A stretch of 64,000 bases of DNA. Source: Trichosphaerium sp. ATCC 40318. Its lineage: Eukaryota > Protista > Tubulinea. Both the position numbers and the translations under genes were made by a program. The notes beneath the pieces were generated by a model, which was given only the letters and a program-made list of their open reading frames with translations, did not search any database and was not told the DNA's origin. Position 1 is the stretch's first letter; each line of letters starts with the position of its first letter. The DNA lies in the NCBI GenBank assembly GCA_038496445.1, contig JALMLS010000062.1:558001-622000 (forward strand), given 5' to 3'. Shown piece after piece: positions 1 to 64,000 of this stretch.

Positions 1-777
1 AACAAAAAGCTCCAATACAAGTTCTTGGAAAAACAAATAAAGAGCTTTGATTTAATTTAGAACTTTGCTCTTATTGGTGGACAATCTAGCTGCGTAATTG
101 TATTTACGTACCATTACACAATTTATGTACTGATTGTAGTTAAACCTTGTATTTACAGTTTAACTTTCTGCGTTGTGTCCGCGTAGTACCGATTCAACTT
201 GGTATGACTTTTTTTGAAATAGGTCCTACTTGGTCTTTAGATTTACACTGGTTCGACCGTCCGGTTGGTGACGGTGCGATTTTGGTTTCAATGACGTTCG
301 TCACTCAAGTAGTGATTGTCATTTTGGACTCGGTTTGGCCGGTTTAGATATTTTACAAAAAAGATCTACGCTGACTTAAGTGGTCATTTGATGTTTGTTT
401 GAGATCACCGAAGCAACTAGCGTCCAACAAAGAGACTCGAAGTGTATTATGGCAACTCAACCACATAGTCTAGTCAAAACGGCAAAAATCTTGACGCTAT
501 GGACTGTGCAGTCGGTTGTGAAGGTAGTTTTCGGTTAATTATAAATCCATATCCTGTTGGCTATTAGTACTTTTCAAAATCACGTTTTTATTGTACAAAA
601 ATGTGGCTGCGTAAAAACAGAGGTATAACGGCGCTGATACTACCAACGTATACTATAAACCATACATATGATTGAGGCGCTATGATATCGGTGAGTTTCT
701 TATTCACTGGATAGAAATTTCAAATTTTTTTCAATTTCATAATTGTTTTGGCGCCACACACAAAGAATGATGCAAAG

Positions 778-3700
778 ATGAACATAGAACAAACAGAAGA
801 GGCCAAAAAGTTCTCTGCGTTGGGAGACGCATCATATATCATTAATTCAGAGCTTCAGCCTGATGAGAAGGGCTATGAGTTAAATGATTTTTATATGACG
901 AAATCGCTCTCAAGGGATCTATATAAGAGCAGACCAAATGATTTTAGATGTTCGGAGCTCATACCTTTGCCTAATGCATTGCGAGAACAATTTCAATGTA
1001 AAATACGTTTTTTATGACGTTTATGCGCTTACCAAGGTAATAGATATGCAATGTAAGAGTTTTATGGGCATGTTTCCTGAAATACAACGAGCATGGCTAA
1101 CATTTGATCATAAACTCTTCCTATGGGACTATGTTAACGGGTACAGTGTTTTTGAAGCGCCATGACAGCAAAAGTTGATTACTCCTTGAACAGGTCGAGT
1201 TATGAATCATACGGCGGCTTGGACCAAATAATCAGCGCAGTAGCATTGGTAACACCAAAACCATCAGTATTCGTGTACGTCAGCTTTTAAAATATTTTAG
1301 CGTAAAAAAGTACCCTGGCGATCTCGTGGTCGCTGTGTTATTACTTTGGCGTCAATAAGAAAAACTTTTTAAAACAAAATGTCTGTTTTCAACAAATACG
1401 CTCATACGCCCTTATAAACAAAAAAACCAACGATTATATCTTAAACAAAACATTTAAAAACGGTTTAACTCTTTCGACGCGCAAATTTCAAAAATCAGCC
1501 TAAACACGCCTCTAAACAATATACAGGCCTGAAGTAAAACATCTCCTTATAGTAGGTACGCTAATAAACGCTTATACGTCATTTTTTGGCTGTCAAACCA
1601 AAAAACAATTCTTTACGTTGCATAAAGCCTCCTATATAGCTCATACGCGCTTAAAAAAATACTACGTATGATTGACATGTTTATTCAAGCGACTACTGTG
1701 GAAATTGTGATCATCGCCGTCCTTAAAAACCCCAACAACCCTCGGGATCTTAAACTTCGTGCCAGTACGTTTTAACAAATTTATATACACAGGATTAAGT
1801 GTTATTGCATTAAAACCATGAAACACATGTGTCACAGCATTTTTAATGTACCATTTCTGACGTTTTTTGTCTTTTAGCGAACTTCAGTTGTGGTACTGAT
1901 AATGTCAATATGACAAAGATTGTTGGCACAAAGAATGGTAGAATATTCGCAAGTGGTGTTGATGGACACTTATACGAAGTACATTATCGTCCTGAGAGTG
2001 GATGGTTTAATGGTAAAATGTGGAAAACTGCTGTTACAAATTTTACGACAACTTGGAATGTACCTCAGTTAGAATCTGTTACTAGTTGGCTTGGGTAAGT
2101 TGTTATTATGTCAATATTATAGGGTTGATATACTGATATTATGGGTAAACTTAGGTTCACTGGTGTCGATGCTTTGGTTGATATGTGTGTTGATGAAACG
2201 CGTCAAATTTTATATACTTGTTCAAAGAATTCTAGAATTGTTTGTTATGATCTTGGAGCAAAAGGTGATACCATACGCCGTGTTGCACAATATTTTTGTA
2301 CTTCAGCGCCAGTATTTGGTCATGGTGTTAGCGTACCACAGAAGATGGTATGTGTTTGTTTCAGCAAAAGACAAAAAAAAGCAAATCAACCTAATATTTA
2401 CTGTAGTCATTGCGTGCTGTTGGTATAAGTCCTGTCACAATCAATGAATCTGGACCTATTCATCTTGTTATAACTACACGCTCTGGTATAAGAATGTTCT
2501 TTACTACACTAACTGGGCCTGGTCAGAGCAGGGTGCGAAAAAACTCAAAAACAAACCAAAACTGTTGACACTTTATAAAGCATTACAGACTTGCTGATGA
2601 TAGACCAACTACATTGAGATTATTACATACACGTTTGATTGATGGATTACAGAGTCCTTTACTTCAGTCGGACACAGCTAGTACGTTTTAGTTTGTAATG
2701 AAATTTCATTGTTTTTTTTGAAATTTTTCCTTTTTGCTTACTGTTATCTTTGTAGCTTCTGTTCATGAAACGCATTATAGTCTTGGTACTACATTTATGG
2801 CTGATGCTATAACACCTGTACGTTTTTTTTTTTCCAATAATTTTTTAATAGGTGACATTTGAGCTCATTTCTTTCCTTCTCTAGGGTACAGATGCACTTT
2901 TGTGCTTTTCTGCCAATTTTTCAGAATCCACAACTACCCCTGATCCAAATAAAATTCCTATGCTCAATGAGTCATTGACAGAATTATATAATGTTATTGA
3001 GGTGCGTATTATAAGCTTTATTTTAGGAGCAGCAGCGAGTGTTTCTATTCACTTCCTTGATTCCAAAACCTTTTTTCCTTACACACTTTCTAGATGCCAG
3101 GTAAAATATGGTCAATAGTAGAAAATCGCTCAATGGAAGAAATCCTTTTCGAAGATAGCCTTAGAAGGTAAGTGTCTCAACTTTTAGTTCAAATTCTTCT
3201 CTTTTCTACCCCCGCGCTTGCAAGTATTGTTTTACAAGCAAAATAAAATGCAAGGCGTTTCTGTGAGGTGGAAAAACAAAGAGAAAAACGATTTGACCTG
3301 TATCAGAATTTCTTGAGATTTATGAACTCTAACAACGAGTAGGTCTCCTTCTCATGGTAGAGTTCCTGTACGAATTGTAATGAATTCAGAGCTTGCTACA
3401 CAACATGCTATTCCTGCTCGGCGATTTTTATGTCTATGGAATGGTGGTACGTGTTTTTTTTTTCTGACTTTTTCTCTGCTCGTTTTTTTGTTGATTTTCG
3501 TATCTGTTGTTTATTTTGGCTTTTAGGTATTTTTGATATTGTAAAACAACGCCCTGTCGATACACTCAAACGCATTCTCGAAGAAGGAAACTCAGCGGAG
3601 CTTAATGTACGAACATTAAACTAAAGAGACATGTTTTGATTTTTTTGTAAAATGCAAACTGACCAATCAAAAACAGGGATTCATTCAGGCTTATTCTATC

Positions 3701-6700
3701 CATCAAGTACTAGCAATGTCACTAGTTATTATATGTTGCAGAGAATCATTCGTTGAAGGATCTTTTGCCACTGTTGGGTTAGGTATAACTTTTTTGGTTT
3801 CTATCGAACCTTTTTTTTTTTTCTTGGTATTGTTTTCTCTTATGCTCACTATTTCTATCAGCGCAAACTGCTCATGCTAGAGAGCTTGCAAAAGCATTCT
3901 TTTTTCAAAACGCAGGACAAGCAGGTGTACATAGTAGCAATGGTACTATGTGTGTACGTACTGAGTATTATTCTCAAAAAATTCCTTTTTTTTTTCTTTG
4001 ACAGTTTGGGTCTCTAAGTATTTTTTTAGCTTATGTACTCTCCTGGGCAATGTGCACTCAGCACACATATGGCTCGTGTATTGAGACCAATATGGACTGA
4101 ATCTATAATCATTAAAGTCAGCAAAGAGACTATCTACAGTGAGATGGCATACGCAGAATACGTTCCTTATGTTAATGAATATCATCAAAACAGGTACGTT
4201 TTGTAATGGCAACCAAAAACCAACAAATTTGTCCTTGGGCTATTTGTATCATTGTTAACTGTATTCTAGTGATGACCCTATATTTGTGTGTCGTCTAAGT
4301 AGCGAACAATTGCGTAGTATAGAAACACAACTGAACGGCATAAAATTGTTCCTTGAAGAGAGTATCCTTTTTTTTTTTTATTTTTTTTCGAGATAGAGAC
4401 TCGAGTTTGTTCTTTGTTTCTTTGAACCCTCTTTCTGTTTTTTTCTTTCTTGGCCTTGACTTGTTTTAAAGATAATCAATTCGCTCCTATCAGACCTTAT
4501 ACTGAAATACCTCCTACACTTAGTCATCAACAAAAAGCGAACCTTCAAGATCAACAAGCAAAATCAAATATGCACTTACTTTTGCTTCATACACTAGAGT
4601 TTGTTGCATTGCTTCGTCTTCTTGTAGATAATATCATACCACTCATCATAAAGGAGTATGTGTTATCCACGTTATTCAGTGTATTCTTTATTGACGTTTC
4701 TTGTTAGGCTTCCAGAAGCACTTGGAAAGCGATTGAATGGCGTCAAATTTAATCAATACTTGATAGAGACTAGTGGAAGATTACTTACTGGTGAGATTAT
4801 TCGTGCATTGATACAGGTTGCTCAAAGATCTGACTCTGTAGTACGTATCATTACTTTTAAAATACTTGATTTTATCACGTGTTTGTGGCGTTGTTTTGGC
4901 GTTTTCTTAGAACAGAACGTTTCTATGAAGTTGGGTTTTGTGATTTATAATTGGTTTTAGCATAATGCGAGCATCAGCGATAAATTAAAGAGTAGATGTA
5001 AAAATCTATTCTCAGATCAAGAGCGTACTATATATAGAGGTATTGAGCTACTTAACATGGCAAAAACTACACAAAATATCGAACAAAGAGATCAATTCCT
5101 TAGAAGCTCATTGCAGGTAGGAATTTATTTATTTTTTATTTGTCTTTTGAATACTGGAATTTATATTGTATTTTTGCTGTTTGTTACATATTTATTGCAT
5201 ACACTATTGTGCTGTGGAACAATTTTGTTTGGTTTTTTAAAACTGATTTTCTTTGGATGGTGTTATTGATTGTTTCTTTACTTTTATTTTTTAATGTGTT
5301 GACAATCCTTTGTAGTTATTTTGTCGTTGTCCTGGTGGTTTGGAATTATCGAATATAATGGCTAGTTATCGGTATTTACGTTTTTATGATGGTGTTATAC
5401 AGCTTGCCATCAGAAGTGCACAATGTTATGATCCTACAGGCAAGTGCATAAACCCTTTTTTCCCACTTTTTTCCGAAGTATTAATTTCTGTTTCGTTTTA
5501 GATTCTGCTTTGGTTTTCTTTAAGAACGCACAAGATATGACAGACTTACAAAGAAAGAATACTCATGATAAATACAGTTATCGTTGTCTTTGTTATAAGT
5601 ACATTTTTGATGCAATGACACAAGACCTTATGGTTGTGGAGGATAACCAATCAGGTACAGCTAACAATCGCACTTTTTCTTCTTATTAATGTCTTTTAGA
5701 ATACAGTATGCCTGACGATCCAGCCACTGGTCGCCCATTCCCTAAGAGGCCTCCTATAACAGCTCGCAACAGAGAGGTGCGTGAGAGAGTGTTGACTTGG
5801 TTTTTTTTTTCGTAATTTCTTATGTGATACTAGTTTCTCAAGAAGAACTTCGTTATTACTTGTCTTGGTGCTGATGATGAACTGTTCCATTATATTTTAT
5901 ACCAATGGTGGTTGGACAATGGTGGTATGAACCACTTACTTCACGTACGTACATAGATAGACAAGGAGTATTGTTAGTTTGTTTTTTTCTGGCTTACATT
6001 AATTTTTTTTACAGTTTCAACCTTTGTACATGGAGGAGTTCTTGAGGCACTACTGTCCTGATGAGACTGATGCAAAAGATATTCTATGGAGGTATTACAT
6101 TACTCCAGGTATTGATCGATACTCCGATGCTGCATTCTCGTTGTATGAGACCGGAAGCAAAGAGTGCGTACCTTTTTCACTTTTGCCACTTCAGCTTTCT
6201 CCTTAATCGTTCTAACACCTCTGCAGTTCGGACCACTTAATTTTGGAAGATAGAATGGAATACCTTGCTAAAGCCAGAGCATATGCACAACACAGTATGG
6301 AACAAAGTACGTACCCTGAAAGCTTTTATCCTTTAAACGAAATTTGAAGATTTTCGCAAAGCTATTGGACTCTTTGCCCTTTTAAGTTGGTTAATTACTC
6401 ATTTCTCATAGACAATGTCGATAAAAGTCAGTCAAAGATGACAACAGATGTTCTGAGAGCAATTGAAACGAGTATACAAGTGCTAACTGTACAGAGAAAA
6501 ATCAGAGAAGAATTAGCAAATAGCGAGCAAGTTCCTGATATTAAAGCTGCTGCCTTGCATGATCTTAACCATAGAGTGCATCCTTTGGATACTGTACGTT
6601 GTATTTGATACAAACACGATGCACATAAGCATCATACAACACCTCATCAGCTGATTTTTCTTTTTAGTTGCTTAACACATATGCGGTTAAGTTTGTACTC

Positions 6701-7567
6701 TATGAGTCTGCTTTACATTGCTTTAAAGCCGCTGGTACTGTTGATCTACCTATTGTTACAAAATTATGGGCTTGTCTTCTTGAAGGAGAGATAATTAAGA
6801 TTAATCTATGGGAAGTGAATAATCCAGGACAACCAGGAAACCGTAGTGAGGCGATTAAGAAAAAATTGGTTAAACTCGGTAAGAGATGTTTGCCTTGATT
6901 GTTTTGTTACTTATGTTGACTTTAGGTACTGATTTCTATCCTTCCGATCATGTGTTCCCTGTACATGAAATAGCTGCAATAGTTGAAGACTATTCTAAGC
7001 AGATACGTGATCATGAGGCTTCATCTGCTATTGTAAGATTTTTTGTTGATTGGCTTTTTTTTGGTTGTCTTATCTGACATTCTTTTTAGCACACAGGACT
7101 TTCTTGGGATATTGAGTGGGTAGCACAAGCTTTTAGAGAAATTGGTGTAAACTGGTTGACGATTTTTGATAGCTACTCACGTGTAGTATCGATGGTAAGT
7201 CCAAATTTTCTGAATAATTTTTTATTCTCCAACTTTTTTTTCCCTATTTTTGACTCGTCTTGTGTACTCCCACGTGGGCTCATTTTTTTTCTTTTAGAGC
7301 ACGTGGCAAGAACCTTCCAAACAAATACATATTGTATCAGTTATGGCGTATGTTATTCGACAACTTGCAAAGGAGACCTTTAATGATACAAGACCTGGTG
7401 ATATTGCTCAATTCAGAATGAGACATGTTCCTGATGATTTGAATGGATTGATACAAACTATTGAGAGTATTAAGACACTTCAATCAAAAGAACTCTCTCT
7501 TAAACTTAAAGGTCTTTTAACAAATGTTACAAATGCATTACAGACAGGAAGGTTTACGCTTGAATGA
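778..7567 (+). CDS. NUP155: Nucleoporin Nup155/Nup170 (multi-exon)
   Basis: Exon peptides match Nup155-family blocks: PLPNALREQFQ/MQCKSFMGMFPEIQRAWLTFDHKLFLWDY, GRIFASGVDGHLYEVHY, YRYLRFYDGVIQLAIRSAQCYDP, FYPSDHVFPV. Stop TGA at 7565-7567. Confidence 0.93.
4362..4471 (+). other. U12-type (minor) GT-AG intron in Nup155
   Basis: Donor GTATCCTTT at 4362. Branch-like GCCTTGAC at 4453-4460, about 12 nt from the AG. Splicing joins ...FLEE-N-NQFAP in frame. Confidence 0.8.
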
Positions 7568-7929
7568 TGAAAGAACAAAACATCTTTAATAAAATACAAA
7601 AGAAAATTTTTACCACTCGTAAAAACCAAACTGGGTGTACCCCGCGGTTGTAAATGGAAAGAGCAAGTGTGCACTGTTAACAAGTTGATCTTGAGTTATC
7701 GACTTGAACTATGGTTGGTCCAACAAATAGCCACGTGGATAAACAAATGAGTTTGCAAGCACGATAATTTAAGCAAAGTCTCAACAGACGAAGGAACGAT
7801 TTCCAAAAAAAATCAACTCCAACCTTCAAACTATCACCACTTAAGTGAGGGCGCCTCGCCGTGTTAGTTTAAACAGTTAACTCGCAAAGTTGTAAACGTA
7901 TTTGTCGGCGATTAATCACGTGATACCAA

Positions 7930-9381
7930 ATGTCAGCAAAGATTGGCCCTTACAAACGTACTAAAACAAGACATTATACTTTATTAGATACTCCTCATGA
8001 TATACAACGTTATTTATGCACTTTCGACGCTGAAACGTTTTTTAAATTCAACTGTCTGTCTAAAAGGGCAGCAATCAACACTCATTACAATACCAAGCTC
8101 GAACAGAGTGGTATTTGGCTATATTGGTACCCTTCCGGGAAGCTACAGTATAATGTTATGATGGCAGATGGAAAGAAGAATGGTGAAACTAAGGGGTGGT
8201 ACGAGTCTGGAGGACTCAAGTTTCTTTGTATGTATCTTAATGATAAGGCTAATGGTGTACGAAAGTCGTGGCATGAAAATGGAGAACTGAAGTTTGAAAC
8301 AATGTATGTTAATGGCAGTAGACATGGTGTTGAAACGCTATGGTTTGACAATGGACAAGTTGAGGCACGGTGTAATTGGGTTGATGATAAGCTTGAAGGT
8401 TTACAACATAGATGGTTCAAGAGTGGTCTAAAAAAGGCAGAGTGTATGTATGTTAAGGGTAAAAAGAATGGTGAGTTAAAGTTGTGGAGTACCAATGGAC
8501 AAATTGTTCAACATGGTTTTTATATTGATAGTAAACAACATGGTGAGTGTAAATGGTGGTATGATAGTGGTCAACTCATGGAACATTCTATTTTTCTATA
8601 TGGTAAGAAGAATGGAAAGCGTTCAGAGTGGTATGAGAATGGACAACTTAAAACTGAAGTTGTTTTTGTCAATGGCAAAGAGAATGGCGAGTTTAATGAA
8701 TGGCATGAGAATGGACAACGTAAAGCGCAGTGTATGTACAATAATGGTGATGAGGAAGGCGAGCTTATTACTTGGTTTGAGAATGGAAGTCGTAGGTGTC
8801 AACGTACTTTTGTTAAAGGTGTGAAGCAAGGACAACATAATCAGTGGTATGAAAATGGACAACTACACATTCAGAATAACTTTATTGCTGGCAAGGAAAG
8901 TGGCATGTACAAGCAATGGTATGAAACTGGAGTACTTGAACTACAAACTGTTTATGTTGATGGTAAGGAGAATGGAACGCATGATGAGTGGTATGAGAAT
9001 GGAAAAGTGAGGTTACAATGCATCTTTATCAATGGTAAGAAGAATGGTAAGTATGAGGAGTGGTATGAGAACGGAAAAGTCAAGGAACAATCGTTGCATG
9101 TTGATGATAAGTACCAAGGTGAGGTAAAGCAGTGGTATGAAAACGGGCAGCTCAGGGTAAACTGTATGTATGTTGATGGCAAAAAACATGGTGAGGCTAA
9201 GGCATGGTACGAGAACGGAAAGTTGAAAGTTCAAGGCATGTTTGAAAATGGGTTAATGAATGGCGAATTTAAGAAGTGGTATGAGAATGGTCAAATTCAC
9301 TCCATAAGCTTTTACCACCATGACATAAAACATGGTGTAAAGGAGTGGGCATCAGATGGTCATTTAAAGACATGGGGTTGA
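7930..9381 (+). CDS. Intronless F-box-like + MORN_2 (YwqK-type) repeat protein
   Basis: 483-aa ORF with ~17 repeats of 24 aa (WYENGQL...Y.NGK.NG). The N-terminus LLDTPHDIQRYL..F...LSKR is F-box-like and shared with two paralogs in this window. Confidence 0.85.
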   Translation: MSAKIGPYKRTKTRHYTLLDTPHDIQRYLCTFDAETFFKFNCLSKRAAINTHYNTKLEQSGIWLYWYPSGKLQYNVMMADGKKNGETKGWYESGGLKFLCMYLNDKANGVRKSWHENGELKFETMYVNGSRHGVETLWFDNGQVEARCNWVDDKLEGLQHRWFKSGLKKAECMYVKGKKNGELKLWSTNGQIVQHGFYIDSKQHGECKWWYDSGQLMEHSIFLYGKKNGKRSEWYENGQLKTEVVFVNGKENGEFNEWHENGQRKAQCMYNNGDEEGELITWFENGSRRCQRTFVKGVKQGQHNQWYENGQLHIQNNFIAGKESGMYKQWYETGVLELQTVYVDGKENGTHDEWYENGKVRLQCIFINGKKNGKYEEWYENGKVKEQSLHVDDKYQGEVKQWYENGQLRVNCMYVDGKKHGEAKAWYENGKLKVQGMFENGLMNGEFKKWYENGQIHSISFYHHDIKHGVKEWASDGHLKTWG

Positions 9382-10094
9382 TAAAAATGGACTATTAATT
9401 CGGAGAATGCATCAACAAGCTCCGTTATAGAAAAAACCAAATAAATCTTTAGAGAGTGAAGATTCTCCTGTTGGGTTTCCGCTTTAGGGTTGCCGTGTTT
9501 ATTCAATTTTGAAGTTTACACAGAAAGAGGGTACATATGAAGTATGTGTTTGTTTAGGCAGTCTGCTTCACATTTTTTTGTTTATCTTGAAGCTTGTTGA
9601 TTTATAAGTTTTTTTGTACTTCCGCAGTGGCTGTGGTGGTTTGACAAGGAAATCCCTTTATACCAATGAGCTGTAATCCAATGTCCATAACTATTTATGC
9701 CTCATGGTACAGTAGTGCATGGGAGGAAAACAAATGTTGCTCCCGCTTGCAAGCACGTATTGATGCTAAACACATTCATAAGATTAACAAACCACTTAGC
9801 TTAGCATCCATCGTACCTAGTGTACACTTTCTTAGGCTCATCAAGTACATTATAATACAACAAGTGATGAATCAATTGATTCATCCTTATTACAAGAACG
9901 CAGAACGTGTGGAAAGTCCGCAATGCAATACAAGTTGAGGGACATTCGAAAAGAAACTAAAATCAATAAACAAACATAACAATTGACAGTACATAATTCT
10001 CATGGCTTCGCCTCAGTACTCTACGCCATCTTAACTCTGTAAAACAATTCACTGGAGCAGCTCTAGACAGTAACAGACTAATCCAGTGTGCATG

Positions 10095-13000
10095 CAAACT
10101 ATGTTACTTGCCTAAAGTGCGCCCACAGTACACGTCAAGTGAGTGAAAATACAATAAAAATTATTCCCTTTGCGAGTCATTAGGTTGTGTAAGGTCCTCA
10201 CTCAGTAGTGCTTAAAACCATTGGACGGAAACAAAGACAGCTGCTCAGAAACCATCTAGATGTGCTTATAAACGTGACAGAAACTAGACATTCTGGGAAC
10301 CAAACTTAGAATTTGAACTGTATAATGAGTTTACTGAGTACGATTCACTTAAAATACGTTAAGCGTTACTTTCTGTTGACATTTATCCGTTCTTGCTAAC
10401 GCTCAACCAACGTCTACTTTGTATTTAATTGCGTTATCTCTCAAAAATGAACTCAGGCAACGATTTATCTCAAATACCGCTTGAGGTGACGTTATAATGC
10501 TTGTACACAAGGTAAAATCGCTAACGTAACCGTATTAGATCGCTCACACGATATTTATGTTAATACCCATCAAACAAACCGGCAAGTCGTTTTTGACGCG
10601 TATTTAACGCTAAAATGAATAGGTATTCTTCCATTGGTGTCAAAGAGTTGGAAAAAGATGTATTCCGCTGAATCTCTTTGGGTACGCATCTTACGCATCC
10701 AATACTTGCCCTAACGTGGTTGCAACAATAGGCGATGATTTGTAGCAAATATAAATGGGTTCGCCGTCTGCCAAAAGGTATGACATGGAAACAACTGTTC
10801 AAAGACCGATATCCACTCCATGAATACATGTCATCACTTAGACTTGTAAAAGAAGGTACGACTACAACTTTATGTTATTTATTCACGCACGTGACTTTTA
10901 TTATTCTTGTAGAAGAACATGATCAACTCTTACGTTTCTCAAATGACAATACAGAGGTCACGTATGTTGGTGAAAATAACAAATCTAGGGTAAAAGAAAA
11001 TACTTTGTGGAAAAAAACCAAGTGAGTTTGATGTTGTTTAGAGTTGTCAAGCATCACATCCAATGAGACCACTTCCTTTTGGTAAAATTACATCAGTATC
11101 ATACTACGAGATCTATGTTATTGATACCCAAGAAGATCCTGCGTGAGTGGTTATGCTCAGTTGTGTACTAACTTCAAAATAGTGTTATTGGTATGGGTGC
11201 TGCTCTGAAACATTTTGAAAAAACCAAGGCGTTGCCAGGATGTAGAAAGTGTTCATATGGATATCACGGGTAATACTTGATTCCAATACAAAGTGTTTAT
11301 TAATTGTTTACGTTTTTTTAGAGATGATGGTGGCTTCTACTTTCGTAAGATGGGCTTTTTTGTTGTGCAATCAAAAAGTGATGGACTTTATGTTTAATGT
11401 GTTTTACTTTTAGAAAATGCATGGACATACACATTTAAAGAAAAGTGGGGACTTCATGATACAATTGGATGTGGGTTTGACTTTCAAGAAAAAGAAATGT
11501 TCTTTACAAAGAATGGCAACTTTATTGGCGTTATTCCTTATGTACTACTTCTTTTTCTTTTGTTTTCCTATTTTTTCATGACTGTTGTTTGTAGCCTGAT
11601 ATTGAAGCACAAATGTTCTTTCCAACTATTGGCATGAGATCAAACAGTGCCAAGTGTAGTGTAAACTTTGGAAAAGAACCATTTCGATTTGATGTGATTG
11701 CATACATTGACAAGAAATGTGAACGTACAACTTTCTTTTTTTAAACTCTTCAAAATATTCATACGTTCTAAATCATCTTTGTTTAAGTTGCTGATCATCC
11801 ATTGAAGAATCCAGTAGTACCCAAGGTACTTTGAATGCAATCAATTTGATTTTTAAGTATACAATAGTGGAGGGATGCCCCAATAGACTGGAACGAGTTA
11901 CTAGAAGGCCACTCAAATTTTTATTGGATGCTCGACCAGATTAGTAAGTCAAGTGCTACTTGTTAATATACTTACCACATACACAGCTATACTTGGTGTA
12001 TCAGCTTTCAAAAATCGTAAATTGATGAACTACATCAAGGAAGGCCTTGCTCAAATCCCAGGCTTCGATGCAAATACAGCATCATCGTCAGTAAGCTTTT
12101 TTTTTTCCTTCAACAAAAACAACTTTAGATCCTTATTGTTTTCTCTCATTACAGGATATTCACGAAATGCTTTCATACACTACACAAATTCAAACAATAA
12201 ACAACATCGAAACTGCAATGTGGCGCGCATATGATGGTGAAGATCCAGGACTACGTCTACCTCAAGTTATGTCTTTGCACGAATATTTTTTATTTATTTC
12301 AAAACCGGGAACACCATGGCAAAATGAGTTCTTACCAATGATGGAACCATTCTTCCTTGACAAAGATGTTTATAAACCTAGTACGCTTATATTTACAACA
12401 TCATCAATATTGTAGATACTAATAACGGAACTCTATCATAATAGGTGACAGCGACAGTGTGAAAATGGAACTAGTTAAAACATACATCCCAATCATCATA
12501 GCACAACACACAAAACAATCGTACTCTTTCTAGTGGCTTTTCAATACTTTGTTACACGTGCACATTATTGGTTTTGACTTATAAATTGATAATAGGCTTG
12601 AGATGTATTTCACTTATCTTGAATCTCCAGATATACCAGACCATCATGATTTCATCAGATTTATTGCTTTGAAATTTGTACAATACCCATCTTCTGTTAC
12701 AAATGATTTTCTCACTACAGTGGTTAGGAATGTGCTGATGGGAATATATCAGATAAAGAAATGCGTGATGCAGCAAGATCGTACGAAATAAAATACATGT
12801 CATACTTTTTGGTTTGAAGTCTAACAGTATTACCTTTAGTATCTGCATTAAGATGTTTGCTGATGCTATCAACCCTCCAAAACCAAAAACGAATGCTATT
12901 ACTAAAGCCTTTGATGTGTTTCACTTTATATTCTTTCCTGTAATTTACCTATCAACCTCGTGCGTCTTCTCTTTTTATTATGGTTTATTTTAAGTAAAAA

Positions 13001-13175
13001 CTTACTGACTTATCTATTAGGATATACCATGTCCCTTACTATTTTATTCGCTCTGTAAACACTTTGTGGCGCTACATAAGTTCGTTGTGGAAGCGGTAGA
13101 GTTCTAGAAGGAAGTGTATTATGATTTGGTCAAACCAAACAAGACCTTTTTAGAGTGATTGTAATTACAAAATAA
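10095..13175 (+). repeat. Left arm of ~3.1 kb inverted repeat (partner 15180-18270)
   Basis: Reverse-complement identity is visible along the arm. For example, 12885-13050 vs 15320-15480 is essentially identical, and 10095-10200 vs 18155-18270 is similar. Ends are approximate. Confidence 0.93.
10447..13107 (+). CDS. F-box + SPRY (RanBP9-like) domain protein, copy A
   Basis: Spliced F-box DLSQIPLEIAHTIFMLIPIKQTGILPLVSKSWKKMYSAESLW. SPRY motifs YYEIYVID, SYGYHGDDG, DTIGCGFDFQEKEMFFTKNG, FPTIGMRS, VNFGKEPFRFD. Ends VEAVEF-TAG. Confidence 0.88.
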
Positions 13176-13314
13176 AATCAAACTCAACCAACAAGTGCTC
13201 CTAGATCATAATATTCTAGACGCTGTACCAAATATAGGAATACACTACTTCACAGGAGTAGAATGATGAAAAAACTATCACTTCAGTAACTTTAAGTAGT
13301 TTGTTATGTGTTTA

Positions 13315-14202
13315 TTAACCAATGCTAACTGTTTTAGTCCACAAGCATCCATCTACATCTACAGCACGCAGGTTATACACAATCCCATTTCTGTACACAT
13401 CCACTTGTTTGAAGATTGTGGTGACTGTAGACCAACCAGCAAAGTCAACATAATAGAATGTTCCATTGGTTGCAGTGGTGGCATAGATACCGAATGTACT
13501 CACAGAAATCTGAACAAACTGTTGTGCGAATGATTCATCAAGATCAACCCATGCTGTTCCAATTGGATCTGTGGGAGTGACGCCATCCCTGTAACTGATT
13601 TTTCCATTCGGTTTAATGCCGTAAGGTACACCATCTTCATCTACATCAACATACTTGAGATTACCACTGACCTACACAAGCAATGAGTGTTGTTTCAAAA
13701 ACTGTGAAGAAAAGTACCAGTTGCCAAGGAGCAGTAGAGCTCGCTTTGTAGTAAATGAAGTTATTTGGATTCACACCCCAGATACCTCCACTTGGAGTCA
13801 CGCTCAGCTGTTTCAAGATACCAGGTACATGAACCCAATTAGAACCGGTATTAGATCCCTGTTTAGATTGTAAGTACTTTAAAACCACTAAAAATAACGT
13901 ACCGTAGAACCAAGGCGATAGAATATCAGGTTGTCATAGTTTACACCCCACACGTTACCGTTAACACCGACATCAAGTTGTTTGAGTTGTCCTGATATTC
14001 GATTGTCGTTGGGTACGTGGTAGATGGTTTCACAAGGAGTTATTCCCCATTCATCACTTGGTCCAATAGCGACCTGTACCAGATTGCGAGTGTATGGATG
14101 ACGATCCCATCCTGCAACTGTAGTTGATGGTGTATCAGTACTAGTTGCAGCATACGATACGCCAATGATAAGTAAAATATAAAATAAGAGATGCGTTGTC
14201 AT
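13315..14202 (-). CDS. Secreted tectonin/tachylectin-1-like beta-propeller lectin (3 exons)
   Basis: Hydrophobic signal peptide followed by tectonin-type repeats ISGQLKQLDVGVNGNVWGVN, VPGILKQLSVTPSGGIWGVN, VSGNLKYVDVDEDG. Confidence 0.85.
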
Positions 14203-15179
14203 TATTGAGATGTTGATTGTTTTATGTTGGTGTTTTTTGTTTTATTCTTCTTTGATTTATTTGCTGAATACTACAAACTAAAAACTAAAAACTGCCAAGT
14301 ACTTCATTGTTCACACTTTGTTCCACGCGCCAGAGAATATCTATGATTAGTTGAGACCAGGTATGTGAACATTGTATCACGAACTTACCCCAAACCGCGA
14401 GTCTATCACGTGATTTTTACAAACCACGTTTAAGTTTAACTAGGCGCTTGCGATATTGATAAAGATGATGTTGGATCTAGTTCGTTACAGAGATGACTCG
14501 TGGAACAACTTTTTCAGTGAAATTTTTATCCCGTCCACCCCGCCTGATACAATACAATCATCGATTAACTCGTACTAAATGGCCTTCAGCCAAAGTGCTA
14601 TCAACTTCACGATGCCACTGTATTTTATCGAACAACTTATTTGTTTGCTGGTCTGTATAAAAACTATTATTTGCACAAGCTAAGTCAATGTATTGTAGCA
14701 ACTAGCTGGGGAAACGAAAGCGTAATGAAGTTTATCCTGAAAAAAAAGCATGGCTGTACAAACCGGGTTTTACGGACGTTTGAGACTTAGGGAGGTTGGC
14801 TGCTAACGTAAAGTCAACAACCAAGCGTAACAACGGGTAGAGGCAATGACTACCAATGTACTCGGAACAGTTTTTGGTTTTTAGGTTGTTTTTATTGTCT
14901 GTGACTTTGAATAAAACAAGGGTCTCAGGCTTCGTGACCAAGCGGTCAAGCCAAGAGATACTTTCTCCTCCAATCAGGTGTTGTTGTTGTTTGTAGGAAC
15001 CAAAGGACAATAGGGTTCCAGCACTTTTAACAAAGAAACAATATACGCACGTGGTCTTTGCAAAATAATTCCATTTCACAGCGTTACATGCATCTGTTAC
15101 CTTTATAAACAACTTATTCGGTTAATCATTTATGTACTACAGAGAAACCAGTGATAGGTATTGTCCACAAAAAGGTCGA

Positions 15180-18100
15180 GTTTATTGTAATTACATTTCG
15201 GCTTCTGACCAGTTCATTCTATGATTGCTTTATTGTTTGAACCAAATCATGTATACACTTCCTTCCAGAACTCTATCGCTTCCACAAGGAACTTATGTAG
15301 TGCCATATGGTATTTATAGAGCGAATAAAATAGTAAGGGACATGGTATATCCTAATAGATAAGTCAGTAAGTTTTTACTTAAAATAAACCATAATAAAAA
15401 GAGAAGACGCACGAGGTTGATAGGTAAATTACAGGAAAGAATATAAAATGAAACACATCAAAGGCTTTAGTAATAGCATTCTTTTTTGGTTTTGGAGGGT
15501 TAACTATACTAGCATACATCTTTTTGCAGGTACTAAACTGTTAGACTTCAAGCCAATAGCGTGACATGTATTTTATTACGTACGATCTTGCTGCATCACG
15601 CATTTCTTTATCTGATATATTCTCATTAGCACACTCCTAACTCTTTTTGTGAGAAAATCATTTGTAACAGAAGATGGGTATTGTACAAGTTTAGCAGCAA
15701 TAAATTTGATGAAATCATGATGGTCTGGTATATCTGGAGATTCAAGATAAGTGGAATACATTTCAAGCCTATTATCAATTTATAAGTCAAAACCAATAAT
15801 GTGCACGTGTAACAAAGTATTGAAAAGCCACTAGAAAGAGTACGATTGTTTTGTATGTTGTGCTATAACGATTGGGATGCATGTTTTAACTAGTTCCATT
15901 TTCACACTGTCACTGTCACCTATTAGGATAGAGTTCCGTTATTAGTATCTACAATAGTGATGAAGTTGTAAATATAAGCGTACTAGGTTTATAAACATCT
16001 TCGTCAAGGAAGAATGGTTCAAGGAGAGGTAAGAACTCATTTTGCCATGGTATTTCAGGTGTTGAAATATATAAAACAAATTCGTTTAAAGCCACAACGT
16101 CACTGTAACGTAGTCCTGGATCTTCACCTTTGTATACATGCCACATTGCATTTTCTATTGCAGTAAATGATTGAAATCGTGCACCGTACGATAGTACTTC
16201 ATGAATATCCTGCCATGAAGAACAAATAAGGATCTAAAGTAACATCTTTTAGGAAAAAAATCGTACAGAAAACGATGCTGTATTTACATCAAAGCCTGGT
16301 ATTGGAGCAAGGCTTTCCTTGATGTAGTTCATCAATTTACGATTTTTGAAAGCTGATACACCAAGTATAGCTGTGTATATAGTAAGTATATTAACAAGTA
16401 GCACTTGACTTACTAATCTGGTCGAGCATCCAATTAATAGGTGAATATGAATCTAGTATTATGTTCCAGTCTATTGGGACATCCCTCCACTATTGTATAC
16501 TTAAAAATCAAATTGGTTACATTCAAAATACCTTGGGTACTACTGGATTCTTCAATGGATGATCAGCAACTTAAACAAAGATGATTTAGAACGTATGAAT
16601 ATTTTGAAGAGTTTCAAAAAAGAAAGTTGTACGTTCACATTTCTTGTCAATGTATGCAATCACATCAAATCGAAATGGTTCTTTTCCAAAGTTTACACTA
16701 CACTTAGCACTGTTTGATCTCATACCAATAGTTGGAAAGAACATTTGTGCTTCAATATCAGGCTACAAGCAACACAGTCATTAACAAAGTATGAAACAAA
16801 AAGAAAAAGAAGGAGTACATAAGGAATAACGCCAATAAAGTTGCCATTCTTTGTAAAGAACATTTCTTTTTCTTGAAAGTCAAACCCACATCCAATTGTA
16901 TCATGAAGTCCCCACTTTTCTTTAAATGTGTATGTCCATGCATTTTCTAAAAGTAAATCAAATTAAGCATAAAAGTCCATCACTTTTGATTGCACAACAA
17001 AAAAGCCATCTTACGAAAGTAGAAGCCACCATCACCTCTAAAAAAACACAAACAATTAATAAACACTTTCATTTAGAGCCAAGTATTACCCATGATATCC
17101 GTATGAACAGTTTTTACATCCTGGCAACGCCTTGGTTTTTTCATAATGCTTGATAGCAGCACCCATACCAATAACACTATTTTTGAAATTTATTAGCAAA
17201 ATTAGCTCATTAGCAAACCGCTTACCAAGGATGCTCACCGCTATCAATCACATAGATCTCGTAGTATGATACTGATGCGATTTTACCAAAGGGAAGTGGT
17301 CTCATTGGATGTGATGCTTGACAGCTCTAAATACGATTAAGCAATGCAATACAGAAAGAAGCATTCCTCACCATAGCCCTATCTTCGCCAATTTTTGTTA
17401 CCTCTGTATTGTCGTTTGAGAAACGTAAGAGTTGATCATGTTCTTCTACAAGAATAATAAAAGTCACGTGCGTCATAAATAACATAAAGTTGTAGTCGTA
17501 CCTTCTTTTACAAGTCTAAGTGATGACATGTATTCATGGAGTGGATATCGGTCTTTGAACAGTTGTTTCCATGTCATACCTTTTGGAAGATGGCGAACCC
17601 ATTTATATTTGCTACAAATCATCGCCTATTGTTATATACCATGTTAGGGTGAGTATTGGATGCGTAAGATGCGTACCCAAAGAGATTCAGCGGAATACAT
17701 CTTTTTCCAACTCTTTGACACTAATGGAAGAATACCTATTCATTTTTTAGCGTTAAATACGCGTCAAAAACGACTTGCCAGTTTGTTTGATGGGTATTAA
17801 CATAAATATCTTGTGAGCCATCTAATACGGTTACGTCAGCGATATTAGGTTGTTTGGAAGCGTTTTAACATCACCTCAAGCGGTATTTGAGATAAATCGT
17901 TGCCTGAGTTCATTTTTGAGAGATAACGCAATTAAATACAAAGTAGACGTTGGGTTCGAGCGTTAGCAAGAACGGATAAATGTCAACAGAAAGTAACGCT
18001 TAACGTATTTTAAGTGAATCGATCGTACTCAGTAAACTCATTACAGTTCAAATTCTAAGTTTGGTTCCCAGAATGTCTAATTTTTGGTCCCACAGAATTT

Positions 18101-18270
18101 CTTGTTTCCGTCATGTTTATAAGCACTACGCCAATAGTAGTAACACTAGATACAGGAGTGAGGAACCTTACACAACAAAATGACTTTCAAAGGGAATAAT
18201 TTTTATTGTATTTTCACTCACTTTGACCTGTACTGTGGGTTGCACTTGAGGCAAGTAACATAGTTTGAAT
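15180..18270 (-). repeat. Right arm of ~3.1 kb inverted repeat
   Basis: Reverse complement of 10095-13175, including upstream sequence and introns. Confidence 0.93.
15247..17913 (-). CDS. F-box + SPRY domain protein, copy B
   Basis: Same exon structure as copy A. ATG at 17913. Ends VEAIEFWKEVYT-TGA. Confidence 0.88.
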
Positions 18271-19796
18271 GAATCAATAGCACCACGACATTGACCCTGG
18301 TACAGAAGACTGTTGTATCCATTCACTTGACTTTCCTCTTGCAAGAATAGTTTTGTAACCATACTTCAAAGTCGACATTTGCAGTTTAACAAAAGACATT
18401 GGCTCTTCGTTGATACTATCCAGTACTAATATGAAGCTACTTAGCGCCAAGAAACTGAAAGCAATCTTGTTTGGTACTAAGTGCGACCAGCTAGCACATG
18501 TGAAGTTGCTGTGAATCAAAAATAAAATTGTTGAACAATTTTTAACCATGTAAAGAGCGTTTGGATCAACCATAAGCAGCAGAATGTAATGACTCTGTCA
18601 TAGGCACTGGCGTGTTGTCCCAAACGTTGCAGGTTCGACCCCATCCCACTCTGTTGGGTAACCTAAAAAGATAACGCAATTTCAGTTGATGATTTACGAA
18701 TTCCTAGCATTGTTTGCGAGTGAAGAAAAAAGGCTATCTCATTCAAGTTTTACTACTATTTCTAGAAAGCGAGTTTTTAGCTCTTTTAGCAGATCTAGCA
18801 AGATCTGACACTTCTGTCAAATAGTGCAGATCTATCACAATGTGAACTGTACGCGTGATAATGATGTCCTTCATAGTACGACTAACATACACTATAAAAT
18901 TGGCGGTATCATGGGTCTGAGGATAATATTGTTTGTTGTATCCTATGTCAGTATTACCTTCCACAGTTCACGTGGTTTTTTCAATAACCTTTCTTTCGAG
19001 ATTATACCAAAATTTTCAACGTCAGTTTCAATAGACTGTGGAAGATGATCGTACGAGTATTTTACCTACGCACTGTACACAGTATGGTCAAACCACAGAA
19101 GTTCAATTAGCTAAAAGCAAATTAAATGGTATGATGTCTACAACGCTATCGCATAACCGCCAAACACGGTATGAATGCCTCAAACACTGTTTGCTGTAGT
19201 TTTGCTTCAAAAATCAAAGTACGTGTATAAATTACTAGCGCTACGCTAGCGCCTACCTCACGCTAACAAAAGCGCTCTCGCAGCATCTAAACACCAAGGC
19301 AGGCGTAATAACTCTAAAATCTCCAAAAACACCACCAGTGTTGCTGTAGGCTTTGCAAATGCCTCTGGGTGTCAAATATACAAATAAAAATGCTGGTATG
19401 GGTTTGTTAAATCACGTGGGTTTGAAATGGTTGGATTCGCTGTACAGCACGTGAGGGTCACATAAAAATACGTGAAATTCGCAAGATCTGTCAGAAGTGT
19501 CAAATTCCGATCAGATCTGACACATCGAGCAGAAACTGGATTTTTTTAGTTAAAAGTCAGTCTGTCTACGAGACAGACAATAATATTAAAAACCGGAGAT
19601 GTTTCACCACTCCATCAACATATTAGTATTAATAGACGCCGCAGTACAACTTAAGCGGTGACACTACCCTTATATCTGTTACTACAACTTCAAGCTAGGA
19701 TAATACCTGAAAATAAGGCATATACTGCACGTTCTGTTCAAGAGTGTGAACGAATTCAAAAAGGCTTTAGTAACTATTTCTACATTTTGTGTCCTT

Positions 19797-21515
19797 ATGA
19801 AAACCACGTGTGTGATATGCCATAATGCTATACTACCTTTGGTAATACCAAATTCTGATTGTAATTAACAATTCTGTCCATAGGTACTAACTTTGGCGGT
19901 GATATTACCAGGAGCTTTCTCCACCTTACATTTACCAAATATTGGGTCATTTAACGCGCCTACATTAACGTACAAGAAACTCAGATTGTATAATATTAAA
20001 AAGCCTTTATATTAGATACCCTAGATCTACATGGCCTGGCGAAAACGTGAGCGGAATAGTCACGTGCTCAAAACAGAAAAATATTTCTTTTTTCGATAAA
20101 ATTCTGTTGGTGTCGTTTACAGGTCCAAGAGCTGGTATTGCTCTCGAACCAATTATCGCAGAGTATCAAGATACATACAAACCAAAGGCTCTTGTTTTTA
20201 GAGGTACTTCGCTTACGCCAGGGAAGATATGGTTTGATTCCAATAGAGACTTTGAAAGTGTAAAACTGCCCGTAGCAGTAATTTCAGGTAGGTGAATTGT
20301 TTCGGCTTTTCAGCCAATAAATATTAACTTATATAGCTGGTGACTTCGATTCTATTGTAAATGCTATCGAAAAAAATAATGGAACTATAGACAACTCCGT
20401 ATTATTACGAGGTACACCTGAAAGGGTCATTTTTTTTTCGGAGTGCACTTATCATTTTTTAATTATAGAAAGAAACGAATGGGAACATATCCTTACTAGC
20501 AAAATTATACTGCTTTGTATACAAGTGCCCTTTATTTTCTGGAGTCTATTGAATGTTTGTTTGTGCTTGAACCGATTCTACAATAATACAACCGAAACCT
20601 GTAGCTGCATTTTGGATGCTAAACACATAATTCTATGTTTCGAATTTATTGCAAATTTCAGTACGATATTTCTCACGTGCGAAAAAAAAAATCCAATCTA
20701 TTAACACGTGCTAGTGCGTCTTGTATTTTCAATAGATCTATATGGCTCCCATAGACTTTATCCGCCTTGGGCTGCTACAATCTCTTTTAAAAGTACTTAT
20801 CCTTTTGCACTTGGATCATTTATTATCATGGCTGTTCAATGGAATCTCATTTTACGAGCACAGAATATTATGGTTAATCAGTTCGTTCAAAAGATAAAGA
20901 TTCTATTCTATCTATGTGTTGCCGCACTTATTATACTGGAGATAGCATCTAATATTGCGTTCGCACTTGTACGTTTCAACTGCTTTTTAACTTTGTTTTT
21001 ACATTTTCTAGGTTGAAACGTCAAGTTTGTTGTTCGGACTGAGTGGATTCTATGTTCTATTGATTTTTATTGTTGGAGTTTACTATAATGTAACAGCAGC
21101 TCGTGTGCTTGTCCGTATTAGGCAAATGGAACCTACAGCCGCAAAGAGAAGTATAGAAACAGTAAGTGATTTTTACTTTAAACAAATATTTGTTTTATAT
21201 TTACAACAACTTATACTCATCTAGGCTATGTACAAGGGTATTGGAGTTGGTGTAACAATAATCTTGTGTTCGTGCAGCACTTTTTTATTTCTTTCTTTTA
21301 TAATAGGACGACCTGTTGGCTATGTATTGGTTCTTACTTGGTATTCTTGTCTTCTCTTTTTTGCAAGCACTCTTCAGATCTTACACTTCTATGATACTAG
21401 AAATATATTCAAGGACTACCTAATTGGCCTTGGTTTGATTGAACCAAGCGATGACATTCGACCTCATGAAGAAATAAATACAACAAAACGGACAAATAAT
21501 ACGGCACTATCATGA
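19797..21515 (+). CDS. Signal peptide + PA-like ectodomain + ~7TM membrane protein (receptor-like)
   Basis: Spliced MKTTCVICHNAILPL|VLTLAVILPGAFS. PA-like segments DKILLVSF...KALVF...LPVAVIS. Then NEW and about 7 hydrophobic segments, including EFIANF.VRLVFSID. Paralog at 44272-46236. Confidence 0.7.
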
Positions 21516-22047
21516 AAAAGAAACTAATAGACAATCTGTAAATATCCCTGTTGTTCAAAACCAAGCAAATATGAGAGTCTTGGAGGTATTCGTTTGTTTC
21601 CAAGTGTATTAACATAAATTCATCGTAAACTACTACTTTATTCACTGTACTTGAGTAGATCGTATGTGATCAAGTGTCATAGCACATTGAAATGTCAAGG
21701 TTAATGCAATTTTTTTGAAATATGAGAACTTGGTTTATCACATTTTTTTCTTGATTGACAGTTTGCATATTTAGCTCTAGATTTCACTAACAAAAAGTCC
21801 GTTATCTGTGACAATTTTTCGTTGACTGTATCGTTTTTTCTGTGTTTACAACCCTGGAAGTTCTCTAAAATACTGACACTATATTTCTTGATTTGAGTGA
21901 TAACACTCGAAGACCAATCACTAGCTCCAGTTGTAGTAGATCGGCAATCAATTTAAAAAGTTTTTTCCTAAAACAAGTGTCATAATGGACACTTTCTGAC
22001 TAATTACAACTGGTAACAATACACGCATTACAAATAAACAAACTAGT

Positions 22048-22800
22048 TTAGTTTTTATTTTCTTCTACTATTATTATATCATGCGACATAATGTCACTTT
22101 CTTTGATACCCTCAATATATTTACAGTTTTCTATAACTTCACCTCTTTTATTCCATTCCCTAAATTCACCATGTTTCATGTTATCCTTATAAAAGCAATT
22201 ATAACACAACTGGCCATTAATAAAATATTGCTTAAATTCTCCTTCTTTGAATCCATTTTGGTAAAAACAGTGTTCGTTTAACTGTCCGTTAGAAAACCAC
22301 GATTTAAATTCACCATCCTTATGACCATGTTTAAAAGTACATTCTCTTTGCTTAGTACCATCGTTGTAATACAGTATAAACGATCCATGCAGCACTCTGT
22401 TTAAGTAATCCTTACTTGACTTAATAGCACCACTTTGATAAAATTCCTTACAAGTTCCTTCTTTTTTACCGTCCTTATACATAATACTACTTCGTAATAT
22501 ACCATTATGCCAATAAATATCATATTGTCCATGTAGTTTACCATTACTAAAGATGCACTGAACCCATTTATGGCGTTCAGAAACGTTACAACTAAAATTC
22601 TCTCTACGTCGTACTTTTTCTCTTGTATTTTCATGCCACTTCTTGAAAGTACCATGCTTTTGTAATGCGCTATTAAACCGTGACGTTGTAGCTGTCTGGA
22701 AGCAAAGTAAAGGCCACTTGAAGAATATCTCTTTATCAATATTCTCAAATTCGTAATGGAGTTCAACCGGCATATCAAGAAGATGAATGCTCTCACTGAA
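22048..22800 (-). CDS. F-box-like + MORN_2 repeat protein (5' end uncertain)
   Basis: HLLDMPVELHYE...KWPLL...RFNSALQKHG followed by ~7 MORN_2 repeats. Body is intronless. Upstream ATG or exon not resolved. Confidence 0.75.
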   Translation of the reverse strand, partial: FSESIHLLDMPVELHYEFENIDKEIFFKWPLLCFQTATTSRFNSALQKHGTFKKWHENTREKVRRRENFSCNVSERHKWVQCIFSNGKLHGQYDIYWHNGILRSSIMYKDGKKEGTCKEFYQSGAIKSSKDYLNRVLHGSFILYYNDGTKQRECTFKHGHKDGEFKSWFSNGQLNEHCFYQNGFKEGEFKQYFINGQLCYNCFYKDNMKHGEFREWNKRGEVIENCKYIEGIKESDIMSHDIIIVEENKN

Positions 22801-23255
22801 CAAAAAAAAAATAGTTAGTCCAAAAACGTGATTAGTAATCGAAAAATCGAACAAAGTTTTAGCGCCTGAGCAAACATACTAGTGGCAGATAACTGGTGTC
22901 GCCCCATAGCAAAGGTAAGCGCTCACTACCTGAACTGTTTTCCAATTCAGACGCCATAGCAACGCTACTTAAAACCTAGAGCGTAGGATAGTTTTACACG
23001 TCGTTTCAAATAAAAAATGTAAAGAAGTGTGAGAACTCTAACCTTTCTGCCATTTTTGAATATAACACACGTAAATGCGTATATTTTATACAGTTTAAAT
23101 CTCGCTAGTAAGCTGCAAACAACAAAATTCAGCTGAAAGTAAAAAAAAACTGACTGAAATACTTCCATTGACTTTTTTGCTGGGCTTTTTTTTTTGTTTT
23201 ATTGAATTTTGAGATGATTTGTACAAGATTGCTCTAGGATTTTCGTTGATCGTAA

Positions 23256-24557
23256 TCATTCAACTTTATCACTATGTACATGTGTTTGTTGTAGAAAGTA
23301 ACCATAGTTGTTGTAAAGATCAACATCAGTGAGATGAGCCGTGTCATTCCATCTATCCAAAGACCAAAACTTATCGGCATAATAAAACTCGCAAACAGCA
23401 GTATTCTCAACTGAATGCCTCCAGAAAGTTGCAGATGACGTATTTAAAAAGCCACGCAAACAACACTTTATAGCAGAACCATGAGATACAACAAGAAGTC
23501 GTTTGTTCTCTTTTGGATCTGTAGGAAGTTGAGGTACAATAACCCTATTAATAAACCCAAAAATACGTTTTTCAAGGTCATACATAGACTCACCGCCAGG
23601 TGCACTCCAATGCCAACCTAGACGCTATATAAACGCATTAGAATAAGACACGTGAATCGAAGTAAAAAGGGCCCAAGTAACCTATAAAAAAAGCCCAACA
23701 AAAAAATTTCAAGGGTTCGGTAGTGACGTACATCCATCTCTTTTACAACGTCTTTTGTAAAGTATTCATCGCGTGATTTACCTTCCCAGTCACCCTGAGA
23801 GAGTTCTTCAAGCTCCTTATGGAACTCAACGCCTAATACAAGTGTGAAAAACACAAAAAATCGGTTCAGATTAGAAAATGGCTAAAAAGGCCATTAAAAC
23901 ATCAAAAGGTTGTTGCATACCACTAGAAGCATCAAAATCCAGGTGTTTACCCATATGTTGAATCGTTTCTTTGGCTCTGGCGGCAGTTGAAGAATAAACT
24001 TTGTCAAATTTGACGTTACGCTCTTTCATGTATATCCCGAGTTGTTCAGCCTTTGTTTTATGAGTTTTAAGACATAGTTTAGAAGATATTTGATTGAACG
24101 TTTCTTTCGTCGTTAACGCTTATTTTTTTAAAATGTAACACCAGCAATGGCGCCAATATACTGTGCAGTACAAGGGTTCGCCGAGTAAAAAAGAAATTTC
24201 AAAAAACGTTTTTTGGCGTTATGCATTACAAGCGACTCAAACACGCATGAAATGTATGTAACGCAACGGTTTTTTGCGAAGAGCAATAAAATAAACAAGT
24301 TTTTAACAAAACGAAATTAGGCCTACCTGTTCAACGCCCTTATCAGTCAATCGCGACTTAGAGTGCCTTCCTAATCGTTTTGAGTGAGCGATAAGCCGTT
24401 AATCAACTTTAAATAAAAACTGATGTCAACTTCATAAAAACAACGCTACTTTGAGCACTCTAGTGCGTATACAATACTATCCCTAGTACGTACCTCCGAT
24501 AACTCCTTTACGAATTTTGCAAGCAGCATGTCGCACAAAGCATAAGCTGAGCGACAT
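23256..24557 (-). CDS. Histidine phosphatase / phosphoglycerate mutase family protein
   Basis: Motifs FVRHA, LTDKGVEQAEQLG, VYSSTAARAKET, LEELSQGDWEG, APGGES, LVVSHG. Confidence 0.92.
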
Positions 24558-24873
24558 GCTTTGGTTACCTCGGCTAAAACGAACTTTTGGCTACAATGAC
24601 CCTAAAAAAACGCCACAAAACACCAGCCTTGAAATGGAACTATTTTGCCCGATATTTGTTTTAACGTGTTCAGAACAAGTGTCAAAACCTACAAGCGTTC
24701 TTACATAACGCTTAGATCCTTTTTTAACAGCAATTTGTGTAAATTAAAGCCACTTGGGGTAGCTTTCACATGCAATTGCAGCAAAGGGCAGTCAATGCGG
24801 TATTCTCTACACTGAAGCGATAAGAGTATCAATTCGAGTTTTTACAGCGTCAAAAAAGATGTGTTTGTTTTTT

Positions 24874-26407
24874 TTATTCTTCTTTCTTTTCCTCTTCTTT
24901 TTCTTCTTCTTTTTTATCTTCAGCCGACTCATCCTTTGCTTCCTCTTCTTTAGCATCATCAGTATTTTCTGCTTTATCTTCACTACTCTTTTCAACTTGT
25001 TTTGGCTCGTTAGGCTTCTTATCTTCCTTTTTGAGAGTCTCCGTGATGAAGTTGTGATTAGTGTAAACGCACATATCAGCTGCGATTGTCATTGCTTTTT
25101 TACAAATTTCTTCAGCAGACAAGTCGGAATCAATGAGTGCGCGTGCTGCAGCTTTAGCAAACATACTACCTGATCCAATAGAGGTAATACCATCATCAGA
25201 TTCCAAAACGTTTCCTGTATAAACACATCAGAGCGAAGAATAATTAAAAAAAAAATTTACAAGTTTTTGTTTTGCAATGCGTTTTTAAACATACCGTGTC
25301 CGTCAACTTCATAGGTATTGTGTTCATCACTTACGCATCTATATTTTGTAAGTTATGTAATCTTCTTATTGCGTTTAATGGTCATTAAAGCGAAAAAAAA
25401 ATACAATTTGTTTTGATATTCTAGCTGTATTTCTATCACGTACAAAGAGGCGTTAAGGTGGCGTAAATACTTATCTGTACGCCATAATTTTGATAAACCA
25501 ACTGCAGCTTGTAAAAGTTGCCCTAAAGCAATTATAAGAAACATACAACGGCACGTGTTGGAACTTTTTTGAGTCCAATATCATTTCTTTTGTTTTGAAC
25601 TATATTGCAAAATATAACCTTTGACGTACCGCTATGCTCATCTAATTGAGCTTCTAAGCGCTCAATGAGCGCAAAGCAATCAGCTGTTGCACCTATACAA
25701 CGTGTTATCGTAATGTACTTCAAAAATTCGATAAAAGTTGTTTTTTTCCTCTTTTCGTTTTGGTTGTATTTTGTGACATTTTTTTTGTAGTTTGCGTTGT
25801 AGATGAGCAACAATTAAATGGTTCGTACCAGCCATGCCAATAATAATTTCATTATTTTGAATGCGTCTTACTTTTCTGGCAGTACCCTTTACTACTACGC
25901 TTCCAGCAGTGACTTGTCCGTCGCCCATTGTTACCTTTTTGAAGCGTAAGACTACAGATAAATTGATGAAATAACAGGCGGAAAATAAAACTGTCTGGTG
26001 CATTGTATGCTCTCACAAGAGATGTGAAGACGCTATACTAAAATTTTGTGGAGAATTACTGTCGTTTTGTAGGTTTTCTAACGAGAGACCGCTCAAGAGC
26101 GTATTAAGCGCCTGTTAATTACTTTTAGAGTACGTACAACTTCGTTGTTCTTTCTGACGGATAAAATTGTTGTGGCATGCCAAGCTCCTTGCTATATCAA
26201 ACGTATTAGTTACAAATAATATTATGGTTGAGAACTGAGTGAGTTCGCTATAGACTTTAATTGTACCTCAGTTGGCAATGGACCTGCGCGAGGTTGCGAA
26301 TAACCACCATGTCGTCTTATTGTAACACGGTTGGAGTTTTTTGGTTGTGCTTTGACTCTATTCGCCCGAGATAATATTCCAATACGAGTAGAGGCACCCA
26401 ACATCAT
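24874..26407 (-). CDS. hslV: Mitochondrial ATP-dependent protease subunit HslV (ClpQ)
   Basis: Arg-rich presequence, then [55 protein letters not shown]. Acidic/lysine-rich tail. Confidence 0.95.
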
Positions 26408-26661
26408 TATAAAATACGTAAATACGAGTTTAACTCTAAACTGAAACAGTTTGTTAAGTCTCCAGCTGAGGCTCAAAAACGGCAAACAAGCCGCCAGTAC
26501 AATCAAGGCATGCCTAGGTTGCAGCATATAAACGTAATATGTTGATACGTGTCAGGTAGATTGTTATGTTGTTTGTTGTCTAGTGTTCATACTGGCGTCA
26601 TTGTTTGATAGTGTCAACCTTTGACATTAAGTCAAATTAGTTTTGTTCTTGTTACAGCGGA

Positions 26662-29532
26662 ATGTTAGCGTTACGGCACCTGCAAGCAAGGACCGTTCGT
26701 AAAGTGCGCATTAAAGCGTCTAAAACGTCAGTGCGGCGTTGTTCGCTTGCTGGCTTGTCTCCAAATGCCCAAGAGCACATAAAGAAGGTGCGGGACGAAG
26801 TATACGCGTATGAGGACATGGAGAACATGAAATCAAACTATTTGCGTAATGCTGCCACCTGGTGTTACAAGATAGCTACGAAATGGACAATAAAAGAAGT
26901 GGAGAGGCCTACAGTAGAGCAAATAGATCAAAGTACTTGTGGCTACTGTACAACGGTCAATATGAACTAACGTGTATAGTGGACACTGAAAAGCAGTTGA
27001 AATGGGCTACAACAATGCTGAATTTCAACATGTACCCACCAGATATTGAATACGCTGTCAATTGGTTAAAAGAGCTCGCGTATCAGCAAGGCACGCTCAA
27101 TAACTAGTACAACAAAAAACTAAGTAAGTTTAGATAGCGCAGACGCTAAATTCGGTACGAGGATGGTGACCAGCCTTGCGTAGTCTTTTTTATACACCAG
27201 GCAGCTTGGTTGCGTTGATACGGCGTGAATTAACTGTTTTTTTTTGTAGCTTTGTCTCAATTCTACGGAACAACGCGATACGCTCAATTACGTGATGAAA
27301 GAAAGCGTGGTTTGATATTATTCGATTTAACTGAGATTCATAAGCATCCACAAGCACTTGTACGTTAAAACAATGAGAAAGGTGTCGCTAGATTTATCTT
27401 TAAAACTCTCTCAAAGAGTCGTTCCTTTTTTTTTTTCAAATGCTTTTCGTTTCTTTTGATCGAGTCTGCGTAACCCTTATTTGCTTTAAATAGGAGATGA
27501 TGGCTTCAATGAAGCTAAGGTTAGGTGTTCTACCTCTTGCTGAGAAGGCTAATGTGTTGAGTGATATGAAGATTGCTGCGGATTCTGGTGTAAGAATCCC
27601 TTTTTTTTTTGCTATGAAAGGAAGCCATCCCTCTAAGATTTCTAACTTGTAGAGTGCTTCAGGATGTTATAGTTACTATAAATTACTCAAACAGATATAC
27701 CCTGACAAACACGAGGAATTAACAGAGTATTTAGAAAGAGCAGCATCGAAGGTAAGGAATTTTTATAATCAGTGCTTTTTTCTGATTGTATTTCTTAAGG
27801 GTAACCTCGAAGCCATGAAATTAGTTACGGACTACCACCAAGACTCAGAATTAGTATTAAAATATACTATACAGGCGCGCTAATAACTAATAAGCACTTA
27901 TATAACTAACATAGTTAAGTGTGCAAAGGGTGGTGATGGTGACAGCCTTGTCAAGTACGATTTGGCTTTTTGTTTACAAATGTTTTTTTTACTAAAAGTT
28001 CTTCAGGCTTGGAAACATGTATGAGCTTGGAACGCCCATGGTAAAAAAAGATGAACTTCGTGCTGCAATGTGTTATATGCGCGGAACTTTCCAAGCAAAG
28101 CACTGGGATGCTCAAGTACGTCTTTCATGGAAAAAACCTTAAAAATTAACGATTCATTAGCTAAGTCTCATTCGATGCTTGGCGAAGGGTATTGGCTTCA
28201 GTAAATGTCTAACAACTGCTAATATTTACATGCAAGATGTATGTTTAGTTGGTTGTAAACCAGTCCATGGAGCAACCTTTTTTAAGCACGTCTTGCAACG
28301 TTTATTGACTCTCAGTTTAGTTGTGGTATTGTAGTAGTTTATGGCAAAGAGAAAAGATGCAAGATGAACTCAAAAGGCTTGGAATAAGTGTGTTTGAAGG
28401 CGCTGATGCTGGATCTGTTATAAACGAGAAGTATAGTGATGATAGCTTTATTGAGAGGGAAAAACAACGCAGTAAACAAAATGAAACGTATCAAGAAGCT
28501 TTAAAGAGATTCGAAGAAGATCTTGCTAAGAGAAAGGCAGAAGCAGAAAAGAAACTTAAAAAGAAAGAAGAAATAAAGAAAAGGATAAAGGGAGAGTTAC
28601 CTAAAAGATATAAGAAGCCAAAGAGGGAGTTGGATTTACAATTTGAACAAGGAGTAAGTTTTTGGGTTTTTTTTTCGAAAGTTTTGATTTCGTTTACCTG
28701 CCTTTTTAATCTTTCTTATAGAAACCTAAAGATACTACTGACTACTTAAAATATCCAGAAAAGTATAAACAATATATTATAGAAGATACAGATGACTACA
28801 TTGTCATAGAGCGTACGTACAATTGCTTGCTTTTTCATCTTTTTTCATTTTCTCAACGAAGTTGTCATTTAATCTCCGTACTCTTATTCTCTAACATCAG
28901 TTTCTAATACTTTATTAAGCAATACAAAGAGTATCTCATACTCACTACTACGTGATTCCAAAGTTAGATAAAAATGTAACTAAGTACGAGCACATAACAA
29001 CAAAGCATGTACCGAAACTACAAGCAGCGAACAACAAAGCGAAGGAGATCATTCAAACTGAGTCTCAGAAGCATACTGGTCGTCGTGCTGAGTTTAAAAA
29101 AGGCTTTATAGCTGTACCACATGAAAGTCATGTTTGTATTCACGTGGTGTCAACAGGTACACATCCGTAATTTTTTTCTTATTTTTTTCTAATTTTTGTA
29201 TCAACAGATTTTGAGTTTGTCTCTTCGATACGTGCTTGGAATTGCTTCAATACAGATCTATTTATGGATGCTGATGAACTTATAAAAGGTGTAGAAGAAG
29301 GTGGTCAACTAAATGTACGTAATGGTTACTACTAATGAACGCGGCTTCGTTTAGTTGATTTTTTTTTAAGATTGATCGAGATGAGATTATGCCTTTGTAT
29401 AGGCAAGGGTATGCAGAATATGATGGTACAACGTACCGATTCCTTACATCTTTAACTACACATTATTTTTTGAATGATCCAGAAGTCCTCTGGAAGAAAG
29501 ACTTTGAAGAATCCAATCAAGAAAACAAATAA
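26662..29532 (+). CDS. Sel1-like repeat + coiled coil + degenerate aprataxin-like HIT domain protein, probably mitochondrial
   Basis: Arg-rich N-terminus without acidic residues. SLR motifs YLERAASKGNLEAM and LGNMYELG..VKKDELRAAMCY. C-terminal THYYVIP...FKKGFIAVPHESHVCIHVVSTDF...WNCFNTDLF aligns with aprataxin. Confidence 0.75.
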
Positions 29533-29648
29533 ATGTATTAATACAAAACATAAGTACAGAATTTGTACAGATTATAATAATCCAGCATGTGGACCCTGAT
29601 TAGTAAAAAAATTACATAATAAGCTAGGATCAATTCCGAAGTCGAGAA

Positions 29649-29752
29649 TGGAACAGGTAACATGACACTGTAATTTCATAGCGAAGCCTATTTTGCCGCT
29701 GGAACAGGTAACATGACACTGTAATTTCATAGCGAAGCCTATTTTGCCGCTG
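29649..29752. repeat. Perfect 51-bp direct tandem duplication
   Basis: TGGAACAGGTAACATGACACTGTAATTTCATAGCGAAGCCTATTTTGCCGC occurs at 29649 and 29700. Confidence 0.95.
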
Positions 29753-29908
29753 AAAATTAAGGTGTTTTTCAGTCAATGTATTTCCTGTAAACCGAGCAAA
29801 AAACAAGTTCCTTATTCGTTACTAAACTTCCACATGCGCTCTGTGGCCGAAATACAGGTTAGCGAAGAGCTTGAAACTAATGATAGTGTACAAAACAACA
29901 AAAGAAAA

Positions 29909-30915
29909 ATGACTACGTTATTTTCACGTTTCTCGCATCTACTAGGCCTCCCAGTGGAGTTACATAGCGAAATAGTTGATTTAGACGACGATTTGGATTT
30001 ACTTTGGCCAATCTTATCAAAACGCACAGCAACGACAACAAGGTTTGATTCAGAGTTAAACAGACATGGTAAATGGTTTAGACATAACAGCAGAGGTCAT
30101 CTTTTGGAGGAGTGTAATTATTCTAACGGTAAAATTGACGGAGAACGGTTTTGTGTTTGTAGTGAAGGAAGAGAATGGAAACAGTTCTATTATGTCAAAG
30201 GCAAAAAACATGGAGAGTATAAAAGATGGCATGATGAGCAATTAAGGGAACAATGTAATTATGTTGATGATAAGCGTGATGGAGAGTATATGTTCTTTTA
30301 TCCAAATGGAGAACTTAAATCATCATGTAATTATGTTAATGATATCCGAGATGGAGAATACAAAAAGTGGAAAGAAAACGGAATATTATCTGAGCAGTGC
30401 TTTTACAGCAATAATGAATTACATGGTGAGAGCAAGAGATAGTATGAAAACGGTACAATGGCGTGTGAGTGTAAGTATGTAAAAGATAAGCTAGAAGGAG
30501 AGTACAAGACATGGTTTTCCAATGAACAGTTAGAAGAGAAGTGCTATTACAACGATGGCGAGCGTGAAGGAGAAAGGCAAAGTTGGTATCGTGATGTACA
30601 GAGGCATAGGCATTGTTGCTATGCCAACGGTAAGCTAGAAGGAGAATACAAGCATTGGTATAGAGGAGGACAAATAGCTAGCAAAGCAATTATGTTGCTG
30701 GTAGGCTAGACGGAGAGTACAAGACATGGTTTTCCAATGGACAGTTAGAAGAGAAGCGCTATTACAACAATGGCAAGCGTGAAGGAGAAAGTCAAAGTTG
30801 GTATCGTGATGGACAGAGGCATGAGCACTGTCGCTACACCAATGGTAATCTCGAAGAAGAGTGCCAAGTATTGGATTATATTGTTGATATTGATGCAACT
30901 AAGAAATATGAATAA
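29909..30915 (+). pseudogene. F-box-like + MORN_2 repeat pseudogene
   Basis: HLLGLPVELHSEI...WPILSKR plus MORN repeats. In-frame TAG at 30440-30442 where Trp is expected (KR*YENG). 1-nt deletion near 30680. Internal duplication 30490/30705. Confidence 0.82.
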
Positions 30916-31235
30916 TATTGAGAAGGTCATTGGTGTTGCTAACGAAATATGCAAACTATCAAAAAATAATCAAAACACCAATTGGCAGGTATCTGGCTTT
31001 TGAAAGGCAAAAAAAAAAAAATCAATAAATCTGTCTAAAAAACACAAAATGACATTTTTTTTTGAAACCGCTCCTTTGGGGTTGTATGTCCAATTTTTGT
31101 AAAAAAAGTATACTTCCGCTTTGCGCAATGTAAGAATTCTATGGCATTGTAGTATTAAAGCCAAGAAATTCTGTGTACTTTACAAAAATAAACTGTGGAA
31201 AACTCAGGTAACTCATGCACAACAGCAAGCAATAT

Positions 31236-32922
31236 TCACGTGAAATAATAGCAATCGTTGTTTTGTCTCAAAATTTTGTTTTGAAAGTACAAGCATTGCT
31301 TCAGTAGACAAGGTAGACAAAAAGTGACACAACTATTTAAAAGAAAAAAATGTGCAACAGAATATATGATTAAATATTTATTATAAAGGTAAACCGTTAC
31401 AGAATAACCTGTCACGTACACACACAATACGATTAAGGAAACGAAAACACCTAAATAAAAAAAAAAGGAAATCCAAATAAAAAAAAAATAAATAGGACCC
31501 CCTTTGTCGGTTCATACCCAACACGACCAAACAAGGCACCTTTTAAAAACCTAAATGTTGAGAGGAAAGAGGAAAGATCTTTGGTTTGTCCCACAACACA
31601 ACACCAAGAGATCCACCTACAATAAAAAAACTCTCCAAAAAAAAAACCTCCTTTCTCGTGCCATATTTTTTTTCAACCAAAAAATGACAGACTTTCTACG
31701 CTGCTCCTCTCTTACGCCAATGAGATGAATTGATGGTCCATCAAATCTAGCGCAGTCGGAGGGTTGTCTCCTGGATAAAGACAAGCCTTCACAAAATCAA
31801 CCAGCAAGTGTTCCATACAGCTGCCTTGGCGAGGGAACCTTTTCAGGAACACATTCTTCACCTTTGAAAAAGCGAGGTAGTTAGCCTCAAACTTATTGGC
31901 ACTGGAATCCTCCTCAACAGGCACGTAGTCGTCACCTAACATGAGTCGCATTATCGTTACGCCGACTGCGAAAAGGTCGTTTCGTGCTGTGTACCCTCCA
32001 TACTCAGCGAAGGGCGACACAAAACCAGGAGTGCCCATAAAGTTTCTGAGCTTTCGAGTATCCTTTACATACCCGGAAGCACCGAAATCTGTGAGCCCTA
32101 CGGTCCCACCAGGAAACATCAAGATGTTATCTGGCGTTACATTGTTATGCACAATGCCATCGTCGTGTAGCTGAGAAAGCGTAGCTAACAGATCTGAAGC
32201 TACGCGTGCTGCAGATTCTATTGCTGGCTTTTTAAGCACATCTGACAGGGACCCGTACGCTCTGGGCATGGCAATAGCAACGCCATGGTCACAACGTAGA
32301 AAGCCAAGGGGTTTTACAATGCCTTTGTACTCGAGACTATCTGCGAAGTCGTATTCGCGCTCCTAGAGAAGTTGAGTAAGTATTTACGTCGTTTGAAACT
32401 AAAAAAAGCAAAAAGAAAAAAAAAAAGTACTTACAAGTGCCTTGGCATCCTCTGCGAATGATTCAGCAGTTCTATTTGCTGTGTCAATTACTTTGAGAGC
32501 TATGCTCTCGTCGGTATCGTTTCGCCGCGCTTTTAATACACGACACCTCCTGCTACTTCCGAGTAACTTCGCGGACGTTATTGTTGCCCAATCGGCACTT
32601 TGATTACTGCATTTCCTGTATGCAGAGACAGCGAAGCGAGCGATTGAACGAAATAATTTAGACATAGCGTTGTTACAGTAATACACGAGGTAAAAAAAGC
32701 TGTTAAGTAGAACTAAGTGAGGGAGTTGGCGGCAATTGTGCAACCGATAGTTTTCATAACTTTCATAAAAATCTTCTTTTTTTGATGAATTGGGAAAACA
32801 AAGTGAATCGGCATACCAAAGAAATACGTCTGACAGAATTTAGGAAACGCATGCGAATTGGCACGCCAAAAAAATTAAGCAGTGGCACGTGTGGGCCTCT
32901 CACAGAATAAATTCCTTTCAAA
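31236..32922 (-). repeat. ~1.7 kb segment duplicated in inverted orientation at 61704-63362
   Basis: Near-identical in the CDS, intron and promoter; 3' flank more diverged. Confidence 0.93.
31712..32665 (-). CDS. Protein kinase-like protein (probable pseudokinase), copy 1, one intron
   Basis: IALK, DFG, GTPGFVSP and DLFAVG are present, but the catalytic loop is HNNVTPDN and there is no GxGxxG. Confidence 0.85.
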
Positions 32923-33078
32923 GTTGCACCCAATGAAAACTAACTTTGTACCTATGAATAGACTACGTGTCGTTGATAAATATTGAGGAAGCTTGCTTAA
33001 GATGACGTTTTACGCGTTTTACTTCCAACAAACTTAGACATCTTGAGTCGCGTGGAAATACACTAGTGGGTTATTACT

Positions 33079-35772
33079 ATGCGCCAAGGTTCAAAATGAG
33101 GTGTTAGAAGTGTCTTACAAGTGTAGGAAAACGAAAAGCAGAAGCCGGCGTTGATAATGCAGTAACTATCAAGAAACAAAAGACTGAGGATGGGAAAGGC
33201 GATTCTGAAAGCTTAAATTCGTTTTACCGTGTTTTTGGAGAAAATGTACAATTTACATGGATACAATACAAAATAACGATTAATAGGCCAAACCAGAGAT
33301 AGAATTAAGATTTCCGAAAAAGAAAACGAAAGTAAAGTCTAAAGACGTTCAAGGCCTTGTATTATGGTTAAACGACGCCGGAGCTGCAGTTTCGTGGGCC
33401 TATGTGAAGGTACAATAAATTAATTACCAAAATGCACGATAAACGATCAAAACGTTGCCTATACGCAACTAAAACGCGTAAATCATACTAATCAATGTAG
33501 AATAAACCGCTCTTAAAAAATATTGTTACAATCGCGTTTGATGGCTTAGAGCAATACTTATACGACGGCGCTATGAACTACAGTACGTAAAACGAGATCT
33601 AGAACTTGTTTCCAAAGCAACATAATGATTAATCAGCCATTTTTTAATTAGATTGCTTTCCCAACATCAAAAGAATTTTTGGTGAAACTTACGATTACTC
33701 CTCCCCTGGCGGTAAAAATGTTGTACGTATAACACTGATGTGATAAATATCATACGTTTTAAAGAAGCATTTGATTGATTAACAAATGTTGTAGGCGTAC
33801 AATGGCGTTGACATTTTTATGAGTGTAAGCACAAAAAATTACAAAGATATCAGAAAGCAGGAGAGAAAAAAGAGGAAGAAGGGCAAGAAAAAGAAAGATA
33901 AGGAGTTAAAGAAAGGTAAGAACTTGTGTTGTAGTATTAAAGTAGGACCACTTGTTTTGTTGGAAAGCTGTTAGCGCTTTTTTTTCAATTTTTGTTGATT
34001 TTTTTTTCTTTAGTAAATATTACGCAACAGAAGCCGGAGTATTACTCTTTGACTGCGTCAGAGATGGAAGAGAATAATTATCCTTCATCTAAAACGCATC
34101 CGACATACTTAGATACAAATACATTCGCTAAAACAGATGATACTGAACACATGCTCGCTGTAGATTGCGAAATGGTACTTTTTTGTTGTCTGAATTGAAA
34201 GATCCTTTTCTGTCTCCTTGTGCTCGTCAACTTCTTTTATCTATTCCTTTTATCATATCAATGTATTATTACTTAATTTTATGTAGTGTAGAACATGTGA
34301 AGGCCTAGAGTTGACTCGGATTTCGATTGTAAATAGAAAGAATGAAAAAGTTTATGACTCTTTTGTTAAACCACCTAATCCAATCAATGATTATCTCACA
34401 CGTTGGAGTGGTATCTCTGAAGAGATACTAAGAGATGTTACAGTTACATTAAAAGATGTACAGGAGGACTTAAAGAGTATTATATATAGTAATACAGTTC
34501 TTGTTGGTCATTCTTTGGAGAACGACCTAATTGCTTTAAAAGTAAGTTGATTAATCAAAGGTTTTTTTTTTGTATTTTCTTTGCCTTTTACACTTTTTTT
34601 TTCATTCCTTGCGTAGCATAATATCTTCATTACGCTTTCTTTTGTTCCCTTAACCTTTAGTTTTTTCGATTCGTGTCTTTCTCTGTTCGATGTCAAGTGT
34701 TCAATGAATTCGTCTCGTTTTAACATTTTTGTTCTTTGATAGATGGTTCATGAACATGTTATTGATACAGCTTTGGCATATGGAACCCGTTCTGGATCTA
34801 GAGTCAGTAAACCAAAACTTAAAGACCTTGCAGCTCGAATTCTTAAGCTAACAATCCAAGTACGATCGCAAATACTGATTTTTTTTTGAGTATCAAAATG
34901 TGTTTGCTGACACACTTTTTGTAGATTGACACCCATGATTCTATACAAGACGCTCAAACAGCAATGTCGCTAGCATTACTGAAGATAAAAAATGGTATTT
35001 AATCGGCTCTGGTTGTCAGTACAAACAGTAATTTAGGATTAATGTTCGGAATTGATGGTGCTTCTACTGTTGGATTGCCTGTCATTCTAGAGAGTATCAA
35101 CAAGCGCTGTGCACTTGTTGATCTACCATACAAACTACGTATGCATAATAATTGTCATTTATATCCCGCAGAAGGACATACAGAGGTACCAATTTCCACA
35201 ATAAAAACTTTTGTGACTTATTCAACAAAGGTTCTTGCAGCAACGCTCAAGTCAATAAAGAATAATAATGTTTTCTTCACTTTTGCTCGATTTTCTGGTA
35301 TGTCTGGCCTTTGTTTACAGTTTATTTCTTACGAGCTTGCGTTATAGATCTTATTGAGTATTATAACGGCCAAGTACAACGTATTAAAAACCCTGTTGAC
35401 TCAAAGGAGATGGCTTCTTTATTCATTTCAAATGTTCGTTCTGAAAAAGATGAAAGGCTTGAGATTCTAAGGAAGATTGACCATTGTATTGGTGTTATAT
35501 ATGATAATCTAGATATTAATTCTTGTATTATGATGTTCTCCGGAAGTGGTAATATCGAGTACATCAAGCGGTGCGTTGAGCAAAAAAAAAGTTTTTTTTC
35601 TCGTTTTTTTTTCTTTCGAACTCTTCTGGTTCGTAGTTGTCTTATGTACTTTAGGATACATAAAGAGCAAAGTAATAGTACTTGGAGTAGTGACGATACA
35701 AAATTCTTACAAGATGCAGTAAGCAGAGAACGTTCTGGAGTGTTTGGTGTAAAAGTGAAGCACACAAAGTAA
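33079..35772 (+). CDS. DEDDh RNA exonuclease, REXO5/REX1/SDN5-like
   Basis: Motifs LAVDCEM, DYLTRWSGI, LVGHSLENDL, VIDTAL, HDSIQDA. N-terminal DVQGLVLW...WAYVKNKP block typical of REXO5-like proteins. Confidence 0.9.
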
Positions 35773-35987
35773 AACAATAAAAAAACTCGAGGAAAAAAAA
35801 AAAGTAGAGCTGTTTTAGCAGCGCACTTGTGCCTTTGGTAAAAAAGAGTGTAGGGCTAGTTTTGTTTATTGATAAACAAGATTAAGAGAACAGTTGACGC
35901 ATCAGCATGGTATTTTTTAAGTCAAAAAACGCGGATAGATTTTTTTTTTGATTTGTGTTTATGACGACTTTAGTTGTACAAGATGAT

Positions 35988-37020
35988 TCAGAAAAATACC
36001 TCATGAGGCCTATCATCTGGTTCTGGTAAATCGACGTAATTGACTAACCAATAAGTTGCAATGGAAAAAAAAGGAAAGCTAATTATAAGAGTATTCCTCC
36101 ACGTGACAATCTTAACCAAAACAGGAAGAAAAGTTAACAAAAAACAACTTTCTGTACAACCTATTTTTGTGTACCTGCCTACTTTTCCATAAACCTGTCC
36201 TTGCCCACATTGCGAAATGTTCACAGTTTCTAAACAAAAGGCTAAAGTTTTCTCTTCCTAAGAGTGATCGTGCGCGTTCAACGACTTGTTGGTTCGAATA
36301 CTTGCTCTTTACATCAAGCACAAAAATATCGCTTTCTGCTTTACTTTGCCATGAAGATAGTGGATTCTCTCTAATCCCCAAATCACTGTTAAGACCATGA
36401 GTATCATATTCGATGACTTTATGACCGACCTTATCATAAATACCGAAATGGTTGAACCTAAAAAAACGATTTCAGAAGAACAAAAAATGGTACCTCGCCA
36501 AAATCTTCCCAAAAAAACTCGCTCTAGGATAAAAAAATCCAACTTGCATTATGAGCAAAGAGATTGTAAGATATAAAAGCAACACTAGTACCATATTTTG
36601 TTGAAAAAAAAATCACGTGCTCGAAAAAAAGAACGAAAAGTTTTCAAAGGTTTTTTTTTGGGACTTTTTTTCGATAAAAAAACTGTTTTCATGTACCCGC
36701 TGCACCGGCGATAAATGATTGAACCATGTGGTAAGGGAGGCTTTACTTTCTGGGATTCAATAATAGCTTTCTTGGCATGATTGAACCAGAAGTAGTTGCC
36801 GATTTTTAGTTTACACTTTCCATCATCCGAAATAAAGTGTAATCCGTACCTACTAGATGGATATTATGTAAATGAACTATTTTAAACGCTACCAGATTGA
36901 TCTGTTTATAATATATTGTCCCTTATGTCTGGCATTATCCATACGACTATTAAAGTATCCCTCCTTTGTTAATACGCGAAATCCGTTAATTACATGCGAA
37001 TCACCCACAGTGAAATACAT
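35988..37020 (-). CDS. LRAT/PLAAT-like (permuted NlpC/P60) acyltransferase-fold protein with C-terminal hydrophobic segment
   Basis: Motifs NHFGIY, VVERARSLLG and FRNCEHFAMWARTG. Confidence 0.85.
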
Positions 37021-37449
37021 TTTATTAGTATCAGTTTTATATCGCGGTGTTTGAGTGTATTCTTAGTGATGTACTGGGAAAACTAAACTGATTGACACTT
37101 ATTGACTAAGCAAAGGCACTGTACAATCGCTTTTTGGGTGAATTTCATTGTGCTCCATCCAATACCATTGTGCTACATTCTGGCCTTAGTAACAAATGCG
37201 TTGCAGTAGACTGTTTGTGGCACCAAGAAAGCTGAAGACAAGATACAGTTGAAGAGATGACCTTTGCTCCCAATCCATGACGTCACAGCATAATGCATGT
37301 GATATAGCATTTTTGTGTTTAACCTTTAGGCTGAATTGAATCAAAGAATCAAAGTCTACAAATAGAAGTGATGAACTTGTGGCGAGTAGAGTATAAGATT
37401 ATTTTGGTTTATTTTACATTTTTTTATCCAGCATTTTTTTGTACATTGT

Positions 37450-39376
37450 TTAGTCTTCTTCGTATGCTGTCCAAAGAAATATTTGACGTGATTCTATCCA
37501 AGTGCAGTTCACTATCGCATCTTTTGTTATACCGTCAACGTTCTTTATGCCACAGGCATACTCTACAAAAACCAGTTAACACAGAGAGCACTAAAATACA
37601 AAAAGAGTACCTTCGACAGCTTCAGTTTTATCAAGCTCCATATCTGAGATAACGTTGAATGGTCTTCCTATCAATCTGCACTCTTTACGTCTAAGTTGAA
37701 GCTTTAGTAAAGAGACAGAAGGAGGAAGACGCAACCAAAAAACAAAAAGAAGAAACAAACTGGAAAGAATAAAGAAAAACTCAAGAAAGAAGCGAGGTGA
37801 GTTAATGTTACCCTGTAAGTTTTCCAAGTAACTTGTTTGCAAAAACAATTTGATTTGAACCATTCATTAATGCTATAGCGATATCACAATTAGCATCTAA
37901 TCCAAGAATAGACTCTTGATACTTAGATGTTATCATAAAAGTGTACTCATCACCTTGCTTCATATATTCACTAAACAAAACAACAAAGGGGTTAGTGGCT
38001 TGTTGATAGATTGGGATTTGTTGAATATGAAGTTGGTTGTGTACAATCGTACATTACATTAGATAGGTCATCATCATTAGCAATTGTCTTCCGTGTTTGT
38101 TTTCCATTTAATCTTACAGCAACAATATTAAGGTCAGGAATCTGAAAATCTTGTTTCGGGAAAAACGTTCGTGTCCTAGGTACTATGTTAACAAAATCTT
38201 GAAGCATTGTCAAAAATTATGTGCATTACTGTGCAAGCACATGATGAATTACAGAAAAGGTTGTAAAGTGAAACTTTTGCAGAAAAAAAGTGTTCATTGC
38301 AACTTGGAAAATGTTGTTTACTCGAAGTAAGTATTGATTATTCTCTAAATAATGCGTGCCTCTTTAGCATAGATTCTCTGCTATCGTTTTCTAATACGAA
38401 TCCATTTGCTACAACGTCTTGATAGTGCACACGAACAACGAACCGTTCTAAGAAAGAAACTGTCAATAACAGAGAGTAGAAGCTTCGTTTCAATTAATAC
38501 CTTGATACACGAGTGTGCTATGTTTATCTAGGTAGTAAATCAAGTTAGATATTTGTATTTGGTATCACGTGCGTACTCTTTTTTAAAAAGTTAGAGATCC
38601 CTTTTGATTTTTTAGAAATATCCTTGTCTTGGCTAAGTTGTCTTTTGGGTACTCCAAGAAGAGTTATATCTTTTTGTATACCAATGAAATGAGTTACAAC
38701 AGTATTGTCACTTGGATCTGCTCTTAGTCCCATCATCTCAAACTGATTCAAGAAAGGCACTCCGTCTTTTCTGTAATTTAATAGCTCCTACAAACAACAC
38801 GTTATTTTTCGCGTTATCTTGATTAGACTTACGATTGTAACTCTGTCTCCTGTCTTCAAAGCTGCTCTTATTTCATTTACAGCGTCTTCATTGGTGCCAG
38901 GGCCTTGTAGAAACCTACAGTTATTGCCCAAGACCTCCTTTTTTGAGTAAAGCGTCAACTTTTCAAATTCGCCTTTAAATTATGTTTACAAATCATTCAT
39001 GACACGTGATATTCACGTACTGTTTGCGAATATAATAGGATTATCTGGGCGACGTGCATCTATCAAACTTGTTAGCAATAAAAGCCGAAAATATCACTGC
39101 TCAATTAAAACTCCACTTCAGCCTATAGCTATGCTATGGGCCTTTATAGTTTGAACACGAAGTAAGAATATTTGAACATTAAATTTCATTACAACAAATA
39201 AAAAAACCCAAAAGACACCAACGTGTTGTAAAAGTAAAAGCTGTTTACAAACTAAAACCGGCAACCAACTTTGTACCTGTTACAAGCATACTATGCTTTA
39301 ACGCTCCAATATCAGGGTATTGCGCTTTTACAAATGGATATAAATGTTTAATCTCTTTAGTGCTTGACGAGCCCAT
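37450..39376 (-). CDS. LOV-domain blue-light sensor with C-terminal PAS-like domain
   Basis: Spliced [39 protein letters not shown]...ELLNYRKDGVPFLN...HFIGIQKDIT. C-terminal AIALMNGSNQIVFANKLLGKLTG...LIGRPF. Middle exons uncertain. Confidence 0.88.
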
Positions 39377-39660
39377 GGCGTTTTAACAAAAATGACGGCC
39401 AAAGCACTGCAGTTTGTGAAGTTTTCTTTTGTGTACACAAGTTTTACACGCCCGAAGAACTAAAAACACGCTAAAGGAATAGACGGTCGAGAAAAAAAAG
39501 CGAAGCAATGAAGTATTTTTAGAACGGAAAAATTAAATTAAACCAAAAAAGTTCATCTAAAAAAAAAACCGTTCCAACTGAACCTACACTCTTCTTCCGT
39601 TTGTAGAGTGGAGATTTATTATTTACTAGATTACTACGATACTTGTACGGCGAAGGTTAA

Positions 39661-41608
39661 TCATAATTCTAGGATTCCAGGGAAGAAAGGTGAAGTGCCG
39701 TTATTTGGAGGTGTTTTAATACCAAGGATCTCACCTATCAAGTTAAAAATTTCCGTGTTGTTAACGTGTGGTAAGGAACTTCCTGGTTTAAACTTGGATC
39801 CTAAAGCAATAAACTAAGACTACTAAACAAGCACCCAATAAATACAGAATACTGTACTTACCATGTGCTACAAGAATAGCTTGCATGTCAGGAAGATCAG
39901 GGTCGTAACCGTGATTACCTTTGCTCAACCAAGAATCCCTATTCTTCAAAATTGAATAACCTTCATCAGCTAGAGCTAAAGAAAGAATAAGCATGTGTAT
40001 TAAGTTTTTAGTTTCCACTGGTCGTATGAACGTTTTTACATGTGTTTATAATGTAACATGCCTGTTATAGGAGGTATTCGTCTATTGTGTTGCCAGTGAT
40101 ACTTTTCTGGAATATCTTCTTTTAACCAAGGAGTAATATGTGGCGTCCTACAAACAACGTTACAGCGACACATAAAGCGTATAGAGGTATTACCTTTCAA
40201 GTGCATCCATTACACCTGCCGTTACAGCCTCATCATTCGACCAAATTTGAGGTACAGGACCGTAGTCACTGATATTAACTTGAAACAGAAAGTTAAAAAA
40301 AAGAAAAAGAAAACCAGGCTTGAACGTACTGCTCGAAAGAAAAGGGGCCAATACATCATCAAGATAAATAACCTAGTATTATATAAGCTAAATTTTAACT
40401 CTACTGGGTGGTGCTTAACAATAAAATAGAAAGAAAACTTACTTTATCTGCAGGTGTGCTTGTCATACCGTGATCGCTAGTTACAATTATTTGAACGTCA
40501 TCCCTTGTATCAATACTGGCATTTGATAGTTCTGAGATCAAATACTGTAATGCGTCATCAACATATGCAATAGCTTCTGGCATTTCCGGAGCTTCTGGAC
40601 CAAACTCATGGCCATAACTGTCGACTTTTGAAAAGTACAACTGAACAGAATTTGTCAAAAAAAAAATATCCTATTGTTTTTGGCTTACTGTTACAAACTG
40701 AGGTCTCTCGTCAACGTCTCCGGTTAACCATTTGATTATAGTATCTATACGCTCCTTCATAGGTATAGAGCTATCGAATTTAACCCAGAAATTAGGGTAG
40801 CGGCCATTTATTTCGATGTCAGATCCAGGCCAGAAAAAACAACCAGACTTAATACCAAAATCTTGAACAACATTCCATAGAGGGTGACCTCCCCACCACC
40901 TAGGCTCTGTAGCTATTGGTGCAGAGTACTTAAAAGAAGCATCAAATATAGGATCGTAAAAAGCGTTTGCCACAATCCCATGACTCTCAGCGTAAAGACC
41001 AGTTGCTATAAAAAGTTAGGATCTTACGTAATCGTATTGTGGTGATTCTGAATCCAGTGACCTTGCAGTGTAGAAGGCAAAAAACCGTGAAGAACAGCGT
41101 ACCTATTGTATAATGATTTGGAAACGTCTTTGTTGGAAAAATACTTTTGAGAGGCGCAGAAAAACCTTCCTAAACACGTGTCATTATTCGAGAAATCACG
41201 TGTAAAACACTTATTAATGATATTACCTTTGCTAGTTTAGAAAGTACTGGGTGAGGTAATGTATCATTCTGCAAGTACTCCCAGCGATAGCCATCGAGTG
41301 ATACAAGGATAACAAGTGGTTTTTTGATGACAGTATGGTGAAAGCACGATTTATCGCCAATACATACTGACACAGCGATTATAGATGCAATAATGAGCGG
41401 TACAGCAATAGCAGCAGTCTTGTACCAAATAAATTAGACAAAAGGTCTTATTTTATCGAATCCACGTACAATACAAAACGCCTTGCGCTTGCTGGTGGTT
41501 TGTGGCTCATTGTACGTTAATATCAGGTCATCTTCGCTTAGGAGCTGATAATATTAACATACGGTAGTTGTTGAGGTGTACCTGTATATCATCTTTATCC
41601 TCGGCCAT
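39661..41608 (-). CDS. Type II membrane ectonucleotide pyrophosphatase/phosphodiesterase (ENPP family)
   Basis: N-terminal TM segment. Motifs [53 protein letters not shown]. Confidence 0.95.
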
Positions 41609-41773
41609 TGCTAGCCTCAGTGCTCTTCTTCAAATGTCAAAGTTTGGCGCTTAATTAGCTATTTTCACAGATATTGACAAGCGAGCGTTAAACGCACAAT
41701 TCAAGCATTTAGGAGCACTAACTGTTAGCGAAACGAAACTGGCACTTAACGACACTGAACACGTTGGCACTCG

Positions 41774-43838
41774 ATGACGGAAGCACGCGCGCCATCCAAG
41801 GCGCTAATAAACTTGTCCTCTACCATTATCGACGCAGAGCAATCGAGATACAAAGAGCTGACTAAAAAGCAGCTTGAGGTTAGTTACACTCTTATTTTAA
41901 CGGTTTGGTAACGTTTTGGTGCAGAATACTGAGCAAACTAAAGAAATTGCCGAAAAGTTACTCGAGAGGCTTCGTAAAGGCAACGAGCGCGTTCAGGTAA
42001 CATAACGAAACAACCGTTTATCTAACAGAAATTCAGGCTCTTGCTCAGTACTTTGTAGCCTTAGCAAAGGCCCAAAAAGCGTACTCAGTATCATTAAAAA
42101 AGCTACCAGACCTCAACGCGGCGAAAGACAATAGTGGCGAGTACGTGCTTAGAGTTGTAACTGAAATTCGTCTAAACACATTCTAATTACGCTTTAGATC
42201 CCTTGGTAATGGCGTTGAGTGCGTTTAAACTGTTTAACCTTTTTATATTTTTTTTTCGGAAACCAATTGACGTTTCATGATCAGATACCTCATTCGCGTG
42301 TACCACAGCGACACCCGTCACATAGATGAACTGGCAGACGATTTAGAAAAACATATAATACCTGGTCTTCAAAGCTCAGCTACAGAGCTCTCAGATATAC
42401 TCGGACAACGTACAAAGGGATTAAGCCAACTTGGAGCTGACGTTGCTAAAGCTATGATGGCGTAAGCGTTCTTTTTTTTTTTTCACTTTTTTTTTTTTGA
42501 AATTTCGTTTGTTCGTTTCTTCGCTCCCCAGTGCTGTACTGGGTATGGTCTATTTATTTTTTAAAGAAATTAACGATACCTATTTGTTTAATTACGGCAT
42601 TAAAGTTGGCGTGGTAGCCGCTCAAGCCAGTGAAACTGTTGGAGTTTTTTGGGATTTTTTTGAAATAATTAATTCGACCATCATTTGACACTTTTTTTTG
42701 ACAGAACTGATGAGTCGTTCAAATCACATGATATCAAATTATCAGAAATTAAAGACATTGTAATGAAAGATTCGTTGGCGAAAATGACAGGATCAGACGA
42801 CCCTTGGTTATCTCAACTTAAATGTACTTTGTTTTTTAAGTTATTTTGTTTTTTGGACGTTGTTTGAAGTGTTGTATTTATTTGTTGGTTTGTAGATTAC
42901 AATGATACACAAACTGTTGCTTCGCTGCAAGTTAAATATAATACAATGGTTGAGGAATTATACAAAGACGTTGAAAGATTCGACAGAAGACGTATTGATG
43001 CTGTGAAGACAGTTCTAAAAGAGTGTTTACTTTCAAAGAAAAATCACATGACAAAAGTCCTTCAAGTATGTTTCTTTTGTGGTTTTTATTATCGGTATAG
43101 ATTCCTTAGAGCGTTTACATTGATTCTAGGATATTGATATATGCTGTCAAGTGCTTGATAAGGTAACAAGTGAGGACTTTAATCATTATGTTCAACGTCT
43201 TTCAATCAAGACTGGTGATGCTCCTTTTGCTTCTCAACTGCCTAAAAAAGTTGAAACAACTAATAGTGGTAAAGATGAATCACCTCTCGTTGTTTTCCAG
43301 GGACCTCTGGCTATTGAAGGTTAGACTCTTTTGATGGTTTTTTTCGATTTTTTTTGTGTTTTTGTTTGCTTACTGTTGTATCACGAATATAGGGTTACTT
43401 CGTAATAAGACTTATACTTTCTGTCTAACAAAATTCGGATTTTTACATTACTTTACATCACCACACGTACGTGTTAAACAGCAAGTCAATCTTTTTCTTT
43501 GAATTTTTGATTTTTTGTTCTTTGTCCTTCTCGCTCGTTCGTATTTAATTCAGATTTACATTATTTTCAATAGTCTTTAAAAGAGGTTATATCACGTGAT
43601 TTCTTTTCCTTCTGAAATATCTGATTGTTGTTTTTAGGCACTTGAACCTGAAGAAAGCATAAATTTGTACAGATCTCAGTTGATGGTTAATCAATCTAAA
43701 CAGTTTTGCTTTCAAATTATACACACTATGCCTGGTTACTTTGCTATGAGTACAAAGACATATAATATACGTGCTGCATCAGAAGAAGAACTTGTAGATT
43801 GGATGGTTGCACTTCAAAGGTTTACAAAAAATCGATAG
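41774..43838 (+). CDS. F-BAR/BAR + PH domain protein (Slm1-like architecture)
   Basis: Helical N-terminus YFVALAKAQKAYSVSLKK...DVERFDRRRIDAVKTVL. PH motifs FCLTKFGFLHYF and YNIRAASEEELVDWMVAL. Confidence 0.75.
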
Positions 43839-44271
43839 AAAAAAAAACCCTTCAGTTTCTATTGAGCGCTTGTTAGATTGTATGTAATAAAAGTACAAGC
43901 GTTATTGAACAATACACGTATTATTGATATATTTGATTTAATCTTGTTAAGATTTCGAGTGTAGTTGTCAATGACCAAATGCCTTAATCTTAGTATTACA
44001 CTATTGGAGTTGGCATAAAAAGGCTTCTTGCCATCTCTAACTTCAACAAATACATGTACACCTAAGGTGTTTCTGATACAAGTACATTCGTTGCGGTCTT
44101 ACTTGAATATTGTTAACTTAATCTATTTCAGGGCGTCCAAGGAAATAGAATCTTCCTTTTGTTGGAAGTTGTAGAAATCTGGGTTTCAAAGAGCGTGGTC
44201 ATTAACCACGTGGCACTCATAGAATGCAAATGTAAACGAAACAATTTTTCTTTATTAACTAAAAGCTGTGC

Positions 44272-46236
44272 TCACTCTATACGACCAAGTTCCTCAACAG
44301 AAGGAGTAATATTGGCGGTTGAAGAACTTGAAGTCTGTTGCTTTGGCTTTCTCCTAATGGCAGATATCTGAGTAATACTTATCAACAACAAAGGTATCCA
44401 ATGAATAATAAACAACGTTATGAACCCTCCTGGGCCTGTAAACACACCAAATACACTCACAAGGCCTGTAATAGCAACAAAGAATATGAATATTGAACTT
44501 GCCATTATTTGTATCGTAATCTAAAACTTACACATTAGACTTTTTGAAGCACGTGAAATAAAACAAGAAAAAAACGAGATTCCTAGAGGAAAACAAAAAT
44601 AATGCTTAGAGGAAGATAAAGTTTCGGTGTCTACCGTACTAATGTTTCGTGCATACCATAGTTCAATCTCGTTAACTTTTTTTTCAAAGAAGAAAAAAAA
44701 AGACTGCAAAAAATAAGGTATTCTTACCATTCTAAGCATTTTCAAAGTCCTCGTTTGCGCTCTACTAATTTTCCACAATACCAATGAGCCTGTGACTACC
44801 AAATATACGCCAGAAGCAAATGACGCAACAAACAAGATTGAATTGAACACTTTTATCAACGTAAGACTCTTACCAAATGACCAAAGAATGCCATTTGTAA
44901 TGTCCAGTAGAACAAAGATAGTTATCACAACGATACTTGGAATCAACAGTTTTTGGTTACCGAATGGTGAATTGTTTTGCGAAACATTAGCATTGAAGAG
45001 CAGCCCATGCCTAAAAAAATCTAGTTAAAGAATACGTACCAACCATTCGTATGAGAAAAAAGTCACGTGATATCACAGACTATATTGTGGACGTACCAGT
45101 AGAATGCAAGGAGAACAGTTGTTGCAAGTGACAACGAGATAAGCCCCAAAGACATAAAACTCCATAAGGTTACTGGAAATAGTCTTCTCATGAATATAGG
45201 GTCAACAAGAATGAAAATGCTTCTAACTACACATATATTAACTAAAGATGGTAGAACTAACACTTCTATCGTACGTGTATTCGCAAATACTTCAATATAT
45301 AGACAAGCTAGCGGAACTGTTATCTCTAACCCGTTATACTTGCCAATGATATAAATCTTGTATAAAGCTAAGAACAAAGCAAGAAGACATAAGAATCCAA
45401 TACCAAGCGAAATAAAAAGCTATCAAATCAATTAGCAACAGACAAAAAAAGGTGCGAGATTTCGTACAGATCCATAGAATGCATAATGTTTCCATGGATT
45501 TTTGTCTAATATTAGCTCAGAATATTCGTAGATATCGCTTTGAAGGCGTACCTGTACTTGAAAGAGTGCAAGGGAACTCTAAAAAACTACCTTTGTATTT
45601 AGTTAAAAGTAAATAAAATGCGTCTTTGAAGTCATCACCAGAACCTTCAACTGTTGGTAACCCCGGTTTTAATAAATGGACTGGCTCATTCAGTATAGTG
45701 TATCTCGCGTAGTTCAAAAGACCAGCTTCTAAATCAAAGTAGTCAGCTAAGAGTGCGGAAAGAGTGAAAGAAAGAAAGTACCAAAAACATGTGAAGTAAG
45801 TATGATTGCTATTGCTCCTTTGCGTCTTGCCTCGTCGTACTTTTTACCCCAATGTAAGTCTGGGATGAATACTATTTTCCCTGATACATTTGGATGTTGT
45901 AGTCCAACAACGGATCCTGTTTCACAATAAAAGTCGTTAGAAAATAAAAAGGGCACGGTTTTTCTTGTGAATCATTGAAAGAATTCATTTCGCTGTAACA
46001 AGGTCTGCTCTACGCCTCACCCACGTGATTAACCGTAACTTCGTACCAAAAATAGGTTCCGCTGGCCACGAACCCTGTGAAATCCAGGATACATCGGGTG
46101 TATTGAAGTAATCTAAACGATGAACTTTAATTAAAGCACTATGTGCCATGTTCGTACAGTCTCTTGCTTTGGCGTGGACGACCAAGCCGCTCGCTATGGC
46201 TACAAATAAAGCCCATAATAAGATTTTGAAGACCAT
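44272..46236 (-). CDS. Signal peptide + PA-like ectodomain + ~7TM membrane protein (receptor-like)
   Basis: Signal MVFKILLWALFVAIASG. PA motifs NVSGKIVFI...ARRKGAIAII...LPTV. Then NPW and ~7 TM segments, including EVFAN..RSIFILVDP. Confidence 0.75.
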
Positions 46237-46706
46237 GGTATCGTATGGTTGTCACTGCGTAGGAAGTACTAATTAATAAAAAAAGTCAAACACGTTATTT
46301 ATGGGCAACATCACGTGTTCCTGGTAGGCTAGTTTATTAAAGTACAAACAAGCTTTCGAAATGTCACGTTTACCTACGAAGGGGCTTACAATAGCGTGAT
46401 GTATTTACGAGAACCTCGCGGCTAATACCACGAGTGACATAGAAAAAAACTGTACAATTTTTTTTCAGTAAGTTTTTTGTTGCTGAAGTGATCGCTGACG
46501 CTGGGAATGTACCAATTTTACCTTTAACGATACTATTTACATAATAAATAATTTTATTAAGTGCCCCTTTTAGAGTACACTATCCATAATAATAATAAAT
46601 AAACGGTACAATCACCGCGGTTTCTCCATTATAAACAAGCGAAGAATTTTTTTTTTAGGTGTTTGATTGCCTTAAACATAAGCGATCAAATACCAAAATG
46701 TCATCT

Positions 46707-47892
46707 CTAATGTTGCCTGGACACCTCACAAATCATTGTTTGGAACTCCTTGGATGTAATGTCGATACATAAATCTCTTCCAGTGCGTGGACAAGTCCAT
46801 TTGACATGCGATTGAATCTTTAGTATCGATTCAATCTCAACAAAAGCTTGATGCCATACAGCGCGTTTTTCAGGTCTAGCTCCGAATCTCCAAGAGTTTC
46901 CCTTCCTTCTTTTCTCGATGACTTGAGCCCATCTAAAAAAATTTATCAGACACTTATACGTATTGTATTGGATGTATTCTCGCCGACGAGGTACGTTTTG
47001 GTTTCAAAAAAGTGATACTTAGCGATTTGATAATCCAAAAAAAAAATCACAAAAGATCGCTGTTACGTACCGTTTAATTGATTTATAAGCGCCGTAGGTA
47101 TCTCTTGGCCTTTTTTGTTTGTATTGACTGAATACGTTGATCGCTGTCATAAAAACAGAGTCATTGCTATAGCGAAGAGAAGTAAGCACACTATCACCCA
47201 AAAAACGGCAAAAAAAACCCAAAAAAGATGTACGTACAAGACCAAAAATTTATCGTTCTCCATGTGAACTCCAAGCTTCAATATTGCCGCCAAACAGACA
47301 GCGTATAGGTAAGGTGTCTTACTCTTACCCATAACTCTCTGTAGAAGTGGCTGTGCTCTGAGCACAAGTGCTTTATTTTGGTTCGTATTTTGAACTGGCT
47401 TTGTCTAAAAAATCACGTGATTAGCACGTTTATCGAGGTGGGAAAAAAAATGGAGAAGAAAAAACAACGTTTTTTTTGGTTTTATTTTTTTTCTGTTGTT
47501 GATCTTATTTTCTTGATATGTGTTTGTCTCTTTTGTTCACGTACCTTTTGATAGACACTGTGGTTATTTGTATATACAGGTTTTGTTTCTTGTACGCAAG
47601 GTTCTTGCTTTATTGCGATTCTGTTTATTGGCTGCTGAGGGATGTATAGCTCTTGCCTTTGTGGTTGTCTTTGTGGTTGTCTTTCTTGAACAAATGGCAA
47701 GTTATTGTAGAATACTTGACTTTGTATTGGCGCCTCACGCTTTATATTTGACGATGCTCCACATGTTGATGTTGATTGGTAGTTAAACATTGTATAAGAC
47801 TCTGGTAAGTTATCGCTTTCAAAAGCAGGTAGAAGCTGTGAAATATCGTGACACTGTAGAATGTAGTCGTTTGATCGTTGGCAATATAACAT
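46707..47892 (-). CDS. Unknown protein, putative transcription factor, paralog A
   Basis: Q/P-rich N-terminus plus a conserved basic C-terminal domain shared with 50499-51680, with the same intron positions. Confidence 0.7.
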
Positions 47893-50498
47893 TTCTATAT
47901 TGTCTATGTTTATACTCTTAGAGTGTTCTGTTTGATTATTAAATGAGGACGTGTTGTATCACCTTGTCGTTGACAATGAGAAATGAAAATCCAGTGAAAT
48001 AAACCTAAACTTGGCCTTTGTGAATTTACTGCCAATTTCCTTTAGTTTCTGTTATACAATCTTGTACTACAATAGTATGGATATAATATATACTTATATT
48101 TAATTCACTGGGTATACTTGGCGTTTCCGCTGGCAGTTTTGAAGTTTTCACAAACGTTCTTAAATTCGCTTTTGCGCTGCACAAATAGGTAGCATACGCC
48201 TCCTTAGTACCATACCTTGCTCATAGACTGGTTTCCATGCAAGTGTCCGCCGTTTTTACCTTGCAGTACAGATTTTAGTTTCGGGCTAAAATCACGTGTG
48301 TCGTGTATATTTAACCGCGTAAAACAATGTAAGAACACCACGTGTTATTTTGTCTGAAAATAGCTGAATTTTTTATGACGCGAGCTCGGTTCCTTCTAAA
48401 AACGCTGAACGGTGGACAAGGATTATCCTACTGTCCCTGTAAAACTACAAAAGTACGTTTTACAACATATAAAGAATAATAGATAAAGCTAGAAAACAAA
48501 GAAGAAGAAATTACCAGTTTTTTTTTTTTGCGTTCGACATTGTAATGTTTGAACGGTTACTGGTCTCAAAAACCGAACCAATCGCGTTTACATGTAACAA
48601 ACAACGATAAGGGGTGCTCCAAATCCTGTGCTGTGTGTGAGATTTCAAATCCTGAGGCCTTCTGTCGCTCAAGAAAGTAAGGTTGTCGGGTATACACTTG
48701 CTTTTGTTCCGTTGAGGGGTTGTGTAGCCAGAGCTTAAACAGTGCTTTCAAGTAGAAATTGTAAGGTGCATATCTGACAATTGACGCTATAGTACTTCCT
48801 AAAGTCTAGAACGCCGGTTTCCTACAGAAGTGAGAAAAGTGCTACATCTTCTTGAAGTGATAAAACAACAACCGTTCAAGTCCTTGAATGGCTGACGGAG
48901 GCCACAACGTACGTTTGTGTTTGGCTGTGAGGGCAGCCTTCACTTTTGTTCCGTCTGTTCTGAAAACACAGGTCGTTCTTCTATCGCCTCTAGAGCTGTT
49001 AAAGCTCTGTTTTGATAACCTGAAAAGGTAGGTAACTATCTAGATTAACCTGCTGACAACGAACATGCGCAGAACTTAGCGATAGAACAGTATGTGTAAT
49101 TGTTAAAGTTTCCGGACGTTGAAGTGAGGCTTATAGCAATTCTGGTTTGCCTTTCGCTCCACTAGCGCATTCATACACCCCAATGCAACGAGGCAAATAG
49201 TGTATAGATATGGTTATAATACCTGTGGTGCAAAACAACGCCTTTTCGGTTACGGCCAAAGCCAGTTGGTGGCGAGCTCAGTAAGAAGTGTAAAATACCT
49301 TCTTTATATTTTGGTGCCGTAGATAGTCATTTGTACAACACGTGATAGTAGACTCTACAGTAAGTAACATGTTTCATGTATACTCAACAGAAGTGCTTGT
49401 CTCCGTGTAGCATTATAAAACTAACAAAAAACGACAACAATCGGCGGAGTAGTTAATCTCAAAAAACACTTTGAATCGCAGAATGAAATCACAAACATTC
49501 CGAAAAAAATAACCAAGTACTCCTAGAGGTTCTACAAACACGACATAGACAGTGAGTCTAAAAAAAATAAAAAAGTGACAGCAGCGTTTTTTTGGTAGTT
49601 TTGGTAAAGTGTATTTCTGCACTATGCTAGTAGAGCTCTGTAGAATTGTCTAATGACGCTATACAACAAACTATCAAGTATCTTCGGTGACGAGTACTAC
49701 TAACCACGTAATAATTGTGTTAGATCAAACGCAATGTTCACGTGATAGCGTAAATATCTTTGTAGAACTATACCGCTCAATTTGGGACTTACCAGCAACA
49801 GTTTTTTTTACATGATTTGGTTTATTTGGGCTTAAAGCCTTGTCTGATATACCCAACGTTCAAGAGAGTTTTTACCGCAAATACGGGAGTGTTCTTTACT
49901 GTGTCACAAACTTCCACAACCTCCGCGTGTCGCTTAACATTCAAGGAACAATCGTAAACAAAATTGTGTAGAAAGAGCAGCCGTGGTCAACAGGTCATCA
50001 AATTTTCAAGCTTGTAAGGCCGTAAGATGGTCGCCCTTACCTATTACTGCTATTATAGCAAATTTCCTTAAAAAACCCTCCTGCCCATGTACAGGACAGA
50101 AGCAACACTCAAAACTCAGTGAGAATGTAATGACACTATTACTTCCAGCCGTACAGAGATTTTATAGAGCTCTCTATGTATAGTACTGTTTTGGTATTAT
50201 ATGCGTGAACTGGCAGATATGAAAGCTTCTTGTCATTACTCACGAAAGACAGTGTAACTTAAAAGAAAAACGTGACAAAAAAACTACAAATACAAGTTTA
50301 TTATTCTACACCGCCACAAAGGCTAAAAGGTTCGTGACGCGCGTTTTTATCACGTGCCATCCTATTTTCCTATTGGATTACTTTTGGTTTAAACGTCAAG
50401 CAAAACAAGAGCCAATGCCAGAACACCCAAATGAAAGCGTCAGGCATTGTTATCTTATCTTTTCTTCTCTTTTCTTTTTGTTGTGAAGCGACTTTTTC

Positions 50499-51680
50499 TC
50501 ATTGATACATAGCCACCATACAAAGCATCTCGCCGAATTCTTTGGACCGTATGTCGTACGTAACAGCTCTGCAAGATTTTGAACAATACCACGTGACATT
50601 TGGCTGCATTTTTAGTATTGTTTCAATCTCACCAAATGACTCACGCCAAACTTCTTCCCTTTGGTTTTTTGCTTTAAAACGCCATGAATTACCTTTCCTA
50701 CGCTTATCTATTACTTCCGCCCACCTAGATACGCGAAATAAGCAAAGGACACAACTAGAATTTTTTTTCTTTTTTTTTTTATTTTTGTGCAATCCGGCGG
50801 AGTTTTTAACACGTATCAACACACGTGTTACGTACCGTTTTATTGACTTATAAGCTCCATAGGTATCTCTAGGTCTTTTTTGTTTGTATTGACTCAACAC
50901 GCTGACAGCAGTCATGAATACTCTATCATTACTACAAAACAGTAAGTAACCTTATTTTTTTAACTATGAACCGACGTAGTTATAAACGATTTTTTAAACA
51001 CTAGAAAGCGACATAGAGGTAACGTACAATACAACAAACGTATCATCTTCCATGTGAACGCCTGCTTTTAAAATGCTGGCTAGACAAACAGCATAAAGGT
51101 ACGGTTTCTTACTCCTACCTAGTACACGCTGTAGTAGCGGTTGTGCTTGTATACTAAGCGAGTATGTATTACGTTTATCCTCGAGATTATCCTAAGGGTG
51201 ATTGAGCACTATGAATCGCTGACATTAATGAAAAAAACAAGAACGCTTGGCGTTAAAGAGCGGCATAAAAAAGCAAAAAGTTGGACTTTGAATCTTCTTT
51301 TTTTTTATTTCCAAACGATTTTCTTTAATGTTGAGTTGTAGTACCTCATGTATTAATGCTGTTCTAGTAATCATTTTGAACTCTCGTCGTTCAGGTTCTA
51401 CCTTCACGGGCACAACACGTGGTGAGTCTTGAGTTCGAACAAACCACGCGTAAGGAGGGCATTGGCTTGTTTTTGGTTGTTCTCGCTTTATCTGACGAAG
51501 AGTTGACTGTGTACACTCGAACTGAAAAGATCGTTGTTCAATCGTGTAAGGGATAGGTGGGGTATTATGGTGCAGTGATTGGTAAGATTCAGGGAGCATA
51601 TCAGTTTCGAAAACAGGCAAGAAATGAGAGATGTCGTGACATTGTAAGATATAGTCGGTAGGTTGTTGGTAGTATAACAT
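50499..51680 (-). CDS. Unknown protein, putative transcription factor, paralog B
   Basis: Shares DYILQCHDIS..LP.FE.D.LPESY, PYLYAVCLA, SQYKQKRPRDTYGAYKSIKRWA and KRRKGNSWRF with paralog A. Confidence 0.7.
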
Positions 51681-52269
51681 TGATTTATTGGTTTATCAAG
51701 GCGAGTGGTGTTGTACTCTTTGTTGGGGTATCTCAAGAATAAACAGAAAAAAAAAAAGAAATATGTGATATTATTTGAAGATTTTTTTTGTTCATTATGT
51801 GATGCATTATATGTCTACTTCGTGACCTATATTTTATTCTATCTCGTCCAATACGTTGTGTTTATGATTATGTATCAATTTGAAGACAATGCCGTAAAGG
51901 GATAGTGGCGTGGACAATTGGCAGTAGAAGCAATTTAGTATTTTTTTTTAACTTTGTAAACTACGAGACTGTTTAATTAGCTCTGTTTAGCTTATATCGC
52001 AGTATCGGAGTTACTTCTACAAATAGTACTTCTATAAAGTCCGGCAACTTTTAGTTACACTGTTGTAAAGTACGAAAATAATTAATACAACCAATGAGGT
52101 CGAAAGTGAGGACATTGGCATCAACACTAATTACGCATTATCTAAACGTATTTCTCGATGGTCGTTTTGGTGAACACATTGTTGACAACTCCAACCAATA
52201 ACCTCTATAGAGATGCTTAATGGTAAGCTTTTTAAATATGAATACCTTTGGTAGAGTTATAATGAGGGT

Positions 52270-52970
52270 AGGACGGCCTGTACGCCAATTTCAGAAATTA
52301 CCACAATACCAACTTCTGAACAAAACGAAAGTTGAAATGCTACATGGAGTGCTAGCAAAAAAACTTCTCCCAAATTTCTGCTGATTGTTCACAAGCTGGC
52401 GGTCAGTATCAATCACTTAGTTTTCCCACGCATGACGCTATATTTTCACACTTTGATATATACCAATGGCAGTACTATGGATAGCACGTTGATGGTGTTT
52501 CCGGTACATTTTTTCAAAAGTTAAGTGATTATAAAGCAAATGATCTCTGTATGCCCTTATATCTTTTATATAAGCGTCAGTATCAATGTCATCTGCCAAT
52601 GAGGTGAACTATAAATAAGTGCATTACTAACCCATGTTTTCGCCTCATACACTATTTATGTAGCTCTTCTTGACCACTCCATTCGAGTTGAATACAAGCT
52701 ACGTAAAAACGATACGAAACACGTGTCCAGTGGGGTTTTTTTTTCTAAAGTGGCACTATTGCCGAAACTCGTACAATTGAGGTTATCCCCATGCTGCATT
52801 GACCAATCATAGCCACCACAATCACGCATAAATCATGACTGTCGTAAACAACTTTCAGATACACTTTCCATCATCAAACCATAAAGTAATGGTAACTGAT
52901 ACATTAAGATATTATGTAAATCTAATACTTGAACGTTACCAGATTGATCTGATTATGAAGTATATTTTTA
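52270..52970 (-). pseudogene. Decayed LRAT-like paralog
   Basis: 52850-52960 matches 36805-36915 across exon-intron-exon (CCAGATTGATCTG; TACACTTTCCATCATC) but is frameshifted. 52275-52308 reads YCGNF*NWRTG, echoing NCEHFAMWARTG. Confidence 0.6.
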
Positions 52971-53084
52971 CCTAGTCTGAAACAGAATTTGGGAGTTGAG
53001 AATAAGTATTTGATTCTATCTTCTCATAACGTACTTATTGAGCTTCAGCGCACGTGATTACAGTCTCTTCGCTACTTACATCAT

Positions 53085-55177
53085 ATGTCGAGCTCTAAAT
53101 TAACTTATTCAGGCATTGACGTTCAAGAAGCAAGACAGAGGACTGTACACGTACCAAAGCATCGTTACAACAATTCATTGCTCCAATGTTCAAAAGGAAT
53201 CAGTGTCCTGTACGTCTATTCCAACGCGTGTTACTTCCTGAGTGCTTTCAAAACGCATGTGCTGTTCTCATAACGCAATGCGGGATGTCAGGTATGGTTT
53301 GCCGAGTGTATGCAGTGAATGATGTGCGCTCTCTTGTTCTGACTTTTGCTTAACACTGGCTTAGACTCAAGCCTAGTACTTGACGCGTACAACAACGTTT
53401 CAGGCTTATATGGATGGTTCGTCATCATTCAACAAACGTTGTAAGAATGCTGCTAAGTCAGCACGGGTAATGTTGTCGCCACAAGCTTGTATTTGCCTTG
53501 GTATAAGCCCGCTGATTGAGTAAAGTACTCCTGATGTCTCAGCAAGCGTTAGAATGGATTACACCTGGTGAAGCCCCATTTACTGTTTTTTATCAAGGTA
53601 CGGCTTTAATAGGATACAATATAGCGTATTTAATTGCGTGTAAAGGTATTTTTTGCTCACAGACTCAGCTTGCAAAATACACAGGTCCAAAAGGCTTTAT
53701 TAGTACAGCTGGGGATACTGTTGTATGTAAGAATGGAATAGAAACAGTTTATAAACCGTTTGTCGGTAAAGAAATTGATACAATAATTCTAAAGTACGCC
53801 ACCAGCTTCTTACGCTCTTTGGTGATGTAAAAACGCGTGTAACGCTGATTTTAGAAAAAATAACCCAAAAAATACTTCAAGTTGTTGTTCTATCGCTCCA
53901 GCTGTTCATTACATCACCAATTGGCGGTACAACTATGTTTACGGTACGTAATTAAAAAAAGAAAGCAAGAATTCCAAAAAAATCTGATTCTGTACTACAC
54001 TCATACTGAACACAAATTTTTGGCGGTTTAGTATACGCTATGGTTTGTATAGCAATATTTTTCAAACAAAAACTAGTTTGGAAGTTGAAAGAGTAACCAG
54101 AAAATCCACAAAATGCATCACAATCCAAAACAATCAAAAAAAAAAAAGAAAAAAAATTGAGTTATCATCTTGCGCTCGTATTGATTTTTTTTGATCAGGT
54201 GTTACTGTAAAGCAACAAGAAGACCAGAAAGAAACTGTTGATGCACACCAGATGGATTTTTTCAAAGCAAGCTTTGGACAGGAGGTTGATCTTAAGAATC
54301 ATAAGGAAAAATACAACCTTTGTGTACGGGTTTTTTTCGCTTTATCGTGTACTACTGTATTTCAATTAGGCTTCTTTTTAACACTACCATAGATGAAAAA
54401 AAATGGAGGCTCTGATGTAATTCTTTTTGGTTGCTCACGAGGTGCAGCTACCACATGGTACGTCTTCAACAATTCTTTTTGAAATGATAGTAAAGATTTC
54501 TTTTTGACTTGTGTCATTTCTTTTACAGTTTCTTCAAAACACGTCCTATTTAGTGCATTTATGTTCTTTCCATTAGCAGTATTTTATTAGTTGGTTTCAA
54601 ATGTATTTAAAAAACGACTAGGAACGCCATGTGCTTGCATAAATATCCAAATGTTAAGCTTGTGATTTTAGAAGGTATTTTTCATTCAGTTGCAGATCTT
54701 CTTGCAACTTCAGTACCTTATGGACACGAAACAGTACATGCATTAATGCCGTACCTATTCCCTAAATATGATCCAAAAGGACCTGCTCCAGGTATGTTGT
54801 ATTTCAATGTAGTGAGTAATCTGTACTCCTTTGATGTTGATTTTTTTTTCTCATTGTTTTTTTTGGTTTTAGGTAACCTCGTTGATCAGTTTCCTCCTGG
54901 TGTACCTGTAGTTTTTATAAGCTCTAAAATAGATAAAGTAGTTCCATTTTCAAGTACACTCAAGCTTGCAAATGCTCTAGCAAAACGTCAGAAAAATGAG
55001 GTTTATTTTATCAATCTTACAGCCTCATCACATCCATACTATCCATTGAGCAATCAGGACGACAAGAACGCGTATGCTTATGGATTACACGCTATATATA
55101 AAATCCATGATCTACCTCATAATGTCGAATACGCGCGCCTAGGCAAGGATATTCCAGTGCGCTTTTCAGAAATTTAG
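53085..55177 (+). CDS. Alpha/beta hydrolase (serine esterase-like)
   Basis: Nucleophile elbow VILFGCSRGAAT, then VKLVILEG, acid residue in SSKIDKVVP and His in SSHPYY. 5' exons uncertain. Confidence 0.8.
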
Positions 55178-55681
55178 TGTAATAATAAAAATAGATACAA
55201 ATACTCAATACGCGAAACGAGTGGTTTGAGAACTAGTTTACTCATCCACAAGACTTACAAGTATCCAATTAAACAACTCTAATCTTATTAATACAGTCCC
55301 AACACCTGACAACATAGTGGAAGTTACCAATTGAGAAAATAGTGGACAACTTGATAGCACCTTTCAAACACGTGCTGGTACATGAATATCCATTTATATA
55401 ATTGTAAGCTGAACACCTATCTCTGGAAACAGAAAGGAGTATCGCACCAAACTAGTTTATTAATGAGTAGCAAATTCGTGAACACTATTATAACAACAAA
55501 GTCAGAATTCTTTGCAAAAAGAAAAAACGCGACTTTTGCTGTTGCATGTTTATTTCGTTGCGTCGGTGTACGGTACTGTACTAAATATCATATTTAGTGT
55601 ACCTCAGAGGTAATTTAAACGAGTATACACAAATTTGACTGCTATTTTTAGCTCTAAAGGCAACACAATTCGCAAAACACT

Positions 55682-56533
55682 ATGGCAGACGCTATCAAGC
55701 AAAACAAGCATAAAAAACGACATAACTCCGCTAAACAGACTTCATTGACCTCTTTGGGGTATGATATCGCGTTTTTAATAAGCAGCCTAAGCGATGATAA
55801 CCTAATGCTAACTCTGAGTGGTGTATCAACAGTTTTTTTTAAATGTTTACGAAAAAGACGGAAAAAAATATTTGGTAAAGTTGGGTCAGTTGTTGATGTT
55901 GTTGTAAAAATGGCAAACATGGGATATGATGAATACTCTTATGACGCCGATGATTATGAACCAGAGATACTTGGATACCATTATACGTTGTTACGTTCAG
56001 ATGGGACATACAAGTATACTGACTCGGATTGTGAACCAATGTTCTCAAATTACGAGACTACTTTCGGAATAGGAAAATGGTGGTTTGTTGTAGATCCTAA
56101 AAGTGGAATTAAACTATGTCGTAAAGGATTTAAAAGAATGCGTTATGATCAATTTGGTTGTGCAGATGAGGAAGAAATAGAAGAAGGAGGTAAAAAATTG
56201 ATTGTTCATGAAGGTGATCTCTTACCACAAGAAAAAGATGAGTATGAAATCTCTTTGAAAGGGTGGCTTACTTGCATAAAAACGGATGGAGAAATATTAC
56301 CTATTGATACTGAGTTCGAAGATATGCCGTATCCTGAAATTACTACGTTCATTAAACACGATCCAAACAAAGAATCAAATATAGTATGTTCTTCTTCTTC
56401 TGAAGACAACAGAAAAAGAAACGACGTTACACTATTAGCTAAACCTGAAGACAACAGAAAAAGAAACGACGTTGCACTATTAGCTAAACCTGAAGACAAC
56501 AGAAAAAAGAAACGACGTTGCACTATTAGCTAA
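55682..56533 (+). CDS. Intronless hypothetical protein with F-box-like N-terminal motif
   Basis: 283-aa ORF. SLTSLGYDIAFLISSLSDDNLMLTLSGVSTVF resembles a divergent F-box. Basic C-terminus. Confidence 0.6.
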   Translation: MADAIKQNKHKKRHNSAKQTSLTSLGYDIAFLISSLSDDNLMLTLSGVSTVFFKCLRKRRKKIFGKVGSVVDVVVKMANMGYDEYSYDADDYEPEILGYHYTLLRSDGTYKYTDSDCEPMFSNYETTFGIGKWWFVVDPKSGIKLCRKGFKRMRYDQFGCADEEEIEEGGKKLIVHEGDLLPQEKDEYEISLKGWLTCIKTDGEILPIDTEFEDMPYPEITTFIKHDPNKESNIVCSSSSEDNRKRNDVTLLAKPEDNRKRNDVALLAKPEDNRKKKRRCTIS

Positions 56534-56535
56534 AC
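56400..56535 (+). repeat. 45-bp tandem repeat x3 in the CDS end
   Basis: Unit TGAAGACAACAGAAAAAGAAACGACGTTRCACTATTAGCTAAACC. The third copy has one extra A. Confidence 0.95.
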
Positions 56536-56925
56536 TAAATAGAATCTACTAAGAAATTACGGTGGCCTACTGCTCCAAAAGCTATTATTTTTTAGCTTCT
56601 CCAGACTACTAAATATCAAGGAAAACTAATCCAAACATAACAAATTTACCTATCTGTGTAAAAGCTGACAAAAGTCTTTTGAAGAAATCTAATAAAAATT
56701 TCGAAAATCGAAAAAAAACACAGTTCAAGTCTGTTTTGTATCCTCCTCTGAGTTACCTTCTCTTAATTGGCGTTGTAGTAACCGTTTCTGTTGTTCATTC
56801 AGGTGAGTGTCATTCTATGCACTGGTTGACACAAAGAGCATGCTGCGTTTTTATTCACATTCTGTAAAGTGTACACTTTTTTTTTTGCTGAATTCTATTT
56901 TTGTTAAGGCACCACAAGCGACAAA

Positions 56926-57692
56926 ATGACTGCTCAACAAAAAATAGTAGTATTAGGAGAAGGTGGCGTTGGAAAATCGTCAGTAACAATACAATTAGTA
57001 GCAAACCAGTTTGTCCAAGAATTCGACCCAACTATAGAAGATTCGTACGCTTTATAAATCGTTTTACGCAATTTATAGCGTATTCGATTGTATTTGGCCA
57101 AAAAAAGGCTTAAACCCTCTCTCAGGTACCGCCACCAATGTATTATTGATGAAGCACCTGTTCTCTTGGATATTCTAGACACAGCGGGCAGAGACGAGTA
57201 TTCTGCACATCGTGATCAAGTACGTAAATAAACTGTATTGGGAAGTATCATTCTAAAGCATATGTGGCAGTGGTTATCTGAAGGCGAAGGATTCTTGATT
57301 ATTTATTCTATTACGAGCCGTGAGTCATTTGAGCAGACACCGCGCTTTTTTGATTCGGTCTTGAGGTAAGAGGAAGCACGTGAACACGACAAAAGTTTCC
57401 TTTTTTGGTTGGACTTAAAAAGTTATTTTCAAAGATTTGAACAGTACTCAACGTCTTACTTGTTGTTTGAAGGGTGAAAGATTCTGAATCATTTCCTGCT
57501 GTATTGGTAGGTAATAAAGCTGATTTAAGCGAAACAGATAGAAAAGTTGGTGAAGAAGAAGGACAAGAATTAGCAAAACATTACGGCATACCTTTTTTTG
57601 AGACTTCAGCTAAAACACGTGTCAATGTTGTAGAAGCATTTTATGAACTTGTGAGACAGATACGAACTAGAAATACCACTGTACATAAATAA
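56926..57692 (+). CDS. Ras-subfamily small GTPase (4 exons), atypical
   Basis: Motifs [40 protein letters not shown]. Confidence 0.93.
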
Positions 57693-58062
57693 AAATAAAC
57701 AGGTCGTGAGTGCTCAGAACTGCAATTGTAAGAGTGATAGCAGTGGTGCCAAAACGACTTCACCAGCGCTTAGCCAAATCACTGCAGAAACTACGCTAGA
57801 CTCAGTAGGCACAAGTGTCGTATGTGCTGGAATCCAGATTGTTTACTGATACCAACTAGGTCCATTTTTTGCACCATTGTTATTAGTAGACTGTGCAACA
57901 AGCTAATCAGCGAATCACGAGTTGGCCTAATAGTTTTAGTCAAACTTGTTTAAAAACAACAATCCACAGCATAATGTTGACTCTATCAAATAAAGCACTG
58001 CATGTTAATCCCGATGGCATTTTTTCAAATTCTAGATTATCACGTGCAACTGTTTGATTATC

Positions 58063-59988
58063 CTATGTCTCGCAGTAGTCTTTCAATAGGTAGTTATAAA
58101 AACAATAGCACTTGCATTTGGAAATGGAACCTGAGCAGTTGAGTAGCAATACAGGATATAGAACCTGTTGATGGTAATACCAAACCTTCACTCGCTATAT
58201 ACAAGGTATCTCCAATTATCTCAACTGTTGTGAAACAGAGTTAAGGAGCATACAAAAAAAGTAACTTTCAATACGAAAAAAAAGCACTTCCTCTCGGTAA
58301 AGGATATTCAGTTTCGAAACCGAGTATACAAACACTCTATCAATTATAAGAATCAACATTTCAAATCACGTTTAGGCAGGTTTTGGTTGTAAAATGATAG
58401 ATAAGAAAAATATGAGATGTTTTTTTAAATTTATTCAAAGTATTTTGTTTCAAAGGGGTGGCTTTTTTTTTATGGGTTCCAAGTGCTTCTATCAGGTAAT
58501 ATACTTGGTCGTCTTGGTTTTTTATCTTCATCTGTAAATGTACCAGACATTTGTAGCTCATACCTACATTGTCAATGAATACAATAAAAAAAGTTGTAAA
58601 AAAAAATTAACTAACCTAAAACTTGGAGGGCGCATTGTTGTGTTTCCACCAGTCTTGCTTGAGTACTGTCGTTTATGAAGAGATGGTATTTTTTCAGATT
58701 TTTCCTCATCATCAAAACCAGCTGGCGTAGAAGGACCTGTAGGTCGCGGTCTCGGACTTGTGACCATCTGTCTAACTGACATCGACTTTGAACTTAAAGG
58801 CATCGGTTCTGTATTTTTTTTATCAGATGATTTTTTTCTTTCATGTATTTCTCAATAGGCTCGTACCTTTTCCTCTTCTTCTTCCGTGACAAGAAAAGGA
58901 TCTACCGTATCCCATTAGAGGACGTGTAATCTTTGGATTCGCATTGATTTTTGTTTCGGGAGATGAAGCTAAAGATGCAGTCTGCCATTTTCTTCTATGT
59001 TTGGGCATAATAGGAGTTGTGTTTGCTCGTTTATTCCTTCCCATCGGATTTATTGCATTAACACCCATTGCTCGTTTCCTAACGGATCCTACATAGGTTT
59101 TTCTTTTAGGTTCAAGGAAAACAAGTGGATGACTGAAAACGCCGAAAAAAAAATATTTTGTTGTATATACCTGGACGGCGTACTCTTAGGTTAAATGTGA
59201 CGAAGGCTGTTGATTTATTATTTCTAAAGACAGGTATTCGTCTCATAGTTGATGTTTCTGATACCTCTGCAAGGCTTAGTAGCGCCTTACCTACCTAATA
59301 AAACATGAAAAGACAGCCTTTACAAAAAACCTCTATCAACCAAAAAACACACGAAAAAAAAGATACATGTTTCGGCTTGAATGTATTTTTGGTTCCAGTG
59401 CCAGACGGAATATGGAAAGGGCACGGTGTTGTATACAATATATTTAAACGTACCATGCGGTTAAGAGCCTTATTTGTTGTCGATACAGACTTTAATTTTA
59501 CCATTAATAAATCACCATCTATATCAAGAACAGGAACGTTAAATGTTGCGTCCCAAGTTATACAACCCTTTTTTGTTTTTTTGCAGTTAATATTTATTTT
59601 GTAAACAACAAAAAGTAAAACGCGTCGATAGTAAATTTAGTTGTTTCCGCTCGTATTACTCCTTTTTTTTACATGTCTTTTCAAAGCACGTGTCATTTTT
59701 TTTATGTTCATTTAAACTTCTTAAAACCACGTTGAAATTAAACAAAAACTGAAAGGTACGCGACGGAAACAGTTTTAGGGTTATCTACTTACGTCAATAG
59801 GAGCTTTTTTGATACTACAGTACTTCCTTCCCCATTGTCTACCACGACCAACTTCAAAAGAACACTTCAAAGCCTTTGAGCCTGCGTTTAAAGATTAGGC
59901 GACAATCTCGAAAGGTTTTTTTTAATTTAATCTGTTTGAAAGACTTACCAGAATATTTGACGTCAACCAAGTGAACGACAAGTATCAT
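58063..59988 (-). CDS. N-terminal C2-domain protein with low-complexity basic middle region
   Basis: Spliced ILVVHLVDVK...ITWDATFNVPV..DGDLLMVKLKS...MVGKALLSL...VTFNL has a C2 beta-sandwich pattern. 3' end approximate. Confidence 0.65.
58230..58307 (-). other. U12-type AT-AC intron
   Basis: On the minus strand: ATATCCTTT donor, TCCTTAAC branch (58247-58240) and ...TTTCAC acceptor. Splicing gives in-frame SVCILGFETE-TVEIIGDT. Confidence 0.9.
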
Positions 59989-60226
59989 TGGCTTTAATAA
60001 ATAATAGTGTTGGACTTCGTGGGTTAAGTCCGCGAAATTAATTGTGGAATTTCTTTTCGGTTTACTCCCCTTGACTTATTCAAATTAGTTTCGAAGCCTA
60101 ATATTACGCTCCCAACATATGTCAGCAAAGCGTTACTGCATCAGGAGTACAGTTTGAAGTCTTTGAGCCGAAAAAGAGGTGACTTATGCAAGTTAAGTTA
60201 TTGCTTATAAAAAACACAAACGACAG

Positions 60227-60585
60227 ATGGCAACAACTGTACTAAATATTTAGTAAATATACGTCGTTTACAATCATTAGCATTACTTTACAGTTGATAT
60301 GATGTGCGGCGGATGCCAAAAGGCTGTTACTGGCGCTGTCAAAAGAGCAGGTAGGAATTATAGCCGCGCTAGTACCTTATGTATTTACTTTTGGAAGGTG
60401 TCCCACTAGAAAAGATTAACGCCAGTTGGGAGACAAAAACCGTTATTGTAGAGTCTGAACTACCAGCGGAAGACATTCTAGCCGCAATCAAGAAAACAGG
60501 TACGAAATTCTACAACATGCCTAATAACTGCTCATTTCACCTTAAAGGTAAAGCCGCTGAAATAAAGGAACCACCAAAGCAATAA
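60227..60585 (+). CDS. ATX1: Copper chaperone (HMA domain), 4 exons
   Basis: MATT|HYFTVDMMCGGCQKAV...ILAAIKKTGK, containing MxCxxC and KKTGK. Confidence 0.92.
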
Positions 60586-61703
60586 ACAACTTTAACACCC
60601 GAATAAAACGCTACGTACTTCTATGCCACGTATCTCGTTTAAAACAGTCAATACATACATCAACTACGCGAACACAATAAGAATTAAGCTTTAAAATCAC
60701 AAAAGGTAACAAACATCCCTAAAACAGCTTCTTATGCTTCTTCGCGCTAAAAAAAATACGTTGATTATCGCTCCGCCAGCCAGGTGTTACTGGCTTACTT
60801 GCTGACTTTTTTTTCTTGTGTTTCTGGCAAGTTTATTTGTTTACTGAAATACTGTTCATTGTTGTCACAACAACAGTACTGGAGTTGCAACAAACAATTT
60901 TCATACAGGGAGCTTATGAAAAGCGGTTAAGTAGCTCAAAATCGTGCAGTATTTTGGCTAGATTAACAAATAATTTTCTAGATACCTTTGGTACTTATAT
61001 GGGTACGTCGGATTCCATCAGTGACTAGTCTGTTTTATATATGACTTGTCATTGCTGTAACCAAACACGTTAAGTCTTGTCTTGAGAAACAGGTTCAAAA
61101 TTTGATATCGCAACTACAACACAACAACGTGACATTCGCGTTAATGGTAACTGGCACACCTCTGCTTACTGGTTTGTTGCTACTCTACAATTTCACTACG
61201 CGTCCTGAGACACGACACCAACGCACTAACAGACGTGAAACCTGCGTTTATAACCTATCTATTCACGGTAAAGATACTATTTGAAACGATGATAAGTGCA
61301 CTATGTTATTTTCGGTAGCTGTGTACGCCAATCCTTTGAGGGTAGTCAACTCTGCCAAAGCACTTTGACGCAAGGTAAAAACAACTTTGCTTTATTCATA
61401 GCAACGCTAATAGCTACATTCTACCTTTCCACATAGACACGATAGTAAACGCGTGTCGTTAAATCCCAAAGCACAAACCTAAATTCGCCAATGATCCGTA
61501 ATAATATCGCTCACGCACGACAGACGCTAGGTACCACGCCTCATGCTCACAAAACAAAAAATACCTGTGATTCCTCCACCCGAGGGCCTATATTGAGCTT
61601 AGCGGTCTAGGTGCGCCCAAATACGGCAGATATCAAGTGCACGTAGAAGGGTGTATAGGTTTCTGCCAGTAATCACGTAAATAAAAGATTGTACAAGCAT
61701 AAA

Positions 61704-63362
61704 TTTTGAAAGGAATTTATTCTGTGAGTGGCCCACACGTGCCACGGCTTAATTTTTTTGGCGTGCCAATTCGCATGCGTTTCCTAAATTCTGTAAGACG
61801 TATTTCTTTGGTATGCCGATTCACTTTGTTTTCCCAATTCATCAAAAAAAGAAGATTTTTATGAAAGTTATGAAAACTATCGGTTGCACGATTGCCGCCA
61901 ACTCCCTCACTTAGTTCTACTTAACAGCTTTTTTTACCTCGTGTATTACTGTAACAACGCTATGTCTAAATTATTTCGTTCAATCGCTCGCTTCGCTGTC
62001 TCTGCATACAGGAAATGCAGTAATCAAAGTGCCGATTGGGCAACAATAACGTCCGCGAAGTTACTCGGAAGTAGCAGGAGGTGTCGTGTATTAAAAGCGC
62101 GGCGAAATGATACCGACGAGAGTATAGCTCTCAAAGTAATTGACGCAGTGAATAGAACTGCTGAATCATTCGCAGAGGATGCCAAGGCACTTGTAAGTAC
62201 TTTTTTTTCTTTTTGCTTTTTTTAGTTTCAAACGACGTAAATACTTACTCAACTTCTCTAGGAGCGCGAATACGACTTCGCAGATAGTCTCGAGTACAAA
62301 GGCATTGTAAAGCCCCTTGGCTTTCTACGTTGTGACCATGGCGTTGCTATTGCCATGCCCAGAGCGTACGGGTCCCTGTCAGATGTGCTTAAAAAGCCAG
62401 CAATAGAATCTGCAGCACGCGTAGCTTCAGATCTGTTAGCTACGCTTTCTCAGCTACACGATGATGGCATTGTGCATAACAATGTAACGCCAGATAACAT
62501 CTTGATGTTTCCTGGTGGGGCCGTACGGCTCACAGATTTCGGTGCTTCCGGGTATGTAAAGGATACTCGAAAGCTCAGAAACTTTATGGGCACTCCTGGT
62601 TTTGTGTCGCCCTTCGCTGAGTATGGAGGGTACACAGCACGAAACGACCTTTTCGCAGTCGGCGTAACGATAATGCGACTCATGTTAGGTGACGACTACG
62701 TGCCTGTTGAGGAGGATTCCAGTGCCAATGAGTTTGAGGCTAACTACCTCGCTTTTTCAAAGGTGAAGAATGTGTTCCTGAAAAGGTTCCCTCGCCAAGG
62801 CAGCTGTATGGAACACTTGCTGGTTGATTTTGTGAAGGCTTGTCTTTATCCAGGAGACAACCCTCCGACTGCGCTTGATTTGATGGACCATCATTTCATC
62901 TCGTTGGCGTAAGAGAGGAGCAGCGTAGAAAGTCTGCCATTTTTTTTGGTAGAAAAAAATATGGCACTGAGAAAGGAGTTTTTTTTTTTGAGAGTTTTTT
63001 TATTGTAGGTGGATCTCTTGGTGTTGTGTTGTGGGACAAACCAAAGATCTTTCCTCTTTCCTCTCAACTTTTAGGTTTTTAAAAGGTACCCTTGTTGGTT
63101 GTGCGTTGGGGACAGAACCGACAAAGGCGTCCTATATTTTTTTTTTTTTTGAAGATTTTCTTTTTTTTATTTAGGTATTTCCGTTTCCTTAATCGTATTG
63201 TGTGTACGTGACAGGTTATTCTGCAACGGCTTGCTCTTAATAAAATAAATAATCCTTATTAATTCTGTTGCACGTTTTTCTCATAGTTGTAATTTCTCTT
63301 GTGTCTACTGAAGCAACACTTGTTATTACATTTTTACAAATGATTGCTATTATTTCACGTGA
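61704..63362 (+). repeat. Inverted copy of 31236-32922
   Basis: Direct reverse-complement comparison. Confidence 0.93.
61962..62912 (+). CDS. Protein kinase-like protein (probable pseudokinase), copy 2; intron 62193-62261
   Basis: About six amino-acid differences from copy 1. Same HNN catalytic loop. Confidence 0.85.
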
Positions 63363-63402
63363 GTTTTCATGATTTATTTTCAGCTAAACTTTCATTTGAT
63401 TT

Positions 63403-64000
63403 CTATGTTTTTTTTTTATCTATCAAAGCCAGATACCTGCCATATTGGTGCTTGATCTAAAACAGCATCCACTCCTCCGTGAACACTACCAATAGGCATA
63501 TCTTTGCTTACCTTAAGTACACGTTGTAATCCATACTCTGCAATAAGAGTATACAACGCTTCTTTAATTATTGAATCAGCCTTTGAAATAATTAATAACA
63601 ATAGTTCAAACAAGATAGATTAAAAGTCGAATTGTATACCTCCTTAACACCATATTTCTCTTCATAGTGGTTCAATATAAGACTAGCACTTTCTATTGTA
63701 TTTTCAATTTGCTTTGCATCCGCCAGAAGCGTAGTCAACCTGAGAAGACAAGTTACAACCCAAGAATACTGTAAAAAAAAAATTACCTTTTCTGAGCATC
63801 TAAAGACCACGATGTGCTTGTATGGTGCTCTAATACCTCTCTTTCAAAATCAAGACGATAAAGCCTTCTACAAACAGCACATAAAAGCATAGTATCATGA
63901 TGAGGTAAATCATAATCAGCATCTTTGTTTCTGTAGTACTCATAGGTGCACAGTGCCTTTACATCGCGTTCAAGAATACTTAATATCTTAACCATTGTTG
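63403..64000 (-). CDS. Hypothetical multi-exon helical protein, probably starting beyond the window end
   Basis: Chained ORFs with GT-AG junctions. Last exon reads IKHQYGRYLALIDKKKT. No family recognised. Confidence 0.5.

Follow-up and report, generated by a model that had tools for sequence, protein, structure and literature searches.

Mosaic identity in a convergent pair of F-box/SPRY genes of Trichosphaerium suggests patchwork gene conversion among paralogues

Two genes with the same splice pattern, here called A and B, lie tail to tail within the analysed window, a stretch of 64,000 nucleotides from Trichosphaerium sp. ATCC 40318 whose first letter is position 1. Each gene occupies one arm of an inverted repeat: 13 collinear inverted segments connect 10137–13119 with 15253–18223, and a global alignment places the arm ends at ~10100/18260 and 13119/15253. 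The arms measure ~3.0 kb each and are separated by a spacer that contains a gene for a tectonin-domain lectin.

10100–13119, plus strand: left arm, beginning ~350 bp upstream of gene A and ending 20 bp beyond its stop codon
13120–15252, no strand: spacer of 2,133 bp between the arms
13315–14202, minus strand: tectonin-domain lectin gene in the spacer (PF19193 matches), multi-exon, its extent being the part visible as open exon pieces
15253–18260, minus strand: right arm, as delimited by the inverted segments and the global alignment

The locus is an inverted gene pair and not a near-perfect palindrome. Palindromes that are kept by conversion are expected to show arm identity above 99%, whereas the arms here are 87.3% identical over 10137–13119 with gaps counted (2622 matches, 328 mismatches and 55 gap columns). 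The original prediction of an 8.2 kb palindrome was right about the tail-to-tail inverted arms, but the arms as a whole are ~87% identical and not nearly identical.

The gene models are predicted ones, built on splice sites conserved in an alignment of eight paralogues and then checked for open frame and splice sites.

10447–13099, plus strand: gene A, 19 exons, 554 aa, with 17 GT-AG introns and one GC-AG intron (intron 2)
Exons 1–10 of gene A, plus strand: 10447–10485, 10539–10581, 10623–10681, 10732–10855, 10913–10989, 11042–11142, 11183–11269, 11322–11344, 11414–11541, 11595–11724
Exons 11–19 of gene A, plus strand: 11788–11825, 11868–11943, 11987–12090, 12155–12380, 12445–12520, 12596–12677, 12728–12780, 12840–12959, 13021–13099
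15273–17913, minus strand: gene B, 19 exons, 553 aa, with the splice pattern of gene A
Exons 1–10 of gene B, minus strand, in transcript order: 17913–17875, 17821–17779, 17735–17677, 17625–17502, 17445–17372, 17326–17226, 17176–17090, 17037–17015, 16946–16819, 16762–16633
Exons 11–19 of gene B, minus strand, in transcript order: 16569–16532, 16489–16414, 16370–16267, 16209–15984, 15919–15844, 15768–15687, 15636–15584, 15532–15413, 15351–15273

Both genes are intact, with canonical splice sites and frames that are open throughout, and their proteins are 86% identical, with 78 residues that differ. The introns are 40–75 nt in size, and a U12 5′ signal is absent from all 18 of them. Four regions can be distinguished in the protein, as given here for gene A.

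10447–10681, plus strand: F-box, exons 1–3, reading LSQIPLEIAHTIFMLIPIKQTGILPLVSKSWKKMYSAESLW when spliced; partial Pfam F-box-like match, kept in all paralogues
10913–11724, plus strand: SPRY domain, exons 5–10, with a PF00622 match and PDB matches
11788–12780, plus strand: post-SPRY region, exons 11–17, ~218 aa, predicted helical, family unassigned, the fastest-evolving part
12840–13099, plus strand: C-terminal tail, exons 18–19, conserved in distant paralogues

Domain, PDB and genome searches were run exon by exon, the joined protein being used only for translation, dN/dS and hydropathy. The gene A protein carries an N-terminal F-box motif (~40–50 aa) with an LPxE-type start in exons 1–2; the Pfam F-box-like profile scores 17.3 bits against exon 3 alone (E = 0.004), under the cut-off of 24.3, because the domain is split across three exons and only half of it lies in exon 3. 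For SPRY, PF00622 reaches 28.3 bits on exon 9 alone, over its cut-off of 26.3, and in the PDB the SPRY exon matches the SPRY domains of DDX1, Vid30/Gid1, SPRYD3 and RyR; the predicted domain is of the DDX1/Gid1/SPRYD3 type. Some 285 residues of the 554-aa protein lie past SPRY, in the helical region and the hydrophobic tail. Exon-by-exon Pfam searches of the post-SPRY region gave no match, and a profile of exon 14, run against 1.84 billion representative proteins, retrieved no relatives; in the PDB it found nothing relevant. Its single match among the representative proteins, a protein of 171 aa in which ‘AYTGGDPNVRS’ recurs and resembles the YKGEDPGLR motif of the family, was set aside as a short-motif match and not homology. 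A LisH/CTLH/CRA arrangement after SPRY, as in proteins of the RanBP9/Gid1 type, was likewise rejected, there being no Pfam match at E ≤ 10 in exons 13–14 or in the merged exons 13 and 14 of the paralogue L016, in searches whose exon-by-exon design makes their sensitivity low. The fold predicted for those merged L016 exons (103 aa, from an eight-row alignment) is all-helical at low confidence (pLDDT 65.8, pTM 0.36). In the tail, a hydrophobic segment at residues 508–535 is borderline, with a Kyte-Doolittle maximum of 1.56 over 19 aa, and the proteins may possibly be held at a membrane. Skp1 genes exist in the same genome (PF01466 over its cut-off at several loci), and the A and B proteins, judged from their sequences, most likely act as receptors for the substrates of SCF (Skp1-cullin-F-box) ubiquitin ligases.

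Genes A and B belong to a lineage-specific amoeba family of at least ten members, with an F-box, SPRY, ~220 aa of helical region and a hydrophobic tail that is conserved; 10–14 loci in the genome share the exon structure. This combination makes up a gene family not found elsewhere, and a description of it was sought in the literature and not found. A third paralogue, L013, lies on the same contig ~106 kb from the A/B pair, and a fourth, L014, lies ~25 kb from gene A. Neighbouring genes include further candidate adaptors, namely MORN_2-repeat genes. The tectonin gene in the spacer begins with a signal-peptide-like start, and the tectonin block beside gene A is 93.7% identical to the copy that adjoins L014, whereas the 3′ halves of the F-box genes adjoining the two blocks are ~66% identical or unalignable, a contrast that points to block-level exchange between the A side and the L014 side.

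A similar known architecture is that of animal FBXO45/FSN-1 (‘F-box/SPRY domain-containing protein 1’), a presumed ligase substrate receptor in which an N-terminal F-box is likewise followed by SPRY. FBXO45/FSN-1, however, has ~290 aa, ends with SPRY and occurs as a single conserved orthologue, and no FBXO45 chain turned up when the SPRY exon was compared with the PDB. Membership in that family was rejected on length, post-SPRY region and multi-copy state, which is a separation by architecture and copy number. Expanded, fast-evolving families of cullin adaptors include the nematode F-box and MATH-BTB genes and the plant S-locus F-box genes. The present family resembles these in its clustered paralogues, conserved F-box, variable putative substrate-binding parts and adaptor neighbours; unlike them, it is small, shows no dN/dS above 1 in the A/B comparison, and varies mainly in a helical region of unassigned family and not in a known recognition domain.

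Divergence between A and B is distributed along the arms as a mosaic.

10975–11200, plus strand: divergent block from the exon 5 tail through intron 5, exon 6 and intron 6 to the exon 7 start, where B goes with L013 and part of A with L014
11403–11828, plus strand: nearly identical block of exons 9–11 and introns 10–11, with a moderately diverged intron 9 within; partner ~16529–16957
11895–11935, plus strand: divergent island of 41 bp in exon 12, 66% identical, flanked by much more alike tracts
12062–12380, plus strand: divergent block of the exon 13 tail, intron 13 and exon 14 (78% identical), where B goes with L013
12510–12601, plus strand: identical tract of 92 bp with all of intron 15; partner 15763–15854
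12925–13054, plus strand: identical tract of 130 bp that would hold a recent A-to-B conversion; partner 15318–15447

The longest perfect runs, besides the last two, are those of 144 bp at 11403–11546 and of 111 bp at 10771–10881, and whole introns fall inside perfect runs (0/75 differences in intron 15 and 0/61 in intron 18). Tracts that had been described as ~99–100% identical, introns included, were re-measured at 97.5% (11600–11880), 100% (12530–12600) and 98.8% (12885–13050); entire introns are indeed identical, though each offers only a few bases within its 40–75 nt. Intron divergence between A and B ranges from 0/75 to 21/45, or 0–47%, with 47% in intron 5, 30% in intron 6 and 28% in intron 13, and the heterogeneity among introns is highly significant (chi-square 130, 17 df, P = 2e-19). 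Divergence at silent sites has two modes along the gene, and a runs test over introns and third codon positions returns P = 0.0002 for A with B and P = 0.0005 for A with L014. The divergent peptides quoted in the original prediction are all real exon translations: TEVTYVGENNKSR against TEVTKIGEDRAM ends exon 5, IDTQEDP against IDSGEHP ends exon 6, and HEMLSYTTQIQTINNIETAMWRAYDG against HEVLSYGARFQSFTAIENAMWHVYKG starts exon 14.

Comparison with the paralogues yields conflicting topologies. Quartet-informative sites number 42–63 for (A,B), 34–40 for (B,L013) and 11–15 for the third topology, A with L013, and they cluster in space, so that support for (A,B) and for (B,L013) falls in separate blocks. 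Intron 5 differs at 21/45 sites between A and B and at 6/45 between B and L013, and intron 13 at 16/57 and 5/55 respectively, whereas intron 15 differs at 0/75 between A and B and at 22/64 between B and L013. Gene A shares two short tracts, 10884–10959 and 11027–11077, with L014. Where A and B are identical, the pair lies 13–34% from L013, which is the distance of A elsewhere and not the ~10% of B, and this would make A the donor and B the acceptor, a direction that depends on distances over introns of 40–75 nt. Two CACGTG sites (10888 and 12555) fall within conversion tracts and not at tract ends.

The locus was assembled a second time, on another contig (C499), probably as the other haplotype, a second locus being the alternative; this copy has the same identical tracts and reproduces 254 A/B differences. 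The two copies differ in one tract of 72–130 bp, where B of the window appears to have taken A sequence recently. In intron 18, B equals both A and the A of the second copy (A2), while the B of that copy (B2) departs from them at 8/61 sites and has states in common with L013, which suggests a recent conversion from A to B and a process that is still going on. The runs test, the topology switches and the polymorphic intron 18 tract together point to non-reciprocal exchange between the arms, and gene conversion, mostly from A to B, has good support. An old duplication homogenised arm to arm had been proposed; conversion and partial homogenisation are borne out, but the exchange is not arm-to-arm alone, as L013 and L014 are involved too.

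The probable explanation is thus a convergent pair of functional genes in a lineage-specific family of SCF receptors, of which B has been patchworked by short conversions mostly from A. Gene A would represent an old lineage and gene B a younger sister of L013. Repeated short conversions of ~70–450 bp would have put A-type sequence over roughly half of B, and smaller exchanges with other members, such as that of A with L014, would have added patches. Tracts mostly lie on strongly conserved exons (the SPRY core and the F-box) and spill into short flanking introns, leaving blocks unconverted that were already very divergent, a pattern for which the sequence identity required by recombination would suffice.

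A rather unlikely alternative, put forward in the original prediction, is that conversion evens out the arms while diversifying or balancing selection shields two specificities from it, chiefly in the SPRY loops, which would make the pair a diversifying receptor system. Some of the evidence is in line with it. Of the 20 non-synonymous differences in the SPRY domain, 18 are confined to three short stretches that separate conserved strands, located at the ends of exons 5 and 6 and midway through exon 7; these stretches are variable family-wide as well. The exon 12 island (66% over 41 bp) has a dN/dS of 0.90 and no donor elsewhere in the assembly, the A version recurring only in the C499 copy, and all 254 fixed differences are retained in both assembled copies. 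A McDonald-Kreitman-like table contrasts a fixed N:S ratio of 84:40 with 12:16 within copies (P = 0.017), an excess of fixed non-synonymous changes that is only suggestive. It leaves room for some adaptive divergence, which the explanation favoured here can do without. The test uses only two copies per gene, is confounded by conversion, and loses its validity if conversion brought in the fixed differences.

The remaining evidence speaks against selection of this kind. A and B are under purifying selection: in pairwise estimates between them, the overall dN/dS is 0.43; the SPRY domain stands at 0.26 and its core at 0.05, the variable SPRY patches, which were picked post hoc, at 0.50, and the post-SPRY region at 0.59–0.78, and no region exceeds 1. 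Most of the protein divergence lies outside SPRY, which has only 20 of ~99 non-synonymous differences, against 63 in the helical region that follows it. The introns of the divergent blocks are as divergent as the exons or more so, and dS in the blocks is 0.3–0.6, so that these blocks would be old, unconverted or differently derived segments and not islands of amino-acid change. The claim that selection keeps two SPRY specificities finds no support in these tests; the mosaic is compatible with such selection and does not require it. The parallel drawn with TRIM5alpha is also loose. As in B30.2 domains of the TRIM5alpha type, a SPRY beta-sandwich sits on a ubiquitin-ligase module and differences cluster in inter-strand segments, but the N-terminus here is an F-box, the SPRY resembles those of DDX1 and Gid1 in type, and no exon has a Pfam match to RING, B-box, coiled coil or PRY. 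A TRIM5alpha-like restriction factor was accordingly rejected, for want of RING/B-box/coiled-coil plus PRY-SPRY and of positive selection in the variable SPRY patches.

It is very improbable that the identical tracts, or the intron 18 difference between B and B2, are artefacts of assembly or polishing in which reads of one arm corrected the other. Identical tracts of 90–144 bp in a 3-kb inverted repeat would suit such cross-talk, but the separately assembled C499 repeats the mosaic, tracts and shared A/B differences alike, which is therefore no artefact of one assembly. Many single differences that collapse would have erased interleave the tracts, both genes keep intact frames, and polishing from arm to arm cannot yield a topology switch to a paralogue ~106 kb away. 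A TAA that had been attributed to exon 14 of the C499 copy actually lies in an intron. A recent inverted duplication without conversion, with A and B as young sisters and the divergent blocks as places of locally faster mutation or relaxed constraint, would fit the match of those blocks to protein segments that vary family-wide, but is highly unlikely given that B is far nearer to L013 than to A in the divergent blocks, introns 5 and 13 included, that informative sites for B with L013 well outnumber those for the noise topology, and that introns at 28–47% beside others at 0% are incompatible with uniform descent.

Exchange of this sort has precedents. Interlocus conversion between inverted duplicates occurs in the palindromes of the human Y chromosome. 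Interlocus gene conversion between closely linked, often inverted duplicates is also described for Caenorhabditis paralogues (PMC3966223). Compared with both systems, the locus is alike in its inverted arms with a spacer, in its short non-reciprocal tracts that include introns, and in that the nearest copies exchange most; it differs in that its arms are of 3 kb and ~87% and not >99% identical, in that at least four members up to ~106 kb apart exchange, and in that the result is patchwork and not concerted identity. The mechanism is already known and is a fairly ordinary route of gene-family evolution, and none of the tests demonstrates an adaptive signal.

As an unlikely and more far-reaching reading, the family might comprise amoeba-specific, possibly membrane-tethered SCF receptors whose substrate-facing parts, the SPRY loops and the relative-less helical region, are purposely diversified by patchwork conversion among linked paralogues, and which might serve ubiquitin-based recognition of non-self or prey beside the tectonin lectin and adaptor genes, much as immune receptors are diversified by conversion. 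Conversion among the paralogues, the reading favoured here, would make the locus a small and clean protist case of short-tract conversion building chimeric receptor genes, in which donor and acceptor are joined by two further partners and one event is visible as a difference between two copies. Should the variable parts bind substrates, the family would show how an amoeba diversifies the targeting of its ubiquitin ligases.

An inverted pair of F-box-SPRY genes with mosaic identity is confirmed in the window. The segment 10137-13119 pairs with 15253-18223 through 13 collinear inverted segments, and global alignment places the outer arm ends at ~10100/18260 and the inner ends at 13119/15253, leaving a spacer of 2,133 bp; the inverted repeat of the original prediction is thus upheld. 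Arm identity is 87.3% with gaps counted and very uneven, as perfect runs of 144, 130, 111 and 92 bp occur together with blocks of 48-78% identity (for example, 10981-11041, 11120-11182 and exon 14). Three tracts earlier called identical measure 97.5%, 100% and 98.8%, and the peptides quoted for the two genes are all true exon translations. Each arm takes in ~350 bp ahead of the ATG and runs 20 bp beyond the stop codon, and the pair is flanked on both sides by MORN_2-repeat ORFs.

7930-9381, plus strand: intron-less MORN_2-repeat ORF, 483 aa (PF07661, E=6e-56)
10447-13099, plus strand: gene A (left arm), 554 aa, open frame
13315-14318 (block), minus strand: multi-exon tectonin-domain lectin gene in the spacer
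17913-15273, minus strand: gene B (right arm), 553 aa, open frame
22048-22854, minus strand: intron-less MORN_2-repeat ORF, 268 aa (PF07661, E=1e-16)

The window is eukaryotic, has a GC content of ~36% and gives no Rfam matches. For the gene models both arms were aligned with six paralogous loci of the same genome, and conserved GT/AG sites set the exons. Each gene comprises 19 exons, and its introns measure 40-75 nt; of these introns, in A and B alike, 17 are GT-AG and one is GC-AG; the two proteins are 85.9% identical (475/553). Domain and family searches, run exon by exon, gave the following organization.

Exons 1-3: F-box, whose division among exons leaves the Pfam F-box-like match on exon 3 below cut-off
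Exon 4: conserved linker
Exons 5-10: SPRY domain, PF00622 being above cut-off from exon 9 alone
Exons 11-17: helical region of ~218 aa, predicted helical with low confidence
Exons 18-19: conserved tail with a borderline hydrophobic segment

The closest solved SPRY domains are those of DDX1, Vid30/Gid1, SPRYD3 and RyR, and Skp1 genes are found in the genome. The helical region has no Pfam or PDB match in the exon-by-exon searches, and its largest exon has no relatives among 1.84 billion representative proteins. The sole match of an exon-14 profile in 1.84 billion proteins is P0001, a protein of 171 aa with five repeats of LLAAYTGGDPNVRS; this repeat resembles the invariant W..YKGEDPGLR motif of the F-box-SPRY family, a likeness that may reflect either a short motif in common or chance.

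The genes belong to a family without described relatives that has 10-14 loci in the genome, five of them on the same contig as the window, and only the A/B pair is both inverted and adjacent. One paralogue (L016 / L008, C12:156 kb) has lost intron 13, which leaves exons 13 and 14 joined in a single open frame. In another (L014, C12:542 kb, ~25 kb away), exon 18 appears to reach a stop codon before the hydrophobic tail and exon 19 was not found; this locus may be a tail-less variant or truncated.

The mosaic of A and B is attributable, on four lines of sequence evidence, to gene conversion, as originally predicted, and the phenomenon itself is of a known kind. First, introns differ sharply in divergence: I2 (0/41), I4 (1/56), I10 (1/63), I15 (0/75) and I18 (0/61) are near-identical, whereas I5 (21/45), I6 (12/40) and I13 (16/57) are not, and the heterogeneity is strong (chi-square 130, 17 df, P=2e-19) although each intron count is small. 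Second, a Sawyer-type runs test on intron and third-codon positions detected tracts between A and B (P=0.0002; 12930-13054, 12518-12591 and 11654-11825) and between A and L014 (P=0.0005; 11027-11077 and 10884-10959). Third, blocks have conflicting histories with respect to L013, a third paralogue ~106 kb away (C12:462 kb). B is near L013 and A is the outlier in I5 (B-L013 6/45 vs A-B 21/45), E5, E6, E12, I13, E14 and the start of E18, whereas in I4, E10, I14, I15, I16 and I18, A groups with B and L013 is distant (in I15, A-B 0/75 vs 22/64 for the L013 comparison). Quartet-informative sites (AB 42-63, B-L013 34-40, A-L013 11-15) are clustered by block.

The fourth line comes from a second assembled copy of the locus on contig C499 (19,971 bp), which is collinear with window 5704-17725 at ~97% identity and carries two insertions absent from the window (L011 and L012 are pieces of C499).

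C499 9692-17035 (L011:9692-10000 + L012:1-7035): Ty3/gypsy-type LTR retrotransposon of 7.35 kb, inserted in the spacer
L011:4606-5243: 0.64-kb insertion, 85 bp ahead of the start codon of the A copy

The retrotransposon has 357-bp LTRs that are 99.7% identical and encodes gag, protease, RT/RNase H and integrase, with frame breaks present. The smaller insertion has terminal inverted repeats of ~19 bp and a TTAA-type target duplication; it probably represents a non-autonomous DNA transposon sitting in the promoter. Identical Skp1 matches lie at matching offsets on two contigs (C88:17040-17308 and C430:17197-17465), which suggests that haplotype twins of several regions are present in the assembly; because of this similar pair, C499 is most likely the other haplotype. 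Among the variable sites of A, B and their C499 counterparts, 254 are fixed A-type versus B-type differences, and therefore the mosaic is reproduced in independently assembled sequence. In intron 18, B of the window equals both A copies, whereas B of C499 differs at 8/61 sites and has several states and an insertion in common with L013. Thus B of the window would have taken A sequence after the two locus copies separated, in a tract whose length lies between 72 and 130 bp.

Conversion had been proposed to run from arm to arm; the A-to-B exchange holds, and L013 and L014 are also involved. Introns of the tracts in which A equals B are 13-34% from L013, as for A elsewhere, whereas B differs from L013 by ~10% in unconverted blocks; from this A-like distance A would mostly be the donor. 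Conversion that involves several partners, with A as main donor, and that is ongoing is thereby supported at the sequence level. In the simplest history, A would be an old lineage and B and L013 younger sisters, with about half of B since overwritten from its inverted neighbour. In a neutral account, recombination would start from the identity supplied by conserved exons and spill over into short introns, while blocks already divergent would resist conversion.

The window contains 54 copies of the motif CACGTG (10888-10893 and 17465-17470 among them), compared with 8.9 +/- 3.1 in dinucleotide-preserving shuffles, and the motif may be a widespread regulatory element; at the A/B locus it does not mark conversion-tract ends. 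All eight aligned family members carry GCACGTGAC at an equivalent position in intron 4, and beyond it intron 4 is not conserved in distant members.

The other part of the original prediction, that selection on SPRY recognition loops keeps A and B divergent and thereby preserves two specificities, is unsupported by these tests and less likely rather than rejected. Taken whole, the A-B comparison gives a dN/dS of 0.43; the value falls to 0.26 for the SPRY domain and 0.05 for the SPRY core, and is 0.50 for three variable patches that were picked after the fact, 0.59 for the helical region and 0.90 for an exon-12 island of 13 codons. The ranking holds in other gene pairs, with the helical region fastest (0.35-0.78) and SPRY constrained (0.17-0.28). 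Most replacements lie outside SPRY, 63 of the ~99 non-synonymous differences falling in the helical region and 20 in the SPRY domain. In favour of selection, 18/20 SPRY replacements sit in segments variable across the whole family, and the exon-12 island of A has no donor in the assembly. A McDonald-Kreitman-like table (fixed N:S 84:40 vs within-copy 12:16, P=0.017) also points towards selection, but each gene is represented in it by two sequences, and imported differences confound the test. The divergent blocks, which have dS of 0.3-0.6, carry introns that are equally or more divergent, and are old or differently derived segments. The neutral conversion account fits the divergence pattern as well as selection.

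Exchange among the family extends also to a larger, block scale. The tectonin block beside A shares 93.7% identity over 1 kb with one beside L014 (C12:540752-541160), where the tectonin gene lies convergent to L014, whereas the adjoining F-box genes are, in their 3′ halves, ~66% identical or unalignable. Given this twin, a two-gene block (F-box-SPRY and tectonin) was duplicated, with the 3′ half of the F-box gene later becoming unrelated.

Follow-up and report, generated by a model that had tools for sequence, protein, structure and literature searches.

We suggest that positions 26662-29532 (+ strand) of the window, the whole stretch of 64,000 nucleotides analysed here, hold an intact, expressed and lineage-restricted paralogue of aprataxin. 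Its HIT domain carries Cys where the nucleophilic His is expected, is joined to a scaffold of helical repeats, and may serve as a non-catalytic module resembling a substrate trap; taken as a whole, this account is one in which our confidence is evenly balanced.

Gene model and transcript evidence

Open reading frames and phase arithmetic describe an intact gene in which about 15 exons, all of them open, encode about 635 aa; its splice sites are of the GT-AG type apart from one or two GC-AG donors. A sequence-only reading of this DNA had placed the start at ATG 26662 and the stop at TAA 29530-32, both compatible with an open, phase-consistent exon model, and the peptides that it quoted are present where it located them. 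The features of the gene are as follows.

26662..26861, +: exon 1, with the ATG and a basic, acid-free 37-residue N-terminus (presequence-like), then the first helical-repeat residues; donor GTGTTA; predicted from ORF, phase and composition, outside RNA cover
26915..27090, +: exon 2, helical repeats, the end of which (PPDIEYAVNWLKELAYQ) matches the latter half of a Sel1 repeat (hhalign E=2.4e-3); predicted, outside RNA cover
27134..27154, +: putative micro-exon of 21 nt encoding (D)SADAKF(A), predicted solely from phase arithmetic and agreement with the Sel1 consensus xxAQYxLGxxY
27250..27359, +: exon 4, degenerate helical repeat, Sel1 match not significant
27494..27589, +: exon 5, degenerate helical repeat, phase model
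27653..27751, +: exon 6, degenerate helical repeat, phase model
27800..27853, +: exon 7, with an alternative end at 27874 via the GC donor GCGCGC that adds VLKYTIQ; outside RNA cover
27920..27954, +: exon 8, start of the best Sel1-like repeat, its 3' end joined to 28007 in X1 record 1
28007..28115, +: exon 9, best Sel1-like repeat (LGNMYELGTPMVKKDELRAAMCY...), Pfam Sel1 E=0.0012 at 19.8 bits (under the cut-off), hhalign E=3.6e-4; junctions in RNA contigs
28161..28238, +: exon 10, last helical repeat; junctions 28115/28161 and 28238/28321 in X1 record 1
28321..28653, +: exon 11 (111 aa), terminal repeat helix, then a disordered stretch, then a K/E-rich helix; both ends joined to their neighbours by RNA
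28722..28812, +: exon 12, strand region at the N-terminal end of the HIT domain (...DYLKYPEKYKQYIIEDTDDYIVIE), aligned by BLASTP with the canonical paralogue at E=1e-4; RNA contig record 3
28920..29156, +: exon 13, HIT domain core, ending ...AEFKKGFIAVPHESHVCIHVVST and holding THYYVIP, GFIAVPHES and HVCIH; identified by Pfam DcpS_C, PDB hits and paralogue alignment
29108..29110, +: Ile codon ATA, at the position of human aprataxin His251
29135..29137, +: Cys codon TGT, in frame and flanked by CAT-GTT and ATT-CAC, corresponding in position to His260, the nucleophile of human aprataxin
29208..29314, +: exon 14, (D)FEFVSSIRAWNCFNTDLF..., with the aprataxin-specific AWNCFNT and then a helix; PDB aprataxin E=0.035, 43% identity to the canonical paralogue; junction 29156/29208 in an RNA contig
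29371..29532, +: exon 15, C-terminal tail replacing the zinc finger, with no Cys and a single His; ends at TAA 29530-32

The reading frame of exon 2 is kept solely via a GC donor (GCACGC at 27091), and the putative micro-exon brings exons 2 and 4 back into Sel1 register. For exon 7, hhalign of the longer variant did not separate the two donors.

RNA evidence consisted of contigs from one sequencing run (X1) of a related strain (share of words 0.09). Spliced contigs of this run bridge five junctions, namely 27954/28007, 28115/28161, 28238/28321, 28653/28722 and 29156/29208. Record 1 extends from exon 8 through to exon 11, with the exon 8-9 junction represented by 14 loose letters equal to 27937-27950 followed by TCAA, and record 3 continues from exon 11 into exon 12, the first HIT exon. 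Cover is absent at 26500-27997 (save for the 14 letters of exon 8), at 28813-29032 and from 29294 onwards, leaving the junction 28812/28920 and every junction upstream of 27954 without it; the 5' half of the model (exons 1-8, with one or two GC-AG introns and the 21-nt micro-exon) is without RNA support up to the 3' end of exon 8. The earlier proposal that repeats, K/E-rich helix and HIT domain lie on one transcript agrees with the contigs that bridge the last repeat exons, the K/E exon and the HIT exons, and a reading as two separate genes is rejected because spliced contigs connect both parts. Comparison of X1 with the window yielded five interpretable differences, four of them synonymous and one Ala-to-Ser, a substitution pattern that fits constraint within the reach of five changes in short contigs. 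At the Cys codon, the overlying X1 contig shows no reported difference from TGT. A scan for sigma-70 promoters upstream of the gene was set aside as irrelevant, the host being a eukaryote.

The C-terminus is an aprataxin-type HIT domain

All searches and structure predictions were run exon by exon. Exon 13 alone scored 35.8 bits against Pfam DcpS_C (PF11969; cut-off 24, E=1.3e-8), and given this E-value the family match, judged at the level of sequence, is beyond chance. In PDB sequence searches aprataxin was the sole match listed for exon 13, exon 14 matched aprataxin (E=0.035) and two designed proteins at weaker E-values, and exon 15 had no match; exons 13 and 14 are colinear with aprataxin, and no other natural solved protein matched them. 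HMMER against solved structures aligned 'gfiavpheshvcihvvs' with human aprataxin and 'rawncfntdlf' with 'KHWNSFNTEYF'. The predicted structure of the HIT fragment has strand-helix-strand-strand topology. Its best PDB matches were Hint and aprataxin (rmsd 3.4-3.6, TM by query 0.58-0.61), and in the Atlas it best matched clusters of HIT and aprataxin proteins (TM 0.64-0.67). That the C-terminus is a HIT domain of the aprataxin type, as had been proposed, is thus supported by a Pfam score over the gathering threshold and by PDB matches from two exons, and the predicted fragment structure likewise resembles HIT and aprataxin folds. The gene belongs with the aprataxin-subtype HIT domains (PF11969) of APTX/Hnt3, a HIT-Znf deadenylase of 5'-adenylated DNA and RNA-DNA, and keeps the motifs THxxVxP, EFxxGFxAVP, SHxxxHxxS and WNxFNT.

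Exactly one further match occurs in the genome: on another contig lies a canonical aprataxin, whose triad reads HLHMH. Exon 13 is 38% identical to it (BLASTP; aligned residues 'GFHAVPSMAHLHMHIIS'), and three exons align with it one to one at 36-43% identity, exons being colinear and intron positions common to the two genes. Two boundaries could be placed in both genes with equal phase, one following VI[EK] (phase 1) and one between [ST][TQ] and D (phase 1), and the end and phase of exon 12 are those of the canonical paralogue. Because two intron positions and their phases match the canonical gene, the HIT module would be a within-genome duplication. Judged by eye, the upstream exons of the canonical locus resemble FHA and macro domains; Pfam returned no hit for them at E<=0.01.

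The active site has lost two histidines

The triad of the gene reads H-V-C-I-H, with the Cys aligned to human His260 in both PDB and paralogue alignments. The substitution at the nucleophile position that the sequence-only reading had noticed is therefore in frame and aligned with both His260 and the HxHxH of the paralogue; its second observation, Ile in place of an upstream His, is equally evident from GFIAVP set against GYHAIP and GFHAVP at human His251, the HIT-loop His. Each replacement takes two base changes (CAY to TGY and CAY to ATH). The position of human Ser255 is also altered, being occupied by His (VPHES). Residues for the charge relay and for phosphate binding are retained, namely the equivalents of human His201 (THYYVIP), Ser257, His258 and His262 together with the WNxFNT motif, AWNCFNT aligning with HWNSFNT of aprataxin and HWNSFTT of the canonical paralogue. 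In aprataxin, His260 is the nucleophile and His201-His262 form a charge relay (PMC6043908); both members of the relay pair are present here, as the His of THYYVIP and the last His of HVCIH.

Residues that engage DNA in aprataxin appear to differ as well. At the alpha-1 wedge (His166/Trp167), Gly-Lys stands opposite Gly-Trp of the paralogue, which places Lys at Trp167 in what is a short, weak BLASTP alignment extended by eye. The Cys/His zinc ligands of aprataxin are missing. Loss of the zinc-finger CxxC had also been noted: the last exon is indeed free of Cys, but the canonical, HxHxH-bearing paralogue lacks the zinc-finger ligands too, so the loss is a trait of the lineage and its reading as paralogue-specific is rejected.

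Helical repeats, K/E-rich helix and compartment

Aprataxin has the layout FHA-NLS-HIT. The amoeba gene resembles it in combining a protein-interaction module, a basic linker and a HIT domain, and differs in having a helical-repeat N-terminus instead of FHA. These repeats are like those of SLR (PF08238) adaptor proteins in their length of 30-36 residues and in segments of the forms LGxMYxxG...D...A and D...A..W..xA (SLR consensus used: xxAQYxLGxxYxxGxGVxxDxxxAxxWxxKAAxxG), and unlike them in that no repeat reaches the Pfam gathering score and most are unrecognisable. The best exon scored 19.8 bits against a cut-off of 30.7 in a test weakened by searching exons apart although the repeats straddle exon boundaries. 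In hhalign comparisons with 14 Sel1 repeats of the same genome, exon 9 and the end of exon 2 gave the E-values listed above, and the remaining repeat exons gave 0.025 or worse. MAFFT alignment of the repeat exons against one another (23% column identity) was uninformative, and the gene is absent among the 50 Sel1 matches listed for the genome. Of the Sel1 repeats originally proposed, two half-repeats are thus matched by a profile from the organism itself, while none is found at the Pfam cut-off and the other exons are unmatched; the Sel1 assignment is a weak one, and we refer to the repeats as Sel1-like.

The K/E-rich segment of exon 11 had been described as a coiled coil. It is recast as a single, confidently predicted helix of 52 residues: AlphaFold2 places it at residues 40-91, the 10-residue blocks covering it averaging pLDDT 81-96. 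Basic clusters are found in the same exon at KKLKKKEEIKKRIK and at PKRYKKPKRE, both NLS-like and located in the linker. Residues 1-37 have a net charge of +9 with no Asp or Glu, in keeping with the mitochondrial presequence suggested earlier; their hydrophobic moment, however, is not above that of shuffled sequences, 68% of which reach it, the NLS-like clusters compete, and exon 1 lacks RNA confirmation. As judged by composition, mitochondrion and nucleus are both candidate compartments.

Relatives outside the genome

A phmmer search of 1.84 billion representative proteins, with the HIT core exon as query, found no hit at E<=1e-3. The threshold for this 79-aa query is estimated at about 45 bits and the paralogue in the same genome scores 36 bits; canonical aprataxins would also be missed, so the blank excludes close orthologues only. 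Metagenome and viral contigs contained no relative of the same exon, a search of the ESM Atlas by features gave no usable hit, and no orthologue from another species in which conservation of HxCxH could be followed was found in the protein, metagenome or viral searches. In the literature we found no report combining aprataxin with Sel1 or histidine triad with pseudoenzyme, and no SLR protein carrying a HIT domain. The architecture, which was new to the sequence-only reading, was not found described or present elsewhere in any of these protein, metagenome, viral, Atlas and literature searches.

Proposed function and alternatives

In the account we favour, duplication of the organism's own aprataxin gene would have supplied the HIT module, and the canonical N-terminal part would have been replaced by about 330 residues of degenerate Sel1-like repeats and the long, basic K/E-rich helix. 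The HIT domain would have lost turnover of 5'-adenylated ends and would bind an AMP-linked or nucleotide ligand in the style of a natural 'substrate trap', with the helical repeats tethering it to partner proteins. A guide is offered by Hint1, in which we take H112 to be the nucleophile. PDB matches of the fragment model include 5km6 and 5ipc, crystal structures of Hint1 H112N mutants with intact substrate, which, going by the structure titles, hold it uncleaved; a HIT site devoid of its nucleophile can therefore still bind substrate, and the amoeba gene, likewise missing the nucleophilic His with the remaining pocket intact, probably holds its ligand without cleavage, to judge from the alignment. 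Fhit H96N is another HIT nucleophile mutant. Unlike these engineered Asn mutants of small enzymes, the amoeba gene is natural, has Cys and belongs to the aprataxin branch. On the other side, Cys is itself a competent nucleophile, so that the loss of catalysis is a probable one at most. With Lys at the Trp167 position and no zinc ligands in the tail, the domain may moreover have ceased to bind nucleic acid, and a purely structural role would then be favoured.

An alternative proposal is that the enzyme is active, its Cys thiol serving as nucleophile, so that a covalent Cys-S-AMP intermediate would replace His-N-AMP with help from the equivalents of His258, His262 and His201 and from the His of VPHES. 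The phosphate-binding set aligns unchanged apart from His251, a new His stands at the Ser255 position, and the Cys codon, two substitutions away from His, shows no difference in the second strain; thiol-phosphate intermediates are, in addition, established chemistry in other enzyme classes. Against this, our literature searches yielded no HIT enzyme that uses Cys as its nucleophile, and His251, another active-site histidine, is itself lost to Ile, and we regard an active Cys enzyme as unlikely. We assign the same low standing to a former active site turned into a metal (Zn) or structural site, in which the HIT domain would be an interaction or dimerisation module ending the helical-repeat scaffold. 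From alignment and model, His(255'), His258, Cys260 and His262 would share one face of strand and loop; a zinc-bound HIT structure is known (1kpc, PKCI-1 apo+zinc); and DNA-engaging residues are apparently gone, with Lys opposite the wedge Trp in the weak alignment and no zinc finger. Yet WNxFNT and the His201-His262 relay are kept, suggesting continued selection on the ligand pocket. Slightly less probable again is a composite version, in which the domain, having swapped its nucleophilic His for Cys and acquired a further loop His, would be either a thiol-based nucleotidyl hydrolase or transferase working through Cys-AMP or a new His3Cys metal site; brought into the mitochondrion by the repeat scaffold, it would be dedicated to sensing or processing adenylated nucleic-acid ends.

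Two further explanations would deprive the gene of a function of its own or of its unity. A duplicate in decay or neutral drift, with catalytic residues altered under relaxed selection, could account for a single-copy gene that has no detectable homologue outside the lineage, is strongly diverged, at 38% identity, from the canonical copy and carries degenerate repeats; we consider it improbable when about 15 exons are open with intact splice sites (GT-AG, with one or two GC-AG), when RNA of a second strain shows transcription and correct splicing, and when four of the five strain differences are synonymous. Lower by far stands an artefact of the gene model, by which an adjacent repeat-protein gene and a small HIT gene were merged. 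The gene as a whole is not covered by any one contig, and 28812/28920 and the junctions upstream of 27954 lie beyond RNA cover, but X1 record 1 links exons 8-11 and record 3 links exon 11, itself a single unbroken ORF, to the first HIT exon, and exons 12 and 13 are consecutive parts of the HIT domain separated by an intron positioned as in the paralogue.

Significance

HIT enzymes are textbook histidine-nucleophile catalysts. The reach of the present case is limited to one amoeba lineage, with no detectable orthologue elsewhere. If it is true that an HxCxH variant of the aprataxin branch has been selected and is expressed, it would represent a pseudo-enzyme that reads adenylated ends and does not remove them or, alternatively, the first thiol-using member of the HIT superfamily; in either class it would provide a natural experiment on the contribution of the HIT nucleophile. 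The gene illustrates how a DNA-repair module may be duplicated onto a new interaction scaffold.

A spliced gene joining helical repeats to a HIT domain

The window is eukaryotic (G+C ~36%) with short introns of 43–134 nt, and the gene at 26662–29532 (+) is real, intact and spliced. Its open model has 15 exons and ~635 aa; split codons were translated singly, and searches and folds were done exon by exon. Introns are GT-AG throughout, except 27091–27133, where a GC donor is needed to keep frame; exon 7 may end at the GT donor at 27854 or, alternatively, at a GC donor at 27875. The putative GC-AG introns 27091–27133 (donor GCACGC, 43 nt) and 27875–27919 (GCGCGC, 45 nt) have similar donors, and both lie outside the cover of X1, a public sequencing run from a related strain.

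Exons of the gene (placed by three-frame reading and phase arithmetic, unless another basis is given)
Exon 1, 26662–26861, +
Exon 2, 26915–27090, +
Exon 3, 27134–27154, +
Exon 4, 27250–27359, +
Exon 5, 27494–27589, +
Exon 6, 27653–27751, +
Exon 7, 27800–27853, +
Exon 8, 27920–27954, +; 3' joint in X1 contig
Exon 9, 28007–28115, +; both joints in X1 contig
Exon 10, 28161–28238, +; both joints in X1 contig
Exon 11, 28321–28653, +; basis, single uninterrupted ORF; both joints in X1 contigs
Exon 12, 28722–28812, +; 5' joint in X1 contig
Exon 13, 28920–29156, +; 3' joint in X1 contig
Exon 14, 29208–29314, +; basis, donor GTACGT at 29315; 5' joint in X1 contig
Exon 15, 29371–29532, +; basis, ends with stop TAA

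X1 is one public run with parts of this locus (word share 0.09). Its contigs lack introns and are thus most simply RNA from a closely related strain (the "RNA" label of the record being a guess). Record 1 joins exons 8, 9, 10 and 11 (27954/28007, from 14 loose letters that match 27937–27950 exactly; 28115/28161; 28238/28321), record 3 exons 11 and 12 (28653/28722), and record 4 exons 13 and 14 (29156/29208); exons 1–7, the joint 28812/28920 and everything from 29294 onwards lie outside its cover. Since exon 11 is one uninterrupted ORF, these joints place the final exons of the helical-repeat region in a single transcript with the K/E-rich helix and the HIT domain, as the sequence-only reading had proposed. 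X1 differs from the window at five interpretable positions: 28163 A>C, 28653 A>C, 29086 T>C and 29104 C>G are synonymous, and 29087 G>T replaces an Ala with Ser. At 28547–28589, in the K/E-rich stretch, X1 contigs show a joint that "goes back 42" and A-rich loose ends, most likely low-complexity cross-matches and not a rearrangement. One X1 contig fits to 29203, inside intron 29157–29207, and continues with 255 unlike letters at higher bin depth (15.6); it may be a T-rich match of unrelated origin, or else an unspliced or alternative form.

Exon pieces at 25353–26016 (−), divergent from the gene and ~650 nt away, look like an HslV/proteasome beta-type subunit, with a sub-threshold match to Pfam Proteasome (E=0.0045). 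The next gene downstream, 29744–30709 (+), has MORN-type repeats (Pfam MORN_2, E=2.8e-12).

An aprataxin-type domain with an altered active site

With 35.8 bits against a gathering score of 24 (E=1.3e-8), exon 13 on its own qualifies for Pfam DcpS_C (PF11969), the family to which the HIT domain of aprataxin belongs. Among all PDB sequences, aprataxin chains are its sole matches and are also the best for exon 14, with two designed proteins behind at weaker E-values; along the aprataxin chain the two exons fall in the same order (residues 38–105 and 117–143), with weak individual E-values of 0.035 to 0.8. Modelled with AlphaFold2 from a two-sequence alignment, exon 13 has a strand-helix-strand-strand topology (mean pLDDT 71). 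In the PDB, nearly all structures that Foldseek pairs with this model are Hint or aprataxin, with aprataxin fitting best (TM by query 0.58–0.61, rmsd 3.4–3.6 Å, 70 columns, no E-value ≤0.001), and the model's top three rows in the ESM Atlas are HIT, aprataxin and HIT clusters (TM 0.64–0.67). Together these matches bear out the suggestion that the C-terminus is a HIT fold of aprataxin type.

In aprataxin, His260 is the nucleophile, the Lys197 backbone, His201 and His262 form a charge relay to the scissile phosphate, while His166 and Trp167 sit on a wedge helix (PMC6043908).

Human aprataxin residues and their counterparts in the gene, by alignment
His201: His (THYYVIP)
His251: Ile (ATA 29108–29110)
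Ser255: His
Ser257: Ser
His258: His
His260: Cys (TGT 29135–29137)
His262: His

The triad is therefore HxCxH, with His251 replaced by Ile, as first noticed. A single misread base would explain neither His to Cys nor His to Ile, since each takes two base changes, and record 4 covers the Cys codon with no reported difference. The WNSFNT motif is retained as WNCFNT. In exon 12, a weak alignment extended by eye puts Lys opposite the wedge Trp of the paralogue described below.

Duplication within the genome

PF11969 has exactly two matches in the genome (70 Mb, 642 contigs), this gene and a canonical aprataxin on another contig (C19:421000–429000, about 2880–5920 within that slice, +; DcpS_C 75.5 bits), whose canonical triad (HLHMH) lies within FHAVPSMAHLHMHIISQ. 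Exons 12, 13 and 14 each align with a counterpart of their own among three successive exons of the latter (36%, 38% and 43% identity). The two exon boundaries placeable in both genes, VIE/P against VIK/D and VST/D against ISQ/D, fall at the same residue and in the same phase (phase 1), the signature of duplication inside the genome rather than of retrocopying or transfer; the gene is an aprataxin paralogue.

The zinc ligands reported as lost are indeed absent, but the last exon of the canonical gene (…DLLKSPLYFKGDAYKNMPALKKALANRL) also lacks Cys or His ligands, so the loss is not peculiar to the altered copy. By eye, both paralogues have "PLY..G.A" where human aprataxin presumably has "PLRCHEC", and the zinc finger was probably lost before duplication. 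Exons upstream of the canonical gene's HIT exons, in the same orientation, seem by eye to be FHA-like (…GTNPSWIGKRG…DILYLLP…) and macro-domain-like (…VIHVLGPNMNP…); they have no Pfam match at E≤0.01.

N-terminal repeats, K/E helix and targeting

Pfam finds Sel1 in exon 9 only, at 19.8 bits against a cut-off of 30.7. A profile was also made from 14 strong Sel1 repeats found in this genome. Exon 9 fits its opening half (E=3.6e-4), the end of exon 2 fits its closing half (E=2.4e-3), and the remaining repeat exons have no match; the test is conservative, as repeats straddle boundaries and exons were searched singly. The locus is absent among the 50 Sel1 matches listed for the genome, and the genome has no paralogue of the repeat region. 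The Sel1 label is thus borne out in part, and "degenerate Sel1-like helical repeats" is a fair description of what had been called Sel1 repeats.

The exon 11 model has two helices, one short and one of 52 residues (mean pLDDT 81–96 over its 10-residue blocks), separated by a disordered stretch; the exon is 58% charged, with two basic clusters resembling nuclear localisation signals. Residues 1–37, in an exon 1 that is predicted and outside X1 cover, carry a net charge of +9 and no acidic residue, as in the mitochondrial presequences to which they had been likened, but in hydrophobic moment they do not surpass shuffled sequences.

Distribution and possible function

Both the studied genome and the related X1 strain show the gene. 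No relative was found in 1.84 billion representative proteins (estimated, given library size, to exclude close orthologues only), metagenome contigs, viral contigs, an Atlas feature search or the literature; nor did the architecture turn up elsewhere, in keeping with the initial statement that no such architecture was known.

The original observation is confirmed, and the interpretation given with it is partly supported. The HIT domain has lost the nucleophile and His251 but keeps the phosphate-binding set, and for this reason it most likely binds a nucleotide or other adenylated ligand and does not turn it over normally. Rival readings would make it a true enzyme with a Cys nucleophile, a converted metal or structural site, or a drifting duplicate. 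PDB matches to the exon 13 model include H112N mutants of Hint1 in crystals where the substrate is intact; H112 being the Hint1 nucleophile, these would be the engineered counterpart of this site. On the binding reading, the helical repeats would serve to bind partners.

Follow-up and report, generated by a model that had tools for sequence, protein, structure and literature searches.

The 64-kb window analysed here is AT-rich (G+C 36.6%) and carries, on its minus strand, an intron-containing gene for a predicted LOV-PB1-PAS protein. The gene runs from 39376 to 37450 in ten exons and encodes 359 amino acids, with a coding length of 1080 nt including the stop codon (37450..39376, minus strand). 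We delineated it from reading frames and splice sites and then from homologues; the exon model was built by hand and corrected against these homologues, with the alignment to its nearest paralogue, P0001, serving as a check. Over residues 1 to 359 the two proteins are 40% identical (311 bits, 1e-107), with one gap of some 46 residues in the alignment. The G+C content of the gene (0.366, and 0.303 at third positions) is close to that of the P0001 transcript (0.362 and 0.316, respectively). The start codon at 39376 lies in a GCCATGG context with an in-frame stop three codons 5′ of it, and the 359 codons run through all ten exons free of stops and frameshifts. Nine introns of 45–217 nt with consistent phases interrupt the coding sequence; eight of them are GT-AG and one is GC-AG. 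Splicing and expression of the gene are predictions from homology.

The exons, all on the minus strand, follow the domain order of the protein. Exon 1 (39277..39376) contributes the start codon, the sequence MGSSSTK and an N-terminal cap with the family-invariant pair Y20-P21, and is supported by the 5′ in-frame stop and by the retention of MG and the invariant columns. The first LOV strands, with DNPIIFAN, lie in exon 2 (39021..39059), placed by alignment to P0001 and to a second paralogue, P0196. Exon 3 (38833..38972) encodes the LOV core with the motif GNNCRFLQG and the Cys65 codon at 38919-38917, and is recognized by Pfam PAS_9 and by its similarity to phy3 LOV2; exon 4 (38577..38787) encodes the second half of the domain with N97, N107 and Q131 (38676-38674), for which both Pfam PAS_9 and LOV structures in the PDB provide matches. 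At its end, exon 4 runs into a lysine-rich linker at the position that SAM occupies in relatives, SAM itself being absent. Exon 5 (38501..38527) is a 27-nt micro-exon of this linker, the last residue of which is the conserved Gln before PB1 in the alignment with P0001 and P0196; because skipping it would keep the frame, its inclusion is a prediction. PB1 strands 1-2 and helix 1, including Arg177 (38436-38434), come from exon 6 (38360..38447), which ends at a GC donor (38359-38358) selected by the P0001 alignment score. Exon 7 (38053..38175) provides PB1 strands 3-4 with the second acidic cluster, NDDDL (38078-38064), as placed by the family alignment, and exon 8 (37812..37970), supported by hhalign and the P0001 alignment, provides the end of PB1 and the first strands of the C-terminal PAS domain. 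The PAS helices and an ISDMELDKT motif in common with P0001 are encoded by exon 9 (37611..37690), and the last PAS strands, an LWTAY motif and the TAA stop (37452-37450) by exon 10 (37450..37562).

An earlier note on this DNA had given the span 37450-39376 and the Cys codon 38917-38919, both of which our model reproduces along with the stop at its end, and the peptides that it quoted from the middle and C-terminal regions are found in the translation. The reading of the middle exons called for correction: exon 6 extends to 38360, at the GC donor, and exon 7 begins at 38175.

On the 5′ side, the LOV gene is preceded on the same strand by an ectonucleotide pyrophosphatase/phosphodiesterase-type gene (39660-41000 and beyond, minus), with an exon reading frame at 40671-40973 that matches Pfam Phosphodiest (1e-18); no more than some 290 bp separate its stop codon from the ATG of the LOV gene. 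Elsewhere in the window, MORN_2 repeats occur in three long open reading frames, at 7930-9381 (+; 483 aa, MORN_2 6e-56), 22048-22854 (-) and 29744-30442 (+), which suggests that MORN-repeat genes are clustered locally. Two weak PAS-like matches, at 32402-32839 (-) and 61797-62222 (+), were considered and rejected, as they belong to no Pfam family and are near-identical repeat copies. With about 140 open codons each, inverted and 29 kb apart, they probably represent a repeat or mobile element present in two copies.

The relatives of the LOV protein define a family with a recurrent domain order. A search with exon 4 of 1.84 billion representative proteins, which scores only part of its candidates, gave P0001 (452 aa) as the best match and then other eukaryotic LOV proteins. 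P0001 derives from a 1428-nt JGI transcript contig, and P0003 and P0196 from MMETSP transcripts. The domain order is legible from Pfam in P0012, with PAS_9 at residues 64-161, SAM at 171-235, PB1 at 289-353 and PAS at 375-424; its PB1 domain scores 27.6 bits against a cut-off of 23.6, which P0035 and P0117 also pass. All named members of this LOV-SAM-PB1-PAS family are amoebozoan (Acanthamoeba castellanii, Balamuthia mandrillaris, Filamoeba and, with a RasGAP domain, Planoprotostelium), and the predicted protein of the window is a SAM-deleted member of it. The earlier note had assumed a probably non-photosynthetic protist, which agrees with the amoebozoan setting indicated by these named relatives. 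It had also described the architecture as unrecognized; the family is in fact visible in public data, and LOV, SAM and PB1 occur together in Physarum LovA (PMC4758236).

Closer matches did not emerge from the searches. No identical or near-identical protein was found in two database searches that score part of their candidates, a profile search including the window exons gave no relative closer than those known, neither P0003 nor a long open reading frame lying within one exon of the window gave an exact match, and a region-limited search with the PB1-PAS part of P0001 retrieved P0001 itself only. Such blanks mean little, because the scoring is partial and a known relative, P0003, was missed. 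The literature searched contained neither a description of the LOV-SAM-PB1-PAS arrangement nor a bench test of such a protein, nor a biochemically characterized amoebozoan blue-light receptor. P0001 (positions 1-1359 of its transcript) continues after its PAS domain into a Lys/Arg-rich polybasic tail of about 45 residues, which the window protein and P0196 lack; this tail could be a copy-specific nuclear-localization or membrane-binding signal.

The N terminus of the protein, MGSSSTK, fits the N-myristoylation pattern of an initial Met-Gly, a small third residue and Ser/Thr as the sixth. The full pattern recurs in 22 of 33 relatives and an MG start in 27 of the 33, a frequency of glycine at position 2 that is far above chance and supports lipidation as a family trait. 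The cap between this motif and the LOV core is also conserved across the family, with two invariant residues, Tyr20-Pro21 in P0001 numbering. In the full-length model of P0001, it forms two confident helices ahead of the LOV core, directly after the predicted myristoylated Gly. Our literature search found no description of this family-specific cap.

The LOV domain is the best-defined part of the protein. Exon 3 (38833-38970, minus), compared with solved LOV domains, matches Adiantum phy3 LOV2 (E 6.5e-10), then phototropins and aureochromes, and GNNCRFLQG is identical to phy3 LOV2 in the alignment. Exon 4 matches the C-terminal halves of solved LOV domains (E 1.7e-5 and weaker) with the flavin-contact residues N, N and Q aligned, and its loop between the last two LOV strands is three residues longer than usual. 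Taken singly, exons 3 and 4 score 20.5 and 19.8 bits with Pfam PAS_9, below the cut-off of 27 because each exon holds only half a domain. The flavin contacts are all present, in family-invariant columns: N64, R66 and Q69 of the motif, the helix Arg R82, the strand Asn residues N97 and N107, and the strand-I Gln Q131. Across 28 aligned relatives, conservation reaches 90% or more in 42 columns, of which the window protein retains 35. All LOV positions are among those retained (N64-G70, R82, N97, N107 and Q131 included); changes of the window protein at conserved sites include E28H and E58K, besides that of a PB1 lysine. From the complete set of LOV positions and the matches to solved domains, we infer that the LOV domain is a competent flavin binder.

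The middle and C-terminal regions are more divergent, and Pfam applied to single window exons calls neither PB1 nor a C-terminal PAS domain. Profile comparisons reach further. In hhalign, the clade of the window protein matches the PB1-PAS tails of ten canonical members, which themselves pass Pfam PB1, with a probability of 94% (E 1e-7) over 129 columns that extend into the first PAS strands. A profile built from 27 sequences matches, in its first 90 positions, the solved PB1 domains of PKC-iota (3.3e-7), TFG, MEKK2, Bem1, NBR1, MEKK3, Cdc24 and p62; positions 105-190 of the same profile match PAS domains, including those of DosP and CitA. Direct sequence search with the C-terminal half matched P0001 and P0003 only, and an ESM Atlas search with the PB1-PAS part gave generic PAS clusters only. 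DosP was the best PAS match of the profile, and we therefore considered a haem-binding second PAS domain; the PAS domain of the window protein has no His, which leaves this candidate unsupported.

Structural support comes from the paralogue P0001, whose PB1 and PAS domains share 29% and 38% identity, respectively, with those of the window protein. An AlphaFold2 model of P0001:205-410 (mean pLDDT 71) has the strand-helix order of PB1, followed by a PAS domain with one poorly modelled loop; the full-length model reaches a pLDDT of 78.8 and a pTM of 0.68. With Foldseek, the best match of the 205-410 model is the PB1 domain of NBR1 (target TM 0.75). With VIA-align, PKC-iota PB1 superposes on it over 81 residues (Z 12.6, rmsd 1.7 Å), all of the top 15 hits are PB1 domains and other beta-grasp folds stay below 9.7, whereas residues 100-206 of the model match PAS domains at Z about 9. 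The window PB1 region aligns to that of P0001 without large gaps. Together, the profiles and the paralogue model support a divergent PB1 domain of beta-grasp fold in the predicted middle region and a PAS domain at the predicted C terminus.

The domain assignments of the earlier note are borne out by these results: a myristoylation consensus in MGSSSTK, which a majority of the relatives also have; an intact GNNCRFLQG adduct motif with its conserved N and Q, which lies on the minus strand with all flavin contacts aligned; a PB1-like middle region and a PAS-like C terminus; and the lack of an enzymatic output, the window protein having neither an enzyme domain nor a DNA-binding domain.

The PB1 domain departs from the canonical type in its charge motifs. 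The strand-1 Lys of type II/B PB1 domains, which does not vary among the 27 sequences of the tail alignment and is present in 96% of the full-length set, is Arg177 in the window protein. Of the type I/A OPCA motif, the first acidic cluster is absent (RLNGKQT), as it also is in P0001 and P0196, and the second (DDD, within NDDDL) is kept.

This copy is also set apart by the loss of SAM. A SAM HMM built from nine relatives recognizes the domain in all of the roughly 30 family members and finds no match in the window protein; nor did it detect a SAM remnant in any frame of the 64-kb window near the gene. The family-invariant columns W147 and G175 are gaps in the window protein, and SAM is replaced by a linker of 35 residues, nine of them basic and two acidic, which still aligns with the SAM-flanking sequence of the paralogues. 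A hidden SAM exon was rejected, as the flanking introns, of 49 and 53 nt, are too short and no frame matches the SAM HMM. In the family tree, the window protein groups with P0001 as its sister (100/99), and P0196 is the next to join them; because P0001 and P0196 both carry SAM, the predicted absence of the domain here is shown to be a secondary loss.

We interpret the locus as a functional gene for a membrane-tethered FMN photosensor that would signal by binding partners and not by self-polymerization, a reading to which we assign a probability of roughly two in three. In the proposed mechanism, N-myristoylation of Gly2 would hold the LOV domain at the membrane, and blue light would drive formation of a Cys65-FMN adduct. 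Gln131 would relay the adduct to the N-cap helices and to the basic post-LOV linker, as adduct formation is relayed to flanking regions in phototropin LOV2 and related LOV sensors, and this relay would alter binding by PB1 and PAS. The protein would then more likely pair with OPCA-bearing PB1 proteins or with PAS proteins, such as the paralogues that carry SAM, and serve there as a modulating subunit or a terminal one. The earlier note had envisaged polymerization as an output; for this copy it is less likely, because SAM is lost, the PB1 Lys is replaced by Arg and the first OPCA cluster is missing, so that the protein is probably unable to form head-to-tail polymers on its own.

A different reading is that the gene is a decaying or silent paralogue, in which the intact LOV domain reflects recent ancestry and not present use. 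It would account for the absence of a SAM domain that all of about 30 relatives possess and for the eroded charge motifs of PB1, with its near-invariant Lys changed to Arg, two losses that could mark relaxed constraint. It would also account for E28H and E58K at conserved sites and, as a mutated GT, for the GC donor of the 184-nt intron 38359-38176, of which the sequence, GCACGC, is one base off the GTACGC donor of intron 4. It would fit, too, with the lack of a matching protein among the transcriptome-derived sequences retrieved in the partially scored searches. However, the 359 codons form an intact frame at no more than 40% identity to the nearest paralogue, which argues that the copy is old and has been kept open. 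All LOV invariants are retained, and so are the PAS motifs, in a domain of 38% identity. Introns of the GC-AG type form a normal minority, and the blank in the transcriptome-derived sequences carries little weight, given that the partial-scoring searches overlooked P0003. We therefore consider decay unlikely.

The same intron bears on a second alternative, in which the gene is active and the mature product is another one. All GT donors within exon 6 are in phase 0: a junction of 38398 to 38141 would use a canonical GT donor at 38397 and a cag acceptor at 38142, both of which look acceptable, and would delete 24 PB1 residues. If the 184-nt intron were instead left unspliced, the frame would end after eight more codons, giving a form of 208 residues with LOV and half of PB1, in effect a short LOV protein. 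The first form stays in frame and the second soon meets a stop, but the conservation of the affected segment makes them, even taken jointly, improbable as the main product. The 24 residues are kept in P0001 and P0196, are encoded by the window in frame on both sides of the intron, and correspond to PB1 helix 1 in the P0001 model; the codon rebuilt at the GC-AG junction encodes an Arg conserved in the window protein, P0001 and P0196. A GT-AG-only gene model (335 aa) was rejected, as it loses this segment, which both paralogues retain, and reaches 280 bits against P0001 compared with 311 bits for the GC-AG model. On the strength of the conserved segment being in frame on both sides and of this difference in score, we infer that 38359-38176 is spliced as a GC-AG intron. 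A U12-type intron was also rejected for this donor, as GCACGC does not resemble the ATCC-type consensus by eye. Finally, it is very improbable that SAM is missing because the assembly collapsed or dropped part of what would truly be an ordinary LOV-SAM-PB1-PAS gene, given a clean frame through the linker, normal short introns on either side of it, a linker that aligns with the SAM flanks of the paralogues, and a sequence without N runs or breaks.

One speculative and rather doubtful extension of the favoured reading is that the SAM-less copy acts as a capping or antagonist subunit: myristoylated and light-sensitive like its paralogues, it would be unable to extend SAM or PB1 chains and would end or tune the assemblies of the paralogues at the membrane. 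Were this true, the ratio of copies would determine how large a light-induced signalling cluster becomes or how long it lasts. In a related and equally speculative reading, the N-cap would be released by light and act as a myristoyl switch. More broadly, the family combines a textbook LOV domain and a conserved lipidation signal with pure interaction modules, which suggests an output that may be membrane-based and assembly-driven, unlike that of kinases or transcription factors. As a naturally occurring variant in which SAM is deleted and PB1 is blunted, the window copy could help to separate the contribution of each module, and with its compact 359 residues it is a candidate from which membrane tools for optogenetics might be made. 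Since public data already contain the family, the copy by itself adds limited novelty.

Among known systems, phy3 LOV2 and phot1/2 provide the closest solved LOV sequences to that of the window protein. Unlike phototropins and the plant PAS/LOV proteins, it lacks a kinase and a second LOV domain, has no Cys motif in its second PAS domain, and adds an N-terminal lipidation motif and PB1. LOV proteins without an enzymatic output are known from plants in the twin-LOV PLP/LLP proteins. The canonical PB1 scaffolds (PKC-iota/Par6, p62/SQSTM1, NBR1 and Bem1/Cdc24) share the beta-grasp fold of the P0001 model (Z 12.6 to 10, rmsd 1.7-2.5 Å over about 80 residues); the window PB1 differs from them in having Arg for the strand-1 Lys and in lacking the first OPCA cluster (D-x-D/E-G-D), with DDD only.

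A membrane-based LOV output has a precedent in BcLOV4, which is cytosolic in the dark and on illumination binds anionic lipids electrostatically (PMC6099885). In BcLOV4 and the fungal RGS-LOV proteins, the LOV domain controls plasma-membrane association and not catalysis, and basic stretches adjoin the LOV core, as they do in the window protein (PMC6099885). The window protein differs in its putative constitutive myristoyl anchor and in lacking an RGS or DUF domain.

Closer in lineage is LovA of Physarum polycephalum, a RasGAP-PB1-PAS_9-SAM-PB1 protein proposed to be an unconventional blue-light receptor (Schaap et al. 2015, PMC4758236) and known only from sequence. Both proteins join an amoebozoan LOV domain (PAS_9, NCRFLQ) to PB1, and LovA adds SAM; going by the description of LovA, the window protein differs in having no RasGAP, no SAM, one PB1 domain where LovA has two, and a C-terminal PAS domain. 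Closest of all are the amoebozoan LOV-SAM-PB1-PAS proteins, which are themselves known from sequence: the A. castellanii ‘SAM domain containing protein’ (P0160), the Balamuthia ‘Phototropin’ (P0072), a Filamoeba protein (MMETSP0413, P0053), P0001 and P0196. The window protein lacks their SAM domain, has Arg in place of their PB1 strand-1 Lys and ends without the basic tail of P0001, but it shares with them the MG start, the YP-containing N-cap, the same flavin-contact residues and the succession of PB1 and then PAS.
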